This document shows, one piece after another, positions 1 through 46,703 of a stretch of 46,703 bases of DNA. The translations under genes and the position numbers were made by a program. Below the pieces are notes generated by a model. The model was not told the origin of the DNA. It ran no database searches and was given only the letters and a program-made list of their open reading frames with translations. The DNA is from an uncultured Bacilli bacterium (GTDB lineage: Bacteria; Bacillota_I; Bacilli_A; RF39; UBA660), in the NCBI GenBank assembly GCA_944363935.1, contig CALVVT010000044.1, positions 1-46,703 of the forward strand, written 5' to 3'. Every line of letters begins with the position of its first letter. The stretch's first letter is position 1.

Positions 1-538
1 AGGAAAAAATAAAACAGAAAAATTGTATTTTAGTCATTTTAATAAGCGAAATAGTGATTATAATTTAATAATTGCTAAAGGAAATGTTACTGACCCAGTT
101 AATATGGTTAGAGCTTTAATCATTGAAATAAATAAGCGAGGTCTTAATTTTGAACATGGAGATAAGGTTTATTGTGTATTTGATGCTGATGACAACAAAA
201 CAAAAGATAAACAAATTAAAGATGCTATAACAGTAGCTAAAAATTATGGAATTGAAATAATTATTTCTAATCCTTGTTTTGAAGAGTGGATACTTTGTCA
301 TTTTGAAAAAAGTACAGCTAAACTAACTAATAATGAGGCATATAATAAAGTAAAAAAATATATTAAAGATTATCATAAAAGTTATGATGTTTATCCTATT
401 TTAGTAGATAAAACTAGTATAGCATTTAAAAACGCTAAAATAAAAGAAAAATATCATATAAATCAAGGCCGAAATATTTATTTAACAACTTCTAATCCTT
501 CTTCCCTTGTATATAAAATAGTTGAAAATTTAAAGTAG
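1..538 (+). CDS. RloB-like (Toprim-fold) protein, 5'-truncated by the window edge
   Basis: Frame is open from position 2 (GKNKTEKLYF); motifs VYCVFDAD, SNPCFEEWILCHF and C-terminal NPSS are typical of RloB. Confidence 0.8.
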   Translation, partial: GKNKTEKLYFSHFNKRNSDYNLIIAKGNVTDPVNMVRALIIEINKRGLNFEHGDKVYCVFDADDNKTKDKQIKDAITVAKNYGIEIIISNPCFEEWILCHFEKSTAKLTNNEAYNKVKKYIKDYHKSYDVYPILVDKTSIAFKNAKIKEKYHINQGRNIYLTTSNPSSLVYKIVENLK

Positions 539-572
539 AGAAATCTACTTTTTTTTACTTCATTTTTCATAA

Positions 573-589
573 TTCGACAAAATCCGACA
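573..589 (-). promoter_or_regulatory. Tandem Spo0A (0A) boxes upstream of the histidine kinase
   Basis: TTCGACA (573-579, reverse complement TGTCGAA) and TCCGACA (583-589), 10 bp apart. Confidence 0.55.
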
Positions 590-624
590 ATATAGTAGTT
601 ATATAATATTTTTGAGGTGGTAAA

Positions 625-1854
625 ATGGAAGTTCTTTATTCTTTGTTTTTAAATTTAATGCATATTATGTTTCCAATATCTTTATATTTATTATATGTTC
701 TTTATAAAAAGACTTATGATAAAAAAGAAAATGATTTAGCTATTCTTTTAGTAATCGCATCAATATTATATATTACTTTAAAATTTAATACTTTAGTTTT
801 TACAAATATTCCATTTCTTATTATTAATCTAGGACTTATTATTGCTTATTTAAAACAAACTAAACTAGGAATTGTTTTTGCTAGTATTTTATGTATTAGT
901 TATTATACAAATTTTTATAGTAATTTTTTAATAATATTTATTTTAATTTATCTTTTATATTACTTTATATATTTAAAAGTTAAAAATATTTTTAAAGTAA
1001 CTTTAATTATAAGTATATTACAAACTATTTTAATTTATATATTATCGTTAATTACTAATGATATCAATTCATTTATTTTATTGTTTGAAATTATATTTAT
1101 TTCTGTTTATGTTTATATAATGATAACTATTATTATTTATATTATAAAAACATCAGAAAATATTTTAAAACTTCACATGTCATATAAAGAGTTAGAAAGA
1201 GAAAAACAAATAAAAAATAGATTATTTCAAATTACTCATGAAATTAAAAATCCAATAGCTGTTTGTAAAGGTTATTTAGATATGTTTGATGTTAATAATC
1301 CTAAGTGTGCGCGTGATTATATTCCAATTATGAGAGAAGAAATATCTAGAACTTTATATTTACTTGAAGATTTTTTAGCTATGAATAAAGTAAAAATTAA
1401 TAAAGATATAATCGATATTAATTTACTTCTTGAAGATATAATTAATCATTATTCACTTATTTTTGAAGAAAAAAATATTGATTTTGAAAATGATATAGAA
1501 GACGAAGAAATATATATTAATGGTGATTATAATAGGTTAACTCAAGTATTTTTAAATTTATTAAAAAATAGTGTTGAAGCTTTAAAAGATAAGGGGAAAA
1601 TAACTTTATCTTCAAAAGTTAAAAATGATAAAATTTATATTAAAATAAAAGATAATGGAGTAGGTATTGCTAAAGAAAATTTAAATAGATTAAAAGAACC
1701 TTTTTACACAACTAAAATTAGAGGTACTGGTCTTGGCGTTTCCCTTTCTAATGAAATCATTCTCGCCCATAATGGAAGTCTTACGTATGAATCAAAAGAA
1801 GGAGAATATACATTAGTTACTGTAATATTACCGATAAAAAAAGAGTTATCATAA
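625..1854 (+). CDS. Orphan membrane sensor histidine kinase (sporulation-kinase-like)
   Basis: About 6 N-terminal TM segments; H-box THEIKNP, N-box NLLKNSVEA, DNGVG, GTGLG; no adjacent response regulator. Confidence 0.9.
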   Translation: MEVLYSLFLNLMHIMFPISLYLLYVLYKKTYDKKENDLAILLVIASILYITLKFNTLVFTNIPFLIINLGLIIAYLKQTKLGIVFASILCISYYTNFYSNFLIIFILIYLLYYFIYLKVKNIFKVTLIISILQTILIYILSLITNDINSFILLFEIIFISVYVYIMITIIIYIIKTSENILKLHMSYKELEREKQIKNRLFQITHEIKNPIAVCKGYLDMFDVNNPKCARDYIPIMREEISRTLYLLEDFLAMNKVKINKDIIDINLLLEDIINHYSLIFEEKNIDFENDIEDEEIYINGDYNRLTQVFLNLLKNSVEALKDKGKITLSSKVKNDKIYIKIKDNGVGIAKENLNRLKEPFYTTKIRGTGLGVSLSNEIILAHNGSLTYESKEGEYTLVTVILPIKKELS

Positions 1855-1868
1855 TTTTGATAACCTTT

Positions 1869-2807
1869 TTATTTAGCTTCAGGATAATAATTTTGTTTAA
1901 AATTATGACTACTTGTGTCTTGTTTTAACAATTCGTCAGTTGTTATTAAGAAAAATTTATGAAGAAGAAGATTAGATTTATCACTAGTTACTGGGTCATC
2001 CCAAGTTAAATCTAAATGAAGCCAAGTGCTATCAATATAAAGTAAATTCCAAATATGGTCGTTATTGGCAATTTTATAATTAGGGATATTTAACTGATCT
2101 AAAAATAATTTCATGGCATCACTATAACCACTACATAAAGCGTGACCTTCTAATAATGGGCCATTAGCTTTATGGGAATTATATTGGTAATCAGCTGTAC
2201 TACCTTTTTCGATATTTAAGGCTCTTTGTTCGTCATAAACAGAATGATTAATTATATAGTCATGGAAAGCTTTTATTTTATCTTTATCTGACATATTATC
2301 ATTAATAATTTCTTTTTTTATTTCTTCGATTTTGCTATTTATTTTATTTATATCTTCTTCACTATAAAGTTTTGTAATTTCGATATCTGTTTTACCATAG
2401 GTATTAGTAGTAATATATAATTTTTCATAACTATTATAAGGAGAGACCATATTATTAATTACGGAAAGTAGTTCTTGGTCTTTAGATATATTAGCTAAAT
2501 CATTACTACAATTTTTATAACTTACATCGCAGTAAAAAGTAAATTTAGTTTCCCCACTGTTTAAAACAGTATAAATAACATTTAAAATATCTTGCTTGTT
2601 TTTTACATGAAAATCATTTGTTGTTTGGACAAACTCAAAATCGTAATTAGTATGATACCCATTACTTTTAGGTTCATTTACTGTTTGATATTGAGCAATA
2701 TTACCCATTACAAATTTAACAACACCTTCTCTATTGATATAGCAAATTATTAATAAAGCAATTAAAGAAAAGGTTATAAGCCAACTTAAAATTTTTTTCA
2801 CTTTCAT
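1869..2807 (-). CDS. Membrane-anchored transglutaminase-like domain protein
   Basis: N-terminal TM; triad motifs ALCSGYS, HIWN, HLDLTWDD. Confidence 0.8.
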   Translation of the reverse strand: MKVKKILSWLITFSLIALLIICYINREGVVKFVMGNIAQYQTVNEPKSNGYHTNYDFEFVQTTNDFHVKNKQDILNVIYTVLNSGETKFTFYCDVSYKNCSNDLANISKDQELLSVINNMVSPYNSYEKLYITTNTYGKTDIEITKLYSEEDINKINSKIEEIKKEIINDNMSDKDKIKAFHDYIINHSVYDEQRALNIEKGSTADYQYNSHKANGPLLEGHALCSGYSDAMKLFLDQLNIPNYKIANNDHIWNLLYIDSTWLHLDLTWDDPVTSDKSNLLLHKFFLITTDELLKQDTSSHNFKQNYYPEAK

Positions 2808-2841
2808 CACCTAATTATATTTTACCACAAAAAAAAGTAAA

Positions 2842-3105
2842 TTAGTCCATTTGATTTACTTTTTTAGTTAATCTTGATTTTTTACGGGCTGCTGTGTTTT
2901 TAGCCACTACTTTTGCACTTACTGCTTTATCAATACGTTTAATTGCAGTTTTTAAATTACTACTAGCTTGTTCTTTATCTTTGTTAGCAATACTTTTTTC
3001 AACATTTTTACAAGCTGTTTTCATGCTCGCACTATAAGAATTATTACGTTCTTGTTTCTTTGCATTTACCAAAACTCTTTTTTCGGCATTTTTCATATTG
3101 GCCAT
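2842..3105 (-). CDS. rpsT: 30S ribosomal protein S20
   Basis: MANMKNAEKR...KNTAARKKSRL; GGAGGTGA SD before the ATG at 3105. Confidence 0.97.
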   Translation of the reverse strand: MANMKNAEKRVLVNAKKQERNNSYSASMKTACKNVEKSIANKDKEQASSNLKTAIKRIDKAVSAKVVAKNTAARKKSRLTKKVNQMD

Positions 3106-3207
3106 AATTTTCACCTCCCAGCCATCAGTAAATATATTTTAGCAAAAAAAACAAGAAAATGCAAATAAAATTAGTTATTTTTGGCAAAATATTTATGGGT
3201 GATTAAA

Positions 3208-4197
3208 ATGAGTCATGAAATTGATTTAAAAAATTATGAAGTTTATACTGATTTAGCTATTGAACTTGTAAAAAAAGAAGTTAAAAAAAATGATTATGAA
3301 GATGTTAAAGTAACTAGTATTGATTTAACTGAAAAAGAAGCTTTAGAGATAAATAAAAAGGAAGGAACTTATGTAACTATTGAGTTTGAAGATATAACTG
3401 ATATAGATAATTTTACTAAAGTCAAAAAAGTGTTTATTAAAGAGTTAAAAAAACTATTAGAAAAATTTAAAAGTGATTTATATTTAATAATTGGATTAGG
3501 TAACCGTAAAACTGCTCCTGATGCCCTAGGACCTAATGTAATTGATAATGTTTTAGTTACCAATCATTTAGCTTTATATGGTAGTTTAGAGGAAGGTTTT
3601 AAAAGAGTTTCAGCTCTCGCACCTGGTGTAACTGGTGAAACAGGAATCGAAACAAGCGATTTAATTAAAAGTTTAGTCGATAAATTAAAACCTAGCTGTT
3701 TAATTGTTATTGATGCTTTAGCTAGTAGTTCAATTGAAAGACTTAATAAAACTATTCAAATGACTGATTCGGGGATTAATCCTGGTAGTGGTATTGGTAA
3801 CAAAAGAAAAGAAATTAGTAAAGATACTTTAAATGTTCCGGTTATTGCTTTAGGGGTACCAACTGTTGTTGGGGCTCCGGCTATTGTTAGTGATACGATT
3901 AATTATATGTATAAGCATTTCGCATATTCTAAAGCTAATATTAATAATCCAGTAAATAAACTTAAGTTAAATGTTAATTATTTAAAGGAGAATATTAAAA
4001 TTGATTTAAACGATAAAAAACATTTATTTGGAATTATTGGTTCTTTAAACGAAAACGATATTAAAAATTTAATTTATGAAGTATTAAATCCTATTGGTTA
4101 TAATTTAATGGTTACGCCTAAAGAAGAAGATTTTATTGTGGAAAAGCTAGGAAAATTAATAGGAGAAGGAATAAATGATACGTTACATGAAAAATAA
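3208..4197 (+). CDS. gpr: Germination protease (GPR endopeptidase)
   Basis: TDLAIE autoprocessing site, GLGN..PDALGP, IDALAS, QMTDSGINPGSGIGN, LMVTPKE; divergent from rpsT as in Bacillus. Confidence 0.93.
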   Translation: MSHEIDLKNYEVYTDLAIELVKKEVKKNDYEDVKVTSIDLTEKEALEINKKEGTYVTIEFEDITDIDNFTKVKKVFIKELKKLLEKFKSDLYLIIGLGNRKTAPDALGPNVIDNVLVTNHLALYGSLEEGFKRVSALAPGVTGETGIETSDLIKSLVDKLKPSCLIVIDALASSSIERLNKTIQMTDSGINPGSGIGNKRKEISKDTLNVPVIALGVPTVVGAPAIVSDTINYMYKHFAYSKANINNPVNKLKLNVNYLKENIKIDLNDKKHLFGIIGSLNENDIKNLIYEVLNPIGYNLMVTPKEEDFIVEKLGKLIGEGINDTLHEK

Positions 4198-4201
4198 AAA
4201 G

Positions 4202-4216
4202 TACGCGAATCGCGTA
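4202..4216. promoter_or_regulatory. GC-rich palindrome TACGCG-AAT-CGCGTA, candidate operator (copy 1)
   Basis: Perfect inverted repeat; ACGCGAATCGCGTAA recurs at 22621. Confidence 0.45.
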
Positions 4217-4278
4217 AAATGAACACAAGTTAAATTTTATAGTTTAAAATAGTATCAGAAAGTAGAGGTATCTAAAAA

Positions 4279-7200
4279 ATGTATAGAGAAAAACGGCGGA
4301 ACAAGATTATTATATTTATTTTAACAGGTATTTTATGTTTAATGGGGGTCGGTTATGCGGCTTTTAAAACCAGTATTAATATAACGGGGACAACCGATAT
4401 TAGTAGTACTTGGGATATAAAAATAATAAGTGCGGACGTAACTGATACAAATGGAACGGGAGAAAATGTTAAAAACACTTATAATGATTTAAGTGCGAGT
4501 TTAGAAGCTAATTTATATGAAAAAGGAGATTATGTAGAATATAGTATTATAGTAGAAAACAAAGGAACATTTGATGCGAAATTAGAAACTATTGGTATTA
4601 CTAATAGTAACAATGAAGCTGTTAAAATAACCAGTTCAGGTTTAACTAAAGGACAAACACTTTATAAAAATACAACAGCTACTTTAAAAGTAAAAATAGA
4701 ATATAATTCTTCCTATGAAGGAGATGCATCAGGAACTAGTGGAGAAGCTAAAATAGATTTAGATTTTGTTCAAAATAGTGGCGGAACAATAGAACCAGAA
4801 AAGAATCATTTAGTAACATATGATTATAGTATTAATGAAGGAACTAGTACTAATGCCGAAAACGAATATATAAATGAAGGAGAAAGTATTAATTTAAGTT
4901 ATACAGCAACTAAAGAAGGATATGAGTTTGTGGGATGGAATACGAATAAAGATGCAATTGAAGGACTTACAGAACTTACAATGGGAACTAGTGATATAAC
5001 TTTATATGCGATATTTAAAAAGCCCGATACAACTCCACCGATAATTGAAAATGTCAGTACTAGTTCAACAACTAATAGTATAACAGTAGTAGTAACAGCC
5101 AGTGACGAAGAAAGTGGAATAAGTAAATACGAATATAAAATAAATGATAATGAGTGGGTAGATAATGGAACTAGTAATACTTATACTTTTACAGGACTTA
5201 CTCAAAATACAGGATATGAGATAAGTGTTAGAGTCACTAATGGAGTAGATTTAACAGCTGAAGAAGAAGTAAGTGAAAGTATAAAACTTACAAATAATGT
5301 TGTAACAACTGGAGATGGCCTATATAAAGACAGTACTGAAGAAGGACGATATATTTATAAGGGCGCAAGCCCTAATAATTATGTAAGTTTTAATAATGAA
5401 TTATGGCGAATTATTTCTATTGAAACTGATGGAACAATGAAAATAGCAAATACTAAAGGTTTAAGTGAAAGAGCTTTTGATACTTCAGGAAATAGAAGTA
5501 GTACTTATTGTAATAATTCTAGTAATGGATGTAATGCTTGGGGAAGTAGCAGTACAACATATGATAAAGATAAAAATAAAGTCACAGCAATAAGTGATAC
5601 ATATTCTAGTTCAAGTACATATGCTTTACCAAGTAAAGAAGCAAGTTTAAATACTTATTTAAATGGTGATTATTATAATAGTTTAACTAGTGTAGCTCAA
5701 AATCAAATAGATAATCATTATTTTAATGTAGGAACAGTATCAGCATCAAGTAGCAATACTTTAGAGACTGATATGCTTGAAGAAGGAAAATATAAATGGC
5801 TTGGTAAAATAGGCTTATTAAATATAACAGATTATGTAAAAGCTAGTACAAATAGTGTTTGTGATAGTATATATGATTATGGTTCTAATACAAGTTGTTA
5901 TAATAATAGTAATAATCATAATTGGCTTTCAGTAACGAAAGCTAGTTATCCAAGATATATAAATGGAAGTTCTGGAAGTAGATATAATATATGGGGATTA
6001 AATCATACTTCATATAATATAGGAAGAAATGGAACAGCGTCAGCTAATAATTATGGTATATTACCAGCATTATATTTGAAAAATAGTGTAAGTATAGTAA
6101 GTGGAAAAGGAACAAGCACAGAACCTTATAATTTAGGGACAGGAGTAAGTACAAGTGTATTAGATGTTCCAACTTTTAGTGAAGAAAGAATCAATAATGG
6201 AATAACAGTTACTATAACTTACCCCGAAGGAGAAGGATTAACATATGAATATCAAAAAGATAGTGGAGAATGGCAAACAGCGACCCAAAATCAAGAAGTA
6301 GAGTTTACTGAAAATGGAACTTTAGTAGCCAGAGTAAGTGATGGAATTAATGAAGTAAATACAAGCACTTATACAGTAGAAATTGGGGCGTCTTTTGGTG
6401 GAGTAAATATTCCGCTTGTAGAAACAGGTGATGGATTATATAGAGATTTGTATGAAGAAAATGTTTACATATATCGAGGAAGTAACCCCAATAATTATGT
6501 AACATTTAATGGAGAAAGTTGGAGAATAATTAGTGTCAATACTTTAAATAATACTATAAAAATAATTAAAACGGAATTTATTGATAGTGAAAAAGTTTAT
6601 GATGGTTATCTTAATAGATCATCTGAATATTGTGATTATCCAACTTGGGGATGTAATATTTGGGGAAGTAGTAGCACATTATATGATGTAAATATGCATC
6701 CAATAACAGAGTTGGCGCGCGAAGTAAATGGAACAAAATATGCGTTACCAAGTAAAGAAGCAGAGTTAAATACATACTTAAATACCACATATTATAATGG
6801 ATTAAATGAGGTAGCAAGGAGTATGATAAAAGAAGATGCAGTGTATAAAGTAGGAGTATTAGATTATGGTGATGCAAGTATGAATCAAGATATAGAGCAA
6901 GTAAATGCAGTGAAATGGCTTGGTAAAGTTGCTTTAATTGATGTTACTGAATACGCGAGAGCCAGCACTAATAGTGCTTGCTCGAGAGTTAATAGTTATA
7001 ATGCGAACTTTGATTGCTATAATGATATACAAAATTGGATGTTTAATAATACTAGTTGGTGGACTATAACTCCTATTTCTAGTGATTCTACTAGTTATGT
7101 AAGACGAGTTGGATCTTTAAGTACAAGTACTGGGTCGTATCAGCCTTTGGGGTCTTCCCGAGTTAATGATACATTTAATAATACTCGTCCTGTAGTAACA

Positions 7201-7293
7201 TTATCTCCTGATGTTAAAATAACATCGGGTAATGGAAGTTCTAGATCACCGTATATGATCACTATAATAAATTTACATTATTTTTACATATAA
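4279..7293 (+). CDS. Large secreted modular protein: SipW-class signal + TasA-like subunit domain + InlB B-repeat + FN3-like + two DUF6273-like domains
   Basis: LMGVGYAAF signal end; YSIIVENKGTFDAKL; KEGYEFVGWNT...DITLYAIF; DTTPP...TYTFTGLTQNTGYEISVRVT; two copies of G(A/S)xPNNYVxFN.E.WRIIS...(P/RP)..L. Confidence 0.75.
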   Translation: MYREKRRNKIIIFILTGILCLMGVGYAAFKTSINITGTTDISSTWDIKIISADVTDTNGTGENVKNTYNDLSASLEANLYEKGDYVEYSIIVENKGTFDAKLETIGITNSNNEAVKITSSGLTKGQTLYKNTTATLKVKIEYNSSYEGDASGTSGEAKIDLDFVQNSGGTIEPEKNHLVTYDYSINEGTSTNAENEYINEGESINLSYTATKEGYEFVGWNTNKDAIEGLTELTMGTSDITLYAIFKKPDTTPPIIENVSTSSTTNSITVVVTASDEESGISKYEYKINDNEWVDNGTSNTYTFTGLTQNTGYEISVRVTNGVDLTAEEEVSESIKLTNNVVTTGDGLYKDSTEEGRYIYKGASPNNYVSFNNELWRIISIETDGTMKIANTKGLSERAFDTSGNRSSTYCNNSSNGCNAWGSSSTTYDKDKNKVTAISDTYSSSSTYALPSKEASLNTYLNGDYYNSLTSVAQNQIDNHYFNVGTVSASSSNTLETDMLEEGKYKWLGKIGLLNITDYVKASTNSVCDSIYDYGSNTSCYNNSNNHNWLSVTKASYPRYINGSSGSRYNIWGLNHTSYNIGRNGTASANNYGILPALYLKNSVSIVSGKGTSTEPYNLGTGVSTSVLDVPTFSEERINNGITVTITYPEGEGLTYEYQKDSGEWQTATQNQEVEFTENGTLVARVSDGINEVNTSTYTVEIGASFGGVNIPLVETGDGLYRDLYEENVYIYRGSNPNNYVTFNGESWRIISVNTLNNTIKIIKTEFIDSEKVYDGYLNRSSEYCDYPTWGCNIWGSSSTLYDVNMHPITELAREVNGTKYALPSKEAELNTYLNTTYYNGLNEVARSMIKEDAVYKVGVLDYGDASMNQDIEQVNAVKWLGKVALIDVTEYARASTNSACSRVNSYNANFDCYNDIQNWMFNNTSWWTITPISSDSTSYVRRVGSLSTSTGSYQPLGSSRVNDTFNNTRPVVTLSPDVKITSGNGSSRSPYMITIINLHYFYI

Positions 7294-7362
7294 AAAAACA
7301 TAAATCTTTATTTTTAATTTAATTTTTGCTATAATTAGATTAAGAATAGGAGGGATTTAACA

Positions 7363-7878
7363 ATGAATGAAAATAAAGACGAATTGTTAAATAATACAAA
7401 TAATAATGATAATAATAATTTAAATTATAGTTTTGATTTTTCAGGTCAAGTACAAAGTACTCCAGCACCTGAACCAGCAGCTACAGAAGCTCCGGCACCA
7501 ACTATGGAACCTACACCTGCATTTTCTGAACCTGTTCAGCCAGAAGTTACGAGTGTTCCAGTAGAAACTCCGGTAGAGCCAGAACCAGCGCCAACAATGT
7601 CAGCTCCAGAAGAAACACAAGTAACTGTTATGCCTGAAGTTCAAACTCCGGTAGAGGCTGCTCAAACACCAGTAGAACCTGTTGTTAATAATGCTGAAAT
7701 TCCGGTAGAACAGAATGCTTCAGTACCTGAACAAACAGTAAATAATGAAACTACTACTGAACAAAATACTGAACCAGAAAAAGATAAAAAAAGTACAATT
7801 TTCTTTATTGTTTTATTATTTATTGTTATTGTTGCTTTTATAGTAGCATTACCATTTATTTGGTCGCAATTACAATAA
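7363..7878 (+). CDS. Hypothetical Pro/Glu/Thr-rich protein with a C-terminal TM helix
   Basis: AGGAGG SD; low-complexity linker with (E/Q)TPVE repeats; hydrophobic C-terminus. Confidence 0.75.
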   Translation: MNENKDELLNNTNNNDNNNLNYSFDFSGQVQSTPAPEPAATEAPAPTMEPTPAFSEPVQPEVTSVPVETPVEPEPAPTMSAPEETQVTVMPEVQTPVEAAQTPVEPVVNNAEIPVEQNASVPEQTVNNETTTEQNTEPEKDKKSTIFFIVLLFIVIVAFIVALPFIWSQLQ

Positions 7879-7969
7879 TTAACCGCAAATGCGGTTTTTT
7901 CTAAAAAAAGTTATATAAAAGCTTGACAAACATATAATAAAAATGTATATTATTAGAGAAAACGAAAGA

Positions 7970-8075
7970 GGAAAGCAGAAGTATCCACTTCTCACCTGAT
8001 TACTTTAAGGTAATAGGTAAATGCCTAGGTGATATACTATAGCATAAGTGGATACATTTGTATCCACTTTTTTAT
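7970..8075 (+). promoter_or_regulatory. L20 ribosomal protein leader (attenuator)
   Basis: Follows a TTGACA promoter; AAGCAGAAGTATCCACTTCTCACC motif; terminator AAGTGGATAC-ATTT-GTATCCACTT-T run with a competing upstream GTATCCACTT; precedes infC-rpmI-rplT. Confidence 0.85.
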
Positions 8076-8088
8076 GGAGGTGTCTGGT

Positions 8089-8619
8089 ATCGCAAGTAAA
8101 AATCGAGACTTGTTTATAAACGAGCAAATAAAGGCTAAAGAAGTTATGGTTATTGGACCTAACGGAGAACAATTAGGTATTAAACCCCTTAATGATGCAC
8201 TAACACTCGCATCATATGCGGGTTTTGATCTTGTATTAATGAATCCTGGTGGTAAACCACCAGTATGTAAAATTATGGATTATAATAGATATAAGTATGA
8301 AAATAAGAAAAAACAAAAAGAAAATTTAAAAAAACAACGGGAAGCTAATTTAGATATAAAAGAATACCGTTTATCTGTTAATATCGATGTTCATGATTTT
8401 AATACAAGAGTTAATAATGCTAAAAAGTATTTAGCAAAAGGGCATAAGGTCAAAGTATCTGTGCGTTTTAAAGGAAGGGAACTCGTTCATACACATCTAG
8501 GAAAAGAAGTACTATTAAAGTTTGCTAGTTCTTTAGAAGATGTGGCCCAAATAGAAATGCAACCAAAACTTGAAGGCCGTTTTATGACAATGATGCTCGC
8601 ACCACTTAAAGAAAAATAG
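8089..8619 (+). CDS. infC: Translation initiation factor IF-3 (non-canonical ATC start)
   Basis: INEQIKAKEV, PPVCKIMDY, KVKVSVRFKGRE; GGAGGTG SD lies 6 nt before the in-frame ATC at 8089. Confidence 0.95.
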   Translation: MASKNRDLFINEQIKAKEVMVIGPNGEQLGIKPLNDALTLASYAGFDLVLMNPGGKPPVCKIMDYNRYKYENKKKQKENLKKQREANLDIKEYRLSVNIDVHDFNTRVNNAKKYLAKGHKVKVSVRFKGRELVHTHLGKEVLLKFASSLEDVAQIEMQPKLEGRFMTMMLAPLKEK

Positions 8620-8629
8620 GAGGATAGTT

Positions 8630-8827
8630 ATGGCAAATAAAATGAAAACACATAAGGGAACTGCTAAAGTATTAAAAGTAAGAAAAGGTGGTTCTATTAA
8701 ATATCAACCAGCTAATAAATTACATCAAACAGCTGGTCGTAGTAATGCTTCTCGTAGAAGAAGACATCACGAATCAGGTTTACACAAATCAGATTTTAAA
8801 AGATTAAAAACAATAATCAATAAATAA
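8630..8827 (+). CDS. rpmI: 50S ribosomal protein L35
   Basis: [10 protein letters not shown]; located between infC and rplT. Confidence 0.93.
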
Positions 8828-8841
8828 AGGAGGAAAAAGAT

Positions 8842-9363
8842 ATGACAAGAGTTAAAGGCGGAACTATTAGCCGTGCAAGACATAAAAAAGTAATGAAAAA
8901 AGCCAAAGGATATTTTGGTAGTAAGCATAGATTATATAAAACAGCGCATGAACAAGTAATGCATTCTGGTAAATATGCTTATCGTGATAGAAGAAATAGA
9001 AAAAGAGATTTTAGAAAATTATGGATTATGCGTATTAATGCCGCATGTCGTCAAAATGAAATCAGTTACTCTAGATTTATAAATGGTTTAAACAAAGCTG
9101 GAGTTGAAATTAACCGTAAAATGCTTTCAGAAATTGCTGCTCGTGATCCTGAAACATTTACAGGTTTAGTTGAAACTGCTAAAGCAGCTTTAACTGGTAA
9201 AACTGTTAAAGAAGATAAAAAAGTTAAAGAAGTAAAAAAAGAAGAAAAATCAGAAGATTTATCTAAATTAACTGTGGCTGAATTAAAAAAATTAGCTAAA
9301 GAAAAAAACATTGAAGGTTATACTTCAATGAAAAAAGCTGAATTACTTGAAGCTTTAAAATAA
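8842..9363 (+). CDS. rplT: 50S ribosomal protein L20 with a C-terminal Rho-N-like extension
   Basis: MTRVKGG...[16 protein letters not shown]; extra tail [34 protein letters not shown]. Confidence 0.97.
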
Positions 9364-9373
9364 TCCCCTAGAA

Positions 9374-10312
9374 TTATCTACGGGATTTTTTCTTGGGTAA
9401 AAGCATTTTAACTTTACCACTAGTTCTATAATTTAAACTGCGATTGTTTTCGTCTAATTTAATACTTGCCATATCGCCATCATTATCTAATGGTTTACTA
9501 GGAATTTCTTCGTTAAAAGTAATAGTTAAATCACTTGTTTTAAAGAAATCTAAATGTTCTTTATACTTAGTTAGATCAAAATCATTGTTTAAATAGTCAT
9601 GAAGTAAAGCTTTTACTAATTCGGAATTAATTTTTTTAATAATTAAAGCCTCAAATTTACCATCGTCAATATCAGCATCAGGGTAAATATCAATACCACC
9701 AAAACCTTTAGAATTAGAAATAGCCGCTAATAAACAGTCGTCAGTAATGGTCTTTCCATTTTTGTTATAAGTAATATTGTAAGTATGAATATTTCCTGTT
9801 AATAATTTTAATATTTCGGGAATTGCGGAAATAATATAACCGTTCTTGCCCAAATGTCTTTTAAGCGATAACTTTGTTTCATAAGGAATATTAGTTAAAG
9901 CCCCAAAACAAGAAACATAACCAAAAGCAGTATCGTTAACTGTTACAATATCCATTGTTTGTTCATTACCAGTAATAATTAAATCAGCGGCGGAAATGGG
10001 ATCGTTATCTAGGCCAAAATTGTTTAAAACATCGTTAGCAGTTCCTGTTGGAATATGACTGTATAAAGCATTTTGTTCACATTCTTGAAAACCTCTTACA
10101 GCTTCACCAATAGTTCCGTCTCCGCCTAAAGTAACAATTAAATCAGTACTTTCATTTTCTTCTTTAATTATTGTTGGAATATGCCCTGAAAATCTACTTC
10201 TAATTAATTTAGGTTTAAAACCTTTACCTTGAAATTTATTTTTAATACTATCTAAAATTAAAGGTTTAAAACCAGTTGAAACCGGATTATAAATAATTGT
10301 ACATCTTTCCAT
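9374..10312 (-). CDS. Diacylglycerol/lipid kinase family protein (YegS/DagK-like)
   Basis: IIYNPVS, GGDGT, IPTGTAND, DDGKF, DGD. Confidence 0.9.
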   Translation of the reverse strand: MERCTIIYNPVSTGFKPLILDSIKNKFQGKGFKPKLIRSRFSGHIPTIIKEENESTDLIVTLGGDGTIGEAVRGFQECEQNALYSHIPTGTANDVLNNFGLDNDPISAADLIITGNEQTMDIVTVNDTAFGYVSCFGALTNIPYETKLSLKRHLGKNGYIISAIPEILKLLTGNIHTYNITYNKNGKTITDDCLLAAISNSKGFGGIDIYPDADIDDGKFEALIIKKINSELVKALLHDYLNNDFDLTKYKEHLDFFKTSDLTITFNEEIPSKPLDNDGDMASIKLDENNRSLNYRTSGKVKMLLPKKKSRR

Positions 10313-10411
10313 CAAATCACCTGATAATATTATACTACATATTGATAAAAATAATAAGAGTTTCGTTGTAACTTTTAAAAATGTATTGTATAATGACTAT
10401 AGGAGGACTGT

Positions 10412-10903
10412 ATGAAAAATTTATATATTGATTTTGATGGAGTTATTGTAAATACTATTGATATAACTTATAAAATGGCTAATAGTTTAGGGATAAAAAA
10501 AGATTATACGAATTATTTACAATTTTTTCAAAATTTAAACTGGGAAGAAGTATTAGAACAAGCGAAACCAATTAATGATAGTTTTAATGAAATAAAAAAA
10601 ATAATTAATTCACATAAATTTAATGTCTTTATTTTGACGCATGTTACATCTATTCATGAAGCTGAAGCTAAAATAAAATTAATTAATAGATATTTAGAAA
10701 ATATTACTATTATAACAGTTCCTAAATCTATTTCTAAAACTAAAGTTCTTAATACTAAAGACGCTATTTTAATTGACGATTTTCCACCTAATTTAGACGA
10801 TTGGGAAAAAAGTGGCGGAATAGGAATTAGGTTTGATTTAGATTTAGATGGTAAAGGACATCAGGTAATCGATAGATTGAGTCAAATTATTTATTTTTTC
10901 TAA
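10412..10903 (+). CDS. HAD-superfamily hydrolase (5'(3')-deoxyribonucleotidase-like)
   Basis: IDFDGVIVNT motif I; ILIDD..NL..W...GG. Confidence 0.75.
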   Translation: MKNLYIDFDGVIVNTIDITYKMANSLGIKKDYTNYLQFFQNLNWEEVLEQAKPINDSFNEIKKIINSHKFNVFILTHVTSIHEAEAKIKLINRYLENITIITVPKSISKTKVLNTKDAILIDDFPPNLDDWEKSGGIGIRFDLDLDGKGHQVIDRLSQIIYFF

Positions 10904-10938
10904 AAAAATTGGTATAATATATCTAGGACAGTGATAAT

Positions 10939-11565
10939 ATGAATTTATGGGAATATGAAGATGCTTTAAATAAAGAAGGGTATAAAGTTATTGCCGGAAC
11001 TGACGAGGCTGGAAGAGGCCCACTTTATGGACCAGTTGTTGCTGGCTGTGTTGTTTTACCGAGAGACTTTAAGTTAGAAGGCTTAACTGATTCTAAAAAA
11101 TTATCCGAAAAAAAACGAGAAAAATTTTATGATTATATAACTAAAAATACCATATGGGCAGTTGGTATTGTATCTGCTAAAGAAATCGATAAAATTAACA
11201 TTTATGAAGCTAGCCGTAAAGCTATGATTATGGCCATTAACGAAGTTCGAAAACAAATAAATGTTGATTATGTTATTACTGATGCGATGCCTATTGATTT
11301 AGATATTCCGGTAAAAGATATTATTAAAGGTGATGCGAAAAGTATAACTATAGCGGCAGCTAGTGTAATTGCTAAAGTGACTAGAGATAGAATGATGCTG
11401 GAAATTGATAAAAAGTATCCTGAATATGGTTTTAAAAATCATAAAGGCTATCCTACGAAAAAACATTTGGAAGCTTTAGAAAAATATGGATTAATTGATG
11501 GTTATAGATTAACTTATAAACCAGTAGAAAAAATAAAGGAGAAAAATTATGAAGTGGTTAAATAG
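10939..11565 (+). CDS. rnhB: Ribonuclease HII
   Basis: GTDEAGRGPL, DSKKL, KGDAKS.IAAASVIAKVTRD. Confidence 0.96.
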   Translation: MNLWEYEDALNKEGYKVIAGTDEAGRGPLYGPVVAGCVVLPRDFKLEGLTDSKKLSEKKREKFYDYITKNTIWAVGIVSAKEIDKINIYEASRKAMIMAINEVRKQINVDYVITDAMPIDLDIPVKDIIKGDAKSITIAAASVIAKVTRDRMMLEIDKKYPEYGFKNHKGYPTKKHLEALEKYGLIDGYRLTYKPVEKIKEKNYEVVK

Positions 11566-11752
11566 AGGTTTTAATAAAAGTCCTGGAGAAATAGGTGAAG
11601 AAATATTTAAACAAACACATAAAAAAATAGAATTTCGTGATGAAAAAAAAGAATTAAATGATTATTGTCAAAAAAAAGCAAATGATTCTAGTAAAGTTAT
11701 TTCTAATATGACAAGAATGAATACTTTAAATAATTTAAGAAAATTTAAATAG
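11549..11752 (+). CDS. Small hypothetical protein
   Basis: AAGGAG SD inside the rnhB 3' end; fills the gap to the next gene. Confidence 0.6.
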   Translation: MKWLNRGFNKSPGEIGEEIFKQTHKKIEFRDEKKELNDYCQKKANDSSKVISNMTRMNTLNNLRKFK

Positions 11753-11761
11753 GAGGAATAT

Positions 11762-12670
11762 ATGTTTGAAGGAACTGGCAAGTATTTTTTACTGATATTT
11801 TTAGTTTTACTAATAGTTTACATTACTAAAAAAATATCTTTATATTTTATATTTAAAAAGACTAAAACAGAGCCATATAAGGCTTTAATTCCAATTTATA
11901 CGACAATCTCTTTAGTTGATATGCTTGATATGAAAAAAAAGGTATTTTATATGTGTTTAATTCCTGGAATTAATTTATTTTACTATTATCAAATATATAA
12001 ACAGTTACTACTAGCGTTTGGTCAAGATGATAGAGATGCTATTTGGTATGTTTTAATTCCAATGTATAAGTTTCCTGAATTAGCGTTTAAAAATCCTCAT
12101 TTTATTTTAAATGAATATGATTTAACTAGTGGTTTTATTCAAAGTCAAAACGCTTTATTTGAAACGGATAAAGATAAACTTCCCGATAAAATAGAGCTAG
12201 TTAATCTTCAAGATAAAGTTGACGAATATCATGATAAAAAAGCTAATCATGAAACAATAATTACCCCAAATAATTATGAACAAGTACCAAAAATATTTAA
12301 CGAAGGAAGTGATCCTATGCCTGAAAAATCATTATTTAATTATGGCGAAACTAATACAAATACTGATCCTAATGAAGTTTGGAATACTTCAAATGAACCA
12401 GAAAAACCTAAAGAAGAACCTAAAATAATGCCTGAACCAACAATTTCTGAAGATACACAAAATTTTGGGGATTCGGTTTTTACCAATAAAAGTTTAGAAC
12501 CAGATAAAAGGCATGAAAGAGTTGTTGTTCCGGAAAAACATGAAGAAGAAGTAAAAAATCCCGTTAATCCTTATAACGATGGAAGACCAAAACTTTGTCC
12601 TAATTGCGGGGCTAGACTCGCCCATGATGCTACAACATGCTTTTTATGCGGAACTAAAATAGGCAGTTAA
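11762..12670 (+). CDS. DUF5684-like membrane protein with a C-terminal zinc ribbon
   Basis: IFKK....YKALIPIY N-terminal membrane domain; CPNCG...CFLCG. Confidence 0.7.
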   Translation: MFEGTGKYFLLIFLVLLIVYITKKISLYFIFKKTKTEPYKALIPIYTTISLVDMLDMKKKVFYMCLIPGINLFYYYQIYKQLLLAFGQDDRDAIWYVLIPMYKFPELAFKNPHFILNEYDLTSGFIQSQNALFETDKDKLPDKIELVNLQDKVDEYHDKKANHETIITPNNYEQVPKIFNEGSDPMPEKSLFNYGETNTNTDPNEVWNTSNEPEKPKEEPKIMPEPTISEDTQNFGDSVFTNKSLEPDKRHERVVVPEKHEEEVKNPVNPYNDGRPKLCPNCGARLAHDATTCFLCGTKIGS

Positions 12671-12696
12671 TACCTGCTTTTTTGATAAGGAAAAAA

Positions 12697-13911
12697 ATGA
12701 ATAAAATAATAATGCACATTGATGTTAATAATGCTTTTCTTTCATGGAGCGCGGTTTTACTTTTAAAACAAGGTTATAAAGAAGATATAAGAAATACTTA
12801 TGCTATTATAGGTGGCGACGAAAAATCAAGACATGGTATTGTTCTAGCTAAATCAACACCAGCTAAACAGAAAGGAATTGTAACTGCTGAAACGATATTT
12901 TCAGCTAAAAAGAAATGCCCAAACTTAAAAATATATCCCCCTAATTATAATTTTTATAAAAAAATGAGTGATAGTTTATTTAATTTAATTAGTAAATATA
13001 CACCAGATATAGAGAAAATGAGTATTGACGAATGTTTTATTGATTACACTCCCGTTAAACATTTATATGGTAATGAAATAGATTTTGCCTATAAGTTAAA
13101 AAAAGAAATAAAAGATACTTTAGGTTTTACCGTTAATATTGGTATTGCTAATAATAAAATATGTGCGAAAATGGCTTCTGATTTATCTAAACCTGATAAA
13201 GTTCATACTTTGTTTTCTAATGAAATTAAAACTAAAATGTGGCCACTTCCTATTAATAAATTATTTGGAATAGGTAAAAGAAGCACGATAAAACTTCAAA
13301 ATTTAGGGATTAAAACCATAGCCGATTTAGCAAGTTTCCCGGAAAAAATTCTTTATAAAACTTTTAAAAATCAAAGTATTGATATGATAAATGCAGCTAA
13401 TGGAATTGGTTCTGATTTTGTTGATAGTAGTTATCTAGAACCTAAAGGTATTGGTAATGAAACAACTTTAAAAAACAATATTTATACTAAAGAAGAACTT
13501 TATCCTTATTTATTAGCTTTATCAGAAAATGTTACCTTAAGACTTCGTAAACAAGATAAATATGCTTATGTAGTAGTTGTTACTTTAAAAGATAAATTTT
13601 TTAAAAGAAAAAGCCATCAAAAAAAATTAGTAAATGCTACTAATATTACCGAAGAAGTTTATCAAACAGCAGTAAATATTTTAAATGAAATGGATATTGG
13701 TGAAGGAGTTAGATTAATAGGGGTTAGACTTAATAATTTAACTGATTACTCTAACCATCAAGTTTCTTTATTTGAAAATATTGATAAAAGAGATAATAAT
13801 TCTTCTTTAGAAAAAGCTGTGGATAATTTAAAAGAAAAATATGGTTTTAAAATTATCGATAAAGCATCTTTATCAGATGTTAAAGTAGGAAAAAAGTATT
13901 TAAATAAATAA
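12697..13911 (+). CDS. dinB: DNA polymerase IV (Y family)
   Basis: MHIDVNNAF, SIDECFID, AKMASDLSKPD, VRLIGV. Confidence 0.93.
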   Translation: MNKIIMHIDVNNAFLSWSAVLLLKQGYKEDIRNTYAIIGGDEKSRHGIVLAKSTPAKQKGIVTAETIFSAKKKCPNLKIYPPNYNFYKKMSDSLFNLISKYTPDIEKMSIDECFIDYTPVKHLYGNEIDFAYKLKKEIKDTLGFTVNIGIANNKICAKMASDLSKPDKVHTLFSNEIKTKMWPLPINKLFGIGKRSTIKLQNLGIKTIADLASFPEKILYKTFKNQSIDMINAANGIGSDFVDSSYLEPKGIGNETTLKNNIYTKEELYPYLLALSENVTLRLRKQDKYAYVVVVTLKDKFFKRKSHQKKLVNATNITEEVYQTAVNILNEMDIGEGVRLIGVRLNNLTDYSNHQVSLFENIDKRDNNSSLEKAVDNLKEKYGFKIIDKASLSDVKVGKKYLNK

Positions 13912-13912
13912 T

Positions 13913-14149
13913 TTATATATCTTTTCTATCTAAATCTTTAGCATTAAACTTTTCACCTGTTATATTATTTTTAAAATATATAGTATAGCCACATAAATTG
14001 GCTATTTTTTCTATTGTTTCAAAATTTACATCAGTTGTTTCTGTTTCATACCTAGAAAGGGTATTTTGTTTAATATTTATAGCTTTTGCAATATCTTTTT
14101 GATTTAAATTTTTATTAGAACGCATATATTTTAAAACTTTTCCTATCAT
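13913..14149 (-). CDS. XRE-family HTH transcriptional regulator
   Basis: LNQKDIAKAINIKQNTLSRYE; GGTGAT SD before the ATG at 14149. Confidence 0.85.
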   Translation of the reverse strand: MIGKVLKYMRSNKNLNQKDIAKAINIKQNTLSRYETETTDVNFETIEKIANLCGYTIYFKNNITGEKFNAKDLDRKDI

Positions 14150-14256
14150 GTTATCACCAATTAAATTATCTAACAAACGAATAAAATTGTCTGACATATC
14201 CAAAAACATGATATATAATTTCAATATAATATCCCAATATAGGATAGGTGATAATT

Positions 14257-15267
14257 ATGAGAAGACATAGAAGTAGAAGAAGAAATAAGCAAAGAAATAT
14301 TATTATAATTAGTGCATGTACAATTCTTCTTTTTATGACAGTAGGTTATGCGGCTATGAGTACTAATTTAGAGATAAATGCTAAAGGGAATGTTATTAAA
14401 CAAGATACATTAGGAGAAGATTTAATTGAAAGTGCTGGAGTAGTAAGTAGTGGAGATGGTCTTTATAAAGATGCCTATGAAGATAATGTATATACCTATA
14501 GAGGAAGTAATCCCAATAATTATGTTACATTTAATAATGAACTTTGGCGAATAATAAGTGTCAATACCGCAGATAATACAATGAAAATATTAAAAGAAGA
14601 GCCATTGGAAAATAGAGCCTTTGATACAAGTAGTAATGGAAGATATGATGGTCAGTATTGCAATGATAGTGGTGGATGTAATATCTATGGAAGTACAAGT
14701 ACATTATATGATATAAATTTAAGCCCAATTACGACGTTAGCGAGAGAAGTTGGAAAAACAGCTTATAACCTACCTATTAAAGAGGCGTCATTAAATACAT
14801 ATTTAAATGAAACGTATTATAATAGCTTAAATGATATAGCGAAAGAAATGATTGTAGTTGGAATATATAAAGTTGGAATATTAGAATATAATAGTCCTGA
14901 TATGACAACAGATATAAATCGGGTAAATTCAGTAAAATGGAAAGGTAAAGTTGCTTTGATTGATATTACAGAATATGTCAGAGCCAGTACGTATAGTAGT
15001 TGTGAAAATATACATAGTTTGTGGCCACAAAACACACCTTGCGGAAATCAAAATTATATGTTTAGTAATTTTGCGTGGTGGACAATATCACCATATTCTC
15101 ATTTATATTCGAATCGAATATGGTATATTGATAATAAAGGAATATTTTATGGTAGTTATGAAACAGATTATGATTACGGCGTCCGTCCTGTAGTAACGTT
15201 ATCAGGAGAAGTAAAAATAACTTCGGGTGATGGCACGCAAAATAATAGCTACCAATTAAGTTTATAA
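14257..15267 (+). CDS. Secreted protein: SipW-class signal + short N-terminal strand + single DUF6273-like domain
   Basis: FMTVGYAAMSTNLEINAKG; YRGSNPNNYVTFNNELWRIIS; WWTISP...GVRPVVTL...SGDGT. Confidence 0.75.
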   Translation: MRRHRSRRRNKQRNIIIISACTILLFMTVGYAAMSTNLEINAKGNVIKQDTLGEDLIESAGVVSSGDGLYKDAYEDNVYTYRGSNPNNYVTFNNELWRIISVNTADNTMKILKEEPLENRAFDTSSNGRYDGQYCNDSGGCNIYGSTSTLYDINLSPITTLAREVGKTAYNLPIKEASLNTYLNETYYNSLNDIAKEMIVVGIYKVGILEYNSPDMTTDINRVNSVKWKGKVALIDITEYVRASTYSSCENIHSLWPQNTPCGNQNYMFSNFAWWTISPYSHLYSNRIWYIDNKGIFYGSYETDYDYGVRPVVTLSGEVKITSGDGTQNNSYQLSL

Positions 15268-15278
15268 AAAAATATATC

Positions 15279-15551
15279 TTGTATAAATTTATAAGATATG
15301 GTATATTTTATTTAAGGAGGGGCTTCACCTTGTGGTGTTTGCAATGGGTTTGGCAAGCACAGATTATTTAATTGTAACTGTGCTTTTTGTTATTAAAATT
15401 AATAACAATATGATAATTATGAAATTATAAAATGAAAACTCATTATTATGTTTCATAATTATTATTCCTTTCTGTGGTTTGGTTTGCCAAAATCCCCAGA
15501 AATAGGCAGGCACAGAAGGTATAAGAGGCCCCTCTATATATAATTATATTA
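15279..15551. ncRNA. Structured repeat unit 1, type I toxin-antitoxin-like locus
   Basis: Plus-strand promoter TTGTAT-17-TATATT; end-to-end pairing GAGGGGC..ACCTT.GTG / CAC..AAGGT..GCCCCTC; encloses a minus-strand peptide ORF. Confidence 0.5.
15364..15456 (-). CDS. 30-aa hydrophobic peptide MKHNNEFSFYNFIIIILLLILITKSTVTIK (putative type I toxin)
   Basis: AGAAAGGA SD 9 nt upstream; single TM segment; absent from the ORF track. Confidence 0.5.
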   Translation of the reverse strand: MKHNNEFSFYNFIIIILLLILITKSTVTIK

Positions 15552-15579
15552 TTTTTATAAAAAATAAAAAAAAAACATC

Positions 15580-15862
15580 TTGTATAATTTCATACAATAT
15601 GGTATATTCTAAACCAAGGGGGACTTTAATTTTTGAACTCGCAGAATATTTGGTGGAAGTACAGCTTACATAATTATAGTTATAATTATGTTTGTTGTTA
15701 TTAATTTAATCATTAAGACTATTAAGTAACATGATAATTATAGAATGAAAATTCATTATTATGTTTTACAGTTGCTACTCCTTTCTATCGTAACTGTTTT
15801 TAAGGACACTTATGTATTTTTTGAAGGGAAAATATAAAAGGTCCCCCTATATATAATTATAT
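15580..15862. repeat. Structured repeat unit 2, diverged tandem copy with a disrupted peptide ORF
   Basis: Same promoter, AGGGGGAC/GTCCCCCT terminal pairing, shared AATGAAAAyTCATTATTATGTTT and TCCTTTCT blocks; the ATG position reads GTA and the frame stops after 15 codons. Confidence 0.55.
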
Positions 15863-15939
15863 TAAAAGTCAGTTTATGGCTTTTTTTCTTTTAAAAAAAA
15901 GTGTATAATTATAAAAGAAAATATAAATAGAGGTGTATT

Positions 15940-16389
15940 ATGAAAAAAAGAATAATTTTTATTAGTTTATTATTAATAATTGTATTAATAATTATTTTGT
16001 TAATGGTTTTTAATCAAAGAAAAACTGGAAAAGTTGAAATTACTGATATTGAAATCAGTAATACTGAAGGTAATGCTGTTAATGAAAAGAAACCTAGTTT
16101 TAATGATTTAACTGCTACTTTTAACGTTGATTTAAAAGAGGCTAGTGATAGTCTTACCTATTTAATTAAAGTTAAAAATAATGGTAATAGTAAAGTAAAA
16201 CTATATAACGTTGAAATGGATATTGCTAATAATTCTAATATTACTGCTGAAGTTTTAGGAATTGAATCTGGTGATTCTTTAAATGAAAATGAAGAAGCTT
16301 TAATACCAGTTAAAATTGGTTATTTAGAAGATGTTTTGGAAGAAGAAAACGGTAGTTCAGAAATTAAAGTTACATTAATATACAAGTAA
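15940..16389 (+). CDS. Membrane-anchored TasA-like subunit domain lacking the GYAA cleavage motif and N-terminal strand
   Basis: TM followed directly by KVEITDIE...ATFNVDLKEASDSLTYLIKVKNNG, which aligns by eye with the 19065/19696 products. Confidence 0.7.
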   Translation: MKKRIIFISLLLIIVLIIILLMVFNQRKTGKVEITDIEISNTEGNAVNEKKPSFNDLTATFNVDLKEASDSLTYLIKVKNNGNSKVKLYNVEMDIANNSNITAEVLGIESGDSLNENEEALIPVKIGYLEDVLEEENGSSEIKVTLIYK

Positions 16390-16399
16390 GGAGATAAGC

Positions 16400-18538
16400 A
16401 TGAATAAAGAAATAATTGAAAACATAAGTAAAGAATTAAATATAAAGACTACGCAAACAGAAAAAACTTTAAAATTGTTAGAAGAAGGTAATACCATACC
16501 TTTTATTGCGAGATATCGTAAAGAAGTAACAGGTAATTTAAATGAAGAAGAAATTAGACAAATAAATGAAGTTTATATGTATGAAGTAAACTTATTAAAA
16601 AGAAAAGAAGATGTTATTAGATTAATTGACGAAAAAGGGTTATTGACAGAAGATTTAAAAAATCAAATAATGAAAGCTAGTAAACTTGTTGAAGTTGAAG
16701 ACTTGTATCGGACTTTTAAAAAAAAGAAAAAAACAAAAGCTACTGAAGCTATAAAAAATGGTTTAGAGCCTTTAGCTAAACAAATAATGGCTTTTACTAC
16801 TAAATCATTAGAAGAATTAGTAACGCCTTATTTAAATGATAAAGTAAAAACTAAAGAAGATGCTCTTACTGGAGCTGGTTATATAATAGCTGAATGGATA
16901 AGTGATAATGCTTTTTACCGTAAATGGATAAGAAAGTATATGTATAATGAAGGAATTCTTGTAACTAAAAAGAAAAAAAATGCTGAAGACGAAAATAAAG
17001 TATATGAAATGTATTATGATTTTAGTGAAAGAATAAAATACGCTAAAGAGTATAGAGTAATGGCTATTAATAGAGCCGAAAAAGAAAAAATAATCACAGT
17101 TAATATCGATATTGATAAAGATAAAATAATAAATTATTTGGAAAATAAATTGATAAAGAAAGAAGCTCCTTTTAATTATATAATTGTAGATAGTATTAAA
17201 GATAGTTTAAAAAGATTAATCTTACCATCAGTAGAAAGAGAAATAAGAAGTGAACTAACTTTAAAAGCTGAAGACGAAGCTGTTAAAAATTTTGGGCTTA
17301 ATTTAGAAAACTTGTTAATGCAACCACCAATGAAAGAAAAAATGGTATTAGGTTTTGATCCTGCTTATAGAACTGGTTGTAAACTTGCCGTAGTTGATTA
17401 TACTGGAAAACTTATAGATATTAAAGTTATTTATCCTCATGAGCCTAAAAATGAAAAAGAAAAAAGCAAAAAAATATTATTAGATTTAATTGATAAATAT
17501 AAAATAGATATTATTGCTATTGGTAATGGAACCGCATCTCGTGAAAGTGAAGCTTTTGTAGCGGAAACAATTAAAGAAGCTAAACATAAGTGTGAGTATG
17601 TAATTGTTAGTGAAGCTGGAGCTTCTGTTTATTCAGCTAGTAAACTTGCTATTAAAGAATTTCCTAATCTTCACGTCGAAGAACGAAGTGCGATAAGTAT
17701 TGCTAGAAGACTCCAAGACCCGCTTTCAGAACTCGTTAAAATCGACCCTGAAAGTATTGGTGTTGGTATGTATCAGCACGATGTAGCTAATAAAAAATTA
17801 ACCGAATCATTAGACTTTGTTGTGACAAAATCTGTAAACAATGTTGGGGTTAATATTAATACAGCCAGTCCTAGTTTACTTAAATATGTATCAGGTTTAA
17901 CTAAAACAAATATCGATAAAATAATTAAGTACCGAGATACTCATGGTAAGTTTTTAGATAGAGACGAAGTAAAAAAACTCCTTTCAAGTAAAACATATAC
18001 GCAGGCTATTGGTTTTTTAAGAATATTAGAAGGAAATAATATATTAGATGCCACTGATATTCACCCAGAAAGTTATAATATTGTTTTGCGCCTTTTAAGC
18101 TTGTTAAATCTAAATATTAAAGATATAGGAACCCCTGATTTTAATCAAAAATTAAATATCGATATTAAAGAATATGCAGCTAAATTAAATACTGATATTT
18201 ATACATTAGAAGATATTATTAAATCGTTAAAAAAACCTAATAGAGACCCTAGAGACGAAATGCCAAAACCAATTTTGAAAAGCGATATTTTGCATTTGGA
18301 AGATTTAAAAAAAGGAATGAAATTACAAGGAACAGTAAGAAATGTTACCCCATTTGGAGCTTTTATCGATATAGGACTTAAAAATGATGGCCTTGCCCAT
18401 ATTTCTAAACTTACAGATAAATTTATTAAACACCCTAGTGAAGTAGTTAATGTCGGCGATATTGTCGATTGCTATGTTGACGAAGTTAATTTTGATAAAA
18501 AGAAAGTATCTTTATCTTTAACCGAGGTTAAAGCATGA
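16400..18538 (+). CDS. tex: Tex family RNA-binding transcriptional accessory protein
   Basis: GNTIPFIARYRKE, GFDPAYRTGCK, SEAGASVYSAS, C-terminal S1 domain. Confidence 0.95.
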   Translation: MNKEIIENISKELNIKTTQTEKTLKLLEEGNTIPFIARYRKEVTGNLNEEEIRQINEVYMYEVNLLKRKEDVIRLIDEKGLLTEDLKNQIMKASKLVEVEDLYRTFKKKKKTKATEAIKNGLEPLAKQIMAFTTKSLEELVTPYLNDKVKTKEDALTGAGYIIAEWISDNAFYRKWIRKYMYNEGILVTKKKKNAEDENKVYEMYYDFSERIKYAKEYRVMAINRAEKEKIITVNIDIDKDKIINYLENKLIKKEAPFNYIIVDSIKDSLKRLILPSVEREIRSELTLKAEDEAVKNFGLNLENLLMQPPMKEKMVLGFDPAYRTGCKLAVVDYTGKLIDIKVIYPHEPKNEKEKSKKILLDLIDKYKIDIIAIGNGTASRESEAFVAETIKEAKHKCEYVIVSEAGASVYSASKLAIKEFPNLHVEERSAISIARRLQDPLSELVKIDPESIGVGMYQHDVANKKLTESLDFVVTKSVNNVGVNINTASPSLLKYVSGLTKTNIDKIIKYRDTHGKFLDRDEVKKLLSSKTYTQAIGFLRILEGNNILDATDIHPESYNIVLRLLSLLNLNIKDIGTPDFNQKLNIDIKEYAAKLNTDIYTLEDIIKSLKKPNRDPRDEMPKPILKSDILHLEDLKKGMKLQGTVRNVTPFGAFIDIGLKNDGLAHISKLTDKFIKHPSEVVNVGDIVDCYVDEVNFDKKKVSLSLTEVKA

Positions 18539-18948
18539 AAAAAATAATTGTTATTTTAATGCTTTTTCTTTTAACTGGTTGTGATAGTACGGAAGTTTTT
18601 AATAAAAAATGTACGCAAAATATTAATACGCCAGATTTAAATTTTAAACAAAATATTAATTTTACTTACAATAATAAAGATGAATTATTAAAAATAAAAG
18701 TTATCAATAATTATAATGGTGAAGACATTAAGGATATTAAAGATAGTGCTTATGACTATAATAATACTTTAGCTAAAGAATCTTATGCGAAAATAGAAGT
18801 TCTTAATGACGAAGATAATATATACCGTGTAAAGTATATTTTAGATGTTTCTAAAATGGAAAACGAGGATTTAGAACGGTTTAATTTACAAAGAAATTGG
18901 ATAAAATTAAATAATAAAATTAATCAAAGCAATTTTACATGCAAATAA
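18535..18948 (+). CDS. Hypothetical lipoprotein
   Basis: MKK...LLTGC lipobox; ATGA overlap with tex. Confidence 0.8.
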   Translation: MKKIIVILMLFLLTGCDSTEVFNKKCTQNINTPDLNFKQNINFTYNNKDELLKIKVINNYNGEDIKDIKDSAYDYNNTLAKESYAKIEVLNDEDNIYRVKYILDVSKMENEDLERFNLQRNWIKLNNKINQSNFTCK

Positions 18949-19064
18949 AAAAATATCAAAAAATTTTTTATAACATCTTGAAAAAATTAATTTATTGTGC
19001 TATCCTATAGTTAATGGTAGGGAATGTGTACTTGCCAAATATTTAAATAGAAAGGACGAAGAAA

Positions 19065-19607
19065 ATGGACGGAAAACGTGAATCAAGAAACAAGAATATT
19101 TTAATAGGAGCTTTAATCGCTGTAGTTCTTATTATGGGAGTAGGTTATGCCGCATTCGCACAACAACTTACTATCAATGGTAGTGCTAACATTACATCTA
19201 CTTGGGATGTACATATCCAAAGTATTGAACCAGGTGAACCAGTTGGAACTGCTTCAAATGTGAGTGCTACTGTTAATCCATCAGATAATACTAAAGCAAC
19301 ATTTAGTGCTAACTTAAAAAGTCCAGGTGACAGCATTACTTATACTGTAACTGTTGTTAATGCCGGAAATATCCCAGCTATGGTTAATACTGATGGTATT
19401 ACATTTACTGAAGGTGAAAACCAAGGTGCTATTAGTTATAGCTATGCTGGAATTAACGATGGTACTAAAGTAGCTGCTAATAATGGAACAGCAAAGTTTA
19501 CAGTAACCGTTACTTATGACGATACTGTAACAAGTCAACCTGCATCTGAAGATTTAACAAATACTATTACTATGGCTCTTGATTTTGTTCAAGACACAAC
19601 AGCTTAA
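19065..19607 (+). CDS. TasA/CalY-like secreted fibre subunit 1
   Basis: IMGVGYAAFAQQLTING; LKSPGDSITYTVTVVNAG; beta-rich; strong AGAAAGGA SD; upstream of the SipW-type peptidase. Confidence 0.75.
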   Translation: MDGKRESRNKNILIGALIAVVLIMGVGYAAFAQQLTINGSANITSTWDVHIQSIEPGEPVGTASNVSATVNPSDNTKATFSANLKSPGDSITYTVTVVNAGNIPAMVNTDGITFTEGENQGAISYSYAGINDGTKVAANNGTAKFTVTVTYDDTVTSQPASEDLTNTITMALDFVQDTTA

Positions 19608-19695
19608 TAAAGTTAAAAAATTATCTGGCAAGTGTTATTCTTTAACTAGTCTTGCCAAAAACATTACACATGAAAAAGTAGAAAGGAAGATATAA

Positions 19696-20223
19696 ATGAA
19701 CGCAAAAACAAAAAATGCTTTAATTGGTGGATTACTTGCAATTGTCTTTGTTATGGCCGTAGGTTATGCTGCATTCGCACAACAACTTACTATTAATGGA
19801 ACTGCTACAGTAACATCAAACTGGCAAGTAGAAATGACTGATATTGAAGCAACTAGTACTAATGGAACTGGTACTGATATTCCTTATGTTGAAACTACAG
19901 CTGAAGATGGTACTCAATTAATTAATGCTTCAACTGCCAAGTTTAAAGCTGATTTAAAAAGCCCAGGAGATTCAGTTACTTATACTGTAACTGTTGAAAA
20001 CAAAGGTGATATTAATGCTAAAGTTGCAAGTATTAGTTTTGAAGAAGGAGACAGTACAGCACCTATAAGTTACACGTATAGTGGTATTAATCAAGACGAC
20101 GTTTTAAATGCTAGTGATAATACTACATTTACAGTAACTGTAACTTATGACGCTACTGTTGAAGGTCAACCTGAAACAACTAGTAATACTTTAACAATGC
20201 ATGTTAATTACAAACAAGCTTAA
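19696..20223 (+). CDS. TasA/CalY-like secreted fibre subunit 2 (paralog)
   Basis: VMAVGYAAFAQQLTING; LKSPGDSVTYTVTVENKG. Confidence 0.75.
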   Translation: MNAKTKNALIGGLLAIVFVMAVGYAAFAQQLTINGTATVTSNWQVEMTDIEATSTNGTGTDIPYVETTAEDGTQLINASTAKFKADLKSPGDSVTYTVTVENKGDINAKVASISFEEGDSTAPISYTYSGINQDDVLNASDNTTFTVTVTYDATVEGQPETTSNTLTMHVNYKQA

Positions 20224-20250
20224 TAGTACTTTAAAAGTACTATTTTTTTT
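20224..20250 (+). terminator. Intrinsic terminator after the subunit pair
   Basis: TAGTACTTT-AAAAGTACTA hairpin followed by a T run. Confidence 0.75.
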
Positions 20251-20346
20251 CACTATGGTATTGCCATATTTTTTCACTTATGCTATAATTATTATAGTAG
20301 TAAAGAAGTGCTTTTAAGCATTAAATCCATAAAAAGGGGTAATATT

Positions 20347-21486
20347 ATGATTAAGTTAATATTATTATATGGACTACTAATAGGATATTTATTTTTAGAT
20401 GTTTTAATCTTATCACCAGCAGAAATACCTTATTATAATTCTTTATTAAATCCTTTAATATTATTAGCTATTACTGGCCTTGCTTATTATTTTAGTAAGG
20501 ACGAGCAGGTTAGAATAGCCGAAAAAAACAATAAATTTCAAAGTATGTTAATTGTTTTATTCTTTTATATTATTGGATATTATGCATTAGGTTTTATCTT
20601 TGGTTTCCAAAGAACACCATATTCTAAAGATATTTTAAGCATTATAAGTAATATATGGATATTTGGCAATGTTATTTTCTTCCAAGAAATAATCAGGAAT
20701 GCTATGATTAAAATGGAAAAGAAAAGCATGCTTAATTTTATTTTAATTACCGTATTATTTATTTTCTTAAATATAAATTATAATAATTTAGTGGATAATT
20801 TTGAAACATTTAAAGACGGATTTACTTATGTTTCTTCGGTGATAATACCTTTAGTGGTTTCAAATGCTGTAATGACATATTTATCTTATGTTGGTGGAGC
20901 TAAATTTCCGATTGTTTACCGGTTATTTGTTTTATTACCGGAATTAGTAATGCCAATCATCCCTGATTTAGATTGGTTTGTAACAGCAATTGTTGGTGTA
21001 GTTTTACCAATGGTAGTATTTATTTATATAAATTATGTTCATGTTAAAAAAACTGAAAGATTATCTAGAAGGGCAAGTAAAAATTATAATCCAATAGTTT
21101 ATATTCCAGTTTTAATTTTAATTGCTTTATTAGCCGGATTTGTTATTGGATTATTTAAATATCAACCAATTGCCGTTTTATCAGGTAGTATGTCACCAAC
21201 CTTTAATAGAGGTGATGCGGTAGTTGTTCGTAAATTAAACAAATATGAAAAACAAAACCTTGAAAAAGGAGATGTTATCCAGTATACCAGTGGTTCTAAA
21301 TATGTTGTTCACCGAATTGTCGAAATAACAAATGACGAGTTTGGTAATATTCAGTATATTACTAAAGGAGACCACAATAATACAAGAGATACAATGCCAG
21401 TTTCTCTAGACCAAATTGTCGGTAAAGTTTCTTTCTCAATACCATATATCGGTTATCCTTCAGTTTGGCTTAGTGGCGCAATATAA
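20347..21486 (+). CDS. SipW/ER-type (S26B) signal peptidase I fused to an N-terminal multipass membrane domain
   Basis: VLSGSMSP (Ser), GD, VVHRIV (His), TKGDHN, IPYIGY; about 8 hydrophobic segments precede the catalytic domain. Confidence 0.88.
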   Translation: MIKLILLYGLLIGYLFLDVLILSPAEIPYYNSLLNPLILLAITGLAYYFSKDEQVRIAEKNNKFQSMLIVLFFYIIGYYALGFIFGFQRTPYSKDILSIISNIWIFGNVIFFQEIIRNAMIKMEKKSMLNFILITVLFIFLNINYNNLVDNFETFKDGFTYVSSVIIPLVVSNAVMTYLSYVGGAKFPIVYRLFVLLPELVMPIIPDLDWFVTAIVGVVLPMVVFIYINYVHVKKTERLSRRASKNYNPIVYIPVLILIALLAGFVIGLFKYQPIAVLSGSMSPTFNRGDAVVVRKLNKYEKQNLEKGDVIQYTSGSKYVVHRIVEITNDEFGNIQYITKGDHNNTRDTMPVSLDQIVGKVSFSIPYIGYPSVWLSGAI

Positions 21487-21501
21487 AAAGGGGAGAATAA
21501 T

Positions 21502-22584
21502 ATGAAATTAAAAAATGAAAACAAACTAATATTAAAACAGTGGGTTCGCGTATTTTTTCTAATTGTTATTGTTGCTATGATAGCACTATCCGTTTTCTTA
21601 ATTGTAAAGTCAATGAGTAAGGATACAAGTAGAGAAGAACTTTATAATTATAACTATAATAGTAATTTAGACTATAAAGTTTATTTAAAAAACAATGCTT
21701 TCTTTACAACTCCTTATTTAGGAATGAATAAACAATATATCGCATCTTTAATTGATCATATTGATGTTGATACTAGTTTTGATTTACAAAGTAGTGCGGA
21801 TTTAAATTATACCTATACTTATCAAATAATTGCTCAAGTTAATGGTGCTTATCAATCAGCTGAAGGAAAATCAATAAATATTTGGTCAAAAGATTATACG
21901 GTTGCTCCAGCTGAAACGCAAAGTGGTAGTGGTAATAAAATTACCATTAATAAAAATATTAGTTTAAATTATGACGAATATAACCGTATTATGACAGAAT
22001 TTAGAGATGCTTTTGGTTTATCAATTGATGCTTCTGTTGATTTAATTTTAAAAGTTGATGTTAATGGTAAAATGAAGGACGAAGAGACAGAATCTTTACA
22101 TGAAAGTAATGAGTTTACTTTAAATATTCCACTGCTTGAACCAACAATTCAAATAAAACCAGATTATGTTAATAATGGTAGAGAAGTTGTCTATGCTGCT
22201 GAAGATACTAGTAAAACTATTAATATTCCATTATTAGTTGTTGGAGTAGCATTATTACTATTATCATTAGTTATCTTAAAAACATTATGGTCTAGTTTGA
22301 TTAGAATTACTAAAAAATCAGAATATGTTATCGAACTTAATAAGATATTAAAAGAATATGCTGATATTATTGCTGAATCTACAAACTTACCTGATTTATC
22401 ACAATATGATGTTGTTAACATTAAACACTTCCGTGATTTAGTTGATATTGAAGAAGAACTTCGAGTACCAATTCTTTATACAGAAGTTCGTGAAGACTTT
22501 GAAAGTTGGTTTATCATTATTACTGAAAATACCGCTTATAAGTTTGTTTTAAAACAAAGTGATTTAATTGTATTTCAGAAATAG
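21502..22584 (+). CDS. DUF5305-like two-TM membrane protein
   Basis: TM, LDYKVYLKNN beta-rich ectodomain, TM, cytoplasmic FRDLVDIEEELRVPILY. Confidence 0.7.
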   Translation: MKLKNENKLILKQWVRVFFLIVIVAMIALSVFLIVKSMSKDTSREELYNYNYNSNLDYKVYLKNNAFFTTPYLGMNKQYIASLIDHIDVDTSFDLQSSADLNYTYTYQIIAQVNGAYQSAEGKSINIWSKDYTVAPAETQSGSGNKITINKNISLNYDEYNRIMTEFRDAFGLSIDASVDLILKVDVNGKMKDEETESLHESNEFTLNIPLLEPTIQIKPDYVNNGREVVYAAEDTSKTINIPLLVVGVALLLLSLVILKTLWSSLIRITKKSEYVIELNKILKEYADIIAESTNLPDLSQYDVVNIKHFRDLVDIEEELRVPILYTEVREDFESWFIIITENTAYKFVLKQSDLIVFQK

Positions 22585-22620
22585 GGCTTAAAAAAAGTCC
22601 TATTTTTTTAAAAAAATAGG

Positions 22621-22643
22621 ACGCGAATCGCGTAATTTCGACA
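22621..22643. promoter_or_regulatory. Palindrome ACGCG-AAT-CGCGT (copy 2) followed by a 0A box
   Basis: 22621-22633 has the same core as 4203-4215; TTCGACA at 22637-22643. Confidence 0.45.
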
Positions 22644-22674
22644 TTTTTTGTTTACTATATGATATATTATATTT

Positions 22675-22744
22675 GTATGAGGAAATTCCTCATACCACGG
22701 TTAGAAAATTCACGTCGCATAATATACCCTAACCGTGTTTTTTT
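22675..22744 (+). ncRNA. Candidate ~70-nt two-hairpin sRNA
   Basis: TGnTATATT -10 at 22660-22668; GTATGAGG/CCTCATAC stem; CACGGTTAG/CTAACCGTG stem followed by T7. Confidence 0.4.
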
Positions 22745-22760
22745 ATGTAAAAAAGTTGGA

Positions 22761-24896
22761 TTAGTTTATTCCAACTTCTTTTAGAATATCGTTAATTTCT
22801 TTAATACTCTCGTCATAAAAATCTAGTCTGATGTTAGTATTTGGTAAATTATTTAATTTATTAACTGGTTTATAATTTAATATTTTATTATGACAGTTAT
22901 TACCTATAACCGTAAATTCTTGATTTTCGTTATTTTTAATTTTAATATTATGTTTACAGTATTTACAACCTAAATTTTCTTTAATTAAGCAGTAATTTAA
23001 TATCATATTTTCTATTTTTCCATAAACAAGAACATCGATATTTCCTCTAAAATTATATAATTCTTCTTTGCTTTCTACTGAAGCAGTAATTTTTTTAACA
23101 TTATATTCTTTTAATAAATCATAACTAAAACTATTAGTTATATTTAAAGTATAATCAGTTATAATATTATTATTTTTATGATATTTGTATACTTGTCCTA
23201 GAGTAGTTACTAGTAAATTTTCATTCTTATAATCTGGTAATTGATAACTATATCTATTTAACCGGTAATATACTTTATGACATTTATATTTTTGATATAA
23301 GTTAAAGTCTTCAGTATAAAGATAATCAATTTTATCAATTAAATATTTAAGTTGTTCTTCATTACTTACAAAAGCACTTATTTCTTTTTTATCATTATAA
23401 ATAGGTTTATTTACAATAATTTTAATCATTTTATCTCTTTTTATTTTAGTTTTTTCTTTCATAATTGTATTTATTAAATATCTTTTAGCGTCATTTAATT
23501 CTTTTATTCTAATAAAAATATTATTACTACTAGTTATTTTAATATCGTGAGTAATAAATGGTGAAAAACCAATTTTACTTAAATGTTCCTTAATACTTTC
23601 GTTCGTTAAAGGATTATTAATAGCTTTAGTTACAATGTTACCTATATAAGTACTAGTAATATTTAAATGAGTCATTTTTATTTTAAGGGGTTTATTTACT
23701 ATAGCTGTAACTTCATAACTAATCGGCATTTTAATTTCTTTAACATTTTTAATTTCTTCATTTAATTTATAATCAAATGTTTTAATTAAAGTAGTATCTT
23801 TTTTTAAATTAAATTTATTTTCTAAATAAATAATCTCGTTTTTATTAGCTTTATTTACTAATAACTTTTGTTTATTATATAATTTATTAACAATCATTCC
23901 TTTATTACTAGGGAGAAATCTAATTCCATCGTTTTGGTTTAAAGAATGCGATAGTTTGATTTTTAACATTTTCTTATTTTCTAAAAGTTGGCCAATAACA
24001 ATACCTTGGTGACCAGAACTATTACTGTTGATAATTTTATCTTTAAATAAATGGCCAGTTGTAAAAGAACGATTGTAAAGTTTTTTAAGATTAATTTCAT
24101 AGTTATCTATTTCTTTGTTGTCGATTAATTTTCTAAAAACTGAAGTGACATAACCGACATATTCGGGACTTTTCATTCGGCCTTCAATTTTTAAACTTTG
24201 AACATTACTGTTTAATATTTCTTTTAATTTAGGTAAAGTATTTAATTCTTTGGTACTTAATAAAAACCCTTTTTTAATTTCTTTATTATCTAATATTAAA
24301 GTATAAGGTTTGCGACAAGGCCCCGCACATTCTCCGCGGTTTCCACTTCGGCCTCCTAAAGAATAACTCATAAGACAGCATCCACTATAACAAATACATA
24401 AAGCACCATAAACAAAGATTTCTTTTTCAATATCGGTTTTAAGATTATTAATTTCTTCTAATGAAAGTTCTCTAGCTAAAACGGCTCTTGTAAGACCTAG
24501 TTTTTTAAAAAACATTAAATTTTCGTCACTATTATTATGGCACTGGGTTGATGCGTGAATTTCTAATTTGGGAATTAATTTTTTTATTAAATAAATCATA
24601 CCAATATCCTGCATAATTACAGCATCAACACCATTTAAATATAGAAAATGTAAATAGTTTATAAAATCCTTAATTTCATTTTCATGAATAATAGTATTTG
24701 CACTTATGTATATTTTTACACCATATAAATGCGCATAATTAATAGCTTCTATTATTTCTTCATTAGTAAAATTTTCCGCATAAGCTCTTGCTCCATATTT
24801 TTTTCCTGCTAAATAAACCGCATCAGCGCCATTTTTAATAGCTGAAATTAAGCTTTCCATATTGCCAGCTGGTGCGAGTAACTCTGGTTTTTTCAT
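22761..24896 (-). CDS. Peptidase U32 family protein with a DUF3656-like region (RlhA-like rRNA hydroxylase)
   Basis: PELLAPAG, IHASTQ, LARELS, LCICYSGCC, NRGECAGPCR, LKIEGRMK. Confidence 0.88.
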   Translation of the reverse strand: MKKPELLAPAGNMESLISAIKNGADAVYLAGKKYGARAYAENFTNEEIIEAINYAHLYGVKIYISANTIIHENEIKDFINYLHFLYLNGVDAVIMQDIGMIYLIKKLIPKLEIHASTQCHNNSDENLMFFKKLGLTRAVLARELSLEEINNLKTDIEKEIFVYGALCICYSGCCLMSYSLGGRSGNRGECAGPCRKPYTLILDNKEIKKGFLLSTKELNTLPKLKEILNSNVQSLKIEGRMKSPEYVGYVTSVFRKLIDNKEIDNYEINLKKLYNRSFTTGHLFKDKIINSNSSGHQGIVIGQLLENKKMLKIKLSHSLNQNDGIRFLPSNKGMIVNKLYNKQKLLVNKANKNEIIYLENKFNLKKDTTLIKTFDYKLNEEIKNVKEIKMPISYEVTAIVNKPLKIKMTHLNITSTYIGNIVTKAINNPLTNESIKEHLSKIGFSPFITHDIKITSSNNIFIRIKELNDAKRYLINTIMKEKTKIKRDKMIKIIVNKPIYNDKKEISAFVSNEEQLKYLIDKIDYLYTEDFNLYQKYKCHKVYYRLNRYSYQLPDYKNENLLVTTLGQVYKYHKNNNIITDYTLNITNSFSYDLLKEYNVKKITASVESKEELYNFRGNIDVLVYGKIENMILNYCLIKENLGCKYCKHNIKIKNNENQEFTVIGNNCHNKILNYKPVNKLNNLPNTNIRLDFYDESIKEINDILKEVGIN

Positions 24897-25047
24897 AATA
24901 TCACCAATTATATTGTATCACATATTAAAAGTAAAGTAGACATAATTGTCAAAAAAAGTAAGTCTTTGGATAATCTTACCAACTTAAAAATAAAATAGAA
25001 AAAATTATAGTTTGACTAAAGGGATAATTATTTTATATAATATAGAC

Positions 25048-25374
25048 ATGGAAAAGAAATTTAAAATGATTGACGAAGCTTTTACCTGCGCAGTTTGTGA
25101 TAGTGAAGTAAAACCACTTGGTTATAGTGCGAGAGATCACTGTCCAAACTGTTTATCTTCTAAACATGTTGATAATAATCCAGGTGATAGAAAAGCTGGT
25201 TGTAATGGAATCTTAAAACCAATAGCTATTGAAAAATTTAAAGATACATTTAAAATAATATATAAATGTGAAAAATGTGGCCAAATAAAAAAGAATATCA
25301 TGGCTAACGACGATAATTTTGATTTAATTTTAAAAATTATGTCAAACCCAATAGAAATAAAGAAGGTGAGTTAA
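25048..25374 (+). CDS. RNHCP domain protein
   Basis: FTCAVC, ARDHCPNCLSSKHVD..PGDR, CEKCG. Confidence 0.88.
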   Translation: MEKKFKMIDEAFTCAVCDSEVKPLGYSARDHCPNCLSSKHVDNNPGDRKAGCNGILKPIAIEKFKDTFKIIYKCEKCGQIKKNIMANDDNFDLILKIMSNPIEIKKVS

Positions 25375-26639
25375 TGTTTGTCGATGAGGCGATAGTAGAA
25401 TTATATGCGGGAACCGGTGGGAATGGCTGCCGAGCGTTTAGAAGAGAAAAAGGTGTACCATTGGGTGGTCCTTTTGGTGGTAATGGTGGTAAAGGAGCCG
25501 ATATAATATTTAAAGTTGATAGTGGCTTAAATACTTTACTTGATTTTAAATATAATAGAATTATTAAAGGTAGTAATGGCGCTAATGGACTGGGTAAAGG
25601 AATGCATGGTAAAAATGCTGAAAATATCGTTGTTTTAGTTCCCCCGGGAACAGTTGTTACTGATTTAAGTACTAATTTAATTATAGCTGATTTAACTGAA
25701 AATGGAGAAGAATCTGTAATTGCTAAAGATGTTAGAAGTAAACATGGTAATATTGCGTTTTTTACCAAAACTAATCCCGCCCCAGATTATGCTGAAAATG
25801 GTGAACCTGGTGAATATAAAAAAATAAAAATAGAGCTTAAATTAATGGCTGATGTTGGCCTTGTTGGTATGCCATCAGTAGGTAAAAGTACTATTATTTC
25901 AAAGTTATCAGCTTCTCGTCCGAAAATAGCTGATTATCCATTTACAACTTTAAAACCTAATTTAGGTGTTGTAAGAGTACCAGATGGCCGTTCTTTTGTC
26001 CTTGCGGATCTTCCAGGACTTATAGAAGGAGCTTCATTAGGTAGTGGCCTTGGCGATAAATTTTTAAAGCATGCGGAAAGGACAAGAGTTATTGTGCATG
26101 TAATTGATATGAGTGGTTTATATCGTAATCCTTATGATGATTATAAAATTATTAATAATGAGTTAAAATCATATAGTGAGAAATTTTTAGAAAAACCACA
26201 AATAATTGTTGCTAATAAAATGGATGCACCAGAAGCTAGTAAAAATTTAAAAGAATTTAAAGAAAAAGTTAAAGAAGAAGTAATAGAAATTACAGCTATA
26301 AATGGTAAAGGATTAGATAAACTTGTTTATAAAGTAGCTGACTTACTTGATAAATTACCTAAAGAAGAGTTAAAAAATGAGAATTTTGAAAGTCATGTTG
26401 TTTACAAATATAAAGAAGAAGTTCCTTTTACTATTACTAAAGAAAACGATGCATGGGTAATTAAAGGCGAAAAAGTAGAAAAGTTATTACTTATGAGTAG
26501 GTTTGATACTGACGAAGCTGTTTTAAGGTTTGCTAGTAAATTAAAGAAAATGGGAATTGACGATGAGCTTCGAAAACTTGGGGCTCTAGAAGGCGATACT
26601 GTAAAAATACTTGATTATGAATTTGAATATAAAGAATAG
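25374..26639 (+). CDS. obgE: GTPase ObgE/CgtA
   Basis: MFVDE, FRREK, GMPSVGKST, YPFTT, DLPG, NKMD, C-terminal OCT domain. Confidence 0.96.
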   Translation: MFVDEAIVELYAGTGGNGCRAFRREKGVPLGGPFGGNGGKGADIIFKVDSGLNTLLDFKYNRIIKGSNGANGLGKGMHGKNAENIVVLVPPGTVVTDLSTNLIIADLTENGEESVIAKDVRSKHGNIAFFTKTNPAPDYAENGEPGEYKKIKIELKLMADVGLVGMPSVGKSTIISKLSASRPKIADYPFTTLKPNLGVVRVPDGRSFVLADLPGLIEGASLGSGLGDKFLKHAERTRVIVHVIDMSGLYRNPYDDYKIINNELKSYSEKFLEKPQIIVANKMDAPEASKNLKEFKEKVKEEVIEITAINGKGLDKLVYKVADLLDKLPKEELKNENFESHVVYKYKEEVPFTITKENDAWVIKGEKVEKLLLMSRFDTDEAVLRFASKLKKMGIDDELRKLGALEGDTVKILDYEFEYKE

Positions 26640-26820
26640 TACTAACGGTTAATTAGTACTATTTTTAAATGCTACCATAATTTCCCATATTTTTATCAAA
26701 TTATTTCCATAATTATAGTGTACAATGTATCTAGAGTTAGGAAATAACTCTTGGAAAGGTTGTGATAAATGCTAGCAGACATTAGAAAATAGTGTTATAC
26801 TATAACTAGAGGCGATGATA

Positions 26821-27474
26821 ATGTATAAAGTTTGTTTAGTTGAGGACGAAAAAAATTTAAACAATTTAATAAAAACTTATCTTGAAAACGCTGGTTATGA
26901 AGTAGTTCAATATTATGATGGACAAAGTGCTTTAAATCACGTAACTGATAAAGTTCATTTATGGATATTAGACATTATGCTTGGAGACGAGGTAAGTGGC
27001 TATGATATCATAAAAAAAATAAGAGAAAGAGAAGATGTTCCAGTAATATTTACTTCTGCTCGTGATCAAGATTTAGATAAAATAATTGGTTTAGAATTAG
27101 GAAGTGATGATTATGTTACTAAACCATATTCTCCTAAAGAATTAGTACTCCGAGTTAACAATATTATTAAAAGAACTTATAGTGCGCAAACAGAAAAAGT
27201 TCATTATGAAAATTATGAAATTGATTTAGATAAAAGAATTGTTACTGAAAATTTTAAAGACATTCCTCTTACTACTTTAGAATTCGATTTATTAATCCTA
27301 CTACTTAAAAATAAAAATAAATCTTTTAGTCGTAGTCAGATACTTGAAAATGTGTGGGGTGACGATTATTTTGGTAGTGACCGAGTTGTCGACGATTTAG
27401 TTCGTCGTCTTCGGAAAAAAATGCCAAAATTAAGATTAAAAACAATTTATGGATATGGGTATAGATTATCATGA
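26821..27474 (+). CDS. OmpR-family response regulator (CssR-like)
   Basis: VEDE, LWILDIML, DDYVTKPY, SDRVVDDLVRRLRKK, GYGY. Confidence 0.92.
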   Translation: MYKVCLVEDEKNLNNLIKTYLENAGYEVVQYYDGQSALNHVTDKVHLWILDIMLGDEVSGYDIIKKIREREDVPVIFTSARDQDLDKIIGLELGSDDYVTKPYSPKELVLRVNNIIKRTYSAQTEKVHYENYEIDLDKRIVTENFKDIPLTTLEFDLLILLLKNKNKSFSRSQILENVWGDDYFGSDRVVDDLVRRLRKKMPKLRLKTIYGYGYRLS

Positions 27475-28739
27475 AGTTAAAACATAATTTATATCGGCAA
27501 ATTATTACGATTGTGTTAATAATGTTTGCTATTATATATGTAAGTGTAGCTATTATTTTACCTAAAGTATTAGCGCCAATATATGAAAAAAATATCTATT
27601 TAAATTTAAAAACTCCATTAAATGTTATCCAGCACAATTTATCTGATAATGAAATAGACGACGATATCGCATATATATACATAAAAAACGGAACACTGGA
27701 GAAATCTAATAATTTAGAGAGTATTATCGATTTAAAAGCTGAACAAATTTTAGAAAAAATAAAGGATAATTATGGTAAATTTACTTATCATGGAAAAACC
27801 TATTACTATAATACAAAAACAGATACGTATAGTTATAAAGTAGCTATTACTAATGACAATTATGTCAAAGAAATGAAATCCGATATATGGAAGTCATTGT
27901 TTCCAATTCTCATAATTACACTATTATTTATGTTGATAGTTGTGGCTATTTGGTCACAAGTATTAGCTGAAAAAATAAAAATATTAAAAGATAAAGTTGA
28001 TAACCTCGATAATGAAAATTATAGTCCGAAAACACCGTTTAATCCATTTAGAGCTGAAGACGAATTGAAAGTTTTATCAGAAGCAATTGATAAAATGAAA
28101 ATGACGTTAAAAACTCAAGACGAGTACAAAAATCAAATGTATCAAAATATTTCTCATGATTTTAAAACCCCTCTCACCGTTATAAAATCTTATATTGAAG
28201 CTATTGAGGATGGTGTTGAAAACGAAAAAGATGGACTTAAGGTTATCAAACAAGAAATCAAAAAATTAGAAATAAAAGTACACTCCTTACTATACTTAAA
28301 TAAATTAACTTATATAAAAGATATGGATGCCTATAAAAATGAAACCATTAATATTGTGGATATTTTACCACCAGCTGTTCAAAAGTTTAAATTAACCCGA
28401 CCAGATGTTAAATGGGAATTAAATATTGCCGATAAAAAAACAATATTTAAAGGAACTGAAGACATGTGGGAAGCTATTATTGACAATATTTTAAGTAACT
28501 TCATAAGATATGCTAAAGAAAATGTTAAAATAACAGTTAGGGGTCATAAAATAACTTTATTTAACGATGGTGAAGCTATAGACGAAGCAATATTTAATGA
28601 TATATTTACTCCTTACAAAAAAGGCATCAAAGGCGAATTTGGCCTTGGCTTATCCATAGTTAAAAAAACTCTATCCCTACTAGGCTATGAGATAAGTGTT
28701 AAAAATGAAAAAAACGGAATAAGTTTTATAATAAAATAA
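27471..28739 (+). CDS. Sensor histidine kinase (CssS-like)
   Basis: Two TMs, HAMP, SHDFKTP, NFIRYA, GLGLSIV; ATGA overlap with the regulator. Confidence 0.92.
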   Translation: MKLKHNLYRQIITIVLIMFAIIYVSVAIILPKVLAPIYEKNIYLNLKTPLNVIQHNLSDNEIDDDIAYIYIKNGTLEKSNNLESIIDLKAEQILEKIKDNYGKFTYHGKTYYYNTKTDTYSYKVAITNDNYVKEMKSDIWKSLFPILIITLLFMLIVVAIWSQVLAEKIKILKDKVDNLDNENYSPKTPFNPFRAEDELKVLSEAIDKMKMTLKTQDEYKNQMYQNISHDFKTPLTVIKSYIEAIEDGVENEKDGLKVIKQEIKKLEIKVHSLLYLNKLTYIKDMDAYKNETINIVDILPPAVQKFKLTRPDVKWELNIADKKTIFKGTEDMWEAIIDNILSNFIRYAKENVKITVRGHKITLFNDGEAIDEAIFNDIFTPYKKGIKGEFGLGLSIVKKTLSLLGYEISVKNEKNGISFIIK

Positions 28740-28816
28740 GAGAAATCCCCATCTCTTATTTTTTCTTTACATTAAAGCTTTCTTTTGATACAATTATTAT
28801 AGGATAGGTGAAAGAT

Positions 28817-29140
28817 ATGAAAAATGGATTTACATTAATGGAATTACTAGGTGTTATTGTTATTTTGTCACTATTAATTTTACTTATTGTCCCTAATATT
28901 CTAGAACAAGTAAGTAATAAAGAAGAAGACGTTAATGAGGCTTATCAAGAAGCTGCTGTGGCTGCGGCCCAGTTATATTTAGACGAAAACCCTACCGCTA
29001 AAGGCTGTATTCCGATTGATGTATTAGGATTAGATAAAAATACTGAAGAAGTTCTTGGTAAAGCATATGATAATGCGGGTGTTAATATAACTGTTGATGG
29101 TTCTAAAAAGACATTTACATTTGCAGAGAGTTGTTCATAG
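28817..29140 (+). CDS. Type IV pilin / ComG-like prepilin
   Basis: KNG-FTLMELLGVIVIL class III signal; Cys pair. Confidence 0.88.
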   Translation: MKNGFTLMELLGVIVILSLLILLIVPNILEQVSNKEEDVNEAYQEAAVAAAQLYLDENPTAKGCIPIDVLGLDKNTEEVLGKAYDNAGVNITVDGSKKTFTFAESCS

Positions 29141-29192
29141 TTTGGACAATTCTTTTTTTGCGTGCTATAATACTTACCTAGAGGTGATTTAG

Positions 29193-30317
29193 ATGCATGA
29201 AAAAGTTATTTTACCTTTAAAAAGTAATGAACCTTTATTTTATAACAAAGATAAATTAGAAGCTTTAAAAGAAGAATTAGAAGAATTTTTAAGTGATAAA
29301 TCAAATAGTTATATGAATAATAAAGATTTTGCAAAAAAATTTATGGGTATTCAAGAAATCCAATCAAACAATAGTGTTGAAGGTTATAATGACGATGTTA
29401 AAAAAATTATTAGCGTAACTTCTAAAGAAAAAAACAGTGCCAAAGGTGAGCACATCATAACTAATTTATATAATGGTTATAACATGATATTAGGTAATCC
29501 AGAAATTAATAAAGAAAATTTAAAAAAATTATATGATATTCTATCTGAAGGTTTACTATCAGCTGACGATAAAAACAATATGGGAAATTATTATCGAATG
29601 GCGCCAGTATATATTTATTTTTCAAGAGTAATGTGGGCTAAACCCGATGAAGGAGTTCCTTATGAACTTATTAATGAGTATATGGAGTCTTTATTTTCTT
29701 ATTTAAATGATAATTCTTCTTCTTTAAGTGCTACTGATAATTTTATAAAATCACAAATCGCCCATTATTATTTTGTTTATGTTCACCCTTATTTTGATGT
29801 TAATGGCCGAACAAGTAGAACAGTTAGTATGTGGCATTTGTTAAATAATAAGGCATATCCTTATATTATATTTAATAGAGCTATTCCGCTTACTTTAAAA
29901 ACTTATTATAAAATAATTAGAGAAGTTAAACTATTTAATAATGCTACCTTTTTCTTAAATTATATGCTTGGTAATGTAAAGTTAGAATTAGAAAAAGAAA
30001 GCGTTATTTCGTCAATAGAAGAAAGCATTAAAGGAAGTATTACGCCAAGTGAATATCAAACTTTACTTTATATTCTTTCCTTAAATGGCCTTAAAACTTG
30101 TAAAGATTTTGCTAGTTTCTATAATAGAATTAATGAAAAAACTCCAGTGACAACAATTAGAGACGAAATGTTAATGCCACTTATCGATAAAAATGTTTTA
30201 AAAGTTGTAAGAAAAACAGATAGTCATTTAAATGATGGAACAAGTAACTTTGTTTTTGATTTAAATAGAGATTTTATCGATAATGATCCAGTTAAAATAA
30301 AAAGATTAAAAATATAA
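29193..30317 (+). CDS. Fic family protein
   Basis: HPYFDVNGRTSR; N-terminal SNNSVEG. Confidence 0.9.
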   Translation: MHEKVILPLKSNEPLFYNKDKLEALKEELEEFLSDKSNSYMNNKDFAKKFMGIQEIQSNNSVEGYNDDVKKIISVTSKEKNSAKGEHIITNLYNGYNMILGNPEINKENLKKLYDILSEGLLSADDKNNMGNYYRMAPVYIYFSRVMWAKPDEGVPYELINEYMESLFSYLNDNSSSLSATDNFIKSQIAHYYFVYVHPYFDVNGRTSRTVSMWHLLNNKAYPYIIFNRAIPLTLKTYYKIIREVKLFNNATFFLNYMLGNVKLELEKESVISSIEESIKGSITPSEYQTLLYILSLNGLKTCKDFASFYNRINEKTPVTTIRDEMLMPLIDKNVLKVVRKTDSHLNDGTSNFVFDLNRDFIDNDPVKIKRLKI

Positions 30318-30319
30318 AA

Positions 30320-30347
30320 AAATAGACTCTTTTTGAAGTCTATTTTT
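30320..30347. terminator. Bidirectional terminator between the Fic gene and rpmB
   Basis: AAATAGACT...AGTCTATTT flanked by A and T runs. Confidence 0.7.
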
Positions 30348-30516
30348 AAGCAGCTTTTTTATTTAAAGTTCTTATTTCACGTGCACTCATTTTAACTTTT
30401 TTACCATCGATAGTAACAGTTTGTAAATTTAATTTATATTGATGTTTAGTAGCATTAAGCGCATGTGAACGACGATTACCGGATAAAGGTTTTCTATTTG
30501 TAACTTTTTTTGCCAT
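30346..30516 (-). CDS. rpmB: 50S ribosomal protein L28 (56 aa, Cys-free; not in the ORF track)
   Basis: [32 protein letters not shown]...; AAGGAGG SD. Confidence 0.95.
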
Positions 30517-30656
30517 TTGTATCCCTCCTTTAAAATTTCCTTTGCTTTATAACTTTATCATATTAACGCGAAAAAGTCAAATATTTACTACAAAATTATA
30601 TGTTTAAAAGTTTAAAAAAATCAAAAAATATAGTAAAATGGTAATGGGTGAGAATA

Positions 30657-33500
30657 ATGACTTACGTTCCTTTAAATATAAAAACGGATAATTATTTACT
30701 TAAAAGCATGATAAAAATAGACGATTTAATTAGTTTCGCATTAAAAAATAAAATAAATACTTTAACTATTACTGATAATAATCTTTATGGAGCTATAGAA
30801 TTTTATAAGAAATGTCTTAAAAACAACATTAAACCAATAATTGGTTTAGAAGTAAGTATCCCCGAAACTATAATTTTATATGCGCGAAATTATCAAGGTT
30901 ATCAAAACTTAATGAAATTATCTACTTTAATTAGTGAAAAAGACCTTGGAATAAATGATTTAATTAATTATGCTGATAATTTAGTTTGCATTACACCTTA
31001 TAATAGTTTAACTAGATATAATGAATTAAAGAAAATATTTCCTTATATCTTTATTAGTTATCAAAATGAAGAAGAAAAAAATAAAATAAAAGATAATAAT
31101 AAAGTATACATGCATGAAATTCGTTGTTTAACTAAAGAAGACGAAAAGTATTTAGATGTTTTAGTTCAAATAGGTGATAGTAAAATAGATGTAAAAAATA
31201 CAAGTTTAATGCCTTTACCTACTGAAAATAATGAAAATAATCAACTAATAAGTGACTTATGTGATGTAAAATTATTATTCTATCAAGATTTACTGCCCAA
31301 GTTTAGTGAAGATAGTTATAATTTATTAAAACAAGAATGTATGAAGGGAATGCGCAAAATATTTGGTTCTTCAGCTTCAAGAATGTATATTGATAGATTA
31401 AAATATGAACTTGAAGTTATTAATAAAATGGGTTATTGTGATTACTTTTTAGTTGTAGCTGATTATATTAATTATGCTAAAACAAATAATATATTAGTTG
31501 GTCCAGGTAGGGGAAGTGCTGCGGGGTCTTTAGTTTCTTATGTTTTAGGAATAACAACCATAAATCCTTTAAAATATAATTTACTATTTGAAAGATTTTT
31601 AAATCCTGAAAGAGTAACTATGCCCGATATCGATGTTGACTTTGAAGATACTAGACGGTCTGAAGTAATTAATTATTGTATTGAAAAATATGGAGAAAAG
31701 AAAGTAGTTCCAATTATTACTTTCGGAACTCTTGGACCTAAACAAGCTATTCGTGATGTAGCTAGAGTATTAGATGTTTCTCTAAAATTAACTGATAATT
31801 TGTGCAGGAAAATAAATGCTGGAATTAGTTTAAAAGATAATTATAAAAATATCGAAACATTGTTAACTAATCCTATATTAAAAGAAGTTTACGAAATAGC
31901 TTTAAAATTAGAAGGTGTAAAAAGACATACTTCGCTTCATGCGGCAGGAATTATTATGTCAAAATACGATTTAGACGATTATATTCCGCTTGATAAAAGT
32001 CATGGAGATTTCTATCGTTCTGGTTATTCGATGGAATATTTAGAAGAACTAGGACTATTAAAAATGGACTTTTTAGGTCTTAAAAATTTAAGTTTAATTG
32101 CGGGAATTTTAAAAGATGTAAACTTAAAGTTTGACGAGATTCCCGAAGACGATAAAAAAGCTTTACAAATATTTACAAATGTTAAAACTATTGGTATTTT
32201 TCAGTTTGAATCGGCGGGAATGAAAAGCTTTTTAACTAGATTTAAACCTGAAACTTTTGAAGAAATAGTATCAGCTTTGTCTTTGTTTAGACCTGGGCCT
32301 ATGAAAAATATTGATCTTTATATTGCTAGACGTAATGGTAAAAAAGATGTTGATTATATGCATCCTGATTTAGAAAAAATATTAAAACCGACTTATGGAA
32401 TTATCATTTATCAAGAACAAATAATGCAAATAGTAAGTCTTATGGCTGGTTTTAGTTATGGTCAGGCTGATATTTTAAGAAGAGCCATGAGTAAGAAGAA
32501 AGAAGAAATATTAAAAGCCAAAAGAGATTCTTTTATTAAAGGTAGTGTTAAGAATGGTTATTCAGAAAAATTAGCTAATGATATTTACGATTTAATCTTT
32601 CGCTTCGCAGATTATGGTTTTAACCGTTCGCATGCTGTTTCTTATGCAATGATATCTTATCGGATGGCTTATTTAAAAGCTCATTATCCCGAAGTATTTA
32701 TGAAACATTTATTAACTAATGTTCAAGGTAGTGAACAAAAAACTAAAGAATATTTAGACGAATGTCGAAGCCTTGGGCTTGTAGTTAAAAGACCAGATAT
32801 TAATATCAGTACCAAAGAATATTTAATCAAAGATAAAAGAATTGTATTGCCCCTTACCACTATAAAATCAATTGGAAGTGTTGTTGCCGGCGAAATTATA
32901 AAAAAAAGAGGAAATGTGCCTTTCAAAGACATTTTTGATTTTACTAAAAGATGTGATATTGGAATCAAGAGTTTAGAAACTTTAATTTTAGCTGGTTGTT
33001 TTGATAATTTAGGATTTAACCGAAAAACTTTAATAAATAATTTAGAAGCTATTAATAATTATGCTGATGTTGGAGCTTTACTTGAAGACGATGTTTTTAA
33101 GCCAGAACTCGATTTAACTAAAGATTATACAGATATCGAAAAAACTAAACTTGATTTAGACTTATTTGGTTTTTGTGTTAATACTAGTCCAGTACTTCAG
33201 TATAAAAAAAGATTTTCTAAAATTAGTGGTTTAAATACAGTTCCAGAACATTTTGATAAAAGTATTGAAGTAGTTGGTCAAGTTACAAAATTAAGAATTA
33301 TTAAAACTAAAACAAATGAAGAAATGGCTTTTGCCGAAATTACTGACGAATTGGCTAAAGCTGAAGTTGTTGTTTTCCCGCAAATATATAAGAGAATAAA
33401 ACCTTTAAATAAAAATGATCTTGTTTATATTGTCGGTAAAGTAAAAAAAAGATTTGCTAATTATCAAATAGAAGCAAATGCTTTTCAAAAATTAGATTGA
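30657..33500 (+). CDS. dnaE: DNA polymerase III alpha subunit (DnaE)
   Basis: PHP N-terminus, GPGRGSAAGS, MPDIDVDF, LLKMDFLGL, YGFNRSH, OB-fold C-terminus. Confidence 0.96.
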   Translation: MTYVPLNIKTDNYLLKSMIKIDDLISFALKNKINTLTITDNNLYGAIEFYKKCLKNNIKPIIGLEVSIPETIILYARNYQGYQNLMKLSTLISEKDLGINDLINYADNLVCITPYNSLTRYNELKKIFPYIFISYQNEEEKNKIKDNNKVYMHEIRCLTKEDEKYLDVLVQIGDSKIDVKNTSLMPLPTENNENNQLISDLCDVKLLFYQDLLPKFSEDSYNLLKQECMKGMRKIFGSSASRMYIDRLKYELEVINKMGYCDYFLVVADYINYAKTNNILVGPGRGSAAGSLVSYVLGITTINPLKYNLLFERFLNPERVTMPDIDVDFEDTRRSEVINYCIEKYGEKKVVPIITFGTLGPKQAIRDVARVLDVSLKLTDNLCRKINAGISLKDNYKNIETLLTNPILKEVYEIALKLEGVKRHTSLHAAGIIMSKYDLDDYIPLDKSHGDFYRSGYSMEYLEELGLLKMDFLGLKNLSLIAGILKDVNLKFDEIPEDDKKALQIFTNVKTIGIFQFESAGMKSFLTRFKPETFEEIVSALSLFRPGPMKNIDLYIARRNGKKDVDYMHPDLEKILKPTYGIIIYQEQIMQIVSLMAGFSYGQADILRRAMSKKKEEILKAKRDSFIKGSVKNGYSEKLANDIYDLIFRFADYGFNRSHAVSYAMISYRMAYLKAHYPEVFMKHLLTNVQGSEQKTKEYLDECRSLGLVVKRPDINISTKEYLIKDKRIVLPLTTIKSIGSVVAGEIIKKRGNVPFKDIFDFTKRCDIGIKSLETLILAGCFDNLGFNRKTLINNLEAINNYADVGALLEDDVFKPELDLTKDYTDIEKTKLDLDLFGFCVNTSPVLQYKKRFSKISGLNTVPEHFDKSIEVVGQVTKLRIIKTKTNEEMAFAEITDELAKAEVVVFPQIYKRIKPLNKNDLVYIVGKVKKRFANYQIEANAFQKLD

Positions 33501-33542
33501 TATAAAGTTTAAAATATGTTATGATTATACTAGGTGATAAGA

Positions 33543-34244
33543 ATGAAAAGTGAACGGGCAAGAGTAAGTATGATTTATGTTTTAACAGGGGTTATTTTAT
33601 TATTAGTTGTTTATTTACTTTTATTTACTTATAAAACTTTAAATCCAGAAGAAAAAGAAGAAACGAAAAAAAATGTGGTTAAAATGCCAGAAGTAGCTGC
33701 TAGTTGTACTTTTGACATGACAGCATCTACTTTTGATAGCCTTGAAAATCAAGAAAATTTATGTAGTTCTTTAAATAGAATAAATATTTCTGGTGTTGAA
33801 GTTCAAAATAAAAAAATGAACATTATTGTTTTTTACCGGCCAGGTATTAGTAGTAAAAATACTGGTGTTTATATTAATGATAATAAAATAACTAATATTG
33901 CTAATGAAAATGTTAAGTATAATTTTATCTCAAAAAATGATCATTTATTTATGACAACTATTACTAATGATAGAGTTAATATTGTTGCTTACAGTAAAGA
34001 TGTTATGCCTTCTTATAATCTAGAGCAAACACTTAATAATTTACAAATAGAAGACATTGTATTAAATACTGTTTTAAGCACTAGTAATATCGATGGTAAT
34101 AGTATTCAAATAACTGACGAAGCTATTAGTTTTAATAGTACATCTAAAACTTGTACGAATAATGTAAGTGGTGTTAATTACAATATTAAGTTTACCGATA
34201 ATACATTTGAAAATCCAGTAGCTATAGCTAATGTAGCATGCTAA
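33543..34244 (+). CDS. Hypothetical membrane-anchored extracellular protein
   Basis: N-terminal TM, four Cys, AGGTGA SD. Confidence 0.7.
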   Translation: MKSERARVSMIYVLTGVILLLVVYLLLFTYKTLNPEEKEETKKNVVKMPEVAASCTFDMTASTFDSLENQENLCSSLNRINISGVEVQNKKMNIIVFYRPGISSKNTGVYINDNKITNIANENVKYNFISKNDHLFMTTITNDRVNIVAYSKDVMPSYNLEQTLNNLQIEDIVLNTVLSTSNIDGNSIQITDEAISFNSTSKTCTNNVSGVNYNIKFTDNTFENPVAIANVAC

Positions 34245-34266
34245 AAAGTTGTGAAAATCACAACTT

Positions 34267-34467
34267 TTATTTTAGACTTTTTTCTAAAGTTTCTAGTATT
34301 TCATTTTGTAAATTACTATTTTGCCATAATATTTCAAAGAAAACGCCAAACCCTGGTAAAGCTAGTTCTTCTTTGTCGTTAATATTTCCTTCAATTGATG
34401 CTTTTAATTCATTAATATTTGTATTTTTAAAATTACTTTTAATATGATTTCTAATACTTATATTCAT
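34267..34467 (-). CDS. sspI: Small acid-soluble spore protein SspI
   Basis: EELALPGFGVFFEILW signature; GAAAGGA SD. Confidence 0.88.
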   Translation of the reverse strand: MNISIRNHIKSNFKNTNINELKASIEGNINDKEELALPGFGVFFEILWQNSNLQNEILETLEKSLK

Positions 34468-34566
34468 ATTACCATCCTTTCATTATTATAATTACCGATA
34501 AGTAAAAAAATATACTATATTTTTCTTCAAAAATAGTGTATAATTAAAATAGATAGGAGGAAAAGA

Positions 34567-35118
34567 ATGATAGCATTAATTATTATTGGTGTTATAGTAT
34601 TAATATTAGTTATTTATGTTATCGCAACTTACAATGGACTAGTAAACTTTAAAAATAGAGTTCAAGATAGTTGGGCTGGAATTGAAGTTCTTTTAAAAAG
34701 AAGAAACGATTTAATTCCTAATTTAGTTGAAACAGTAAAAGGTTATGCTGGTCATGAAAAAAGTACTTTAGATGCCGTTATTACAGCTCGTAATAATGCC
34801 GTTAATGCTAAAGGAAAAGAAGAAGAAATGAAAACTTCTAATATGCTTACTGATGCTTTAGGAAATTTATTTGCTCTAGCAGAAAATTATCCTGATTTAA
34901 AAGCTAATACTAACTTTTTAGATTTACAAAATAATTTAAGAACAACTGAAGATGGAATCGCATCTTCTAGACAAGCTTATAATGATACCGTGTTAGCTTA
35001 TAAAAATAAATTAGAAATGTTTCCATCTAATATAGTTGCTAGTATATTTAACTTTAAACCAGAAGCTTTCTTTGAAGCTGAAGAAACTGAAAAAGAAACA
35101 CCAAAAGTTAGTTTTTAA
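34567..35118 (+). CDS. lemA: LemA family protein
   Basis: RRNDLIPNLVETVKGYAGHE, AENYPDLKA, FPSNIVA. Confidence 0.95.
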   Translation: MIALIIIGVIVLILVIYVIATYNGLVNFKNRVQDSWAGIEVLLKRRNDLIPNLVETVKGYAGHEKSTLDAVITARNNAVNAKGKEEEMKTSNMLTDALGNLFALAENYPDLKANTNFLDLQNNLRTTEDGIASSRQAYNDTVLAYKNKLEMFPSNIVASIFNFKPEAFFEAEETEKETPKVSF

Positions 35119-35120
35119 AG

Positions 35121-35146
35121 GTCATTTATTTGACTTTTTTTCTTTA
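35121..35146 (+). repeat. 26-bp direct repeat, left copy (terminator hairpin and -35 TTGACT)
   Basis: GTCATTTATTTGACTTTTTTTCTTTA, identical to 36331-36356. Confidence 0.9.
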
Positions 35147-35177
35147 AGTAAATATAATTAAGTTAGAGGAGGACTAT

Positions 35178-35414
35178 ATGGAAAAGAAAGAATTATATGA
35201 TCATAGTATAAAATATGATACTTCACATTTACCTAAATTTTTACAAGAGGAAATAAAATTATTAGAAACTTATGATAAAAATAACGATTTTATAAATTAT
35301 GATGCTCTTTCTTCAGCTATGGAAGGTCATTTAAAAAATTATTTGCTTAATAAAAGAATAACTGAAAGAGATTTTAAAATTATGATGCGAAAATATGGGG
35401 GGTATGTTGATTGA
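35178..35414 (+). CDS. Small hypothetical protein coupled to the HipA-like kinase (candidate antitoxin)
   Basis: GGAGG SD; TTGA stop/start overlap with the kinase. Confidence 0.7.
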   Translation: MEKKELYDHSIKYDTSHLPKFLQEEIKLLETYDKNNDFINYDALSSAMEGHLKNYLLNKRITERDFKIMMRKYGGYVD

Positions 35415-36331
35415 TAAATATAGATAATTTTGAAAAATATCCGGCTAGCGGATTAAGTTATGGTGGCCATGGGGGAAGTAAAAAAGGAATAATAATTGAT
35501 GGTGAAAAATGGTTTTTAAAGTATCCCAAGTCTACTAAAAGTATGGAGGTTAAAGGTATTTCTTATACTACAACGCCTTTATCAGAATATTTGGGTTCTA
35601 ATATATATGATTTAATTGGAATTCCTGCTCATGAAACTAGACTTGGCGTATATGATAATAAGTTAGTTGTTGCCTGTAAAGACTTTTTAAAAAACGATGA
35701 GATAATTTTAGATTACAACATGATAAAAAATAATTATGACGAAAAATTAGAACTTACTTTATCCTCATCATTTATATCAGATAATGATATTGACGAGCTT
35801 TGTATGATTATGGATAATAATATATATTTTAAAGAAAATCCTCTTTTAAAAGAAAGGTTTTGGGATATGTTTGTCATTGATGCTTTAATCAGCAATAATG
35901 ATCGTAACGAAGGAAATTGGGGACTTATATTTAATAGAAGAACAGGAAATACTAGATTAGCTTTAGTATTTGATAATGGAGCTGCTTTTTATAATAAAAC
36001 AGGTAGAGAAAAATTTGAAGAATATTTAATTAATGATTTTAAATTTATGCAGGTAGCTTATGATAGTTCTATTTCTATATTTTCTCAAAATGAAAAAACA
36101 ATTAATCCTTTAAAATATATTGAAAGTATGAAAAACAATGATTGTAATGAAGCTATAAAAAGAATTGTTCCTAGAATAAATCTTCAAAAAATAGAAAAAT
36201 TTTTTGAAGATATTCCTGAAGAATATCAAGGAATAATAGTTATGTCTAAAAATCAAAAAGAATTTTATTTAAAGGTTTTGAAATATCGCTATGATAATAT
36301 TTTAAAATCTGTTTACAATAAATTAAATTAG
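35411..36331 (+). CDS. HipA/CtkA-like kinase
   Basis: YGGHGGSK Gly loop, LKYPK, SEYLGS, DALISNNDRNEGNWG, VFDNG. Confidence 0.85.
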   Translation: MINIDNFEKYPASGLSYGGHGGSKKGIIIDGEKWFLKYPKSTKSMEVKGISYTTTPLSEYLGSNIYDLIGIPAHETRLGVYDNKLVVACKDFLKNDEIILDYNMIKNNYDEKLELTLSSSFISDNDIDELCMIMDNNIYFKENPLLKERFWDMFVIDALISNNDRNEGNWGLIFNRRTGNTRLALVFDNGAAFYNKTGREKFEEYLINDFKFMQVAYDSSISIFSQNEKTINPLKYIESMKNNDCNEAIKRIVPRINLQKIEKFFEDIPEEYQGIIVMSKNQKEFYLKVLKYRYDNILKSVYNKLN

Positions 36332-36356
36332 TCATTTATTTGACTTTTTTTCTTTA
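36331..36356 (+). repeat. 26-bp direct repeat, right copy
   Basis: Identical to 35121-35146. Confidence 0.9.
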
Positions 36357-36384
36357 TCTGGTATGATTATAAAAGGTGATTATT

Positions 36385-37356
36385 ATGCAGTGGAAAATTG
36401 GCGATGTTGAAATAAAAAATAGAGTTGTTCTTGCTCCTATGGCTAGTATTTCTAATAGTGCTTTTAGAAAAATAGCTAAAGAAATGGGAGCTGGTCTTGT
36501 AGTTGCTGAAATGGTTAGTGATAAAGCTATATATTATAATAGTCAAAAAACACTTGATATGCTTTATATGACTGACGAAGAAAGGCCTATATCCCAGCAA
36601 ATATTTGGAGCAGATAAAGATACTTTTGTTTATGCAGCTAAATATATTTATGAACATATGCATCCTGACATTATCGATATCAATATGGGTTGTCCTGTTC
36701 CTAAAGTTGCTTTAAGAGCTCAGGCAGGTAGTGCTTTACTTAAAAATCCTGATAAAATATATGAAATAGTCAAAGCAGTTGTTCAAAGTGTTCCTATCCC
36801 TGTAACTGTAAAAATTAGAAGTGGTTGGGATAATAATAGTATAAATGCTAAAGAAGTAGCTAAAATATGTGAAAAAGCTGGCGCTAAAGCCATTACAATA
36901 CATGGAAGAACTAGAAGTCAAGGATATAGCGGTAAAGTTAATCTAGATGTTATTAAGGAAGTTAAAGAAAGTGTAAATATTCCTGTAATTGGTAATGGAG
37001 ATATTAAAACTCCGGAAGATGCCAAAAAAATGCTTGATTATACAGGTTGTGACGCTATTATGATAGGTAGAGGTGTTTTAGGTAATCCTTTTTTAATTAG
37101 AAATACTATTAATTATTTAGATGGTAAGGAAATAATTCCTGTTACTAATATTGATAAAATAAATATGCTTATTAAACATTTTAATTATTTACTAGAAATC
37201 AAGTCTGAAAAAACCGCACTTTTAGAAATGAGAACAATAGCTAGTTATTATTTAAAAGGTCTTCCAGCTAGTAGTTTAGTTAAAGAAAAAATTTTTAAAT
37301 GTCAAACCAAAGAAGAGTTTTTGGAGCTTATTCAAACCTATTTTCAAAGTCTTTAG
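36385..37356 (+). CDS. dusB: tRNA-dihydrouridine synthase
   Basis: LAPMA, IDINMGCP, VTVKIRSG, IHGRT, NGDI, MIGRG. Confidence 0.95.
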   Translation: MQWKIGDVEIKNRVVLAPMASISNSAFRKIAKEMGAGLVVAEMVSDKAIYYNSQKTLDMLYMTDEERPISQQIFGADKDTFVYAAKYIYEHMHPDIIDINMGCPVPKVALRAQAGSALLKNPDKIYEIVKAVVQSVPIPVTVKIRSGWDNNSINAKEVAKICEKAGAKAITIHGRTRSQGYSGKVNLDVIKEVKESVNIPVIGNGDIKTPEDAKKMLDYTGCDAIMIGRGVLGNPFLIRNTINYLDGKEIIPVTNIDKINMLIKHFNYLLEIKSEKTALLEMRTIASYYLKGLPASSLVKEKIFKCQTKEEFLELIQTYFQSL

Positions 37357-37415
37357 TTCTTGACCTCATATTATATGTGGGGTATAATTAAATAAGAAAG
37401 TAAGGCAGGTGAAAA

Positions 37416-37946
37416 ATGGTTTTATATCTTATTAGACATGGAGAAACAGCTTGGAATAAACAAGGATTACTTCAAGGACAGTCTAATATTTCTTTAAATA
37501 ATGAAGGGAAAAAAGAAGCTTTAAAATTAAAAGAATATTTTCAAGATAAAGAAGTTAATGTTTGTTTATCAAGTCCTTTAAATAGAGCTTATGAAACTGC
37601 TAAAATTATTTTCCCCAATCTAGAAATAATTAAAGACGATTTATTAATTGAAAGATATTTAGGTGACTTTGAAGGTAAAAGTCATAAAGAGTATCATTTC
37701 TATGATTTTTGGGATTATCAAGCTAATAATCAAGATGGAAATGTTGAAAGTGTTCGGCATTTACTTAAAAGAAGTGAAATGTTTTTAAATAAAATAAAAG
37801 AAAAATACTCTAATCAAACGGTAGCTATTGTTTCTCACGGAGCCTTTTTAAAAGCTTTACATTATTCAATAATTGGTTATAATGAAAATACTGATTTTAG
37901 TAAATTTTCCTTAAATAACTGTGAGTTTAATAAATACGAATTATAG
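37416..37946 (+). CDS. Histidine phosphatase family protein
   Basis: LIRHGET, SSPLNRA, VSHG. Confidence 0.92.
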   Translation: MVLYLIRHGETAWNKQGLLQGQSNISLNNEGKKEALKLKEYFQDKEVNVCLSSPLNRAYETAKIIFPNLEIIKDDLLIERYLGDFEGKSHKEYHFYDFWDYQANNQDGNVESVRHLLKRSEMFLNKIKEKYSNQTVAIVSHGAFLKALHYSIIGYNENTDFSKFSLNNCEFNKYEL

Positions 37947-37955
37947 GAGGTGTTT

Positions 37956-39149
37956 ATGAAGGTACTATCAATTAATGCAGGCAGTTCGTCTCTTAAATTT
38001 AAACTATATGAAATGCCGGAAGAGAAGGTTTTAATCGAAGGTTATGTTCAAAAAATAGGTAGTGATGGACTAATTGAAATGACAATTAATGGTGAAAATA
38101 TAAGCTATGAAATTGATGTTAAAAATCACGAAGAAGCGGCAAGTTTTTTAATTGATGCTTTAGTTAGATATAATGTTATTGATGCATTAGACGAAATATC
38201 AGTTATTGGTCATCGAATTGTTCATGGTGGGGGTAAATATCTACCACAAATAATTTATCGTAATGATTTAACGAGATTAGAAAAATTAACTTATTTATCA
38301 CCAGTCCATATGAAAGCTAATATTGCCGGAATAAAAGCTTTTATGAAAATTTTACCTGATGCGAAAGAAGTTGTAGTTTACGATACTGCTTTCCACCATA
38401 CAATTCCTAGAGAAAATTATTTATATCCTGTTCCTTTAGAATGGTATGAAAAATATGGAATTAGAAAATTTGGTTTTCATGGTATCAGTTGTAATTATAT
38501 AACTATGGAAATGGAAAAACATTTTGGAAAAAAAGTTAATTTAATTATATGTCATATTGGAGCTGGCGCTAGTGTAACAGCTGTTAAAAAAAGTCGTTCT
38601 TATAATAATTCTATGGGATTTACGCCTAATGCTGGTTTAATGATGGCAACTCGTAGTGGAGATATTGATTATACAATTTTACCTTTTTTATCCCAAGTAA
38701 CAGGTATGAGTTTAGACGAGCTTAACGATGCTTTAAATAATAAAAGTGGATTAGAAGGTTTTGTTCCAGGATTAAGTGATAATAGGGACTTAATGAAAGC
38801 TATTAAAAATGGTAATGAGTTAGCTATTTTAGCTAATAAAATGTATATTAATAGAATTGTTAGTTATATAGCTTCTTATTATATGCAGTTAAAAACAGTT
38901 GACGCGATTATTTTATGTGGCGGAGTTGGTGAAAATGCTTTAAGGTTCAGAACAGATTTACTTGAAGCTTTAAAACCACTTGGTATAAGTATTGACGAAC
39001 AAAAAAATGAAAAAATTCATAAATTAAAAGATTTACAATTTGGGGTTATTACTAATAGATTCTCAAAAATTCCTTGTTATGTTGTACCAACTGACGAAGA
39101 AGTTATGATTGCTAGAGAGGCTTATAAACAAGTAGAAGGTGTAGTATAA
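37956..39149 (+). CDS. ackA: Acetate kinase
   Basis: INAGSSSLKF, GHRIVHGG, DTAFH, GFHGIS, GGVGEN, PTDEE. Confidence 0.95.
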   Translation: MKVLSINAGSSSLKFKLYEMPEEKVLIEGYVQKIGSDGLIEMTINGENISYEIDVKNHEEAASFLIDALVRYNVIDALDEISVIGHRIVHGGGKYLPQIIYRNDLTRLEKLTYLSPVHMKANIAGIKAFMKILPDAKEVVVYDTAFHHTIPRENYLYPVPLEWYEKYGIRKFGFHGISCNYITMEMEKHFGKKVNLIICHIGAGASVTAVKKSRSYNNSMGFTPNAGLMMATRSGDIDYTILPFLSQVTGMSLDELNDALNNKSGLEGFVPGLSDNRDLMKAIKNGNELAILANKMYINRIVSYIASYYMQLKTVDAIILCGGVGENALRFRTDLLEALKPLGISIDEQKNEKIHKLKDLQFGVITNRFSKIPCYVVPTDEEVMIAREAYKQVEGVV

Positions 39150-40105
39150 TGACTATTTACAAAAAAATATATAAGTTAATTAAAAAATACAATAAAATTG
39201 TTATTGCTAGACATATTGGACCTGATCCTGATGCTTTAGGAAGTAGTTTAGCTTTAAGAGATATTATTTTAAATACTTTTCCTCATAAAAAAGTATATGT
39301 AGTTGGTTCTCCAGCTAGTAAATTTAAGTATTTAGGTACTTTAGATAAGTATAATGATAGTGGGGATGCTTTATTAATTGTTACCGATACACCTAATTCT
39401 AGTAGAGTAGATGGTGTAGATGTTAAAAATTTTAAAAAAAGTATTAAAATAGATCATCATCCTTTTTTAGAAGAATTTTGTACTGTAGAATGGATAGACG
39501 ATAAAGCTTCAAGTGCAAGTCAAATGATTATTGAGCTTATTTTAAATACTAAATTAAAATTAACTAAAGAAGCTGCTTTTAAATTATATACGGGGATTAT
39601 TGCTGATAGTGGAAGGTTTATGTATGCTTATACTAGTCCTAAAACTTTAAGACTAGCTGCTTATTTAATTGCCGAAACTAATTTAGATTTTACTAAAGTT
39701 TATGAAAAATTATATGAAAGACCTTATAAAGAAATTAAGTTTAAAGGATATTTATCTCAAAACTTTATAATAACTAATAATGGAGTTGGTTATATTAAAG
39801 TAACTGACGATATTTTAAAAGAGTTTAATGTTGATGTTGCTACTCCAGGTAATATGATTAATGAGTTTAATTATATTAAAGAAATGTTAGTTTGGGTAAC
39901 TTTTACTGAAGATAAAGAAAATAATAATTACCGTGTTTCTATTAGGTCAAGAGGACCAATTATTAATAAAATTGCTGAAAATTATGGTGGTGGAGGCCAT
40001 ATATATGCTTCAGGAACTAAATTAAAAGATATAACAGATATCGATAATTTAATTAATGATTTAGATAATTGTACTAAAGAATATATAGAAAATAAGGAGT
40101 TTTAA
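39149..40105 (+). CDS. nrnA: Bifunctional oligoribonuclease/PAP phosphatase (DHH family)
   Basis: RHIGPDPDALGS, IDHH, GIIADSGRF, GGGGH. Confidence 0.92.
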   Translation: MTIYKKIYKLIKKYNKIVIARHIGPDPDALGSSLALRDIILNTFPHKKVYVVGSPASKFKYLGTLDKYNDSGDALLIVTDTPNSSRVDGVDVKNFKKSIKIDHHPFLEEFCTVEWIDDKASSASQMIIELILNTKLKLTKEAAFKLYTGIIADSGRFMYAYTSPKTLRLAAYLIAETNLDFTKVYEKLYERPYKEIKFKGYLSQNFIITNNGVGYIKVTDDILKEFNVDVATPGNMINEFNYIKEMLVWVTFTEDKENNNYRVSIRSRGPIINKIAENYGGGGHIYASGTKLKDITDIDNLINDLDNCTKEYIENKEF

Positions 40106-40194
40106 CTTTTGTTAGAATTTGTGATGGACTTGGAATTACTTTAGAAGAGTTTTTTAGCGATAAACTATTTTATAATTTAGATAGAGAAGACTAA
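40102..40194 (+). pseudogene. C-terminal fragment of an XRE-family regulator
   Basis: Translates as LTFVRICDGLGITLEEFFSDKLFYNLDRED*, with no start codon. Confidence 0.6.
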
Positions 40195-40346
40195 TTGACA
40201 GTTTTCTTTTTTTATTGATTAGTTTTTTTACCAAAAAAGTTTAAATTATAAATGTTAAAGTTAAAAAGTCATAACTTTAATAGATATTTATATTAAAATG
40301 ACTATAAACTCCATTTGAATGTATATAAAAAAACTGCTTTTAGCAG

Positions 40347-40607
40347 TTATCTAGATTCAACAATTAATTTAATAGCAGTACGTTCTTCACCATCGATAAC
40401 AATATCAGTAAAAGCAGGAATGCATATTAAATTTTTACCACTAGGGGCTACAAAACCTCTAGCTATTGCTATAGCTTTAATTGCTTGATTTAAAGCTCCA
40501 GCTCCAATTGCTTGAATTTCTACAGTTCCTTTTTCACGAAATACATTAGCAAGTGCTCCTGCTACTGAATTAGGATTAGATTTTGCTCGTACTTTAAGTG
40601 TTTCCAT
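40347..40607 (-). CDS. spoVS: Stage V sporulation protein S
   Basis: SNPNSVAGALA, AIGAGALNQAIKAIAIARGFVAP. Confidence 0.96.
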   Translation of the reverse strand: METLKVRAKSNPNSVAGALANVFREKGTVEIQAIGAGALNQAIKAIAIARGFVAPSGKNLICIPAFTDIVIDGEERTAIKLIVESR

Positions 40608-40668
40608 AATTTTTTCCTCCTTCTATATAGTAAAATATATGTTTTAAAATAAAAAAAATACCAGTTTT

Positions 40669-41454
40669 TTAACTGGTACAAACTGGAGTAGTAACACCTT
40701 CGGTAATATGAATATCAGAATTAAATGGAGTAGAAGTAACAGTAATTATTTGTCTAGTTCCATAATAATCTTTAGTTCCATAAAGGCTATAATTACCTGG
40801 ATTAACATTAGTTAAAGTATAATTTCCTTCAGCATCAGTAGTTGTTTCATATAAAGCAACACAGTCTTTGTAAATAGTTACTAAACATTTCGCACAAGGA
40901 ACGTCATTATAATAAACTTTTCCTGATACAGTAGTTGGGTTTTCTCCGGGAGCTTCAGCTTGTTCATACTGTAAATCAACAGTTAAAGAAGCTTCAGTTC
41001 CTGGCCCTGCACTTTTGACATATTCGGCTTTAACATTTAAAATTCGGCTTTCTCCAGCTTTTACAACATCACCAACGTAAAAACCAGAAGTTGTAAATTT
41101 AATGGCATCGTTTTCGTCATAATTTAAAACTAAACTACTTAAACTAGCATTAATAGTTCCAGTATTAGTTATTTTAACTGCATATTCAATACTATCACCA
41201 ACTTGTATAAAATTACAGTTAAAAGTAGCTGAATTAGCAGTAAAGGAAGGTTCTATAATATTAGTCGCACTACCTATAGTTTGACTAGTATTAACATCAG
41301 TAATTTTAATTCCCCATGAACCATTAACATAACCTTTAGCGTTAATTTTTAAATTAGTTGAAAAAGCCATATAAGCTACTGCCATAAAACAGATTAAAAC
41401 AAGTAATATTGTAATAACTAAACCTTTTTTCTGTGATTTTGTCATTGTTTTCAT
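40669..41454 (-). CDS. TasA-like subunit with a C-terminal carboxypeptidase-regulatory-like beta-sandwich
   Basis: FMAVAYMAFSTNLKINAKG; VGDSIEYAVKITNTG; TVSGKV...TTTDAEGNYTLTNVNPGNY. Confidence 0.7.
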   Translation of the reverse strand: MKTMTKSQKKGLVITILLVLICFMAVAYMAFSTNLKINAKGYVNGSWGIKITDVNTSQTIGSATNIIEPSFTANSATFNCNFIQVGDSIEYAVKITNTGTINASLSSLVLNYDENDAIKFTTSGFYVGDVVKAGESRILNVKAEYVKSAGPGTEASLTVDLQYEQAEAPGENPTTVSGKVYYNDVPCAKCLVTIYKDCVALYETTTDAEGNYTLTNVNPGNYSLYGTKDYYGTRQIITVTSTPFNSDIHITEGVTTPVCTS

Positions 41455-41502
41455 ATTCTCACCCTAATATAATAATATCATTATTTAAAGTGATTGTCAA
41501 AG

Positions 41503-42345
41503 CTATTCGGCTAATAATTTTTCTAAACTGTCAAGGTTATATCCTTTACTTTGAATGTAATTAATAATATTTATAAGTTCATTTTCTAGTTTACTATTAA
41601 TTTTATAAGCTATCATAGCCCCTGATTTTACATATTTTTTAGTTTCAATTAAAGGATATTTTTCAATTATTTTAGAAGGAATAATTGTTCTAGAATTTTG
41701 ATTTTTACAAATGTCTAATATTTTAGTATTTTTGTTTTTGGCTAAACAATAATTATTCTGCATACTAGCATTAGTAATAATAGTTTTCATCCAAATAAAA
41801 TCAGGACTATTATAATTTTCATTATCACTTAAATTACCAATAGTATGTCCTTCATTTAATAAAGCTAAAACAAGTTCATTATTCTTTTCCATAAAAGTAC
41901 TAGTAATAAAAAAAGTTCCTTTTATTTTCTTTTTATTTAAAATATTAATTATTTTATCAATATTATCATTACTATTTACTTTAAAAATTAAAGCAATTTC
42001 TTTTTTATCTTCATTGCCATTAATAATAAATTTATCTAAATTTTTATTGATAGGGTATTCTATTTCTATTTTTTTATAAACCAAAAGTTTTTCATTAAAA
42101 TACCCAATCTCTCGCATATTATTATAACTTCTATTTATATCAACCCTTCGGCCATTAGTTCCTGGAATAATTGTATTTTCATTAATGATTGGTTCAGATG
42201 GTTTAATTATATAATTATCGCTTTTATTTTTAATTTCCATAAGTAAACTGTCACTGTTTTTAGCAGCTAGACTAACTTTATCTGAATAGATAAAGCTGCC
42301 AATAATAAGCGCTAAAATACCAATAATTTGAAATAAATATTTCAT
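41503..42345 (-). CDS. Polysaccharide deacetylase-like sporulation protein (YlxY-like), catalytic motifs degenerate
   Basis: N-terminal TM, IIPGTNG, GNEDKKEIALIF, TFFIT, GHTIGN. Confidence 0.75.
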   Translation of the reverse strand: MKYLFQIIGILALIIGSFIYSDKVSLAAKNSDSLLMEIKNKSDNYIIKPSEPIINENTIIPGTNGRRVDINRSYNNMREIGYFNEKLLVYKKIEIEYPINKNLDKFIINGNEDKKEIALIFKVNSNDNIDKIINILNKKKIKGTFFITSTFMEKNNELVLALLNEGHTIGNLSDNENYNSPDFIWMKTIITNASMQNNYCLAKNKNTKILDICKNQNSRTIIPSKIIEKYPLIETKKYVKSGAMIAYKINSKLENELINIINYIQSKGYNLDSLEKLLAE

Positions 42346-42435
42346 TAAATCACCTGTTATAAATATATGTTTAAAAAGCATTATTATCACGGTTTAGTTA
42401 ATTAAACATATGATATTATGAAAGGGGGCTATAAT

Positions 42436-42645
42436 ATGAATCAAGGCTTTAGAAGGCCAATGGGTCCAGGGCCAGGACCAAGGCCAAATGGACCAGGATC
42501 TAATAGATTTGGTGGTGGCTTTTTAGGACCATTTATTTTAGGTGGAATTACTGGAGGCCTTGTTGCTCCAATATTTAATCGTCCTTATTATGGACCTTAT
42601 CAACCTTATCCAGTTTATCCACCATACTACTACCGGCCATATTAA
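42436..42645 (+). CDS. Small Gly/Pro/Tyr-rich protein (spore-coat-like)
   Basis: GGFLGPFILGGITG...PYYGPYQPYP; AC-16-CATATGATA sigK-like motif at 42389-42415. Confidence 0.7.
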   Translation: MNQGFRRPMGPGPGPRPNGPGSNRFGGGFLGPFILGGITGGLVAPIFNRPYYGPYQPYPVYPPYYYRPY

Positions 42646-42870
42646 AAGAAGCTACTGGTATTTAGCTTCTTTTTGAATTAAATATTTAAAAAGTTTGTTA
42701 AGGAAATATTTATTATAATAAGCGTATTAATTATTTTTGGTGGTATCATTAAAATGTTTTGTTTGTTGACAAATGGTAAAAATGTTGTATAATACTAATA
42801 CATCCTTAAGTTTATGCATTAATAATTTGTTTTGTTATTGTATAAAATATTTAAAGATGTTATAATAATG

Positions 42871-43057
42871 ATAGAGGAAAAGCTCATTGTGTAGACTTTG
42901 TGTTCTTCTCTATTGCAACTTGGATGTATTTGCAAGAATAATTTTTATTTTCTTGTGCAAACTAAAAAAGAGATAGACCTAATTATTGCCGTTAGGTGCT
43001 TATCTCCACATTTTGTGAGTGCACCATAACTCGTTAGTTGAGTTAGGTGCTTTTTTT
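42871..43057 (+). ncRNA. Putative antisense antitoxin RNA
   Basis: TTGTAT-17-TATAAT at 42838-42866; terminator GCACC.TAACTC...GAGTTAGGTGC-T7; overlaps the toxin mRNA 3' region. Confidence 0.55.
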
Positions 43058-43130
43058 ATTGTCCTTTGGCTTCTTTTAACAGTAATAATAATATAATTAA
43101 TATTACTGCGAATATTACTAAAAACTCCAT
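43056..43130 (-). CDS. 24-aa type I toxin-like peptide MEFLVIFAVILIILLLLLKEAKGQ
   Basis: AGAAAGGA SD; promoter TTGAAA-17-TATAAT at 43271-43243; mRNA 5' and 3' ends are complementary. Confidence 0.7.
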   Translation of the reverse strand: MEFLVIFAVILIILLLLLKEAKGQ

Positions 43131-43420
43131 CAAGAGTTCCTTTCTTAATAAGAATCTTCATGTGGACCACCTCCTATCATAAAATATTTTAAATAAATTA
43201 TGTGGAGGCAAGCACCTAACATTTTAAGTCTATCTCTTTGTCATTATATCAAAATAGGGTAATAGTTTCAATTATTCTCTATAACAAAGTTAAAAATTAT
43301 TTTAGGAGTTTTTCAAAATTAAAATCATAATATTTAGTTAAATATAAATTTTTAATTTGTTCATATTTATTTAGCATATAAAAACCTTTTTTAAATACAA
43401 GGAAGTATTTTATCAAAAAC

Positions 43421-43514
43421 CTGACATTTTTACTATTTATTACTATTTTTGTTATTGTAAAAAAGTACTGACATTTTTACTAATAATTCATTTTTAAATT
43501 TACTGACATTTTTA
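43421..43514 (+). repeat. Three direct copies of CTGACATTTTTA (integrase arm-site-like)
   Basis: Copies start at 43421, 43468 and 43503. Confidence 0.7.
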
Positions 43515-43588
43515 TTATTTTTTCACATTTATCCTGGCCCATAAAAATCAATTCCTTGTAAATTTTGTTAAAAAATGTTACGATTAGG

Positions 43589-43677
43589 GTATCACAAAAG
43601 AACGTATCTCTTATGATACTTCTAATTGTGTTTGTTAAGTTTAGATAGCTAACTTTGGTGAGGGAGCTATCTTTTTT
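43589..43677 (+). ncRNA. Candidate sRNA convergent with the Bro-N gene
   Basis: TTGTAA-17-TACGAT at 43556-43584; GTATCA/TGATAC stem; AGATAGCT/AGCTATCT terminator with T run. Confidence 0.4.
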
Positions 43678-44509
43678 ATTCTATATATTTTTTATTCATG
43701 TTATTCTCTTTAGAAATAACTGTATCTCCTAATTCTTTTTCTAAATTATTTCGTGTATTTTTTGCTATATTACCTCCACGTCGTGCAATTTTTTTGTTTT
43801 GTTCCAAACCTATGGGATTATATTTTTTTGCCAATTCTTTAGTGGCTGTTTCTCCTATATCGGTTAATAATATTTCTAAATCGCTCATATTATCTCTTAA
43901 AGATTCTTTTCTTAACCCTTTATATGCTTTGTATTCGTTGGCTTTCATCCCAGACCATGCTTTATATATTTCATTTGTCAATATACCATATTCAATAGGT
44001 TCATTAATACCTCGTTCTTTCCAAGTGTCTGTTAATTGAAATCTATGTAGTATTCCTTTTAAACGTTTTTCTATCCAAGCATCATTAAAGCCTTGAGCTT
44101 TATATACTATGATAGCTCTATCTACGGCTTTAGAAGGGTCAAATGTTTCATCTATTCTTTCACTTCCTACTTTTGCAAGCCATAGTTTAAAGGGCTCTGC
44201 TTTTGGGCTAGGAATAGACTGTATTAACCTTAAAATTCCTTTTGTATCAAGGACATCAGTTTTATAAAACTTTCCATCTTTTGATTGCATTTTCAGTTGA
44301 CTACAAATTGTAGTCAACTCACTTCCTTCCTGTTTTAAGCGGTTTTTTAATACAGACCAATATTTTCTGGGATTAGAACTGTCAGTCAGCACTTTAACTA
44401 CATCAACTACACTAAAATAATAATCTTCCTTTTCACTATCCCAAACTGTTCTAATATTTTGATTTTCAAAGATTTTAATAGTATTTTTTTTGCTAGATGT
44501 TTTTTCCAT
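43676..44509 (-). CDS. Bro-N domain protein (phage antirepressor-like)
   Basis: IRTVWD...YYFSVVDVV, YWSVLKNRL, RLIQSIPSPKAEPFKLWLA, LRDNM. Confidence 0.88.
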   Translation of the reverse strand: MEKTSSKKNTIKIFENQNIRTVWDSEKEDYYFSVVDVVKVLTDSSNPRKYWSVLKNRLKQEGSELTTICSQLKMQSKDGKFYKTDVLDTKGILRLIQSIPSPKAEPFKLWLAKVGSERIDETFDPSKAVDRAIIVYKAQGFNDAWIEKRLKGILHRFQLTDTWKERGINEPIEYGILTNEIYKAWSGMKANEYKAYKGLRKESLRDNMSDLEILLTDIGETATKELAKKYNPIGLEQNKKIARRGGNIAKNTRNNLEKELGDTVISKENNMNKKYIE

Positions 44510-44532
44510 ATAATTACCACCTTTTTACGTAA

Positions 44533-45127
44533 GTAGTGTGAATAGTTTATTACACTACCCATGCTTTTCTCTTTATATTTAAAGGCTTTTTCTAACATTT
44601 TGCTAATGACTCCCTTTTTGAAGTATTTTTTTGCTAAAATTTGCCTTTTCCTCTATCAAAAAATGACAAATACCTCTATAATAATTTTAGAACATATAGA
44701 AACGAGGTATCTGTCATGTCTAAAATTATATCAGTTTTTATTGGATTTTTAAATAGAATTAATAAAATTATTTGGAAATTTATCGTTTTCTTATCTAAAT
44801 TTATCAAAGTTGACGATGTTGTTATTAATAATAAGCCTACTAATGAACGTTATAAACAATTTAAAGTTGACGGAGAAGCTTTAATTGAACCTTTTGTTAA
44901 AATAGAACATAAAAACTATAAAAAACTTATTAAAGAAAATAATATCCAGCCTATTAATCGTCGTGGTAAATCTAAAATTTCAGATAACATTAAATGTCCT
45001 TGTTGTTCTTAATTCTATTGTCATAGATCATTTTTCTCTGTCTTTTTGATAGATTTATATCAAGATTTTCGTCTTAATATCTTTTTCTTTTTGTATGTCT
45101 AGTTTTCCATAAAACTTTTCACACTAT
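44533..45127 (+). mobile_element. Internally deleted IS remnant with terminal inverted repeats
   Basis: GTAGTGTGAATAGTTT (44533) versus the reverse complement of 45112-45127 ATAGTGTGAAAAGTTT, 14/16 match. Confidence 0.6.
44716..45012 (+). pseudogene. Truncated N-terminus of a DDE-type transposase
   Basis: YKQFKVD...PINRR...KCPCC then a stop; resembles N-termini of Firmicute DDE transposases (recalled, not searched). Confidence 0.55.
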
Positions 45128-45311
45128 CCTTTTTGATTACATATACATTACATCACACTTCGTACGCGGTGTCGATAATTTTTTGAAAAAAAGTGAAAAA
45201 TTCAGTTTTTGGTCTTGTTTTTGTAAATAGACTTTTTAGGAGTGTTTTGGGAGTTTTTCAAAATTAATGCATATAAAAACCCTTGACATAACAAGGGGTT
45301 AAATTCTATAA

Positions 45312-45385
45312 TGGAGCAGGTGAGGAGAATCGAACTCCCGTGGTTAGCTTGGAAGGCTAAAGTTCTACCATTGAACTACACCTGC
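45312..45385 (-). tRNA. tRNA-Gly(TCC)
   Basis: GCAGGTG acceptor stem, anticodon arm TTAGC-CTTCCAA-GCTAA, GTTCGA T loop, encoded CCA; 74 nt. Confidence 0.97.
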
Positions 45386-45460
45386 AATTAAATAGGCAAT
45401 TATAATTATACTTAAGATTTTGTTAAATGTCAAGTAATATTTTAAAAAAAGAGGTGTTTT

Positions 45461-45892
45461 ATGAATAGTATTGAAAAAAGAAAGTTAATGATGGATAATT
45501 ATTTAAATCCTTGTAATAAATGTGAGGTAAATGATAGTAGTTACTTAGTGGGGGATGCAAATAACAATAGCTGTATTGACGAAGTAAAAGTTATGATAAA
45601 AATGGAAAATAATGTTTTAAAAGATATAAAATTTACTGGTGAAGCCTGCGCTATATGTACAAGTTCAGCTTCAGTAATGACAAAATTATTAAAAAATAAA
45701 ACAGTGAATGAAACTAAAAAAATAATGGATAATTTTAGTAAAATGATTAATAATGAAAAATACAATCAAAACATTTTGGAAGAAGCCTTAATTTTTGACG
45801 AAATATATAAACAACCAAATAGAAAAATATGCGCTATGTTACCTTGGAAAGCTACAGAAAAAATAATTAATACTCTTGATAAAGATTTATAA
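45461..45892 (+). CDS. sufU: SUF system NifU-family Fe-S assembly protein
   Basis: NNSCIDE, FTGEACAICTSSAS, RKICAMLPW. Confidence 0.88.
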   Translation: MNSIEKRKLMMDNYLNPCNKCEVNDSSYLVGDANNNSCIDEVKVMIKMENNVLKDIKFTGEACAICTSSASVMTKLLKNKTVNETKKIMDNFSKMINNEKYNQNILEEALIFDEIYKQPNRKICAMLPWKATEKIINTLDKDL

Positions 45893-45935
45893 ACATGATA
45901 AAATGTTAATAGTTAAAAATATGGAGGCCTAGATT

Positions 45936-46268
45936 ATGAAAAAAGTTGTTGGTGCGATTATCGTACTTGTTATTTTAGCGTTAGTTGTTGGAGGAGTATT
46001 TTTATTTTATAATAAAGAGCAAAACAATAAAGAATTAGAAAATGCAATTACTCCTTTAGCTGAAGATTATTTTGATAAATATATGAGTGCAAATACTGGA
46101 AGTAATACTTATACAGTTACTTTAGAAGATTTAAAATCAGCTAATAAAAATGGAGAAGAATACGACTTATCAAAATTAAATAAATGTAGTGATAAAACAT
46201 CAGTTGATATTACAATTGATTATAAAACTGGTAAAGTAAAACAAACAAAAGTCAAACTAGATTGTTAG
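45936..46268 (+). CDS. Hypothetical membrane-anchored protein
   Basis: GGAGG SD; N-terminal TM; Cys pair ending at the terminal residue. Confidence 0.7.
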   Translation: MKKVVGAIIVLVILALVVGGVFLFYNKEQNNKELENAITPLAEDYFDKYMSANTGSNTYTVTLEDLKSANKNGEEYDLSKLNKCSDKTSVDITIDYKTGKVKQTKVKLDC

Positions 46269-46322
46269 TTTGACTTTTTTATACAATAGGAAAGTCATAC
46301 TTAATTTTATTAAAAAAGCATA

Positions 46323-46351
46323 TTGACAAACATTAGTTCGTATGATATATT
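46323..46351 (+). promoter_or_regulatory. SigA promoter overlapped by an SOS (LexA) box-like site
   Basis: TTGACA-17-TATATT with extended TG; CAAAC-ATTA-GTTCG at 46327-46340. Confidence 0.65.
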
Positions 46352-46371
46352 TGTCACAAGAGGTGATAGCT

Positions 46372-46703
46372 ATGAAAATTTTAAAAGGTTATATGTTTAG
46401 ACTTTATCCAGATAAAAACCAAGAATTATTAATTAATAAAACTATTGGCTCTTCAAGACTTGTTTATAATTACTTTTTAGCTGATAGAATTAATTATTAT
46501 AAAAACACTAAAAAAGGAAAAACAGCTTATGAGCAAATAAAAATGATACCATTTTTGTTAAAAGAATATCCATTTCTAAAAGAAGTAGATAGCTGCGCCT
46601 TAAGAAATAGTGTATTTATCCTAGATAATGCTTATCAAAACTTTTTTAATAAAAGTGGTTTCCCTAAATTTAAAAGGAAAGGAATTAATGGAAGTTATAA
46701 AAC
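46372..46703 (+). CDS. tnpB: TnpB-family (IS200/IS605) RNA-guided endonuclease, 3'-truncated by the window edge
   Basis: MKILKGYMFRLYPDKNQELLINKTIGSSRLVYNYFL...EYPFLKEVDS...LDNAYQNFF...GFPKFK. Confidence 0.88.
   Translation, partial: MKILKGYMFRLYPDKNQELLINKTIGSSRLVYNYFLADRINYYKNTKKGKTAYEQIKMIPFLLKEYPFLKEVDSCALRNSVFILDNAYQNFFNKSGFPKFKRKGINGSYK

Follow-up and report, generated by a model that had tools for sequence, protein, structure and literature searches.

A strand-only lectin and a predicted membrane-tethered subunit domain near an AbpX/Tafi-type fibre locus of an uncultured Bacilli bacterium

The window, that is, the whole stretch of 46,703 nucleotides analysed here (contig CALVVT010000044.1 of an uncultured Bacilli bacterium), carries two neighbouring genes, for proteins of 339 and 149 residues, in the following setting:

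13913..14224, minus strand: XRE-type HTH regulator, divergent from the 339-aa gene (Pfam HTH_3, E 2.1e-12)
14191..14219, plus strand: promoter-like site upstream of the 339-aa gene, agreeing at 11 of 12 consensus positions; the region has as many such sites as shuffling predicts
14248..15267, plus strand: 339-aa ORF with a GTG start, encoding a signal peptide, a GYA/A site (the slash marks the predicted cut), a conserved free strand, a linker and a DUF6273 C-type-lectin-like domain
14353..14397, plus strand: residues 36-50 of the 339-aa protein, a conserved N-terminal strand segment and putative donor strand (homologue alignment, monomer model)
14440..15264, plus strand: lectin-like head of the 339-aa protein, residues 65-339, including DUF6273 (monomer model, structure match)
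15268..15939, no strand assigned: spacer without ORFs, consisting of a multicopy structured repeat of ~300 bp in two diverged tandem copies (about 70% identical)
15940..16389, plus strand: 149-aa ORF, lacking both GYAA site and strand; an N-terminal TM helix (residues 5-23) leads directly into an Ig-like subunit domain (about residues 28-149)

The 339-aa protein begins with a basic n-region and a hydrophobic segment (residues 18-36 in a hydropathy scan), followed by G33-Y34-A35-A36, the conserved strand and the DUF6273 domain (Pfam PF19789, 34.2 bits against a cut-off of 23.5). An in-frame ATG at 14257 gives a 336-aa form, which is the database entry P0122. Two small subunits encoded further along the window (p175 and p180, of 175 and 180 residues) match the protein over its first ~60 residues only (E about 1e-4), and it therefore has no subunit domain. 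As judged from its homologues, the 339-aa type is a conserved class: of 1145 matches in all, the 54 full-length homologues share an invariant G-Y-A and an invariant T39, and in these I43, A45, K46, G47 and N48 are at least 90% conserved. The monomer model leaves residues 33-52 with pLDDT below 50 and without secondary structure, and models the head with pLDDT mostly of 94-98, a few blocks falling to 80-88. A Foldseek search with the head returned a single significant structural match, the IgA peptidase of Thomasclavelia ramosa (9qa6, E 3.9e-10), whose residues 31-322 have been termed a DUF6273 N-terminal domain (PMC12402451). NCBIfam had no family for the 339-aa protein, its SipW-cognate signal models were silent, and the other proteins gave sub-threshold rows only.

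The two genes each have a separate promoter-like site and are set apart by 672 bp of repeat DNA. This spacer had no Rfam match even at E <= 1, and a tblastn search of all ORFs for a pseudogene remnant gave matches at E <= 0.01 only over the end of the 339-aa gene, the remaining matches in the spacer being short and at chance level (E > 0.01). The 149-aa gene sits in an insertion of ~2.5 kb between dinB and tex that is missing in 2 of 4 relatives. DNA contig joints that skip 13846-16533 occurred in two runs, with just 21 letters on their shorter side, too short to serve as evidence of an insertion-free allele. In RNA data, only one run contained any words of the stretch (share 0.05), and its single 207-nt contig falls in the repeat spacer, outside both genes.

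A hydropathy scan found a single hydrophobic segment in the 149-aa protein, at residues 5-23. The domain behind it is a homologue of both small subunits (BLASTP E 3e-12 for the 175-aa and 1e-8 for the 180-aa one), a similarity that, at the level of sequence, is far above chance; in the alignments a strand block of about 10-15 residues is absent and the GYAA site is replaced. Both architectures thus read as the original prediction had them, with a signal and N-terminal strand running straight into an adhesin-like domain in one protein (Pfam, alignments) and a subunit domain set right behind a TM helix, lacking GYAA site and strand, in the other (BLASTP, alignments, hydropathy).

The 149-aa gene looks functional from its sequence features. 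It is preceded by a perfect TATAAT and by AGAGGTG as a ribosome-binding site; DNA contigs of independent studies carry the ORF intact, with one synonymous change and one last-codon change in one of them, and the family-invariant N80 and G82 are retained. The near-invariant P-G of SPGDS, the Q-P motif and W43 are gone, and the terminal branch of the protein is 2.12 changes per column long against a median of 0.059. A search of 5.8 billion proteins matched only its own cluster, and among 1.84 billion representatives there was no match above 47% identity, the 47% match spanning just 74 residues. Nor did 40 genomes of the genus hold an orthologue, or any match above 40% identity. We also fetched 10 database matches, picked by their alignment offsets: four of these consist of an N-terminal TM helix and the domain (154-161 aa), and two lack the strand and pair a classical signal peptide with a C-terminal tail resembling a sorting signal. 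The gene for P0280, a strand-less, C-terminally anchored relative, was not beside the peptidase and DUF5305 genes in the 6 loci read (7 found), and its context hence lends no operon-level support.

The core machinery lies downstream, at 19065-22584 of the window:

19065..19607, plus strand: small fibre subunit of 180 aa (signal, GYAAF, strand, subunit domain)
19696..20223, plus strand: small fibre subunit of 175 aa (sequence, alignment, monomer model)
20308..21486, plus strand: archaeal/SipW-type signal peptidase I with a polytopic N-terminal membrane domain (TIGR02228, E 1.1e-28)
21502..22584, plus strand: DUF5305 protein, proposed peptidase accessory (Pfam PF17231, E 2.4e-19)

This is an AbpX/Tafi-type locus of the TasA superfamily. 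In a crude hydropathy scan, the peptidase has 8 hydrophobic windows (two overlapping), all ahead of its catalytic part, and the peptidase was found in 5 of 5 relatives searched. Each of the four relatives' loci that were read runs from 1-10 small GYAAF subunit genes through the peptidase to an adjoining DUF5305 gene, and none of them contains a 339-aa or 149-aa gene. DUF5305 is present in 23 of 24 genomes of the genus and in 0 of 16 other genomes; the subunit domain occurs in all 24, and the family is genus-restricted. In the ESM Atlas, the 175-aa protein matched nothing but Bacillota clusters labelled 'hypothetical protein'. Neither the 175-aa nor the 180-aa subunit has a twin-arginine (RR) motif in its n-region.

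The genome, of 1.27 Mb, holds many further members of the family, two of which lie in the window:

4279..7293, plus strand: 1004-aa member with signal, strand, subunit domain, Listeria-Bacteroides repeat, fn3 and two DUF6273-type modules
40669..41454, minus strand: 261-aa member with the variant site AYMAF, strand, subunit domain and a CarboxypepD_reg-like domain

Our census comprises 63 ORFs or fragments matched by six query proteins, the 339-aa and 149-aa genes among them; the total also counts the peptidase, the DUF5305 protein and two matches that are weak or fragmentary. In 24 ORFs the motif is joined to the subunit domain, and 14 of these also have DUF6273-type modules. Nine belong to the 339-aa type, four have a subunit domain but lack a regular motif, seven are stubs with the motif alone, and fifteen carry lectin modules but no N-terminus. 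Of 40 rows from a genome-wide motif scan, 37 show the basic-hydrophobic-GYAA-strand N-terminus. The lectin module of the 339-aa type more often sits behind a complete subunit domain. The regular strand is absent only from the 149-aa gene and from the orthogroup member on contig C90, a syntenic, conserved, membrane-anchored protein that is a better candidate than the 149-aa gene for a general fibre base. A scan of all ORFs for LPXTG-type sorting signals gave 28 rows, none of them a family member, in a genome with 5 sortase genes.

The model of p175 assigns no secondary structure to residues 25-44 (mean pLDDT 54 over residues 21-30 and 60 over residues 31-40), and its domain exceeds pLDDT 90; the strand segment ranks among the most conserved stretches of both the 175-aa and the 339-aa alignments. 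In both monomer models the strand is thus predicted to be free rather than folded in cis, as the original prediction had supposed, which fits strand donation. A complex prediction for the mature 339-aa protein (residues 35-339) and the 149-aa domain (residues 27-149), from alignments of 54 and 53 rows respectively, gave an ipSAE of 0.01 in both runs against a mark of 0.32, with no controls, a result that counts neither for nor against docking.

Foldseek with the 175-aa model gave no PDB match at E <= 0.001, and two fold searches described a generic Ig/PapD-like sandwich, best matched by the PapD-like domain of centrosomal CEP192 (Z 7.4). Donor-strand pilins fall in the same Z band without being prominent (0406 thread 6.5, AbpA 6.0, TasA 5.3), the TasA row (8aur; rmsd 3.2 over 109 aligned residues) standing amid many unrelated Ig-like rows. 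A fold-level assignment of the subunit domain was not possible. AbpX entries were absent from the fold-search lists and may post-date that copy of the PDB. A profile built from 112 subunits had AbpX (9sj2_C) as its top match among PDB sequences, a weak one (E 0.097, 15.9 bits). The subunits of the window gave no match above the cut-off of TasA/camelysin (Pfam PF12389), and 14 of the 112 subunit homologues match it weakly (best E 0.0015). The conserved acidic residue of AbpX donor strands, which is a calcium site, is absent from the subunit consensus, with no D or E after GYA up to W43.

Taken together, the reading that we favour, and to which we give about an even chance, is that the two proteins are atypical members of a large AbpX/Tafi-type family of surface proteins, the 339-aa protein a plug-only lectin and the 149-aa protein a socket-only young copy. 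The small subunits most likely polymerise by donating their conserved N-terminal strand to the next subunit, and the family would be processed by the dedicated polytopic SipW-type signal peptidase with its DUF5305 partner. We infer that the 339-aa protein would be cut at GYA/A and that its freed N-terminal strand would enter the open groove of a subunit domain; this groove could belong to the end of a fibre or to any of the many subunit-plus-lectin proteins. The DUF6273 lectin-like head would then be shown without a pilin domain of its own. The 149-aa protein would be a membrane-tethered derivative that kept the signal-anchor and the acceptor domain and lost the cleavage site and the strand, so that it could hold one donor strand at the membrane and could not extend a fibre. 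Its gene, set in an insertion hot spot, is a young and fast-evolving copy specific to the species rather than a conserved base, and its position next to the 339-aa gene is not a conserved pairing. The original prediction, of a distal cap and a membrane base, is thus partly supported. The tip and anchor scheme itself draws strength from the complementary architectures, the context of SipW-type peptidase and DUF5305, the free strand of both monomer models, and a published model; the notion of a dedicated, conserved pair did not hold, since relatives have subunits, peptidase and DUF5305 without either gene and the 149-aa protein has no orthologue in the genus genomes searched, and the 149-aa protein as conserved base fell with it.

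A different account of the 149-aa gene, which we consider rather unlikely, is that the ORF is decaying or functionless and that the complementarity is a coincidence in a family that is ever duplicating, fusing and breaking. The lack of orthologues, the lost near-invariant residues, the long branch and the variable insertion could each equally mean decay; the family is rich in fragments, as its motif-only stubs and its lectin-module ORFs lacking an N-terminus attest, and mobile-looking repeats flank the gene. However, the ORF runs full length to the end of the domain behind a good ribosome-binding site and -10 box, it remains intact in independent metagenome assemblies and retains both invariant residues, and the same build recurs in unrelated lineages and in published anchors.

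The favoured reading, of plug-only lectin and socket-only copy, can also be carried further, to a form that we regard as unlikely. Here the genome would run a plug-and-socket display, with a universal donor strand on at least 33 genes, the nine strand-only lectins included, and with interchangeable heads placed either on a subunit-domain scaffold or on membrane sockets (the 149-aa protein and the C90 orthogroup), such that the pair would form a minimal two-part, fibre-free adhesin.

It is improbable, in our judgement, that no strand is donated at all and that GYAA with the conserved segment is a recognition or sorting determinant for the peptidase and DUF5305, the proteins being released or membrane-bound and the 339-aa protein an ordinary secreted lectin. 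Such a signal would be expected on ORFs of very varied size and content, as the motif is on 37 of them, and the fold search does not pick out donor-strand pilins. However, about 15 conserved residues with an alternating hydrophobic pattern after the cleavage site are long for a peptidase determinant, both models predict the segment to be unstructured beside a well-folded domain, and the locus-type relatives include solved donor-strand fibres (TasA, AbpX, tafi). Quite improbable, finally, is the strict form in which a 175-aa/180-aa fibre has the 339-aa protein as its distal tip and the 149-aa protein as its membrane base, together one dedicated sortase-independent pilus: the matching architectures, the placing of all five genes within 8 kb on one strand, the family's freedom from sorting signals despite 5 sortases and the same layout in the published tafi model speak for it, but tex and a lipoprotein gene stand between the pair and the subunit genes, neither gene is in the core locus of any of the 4 relatives, no 149-aa orthologue was found in the searches above, nine 339-type genes face only two members without a regular strand, and the pair lies in a variable insertion.

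If strand insertion holds true, a small-genome gut bacterium would be spending a conspicuous share of its coding capacity on one modular attachment principle, in which a short universal strand lets lectin heads dock on a fibre or membrane socket with no need of sortase. This would account for the way in which adhesins are presented and swapped by the uncultured, reduced Bacilli living in the animal gut. The 339-aa class would then be a very small, testable model of a 'donor-only' tip, and the conserved TM-anchored member would be a concrete candidate for the cell anchor that has long been missing for TasA-type fibres.

Several known systems invite comparison. In chaperone-usher pili (FimH/PapG), donor-strand complementation gives the fibre a fixed polarity, and the end subunits are special in being without a strand or without a usable groove. 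There, however, the tip adhesin is acceptor-only, whereas the lectin here is donor-only, and this genome has neither chaperone nor usher.

In Bacillus subtilis, TapA is a cell-proximal anchor, and the species is not known to have a DUF5305 protein or a polytopic peptidase. The subunits here do not reach the TasA/camelysin cut-off. The tapA-sipW-tasA operon includes a SipW-type peptidase, and TasA forms its fibres by donor-strand exchange; TapA sets a precedent for a 'donor-only' protein in that it gives a strand yet is no shaft subunit, although it is reported to act as a nucleator or chaperone and not as a distal adhesin (PMC9674648, PMC10151520). As for the head, DUF6273 also occurs in the DGR-targeted phage 'tentaclins', where it is C-type-lectin-like and forms a receptor-binding tip (PMC10743442). 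The T. ramosa IgA peptidase (9qa6) shares DUF6273 with the 339-aa head, a peptidase domain following behind only in 9qa6.

AbpX-like loci, which occur also in Bacillota, are described as combining a ten-TM SPase I and DUF5305 with minor subunits and with predicted tip proteins and anchors (bioRxiv 10.64898/2026.01.04.697558). Shared with the present locus are the polytopic SPase I, the DUF5305 gene, a set of small subunit paralogues and an aromatic residue close to where the mature strand begins, and AbpX is the best, yet weak, PDB sequence match of our subunit profile. In the same text, the AbpX strand has a conserved acidic residue that the family here is without, the bacterial anchors are SLH or LPXTG proteins and not N-terminal TM stubs, and the loci described differ from the present family in that the latter has grown to dozens of genes fused to lectin modules.

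The haloarchaeal tat-fimbriae (tafi) combine a TafC tip, a TafE/TafA shaft, a TafF anchor, a TafD peptidase and TafG (DUF5305); the tip protein gives a strand and turns its binding domain outwards, and tip and anchor roles are modelled only (PMC11821415, PMC12337348). On that description, tafi resemble the present system in their dedicated signal peptidase with DUF5305 and in their Ig/jelly-roll subunits, which in tafi are linked by an N-terminal donor strand. The Natrinema anchors TafF1/F2, a single TM helix followed by a pilin-like domain, match the 149-aa protein in architecture, and the tip may have a counterpart in the 339-aa protein, with its free conserved strand (as modelled) and lectin-like head. 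There are also differences. Tafi pilins use the Tat pathway, whereas the 175-aa and 180-aa subunits are without a twin-arginine motif; tafi genes form one locus, whereas the 339-aa and 149-aa genes lie outside the conserved locus; and TafC consists of two domains, whereas in the 339-aa protein a lectin head is present and a subunit domain absent. The scheme of a tip protein with a TM-plus-jelly-roll anchor is not new, having been put forward before for tafi and AbpX-like loci, and the present locus stands, for now, as a bacterial example of a scheme published in 2025-2026 for archaea and AbpX-like loci.

The original prediction placed two neighbouring genes of this stretch at the two ends of a donor-strand fibre, with a donor-only protein as its distal tip and an acceptor-only protein as its membrane base. 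The genome that holds the window is small (1.27 Mb in 95 contigs, ~27% G+C), and the features concerned are as follows.

4279-7293: 1004-aa family member, an example of the lectin head behind a complete subunit domain
14248-15267: 339-aa ORF, GTG start
15268-15939: spacer, two tandem copies, roughly 70% identical, of a roughly 300-bp repeat
15940-16389: 149-aa ORF, one hydrophobic helix at residues 5-23 and then immediately the subunit domain
19065-19607 and 19696-20223: two small subunits, 47% identical to each other
next after the small subunits: archaeal/SipW-type signal peptidase, 392 aa (TIGR02228, E 1.1e-28)
last in this core locus: DUF5305 protein

The 339-aa protein (336 aa in the database, from an in-frame ATG at 14257) consists of a basic n-region, a hydrophobic segment, G33-Y34-A35-A36, a conserved segment and then a domain that attains the Pfam cut-off for DUF6273. 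The domain of the 149-aa protein is homologous to the two small subunits (BLASTP E 1e-8 to the protein at 19065-19607 and E 3e-12 to that at 19696-20223). In these alignments the helix of the 149-aa protein lies opposite their signal peptides, and the protein lacks both the GYAA site and the ~10-15 residues that form the strand. The ORF layouts, the homology of the 149-aa domain and the missing site and strand thus confirm the complementary half-architectures, and 'donor-only' is a correct description of the 339-aa protein as an architecture.

The 339-aa class is populous, with 1145 matches at E <= 0.001. In 54 of the 120 listed matches, picked for ~92% or more query coverage so that their full-length likeness is partly by construction, G33, Y34, A35 and T39 were invariant and I43, A45, K46, G47 and N48 conserved in at least 90%. 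A variable linker joins the strand, which has the same alternating L-x-I-x-small-x-small-x-I/V pattern as in the subunits, to the conserved head. The sole significant structural match of the head was the T. ramosa IgA peptidase (9qa6, E 3.9e-10), and for phage tentaclins the accessible text of PMC10743442 describes DUF6273 as a C-type-lectin-like, receptor-binding domain that DGRs target. Other Bacilli MAGs also encode a relative of the 339-aa protein's head (phmmer E 6.7e-34), for which no Pfam family was found at E 0.01; there it comes after an N-terminus that is type IV pilin-like (G|F-x-x-x-E).

L030, 717-2009, plus strand: type IV pilin-like N-terminus with the related head
L011, 20-1104, minus strand: probably the same arrangement

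That one head is joined to either of two filament-entry signals is consistent with its being a tip or a cargo. Together with the structural match and the tentaclin descriptions, this makes 'adhesin-like' a reasonable term for the 339-aa protein.

The family is large. In a motif scan of the whole genome, 37 of 40 rows were a basic-hydrophobic-GYAA-strand N-terminus, on proteins ranging from stubs to about 1000 aa, and a phmmer census with six query proteins matched 63 ORFs. Motif and subunit domain occur together in 24 of these, 14 of which add one to three DUF6273-type modules, while nine are of the 339-aa type (six whole, three cut by contig ends), seven are short motif-only stubs and 15 are lectin modules lacking the N-terminus. 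Four carry the subunit domain without a regular motif (one N-terminally truncated, one with a variant site and a strand, one on another contig, C90, and the 149-aa protein), and the last four comprise the peptidase, the DUF5305 protein and two matches that are weak or fragmentary. From these counts, the 339-aa-type lectin head is fused behind a complete subunit domain more often than behind a strand alone. One 261-aa member (40669-41454, minus strand) has a variant cleavage motif, A-Y-M-A-F, and a CarboxypepD_reg-like domain after the subunit domain, in the place of the lectin module. Since no member bears a sorting signal, the family is indeed sortase-independent as predicted, though the genome encodes five sortases plus walled-cell genes.

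On balance, we consider strand donation in this family likely. Few parts of the subunits are as well conserved as the segment after G-Y-A: in 112 of 120 listed homologues (eight near-duplicates or fragments were left out), A25, L31 and W43 were invariant, and A26, F27, I33, G35, A37 and S41 at least 90% conserved. The strand is not folded into its own chain in the AlphaFold2 monomers, again as predicted. In the model of the small subunit at 19696-20223 (p175), residues 25-44 have no secondary structure and mean pLDDT is 54 for residues 21-30 and 60 for residues 31-40, against >90 for the domain; in that of the 339-aa protein, residues 33-52 are below 50 and the head, from residue 65, is mostly at 94-98. 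The best PDB sequence match of the subunit profile was AbpX, weakly (E 0.097), and 14 of the 112 subunit members weakly matched the TasA/camelysin Pfam family. A fold search with the p175 model returned a generic Ig/PapD-like sandwich, donor-strand pilins not being prominent among the matches, and the strand consensus of these subunits lacks the acidic residue that AbpX has there.

Four relatives share a conserved block of 1-10 small GYAAF subunit genes (7, 4, 10 and, at a contig end, at least 1), the peptidase and DUF5305, which comes after a 556-561-aa housekeeping gene in the three loci reaching that far. A crude hydropathy scan gave eight hydrophobic windows in the polytopic N-terminal membrane part of the peptidase. 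DUF5305 was found in 23 of 24 genus genomes vs none of 16 from other families of the class, and the subunit domain in all 24 genus genomes, in the one genome of a second family (weakly) and in none of 15 others, these genomes being kin and the counts therefore not independent. One relative with a complete genome encodes a further, divergent peptidase (28% identity) and, after it, a further DUF5305 gene (G011:C1:185226-187364). As 2-4 DUF5305 matches also occur in several other genus genomes, more than one such system may operate in some species. None of the four relatives has tex or either of the two ORFs within the conserved block, and the pair is thus no conserved component of the fibre locus.

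The 149-aa protein is an orphan encoded in a variable insertion, and probably not the general base. A word-indexed search of 5.8 billion proteins recovered its own cluster only (99% identity, six member sequences). A full HMMER search of 1.84 billion representatives gave 319 relatives at E <= 0.001, the best non-self match at E 3.9e-15 and 33% identity; none exceeded 47% identity, and the 47% match spans only 74 residues. Within the genus genomes, the best match (40% identity) is the N-terminal module of larger regular family proteins. The stretch between dinB and tex (13846-16533 in the window; L015-L018 in the relatives) differs among genomes: in two of the four relatives the two genes are direct neighbours, one has a different family gene there, on the opposite strand, and in the other the neighbour differs. 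What separates dinB from tex here, namely the HTH gene, the 339-aa and 149-aa genes and the repeats, is therefore an insertion of roughly 2.5 kb at a variable site. The 149-aa protein has lost the near-invariant P-G of SPGDS, the Q-P motif and W43, and its terminal branch has 2.12 changes per column vs a median of 0.059, in a 25-row tree that leaves its placement open. There are nevertheless indications that the gene works: its ORF runs unbroken to the end of the domain, its -10 box is perfect and its ribosome-binding site good, N80 and G82, both invariant in the family, are retained, and contigs from independent DNA studies carry the ORF intact, with one synonymous and one last-codon change in one run and none in the covered parts in another.

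The spacer repeat has seven occurrences in the genome, often at contig ends and beside family genes; of 26 genus genomes searched for it, only 4 gave a match. The unit at 15308-15552 folds at -87.7 kcal/mol (z = -9.0) with a closing stem, is preceded by a promoter-like site and had no match in Rfam; the repeat may be a MITE-like element or a small structured RNA. The sole metatranscriptome contig on the 2.8-kb stretch lies within this unit (15323-15529, 207 nt, 3 differences), a hint that the repeat is transcribed, the alternatives being DNA carry-over or another repeat copy.

Even if the 149-aa gene is not the general base, three lines, among them strand-less matches and the orthogroup of the C90 ORF, say that the idea of an acceptor-only subunit with an anchor is sound. 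Ten of 150 listed HMMER matches were fetched, picked by alignment offsets suggesting no extra N-terminal residues. In four (154-161 aa) the domain comes directly after an N-terminal hydrophobic segment. Two more, of 207 and 209 aa, lack the strand and combine a classical signal peptide with a VPxT[SA]-TM-basic tail at the C-terminus. Of the others, one was degenerate, two were regular and one was truncated. The database proteins P0280 and P0317 (loci L026-L029) show this second layout, with a sorting-signal-like tail; they resemble wall- or membrane-anchored acceptor-only subunits, and no peptidase/DUF5305 locus lies beside their genes in these loci.

C90:7890-8429, minus strand (locus L019:4891-5430): 179-aa ORF heading a syntenic orthogroup
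L021-L025, L033-L036 and L038: its orthologues

The C90 ORF lies between tgt, a 121-aa membrane protein gene and a MurJ-like gene in its own genome and in four of the five relatives' loci read, the fifth having the same neighbours but a 327-aa form. Where the chain leaves the membrane, all 11 members read share the conserved motif F-A-Q-P-L, with proline at the position of the strand's second Q. The reading frame of six extends 50-180 residues upstream of the hydrophobic segment, with conserved sequence common to four of them, which indicates a putative type II membrane anchor with a cytoplasmic N-terminal extension, and not a cleaved signal peptide. The branch of the C90 member is the longest in the family tree (3.23). 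We regard this orthogroup as a better candidate for the base of the system than the 149-aa gene.

We propose that the peptidase, with DUF5305, would cut after G-Y-A, as the -3/-1 rule and the invariance of the site suggest, and that the freed strand of each family protein would enter the groove of another subunit domain. Small subunits would form the shaft and subunit-plus-lectin proteins would be decorated in-line subunits, while strand-only lectins such as the 339-aa protein could only end a chain and uncleaved, TM-tethered members could only start one. The 149-aa protein would be an additional, species-specific socket.

TapA, a strand donor of B. subtilis, is linked to cell attachment. AbpX-like loci of the TasA superfamily, in the accessible text of a preprint (bioRxiv 10.64898/2026.01.04.697558), comprise a ten-TM SPase I, DUF5305, minor subunits and predicted tips and anchors, with AlphaFold3 models of donor-strand co-assembly. 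The core locus described here has this composition, and equally that of the haloarchaeal tat-fimbriae (tafi) as far as the accessible text of PMC11821415 and PMC12337348 describes it. In the tafi model the tip donates and the anchor accepts, so the polarity of the original prediction stands as one already modelled. Models published since 2025-2026 thus already include a tip, a shaft and an anchor alongside DUF5305 and a dedicated peptidase. What sets this case apart is how large the family is for a genome this small, together with a conserved class of strand-only lectins and members that are tethered to the membrane and lack a working strand.
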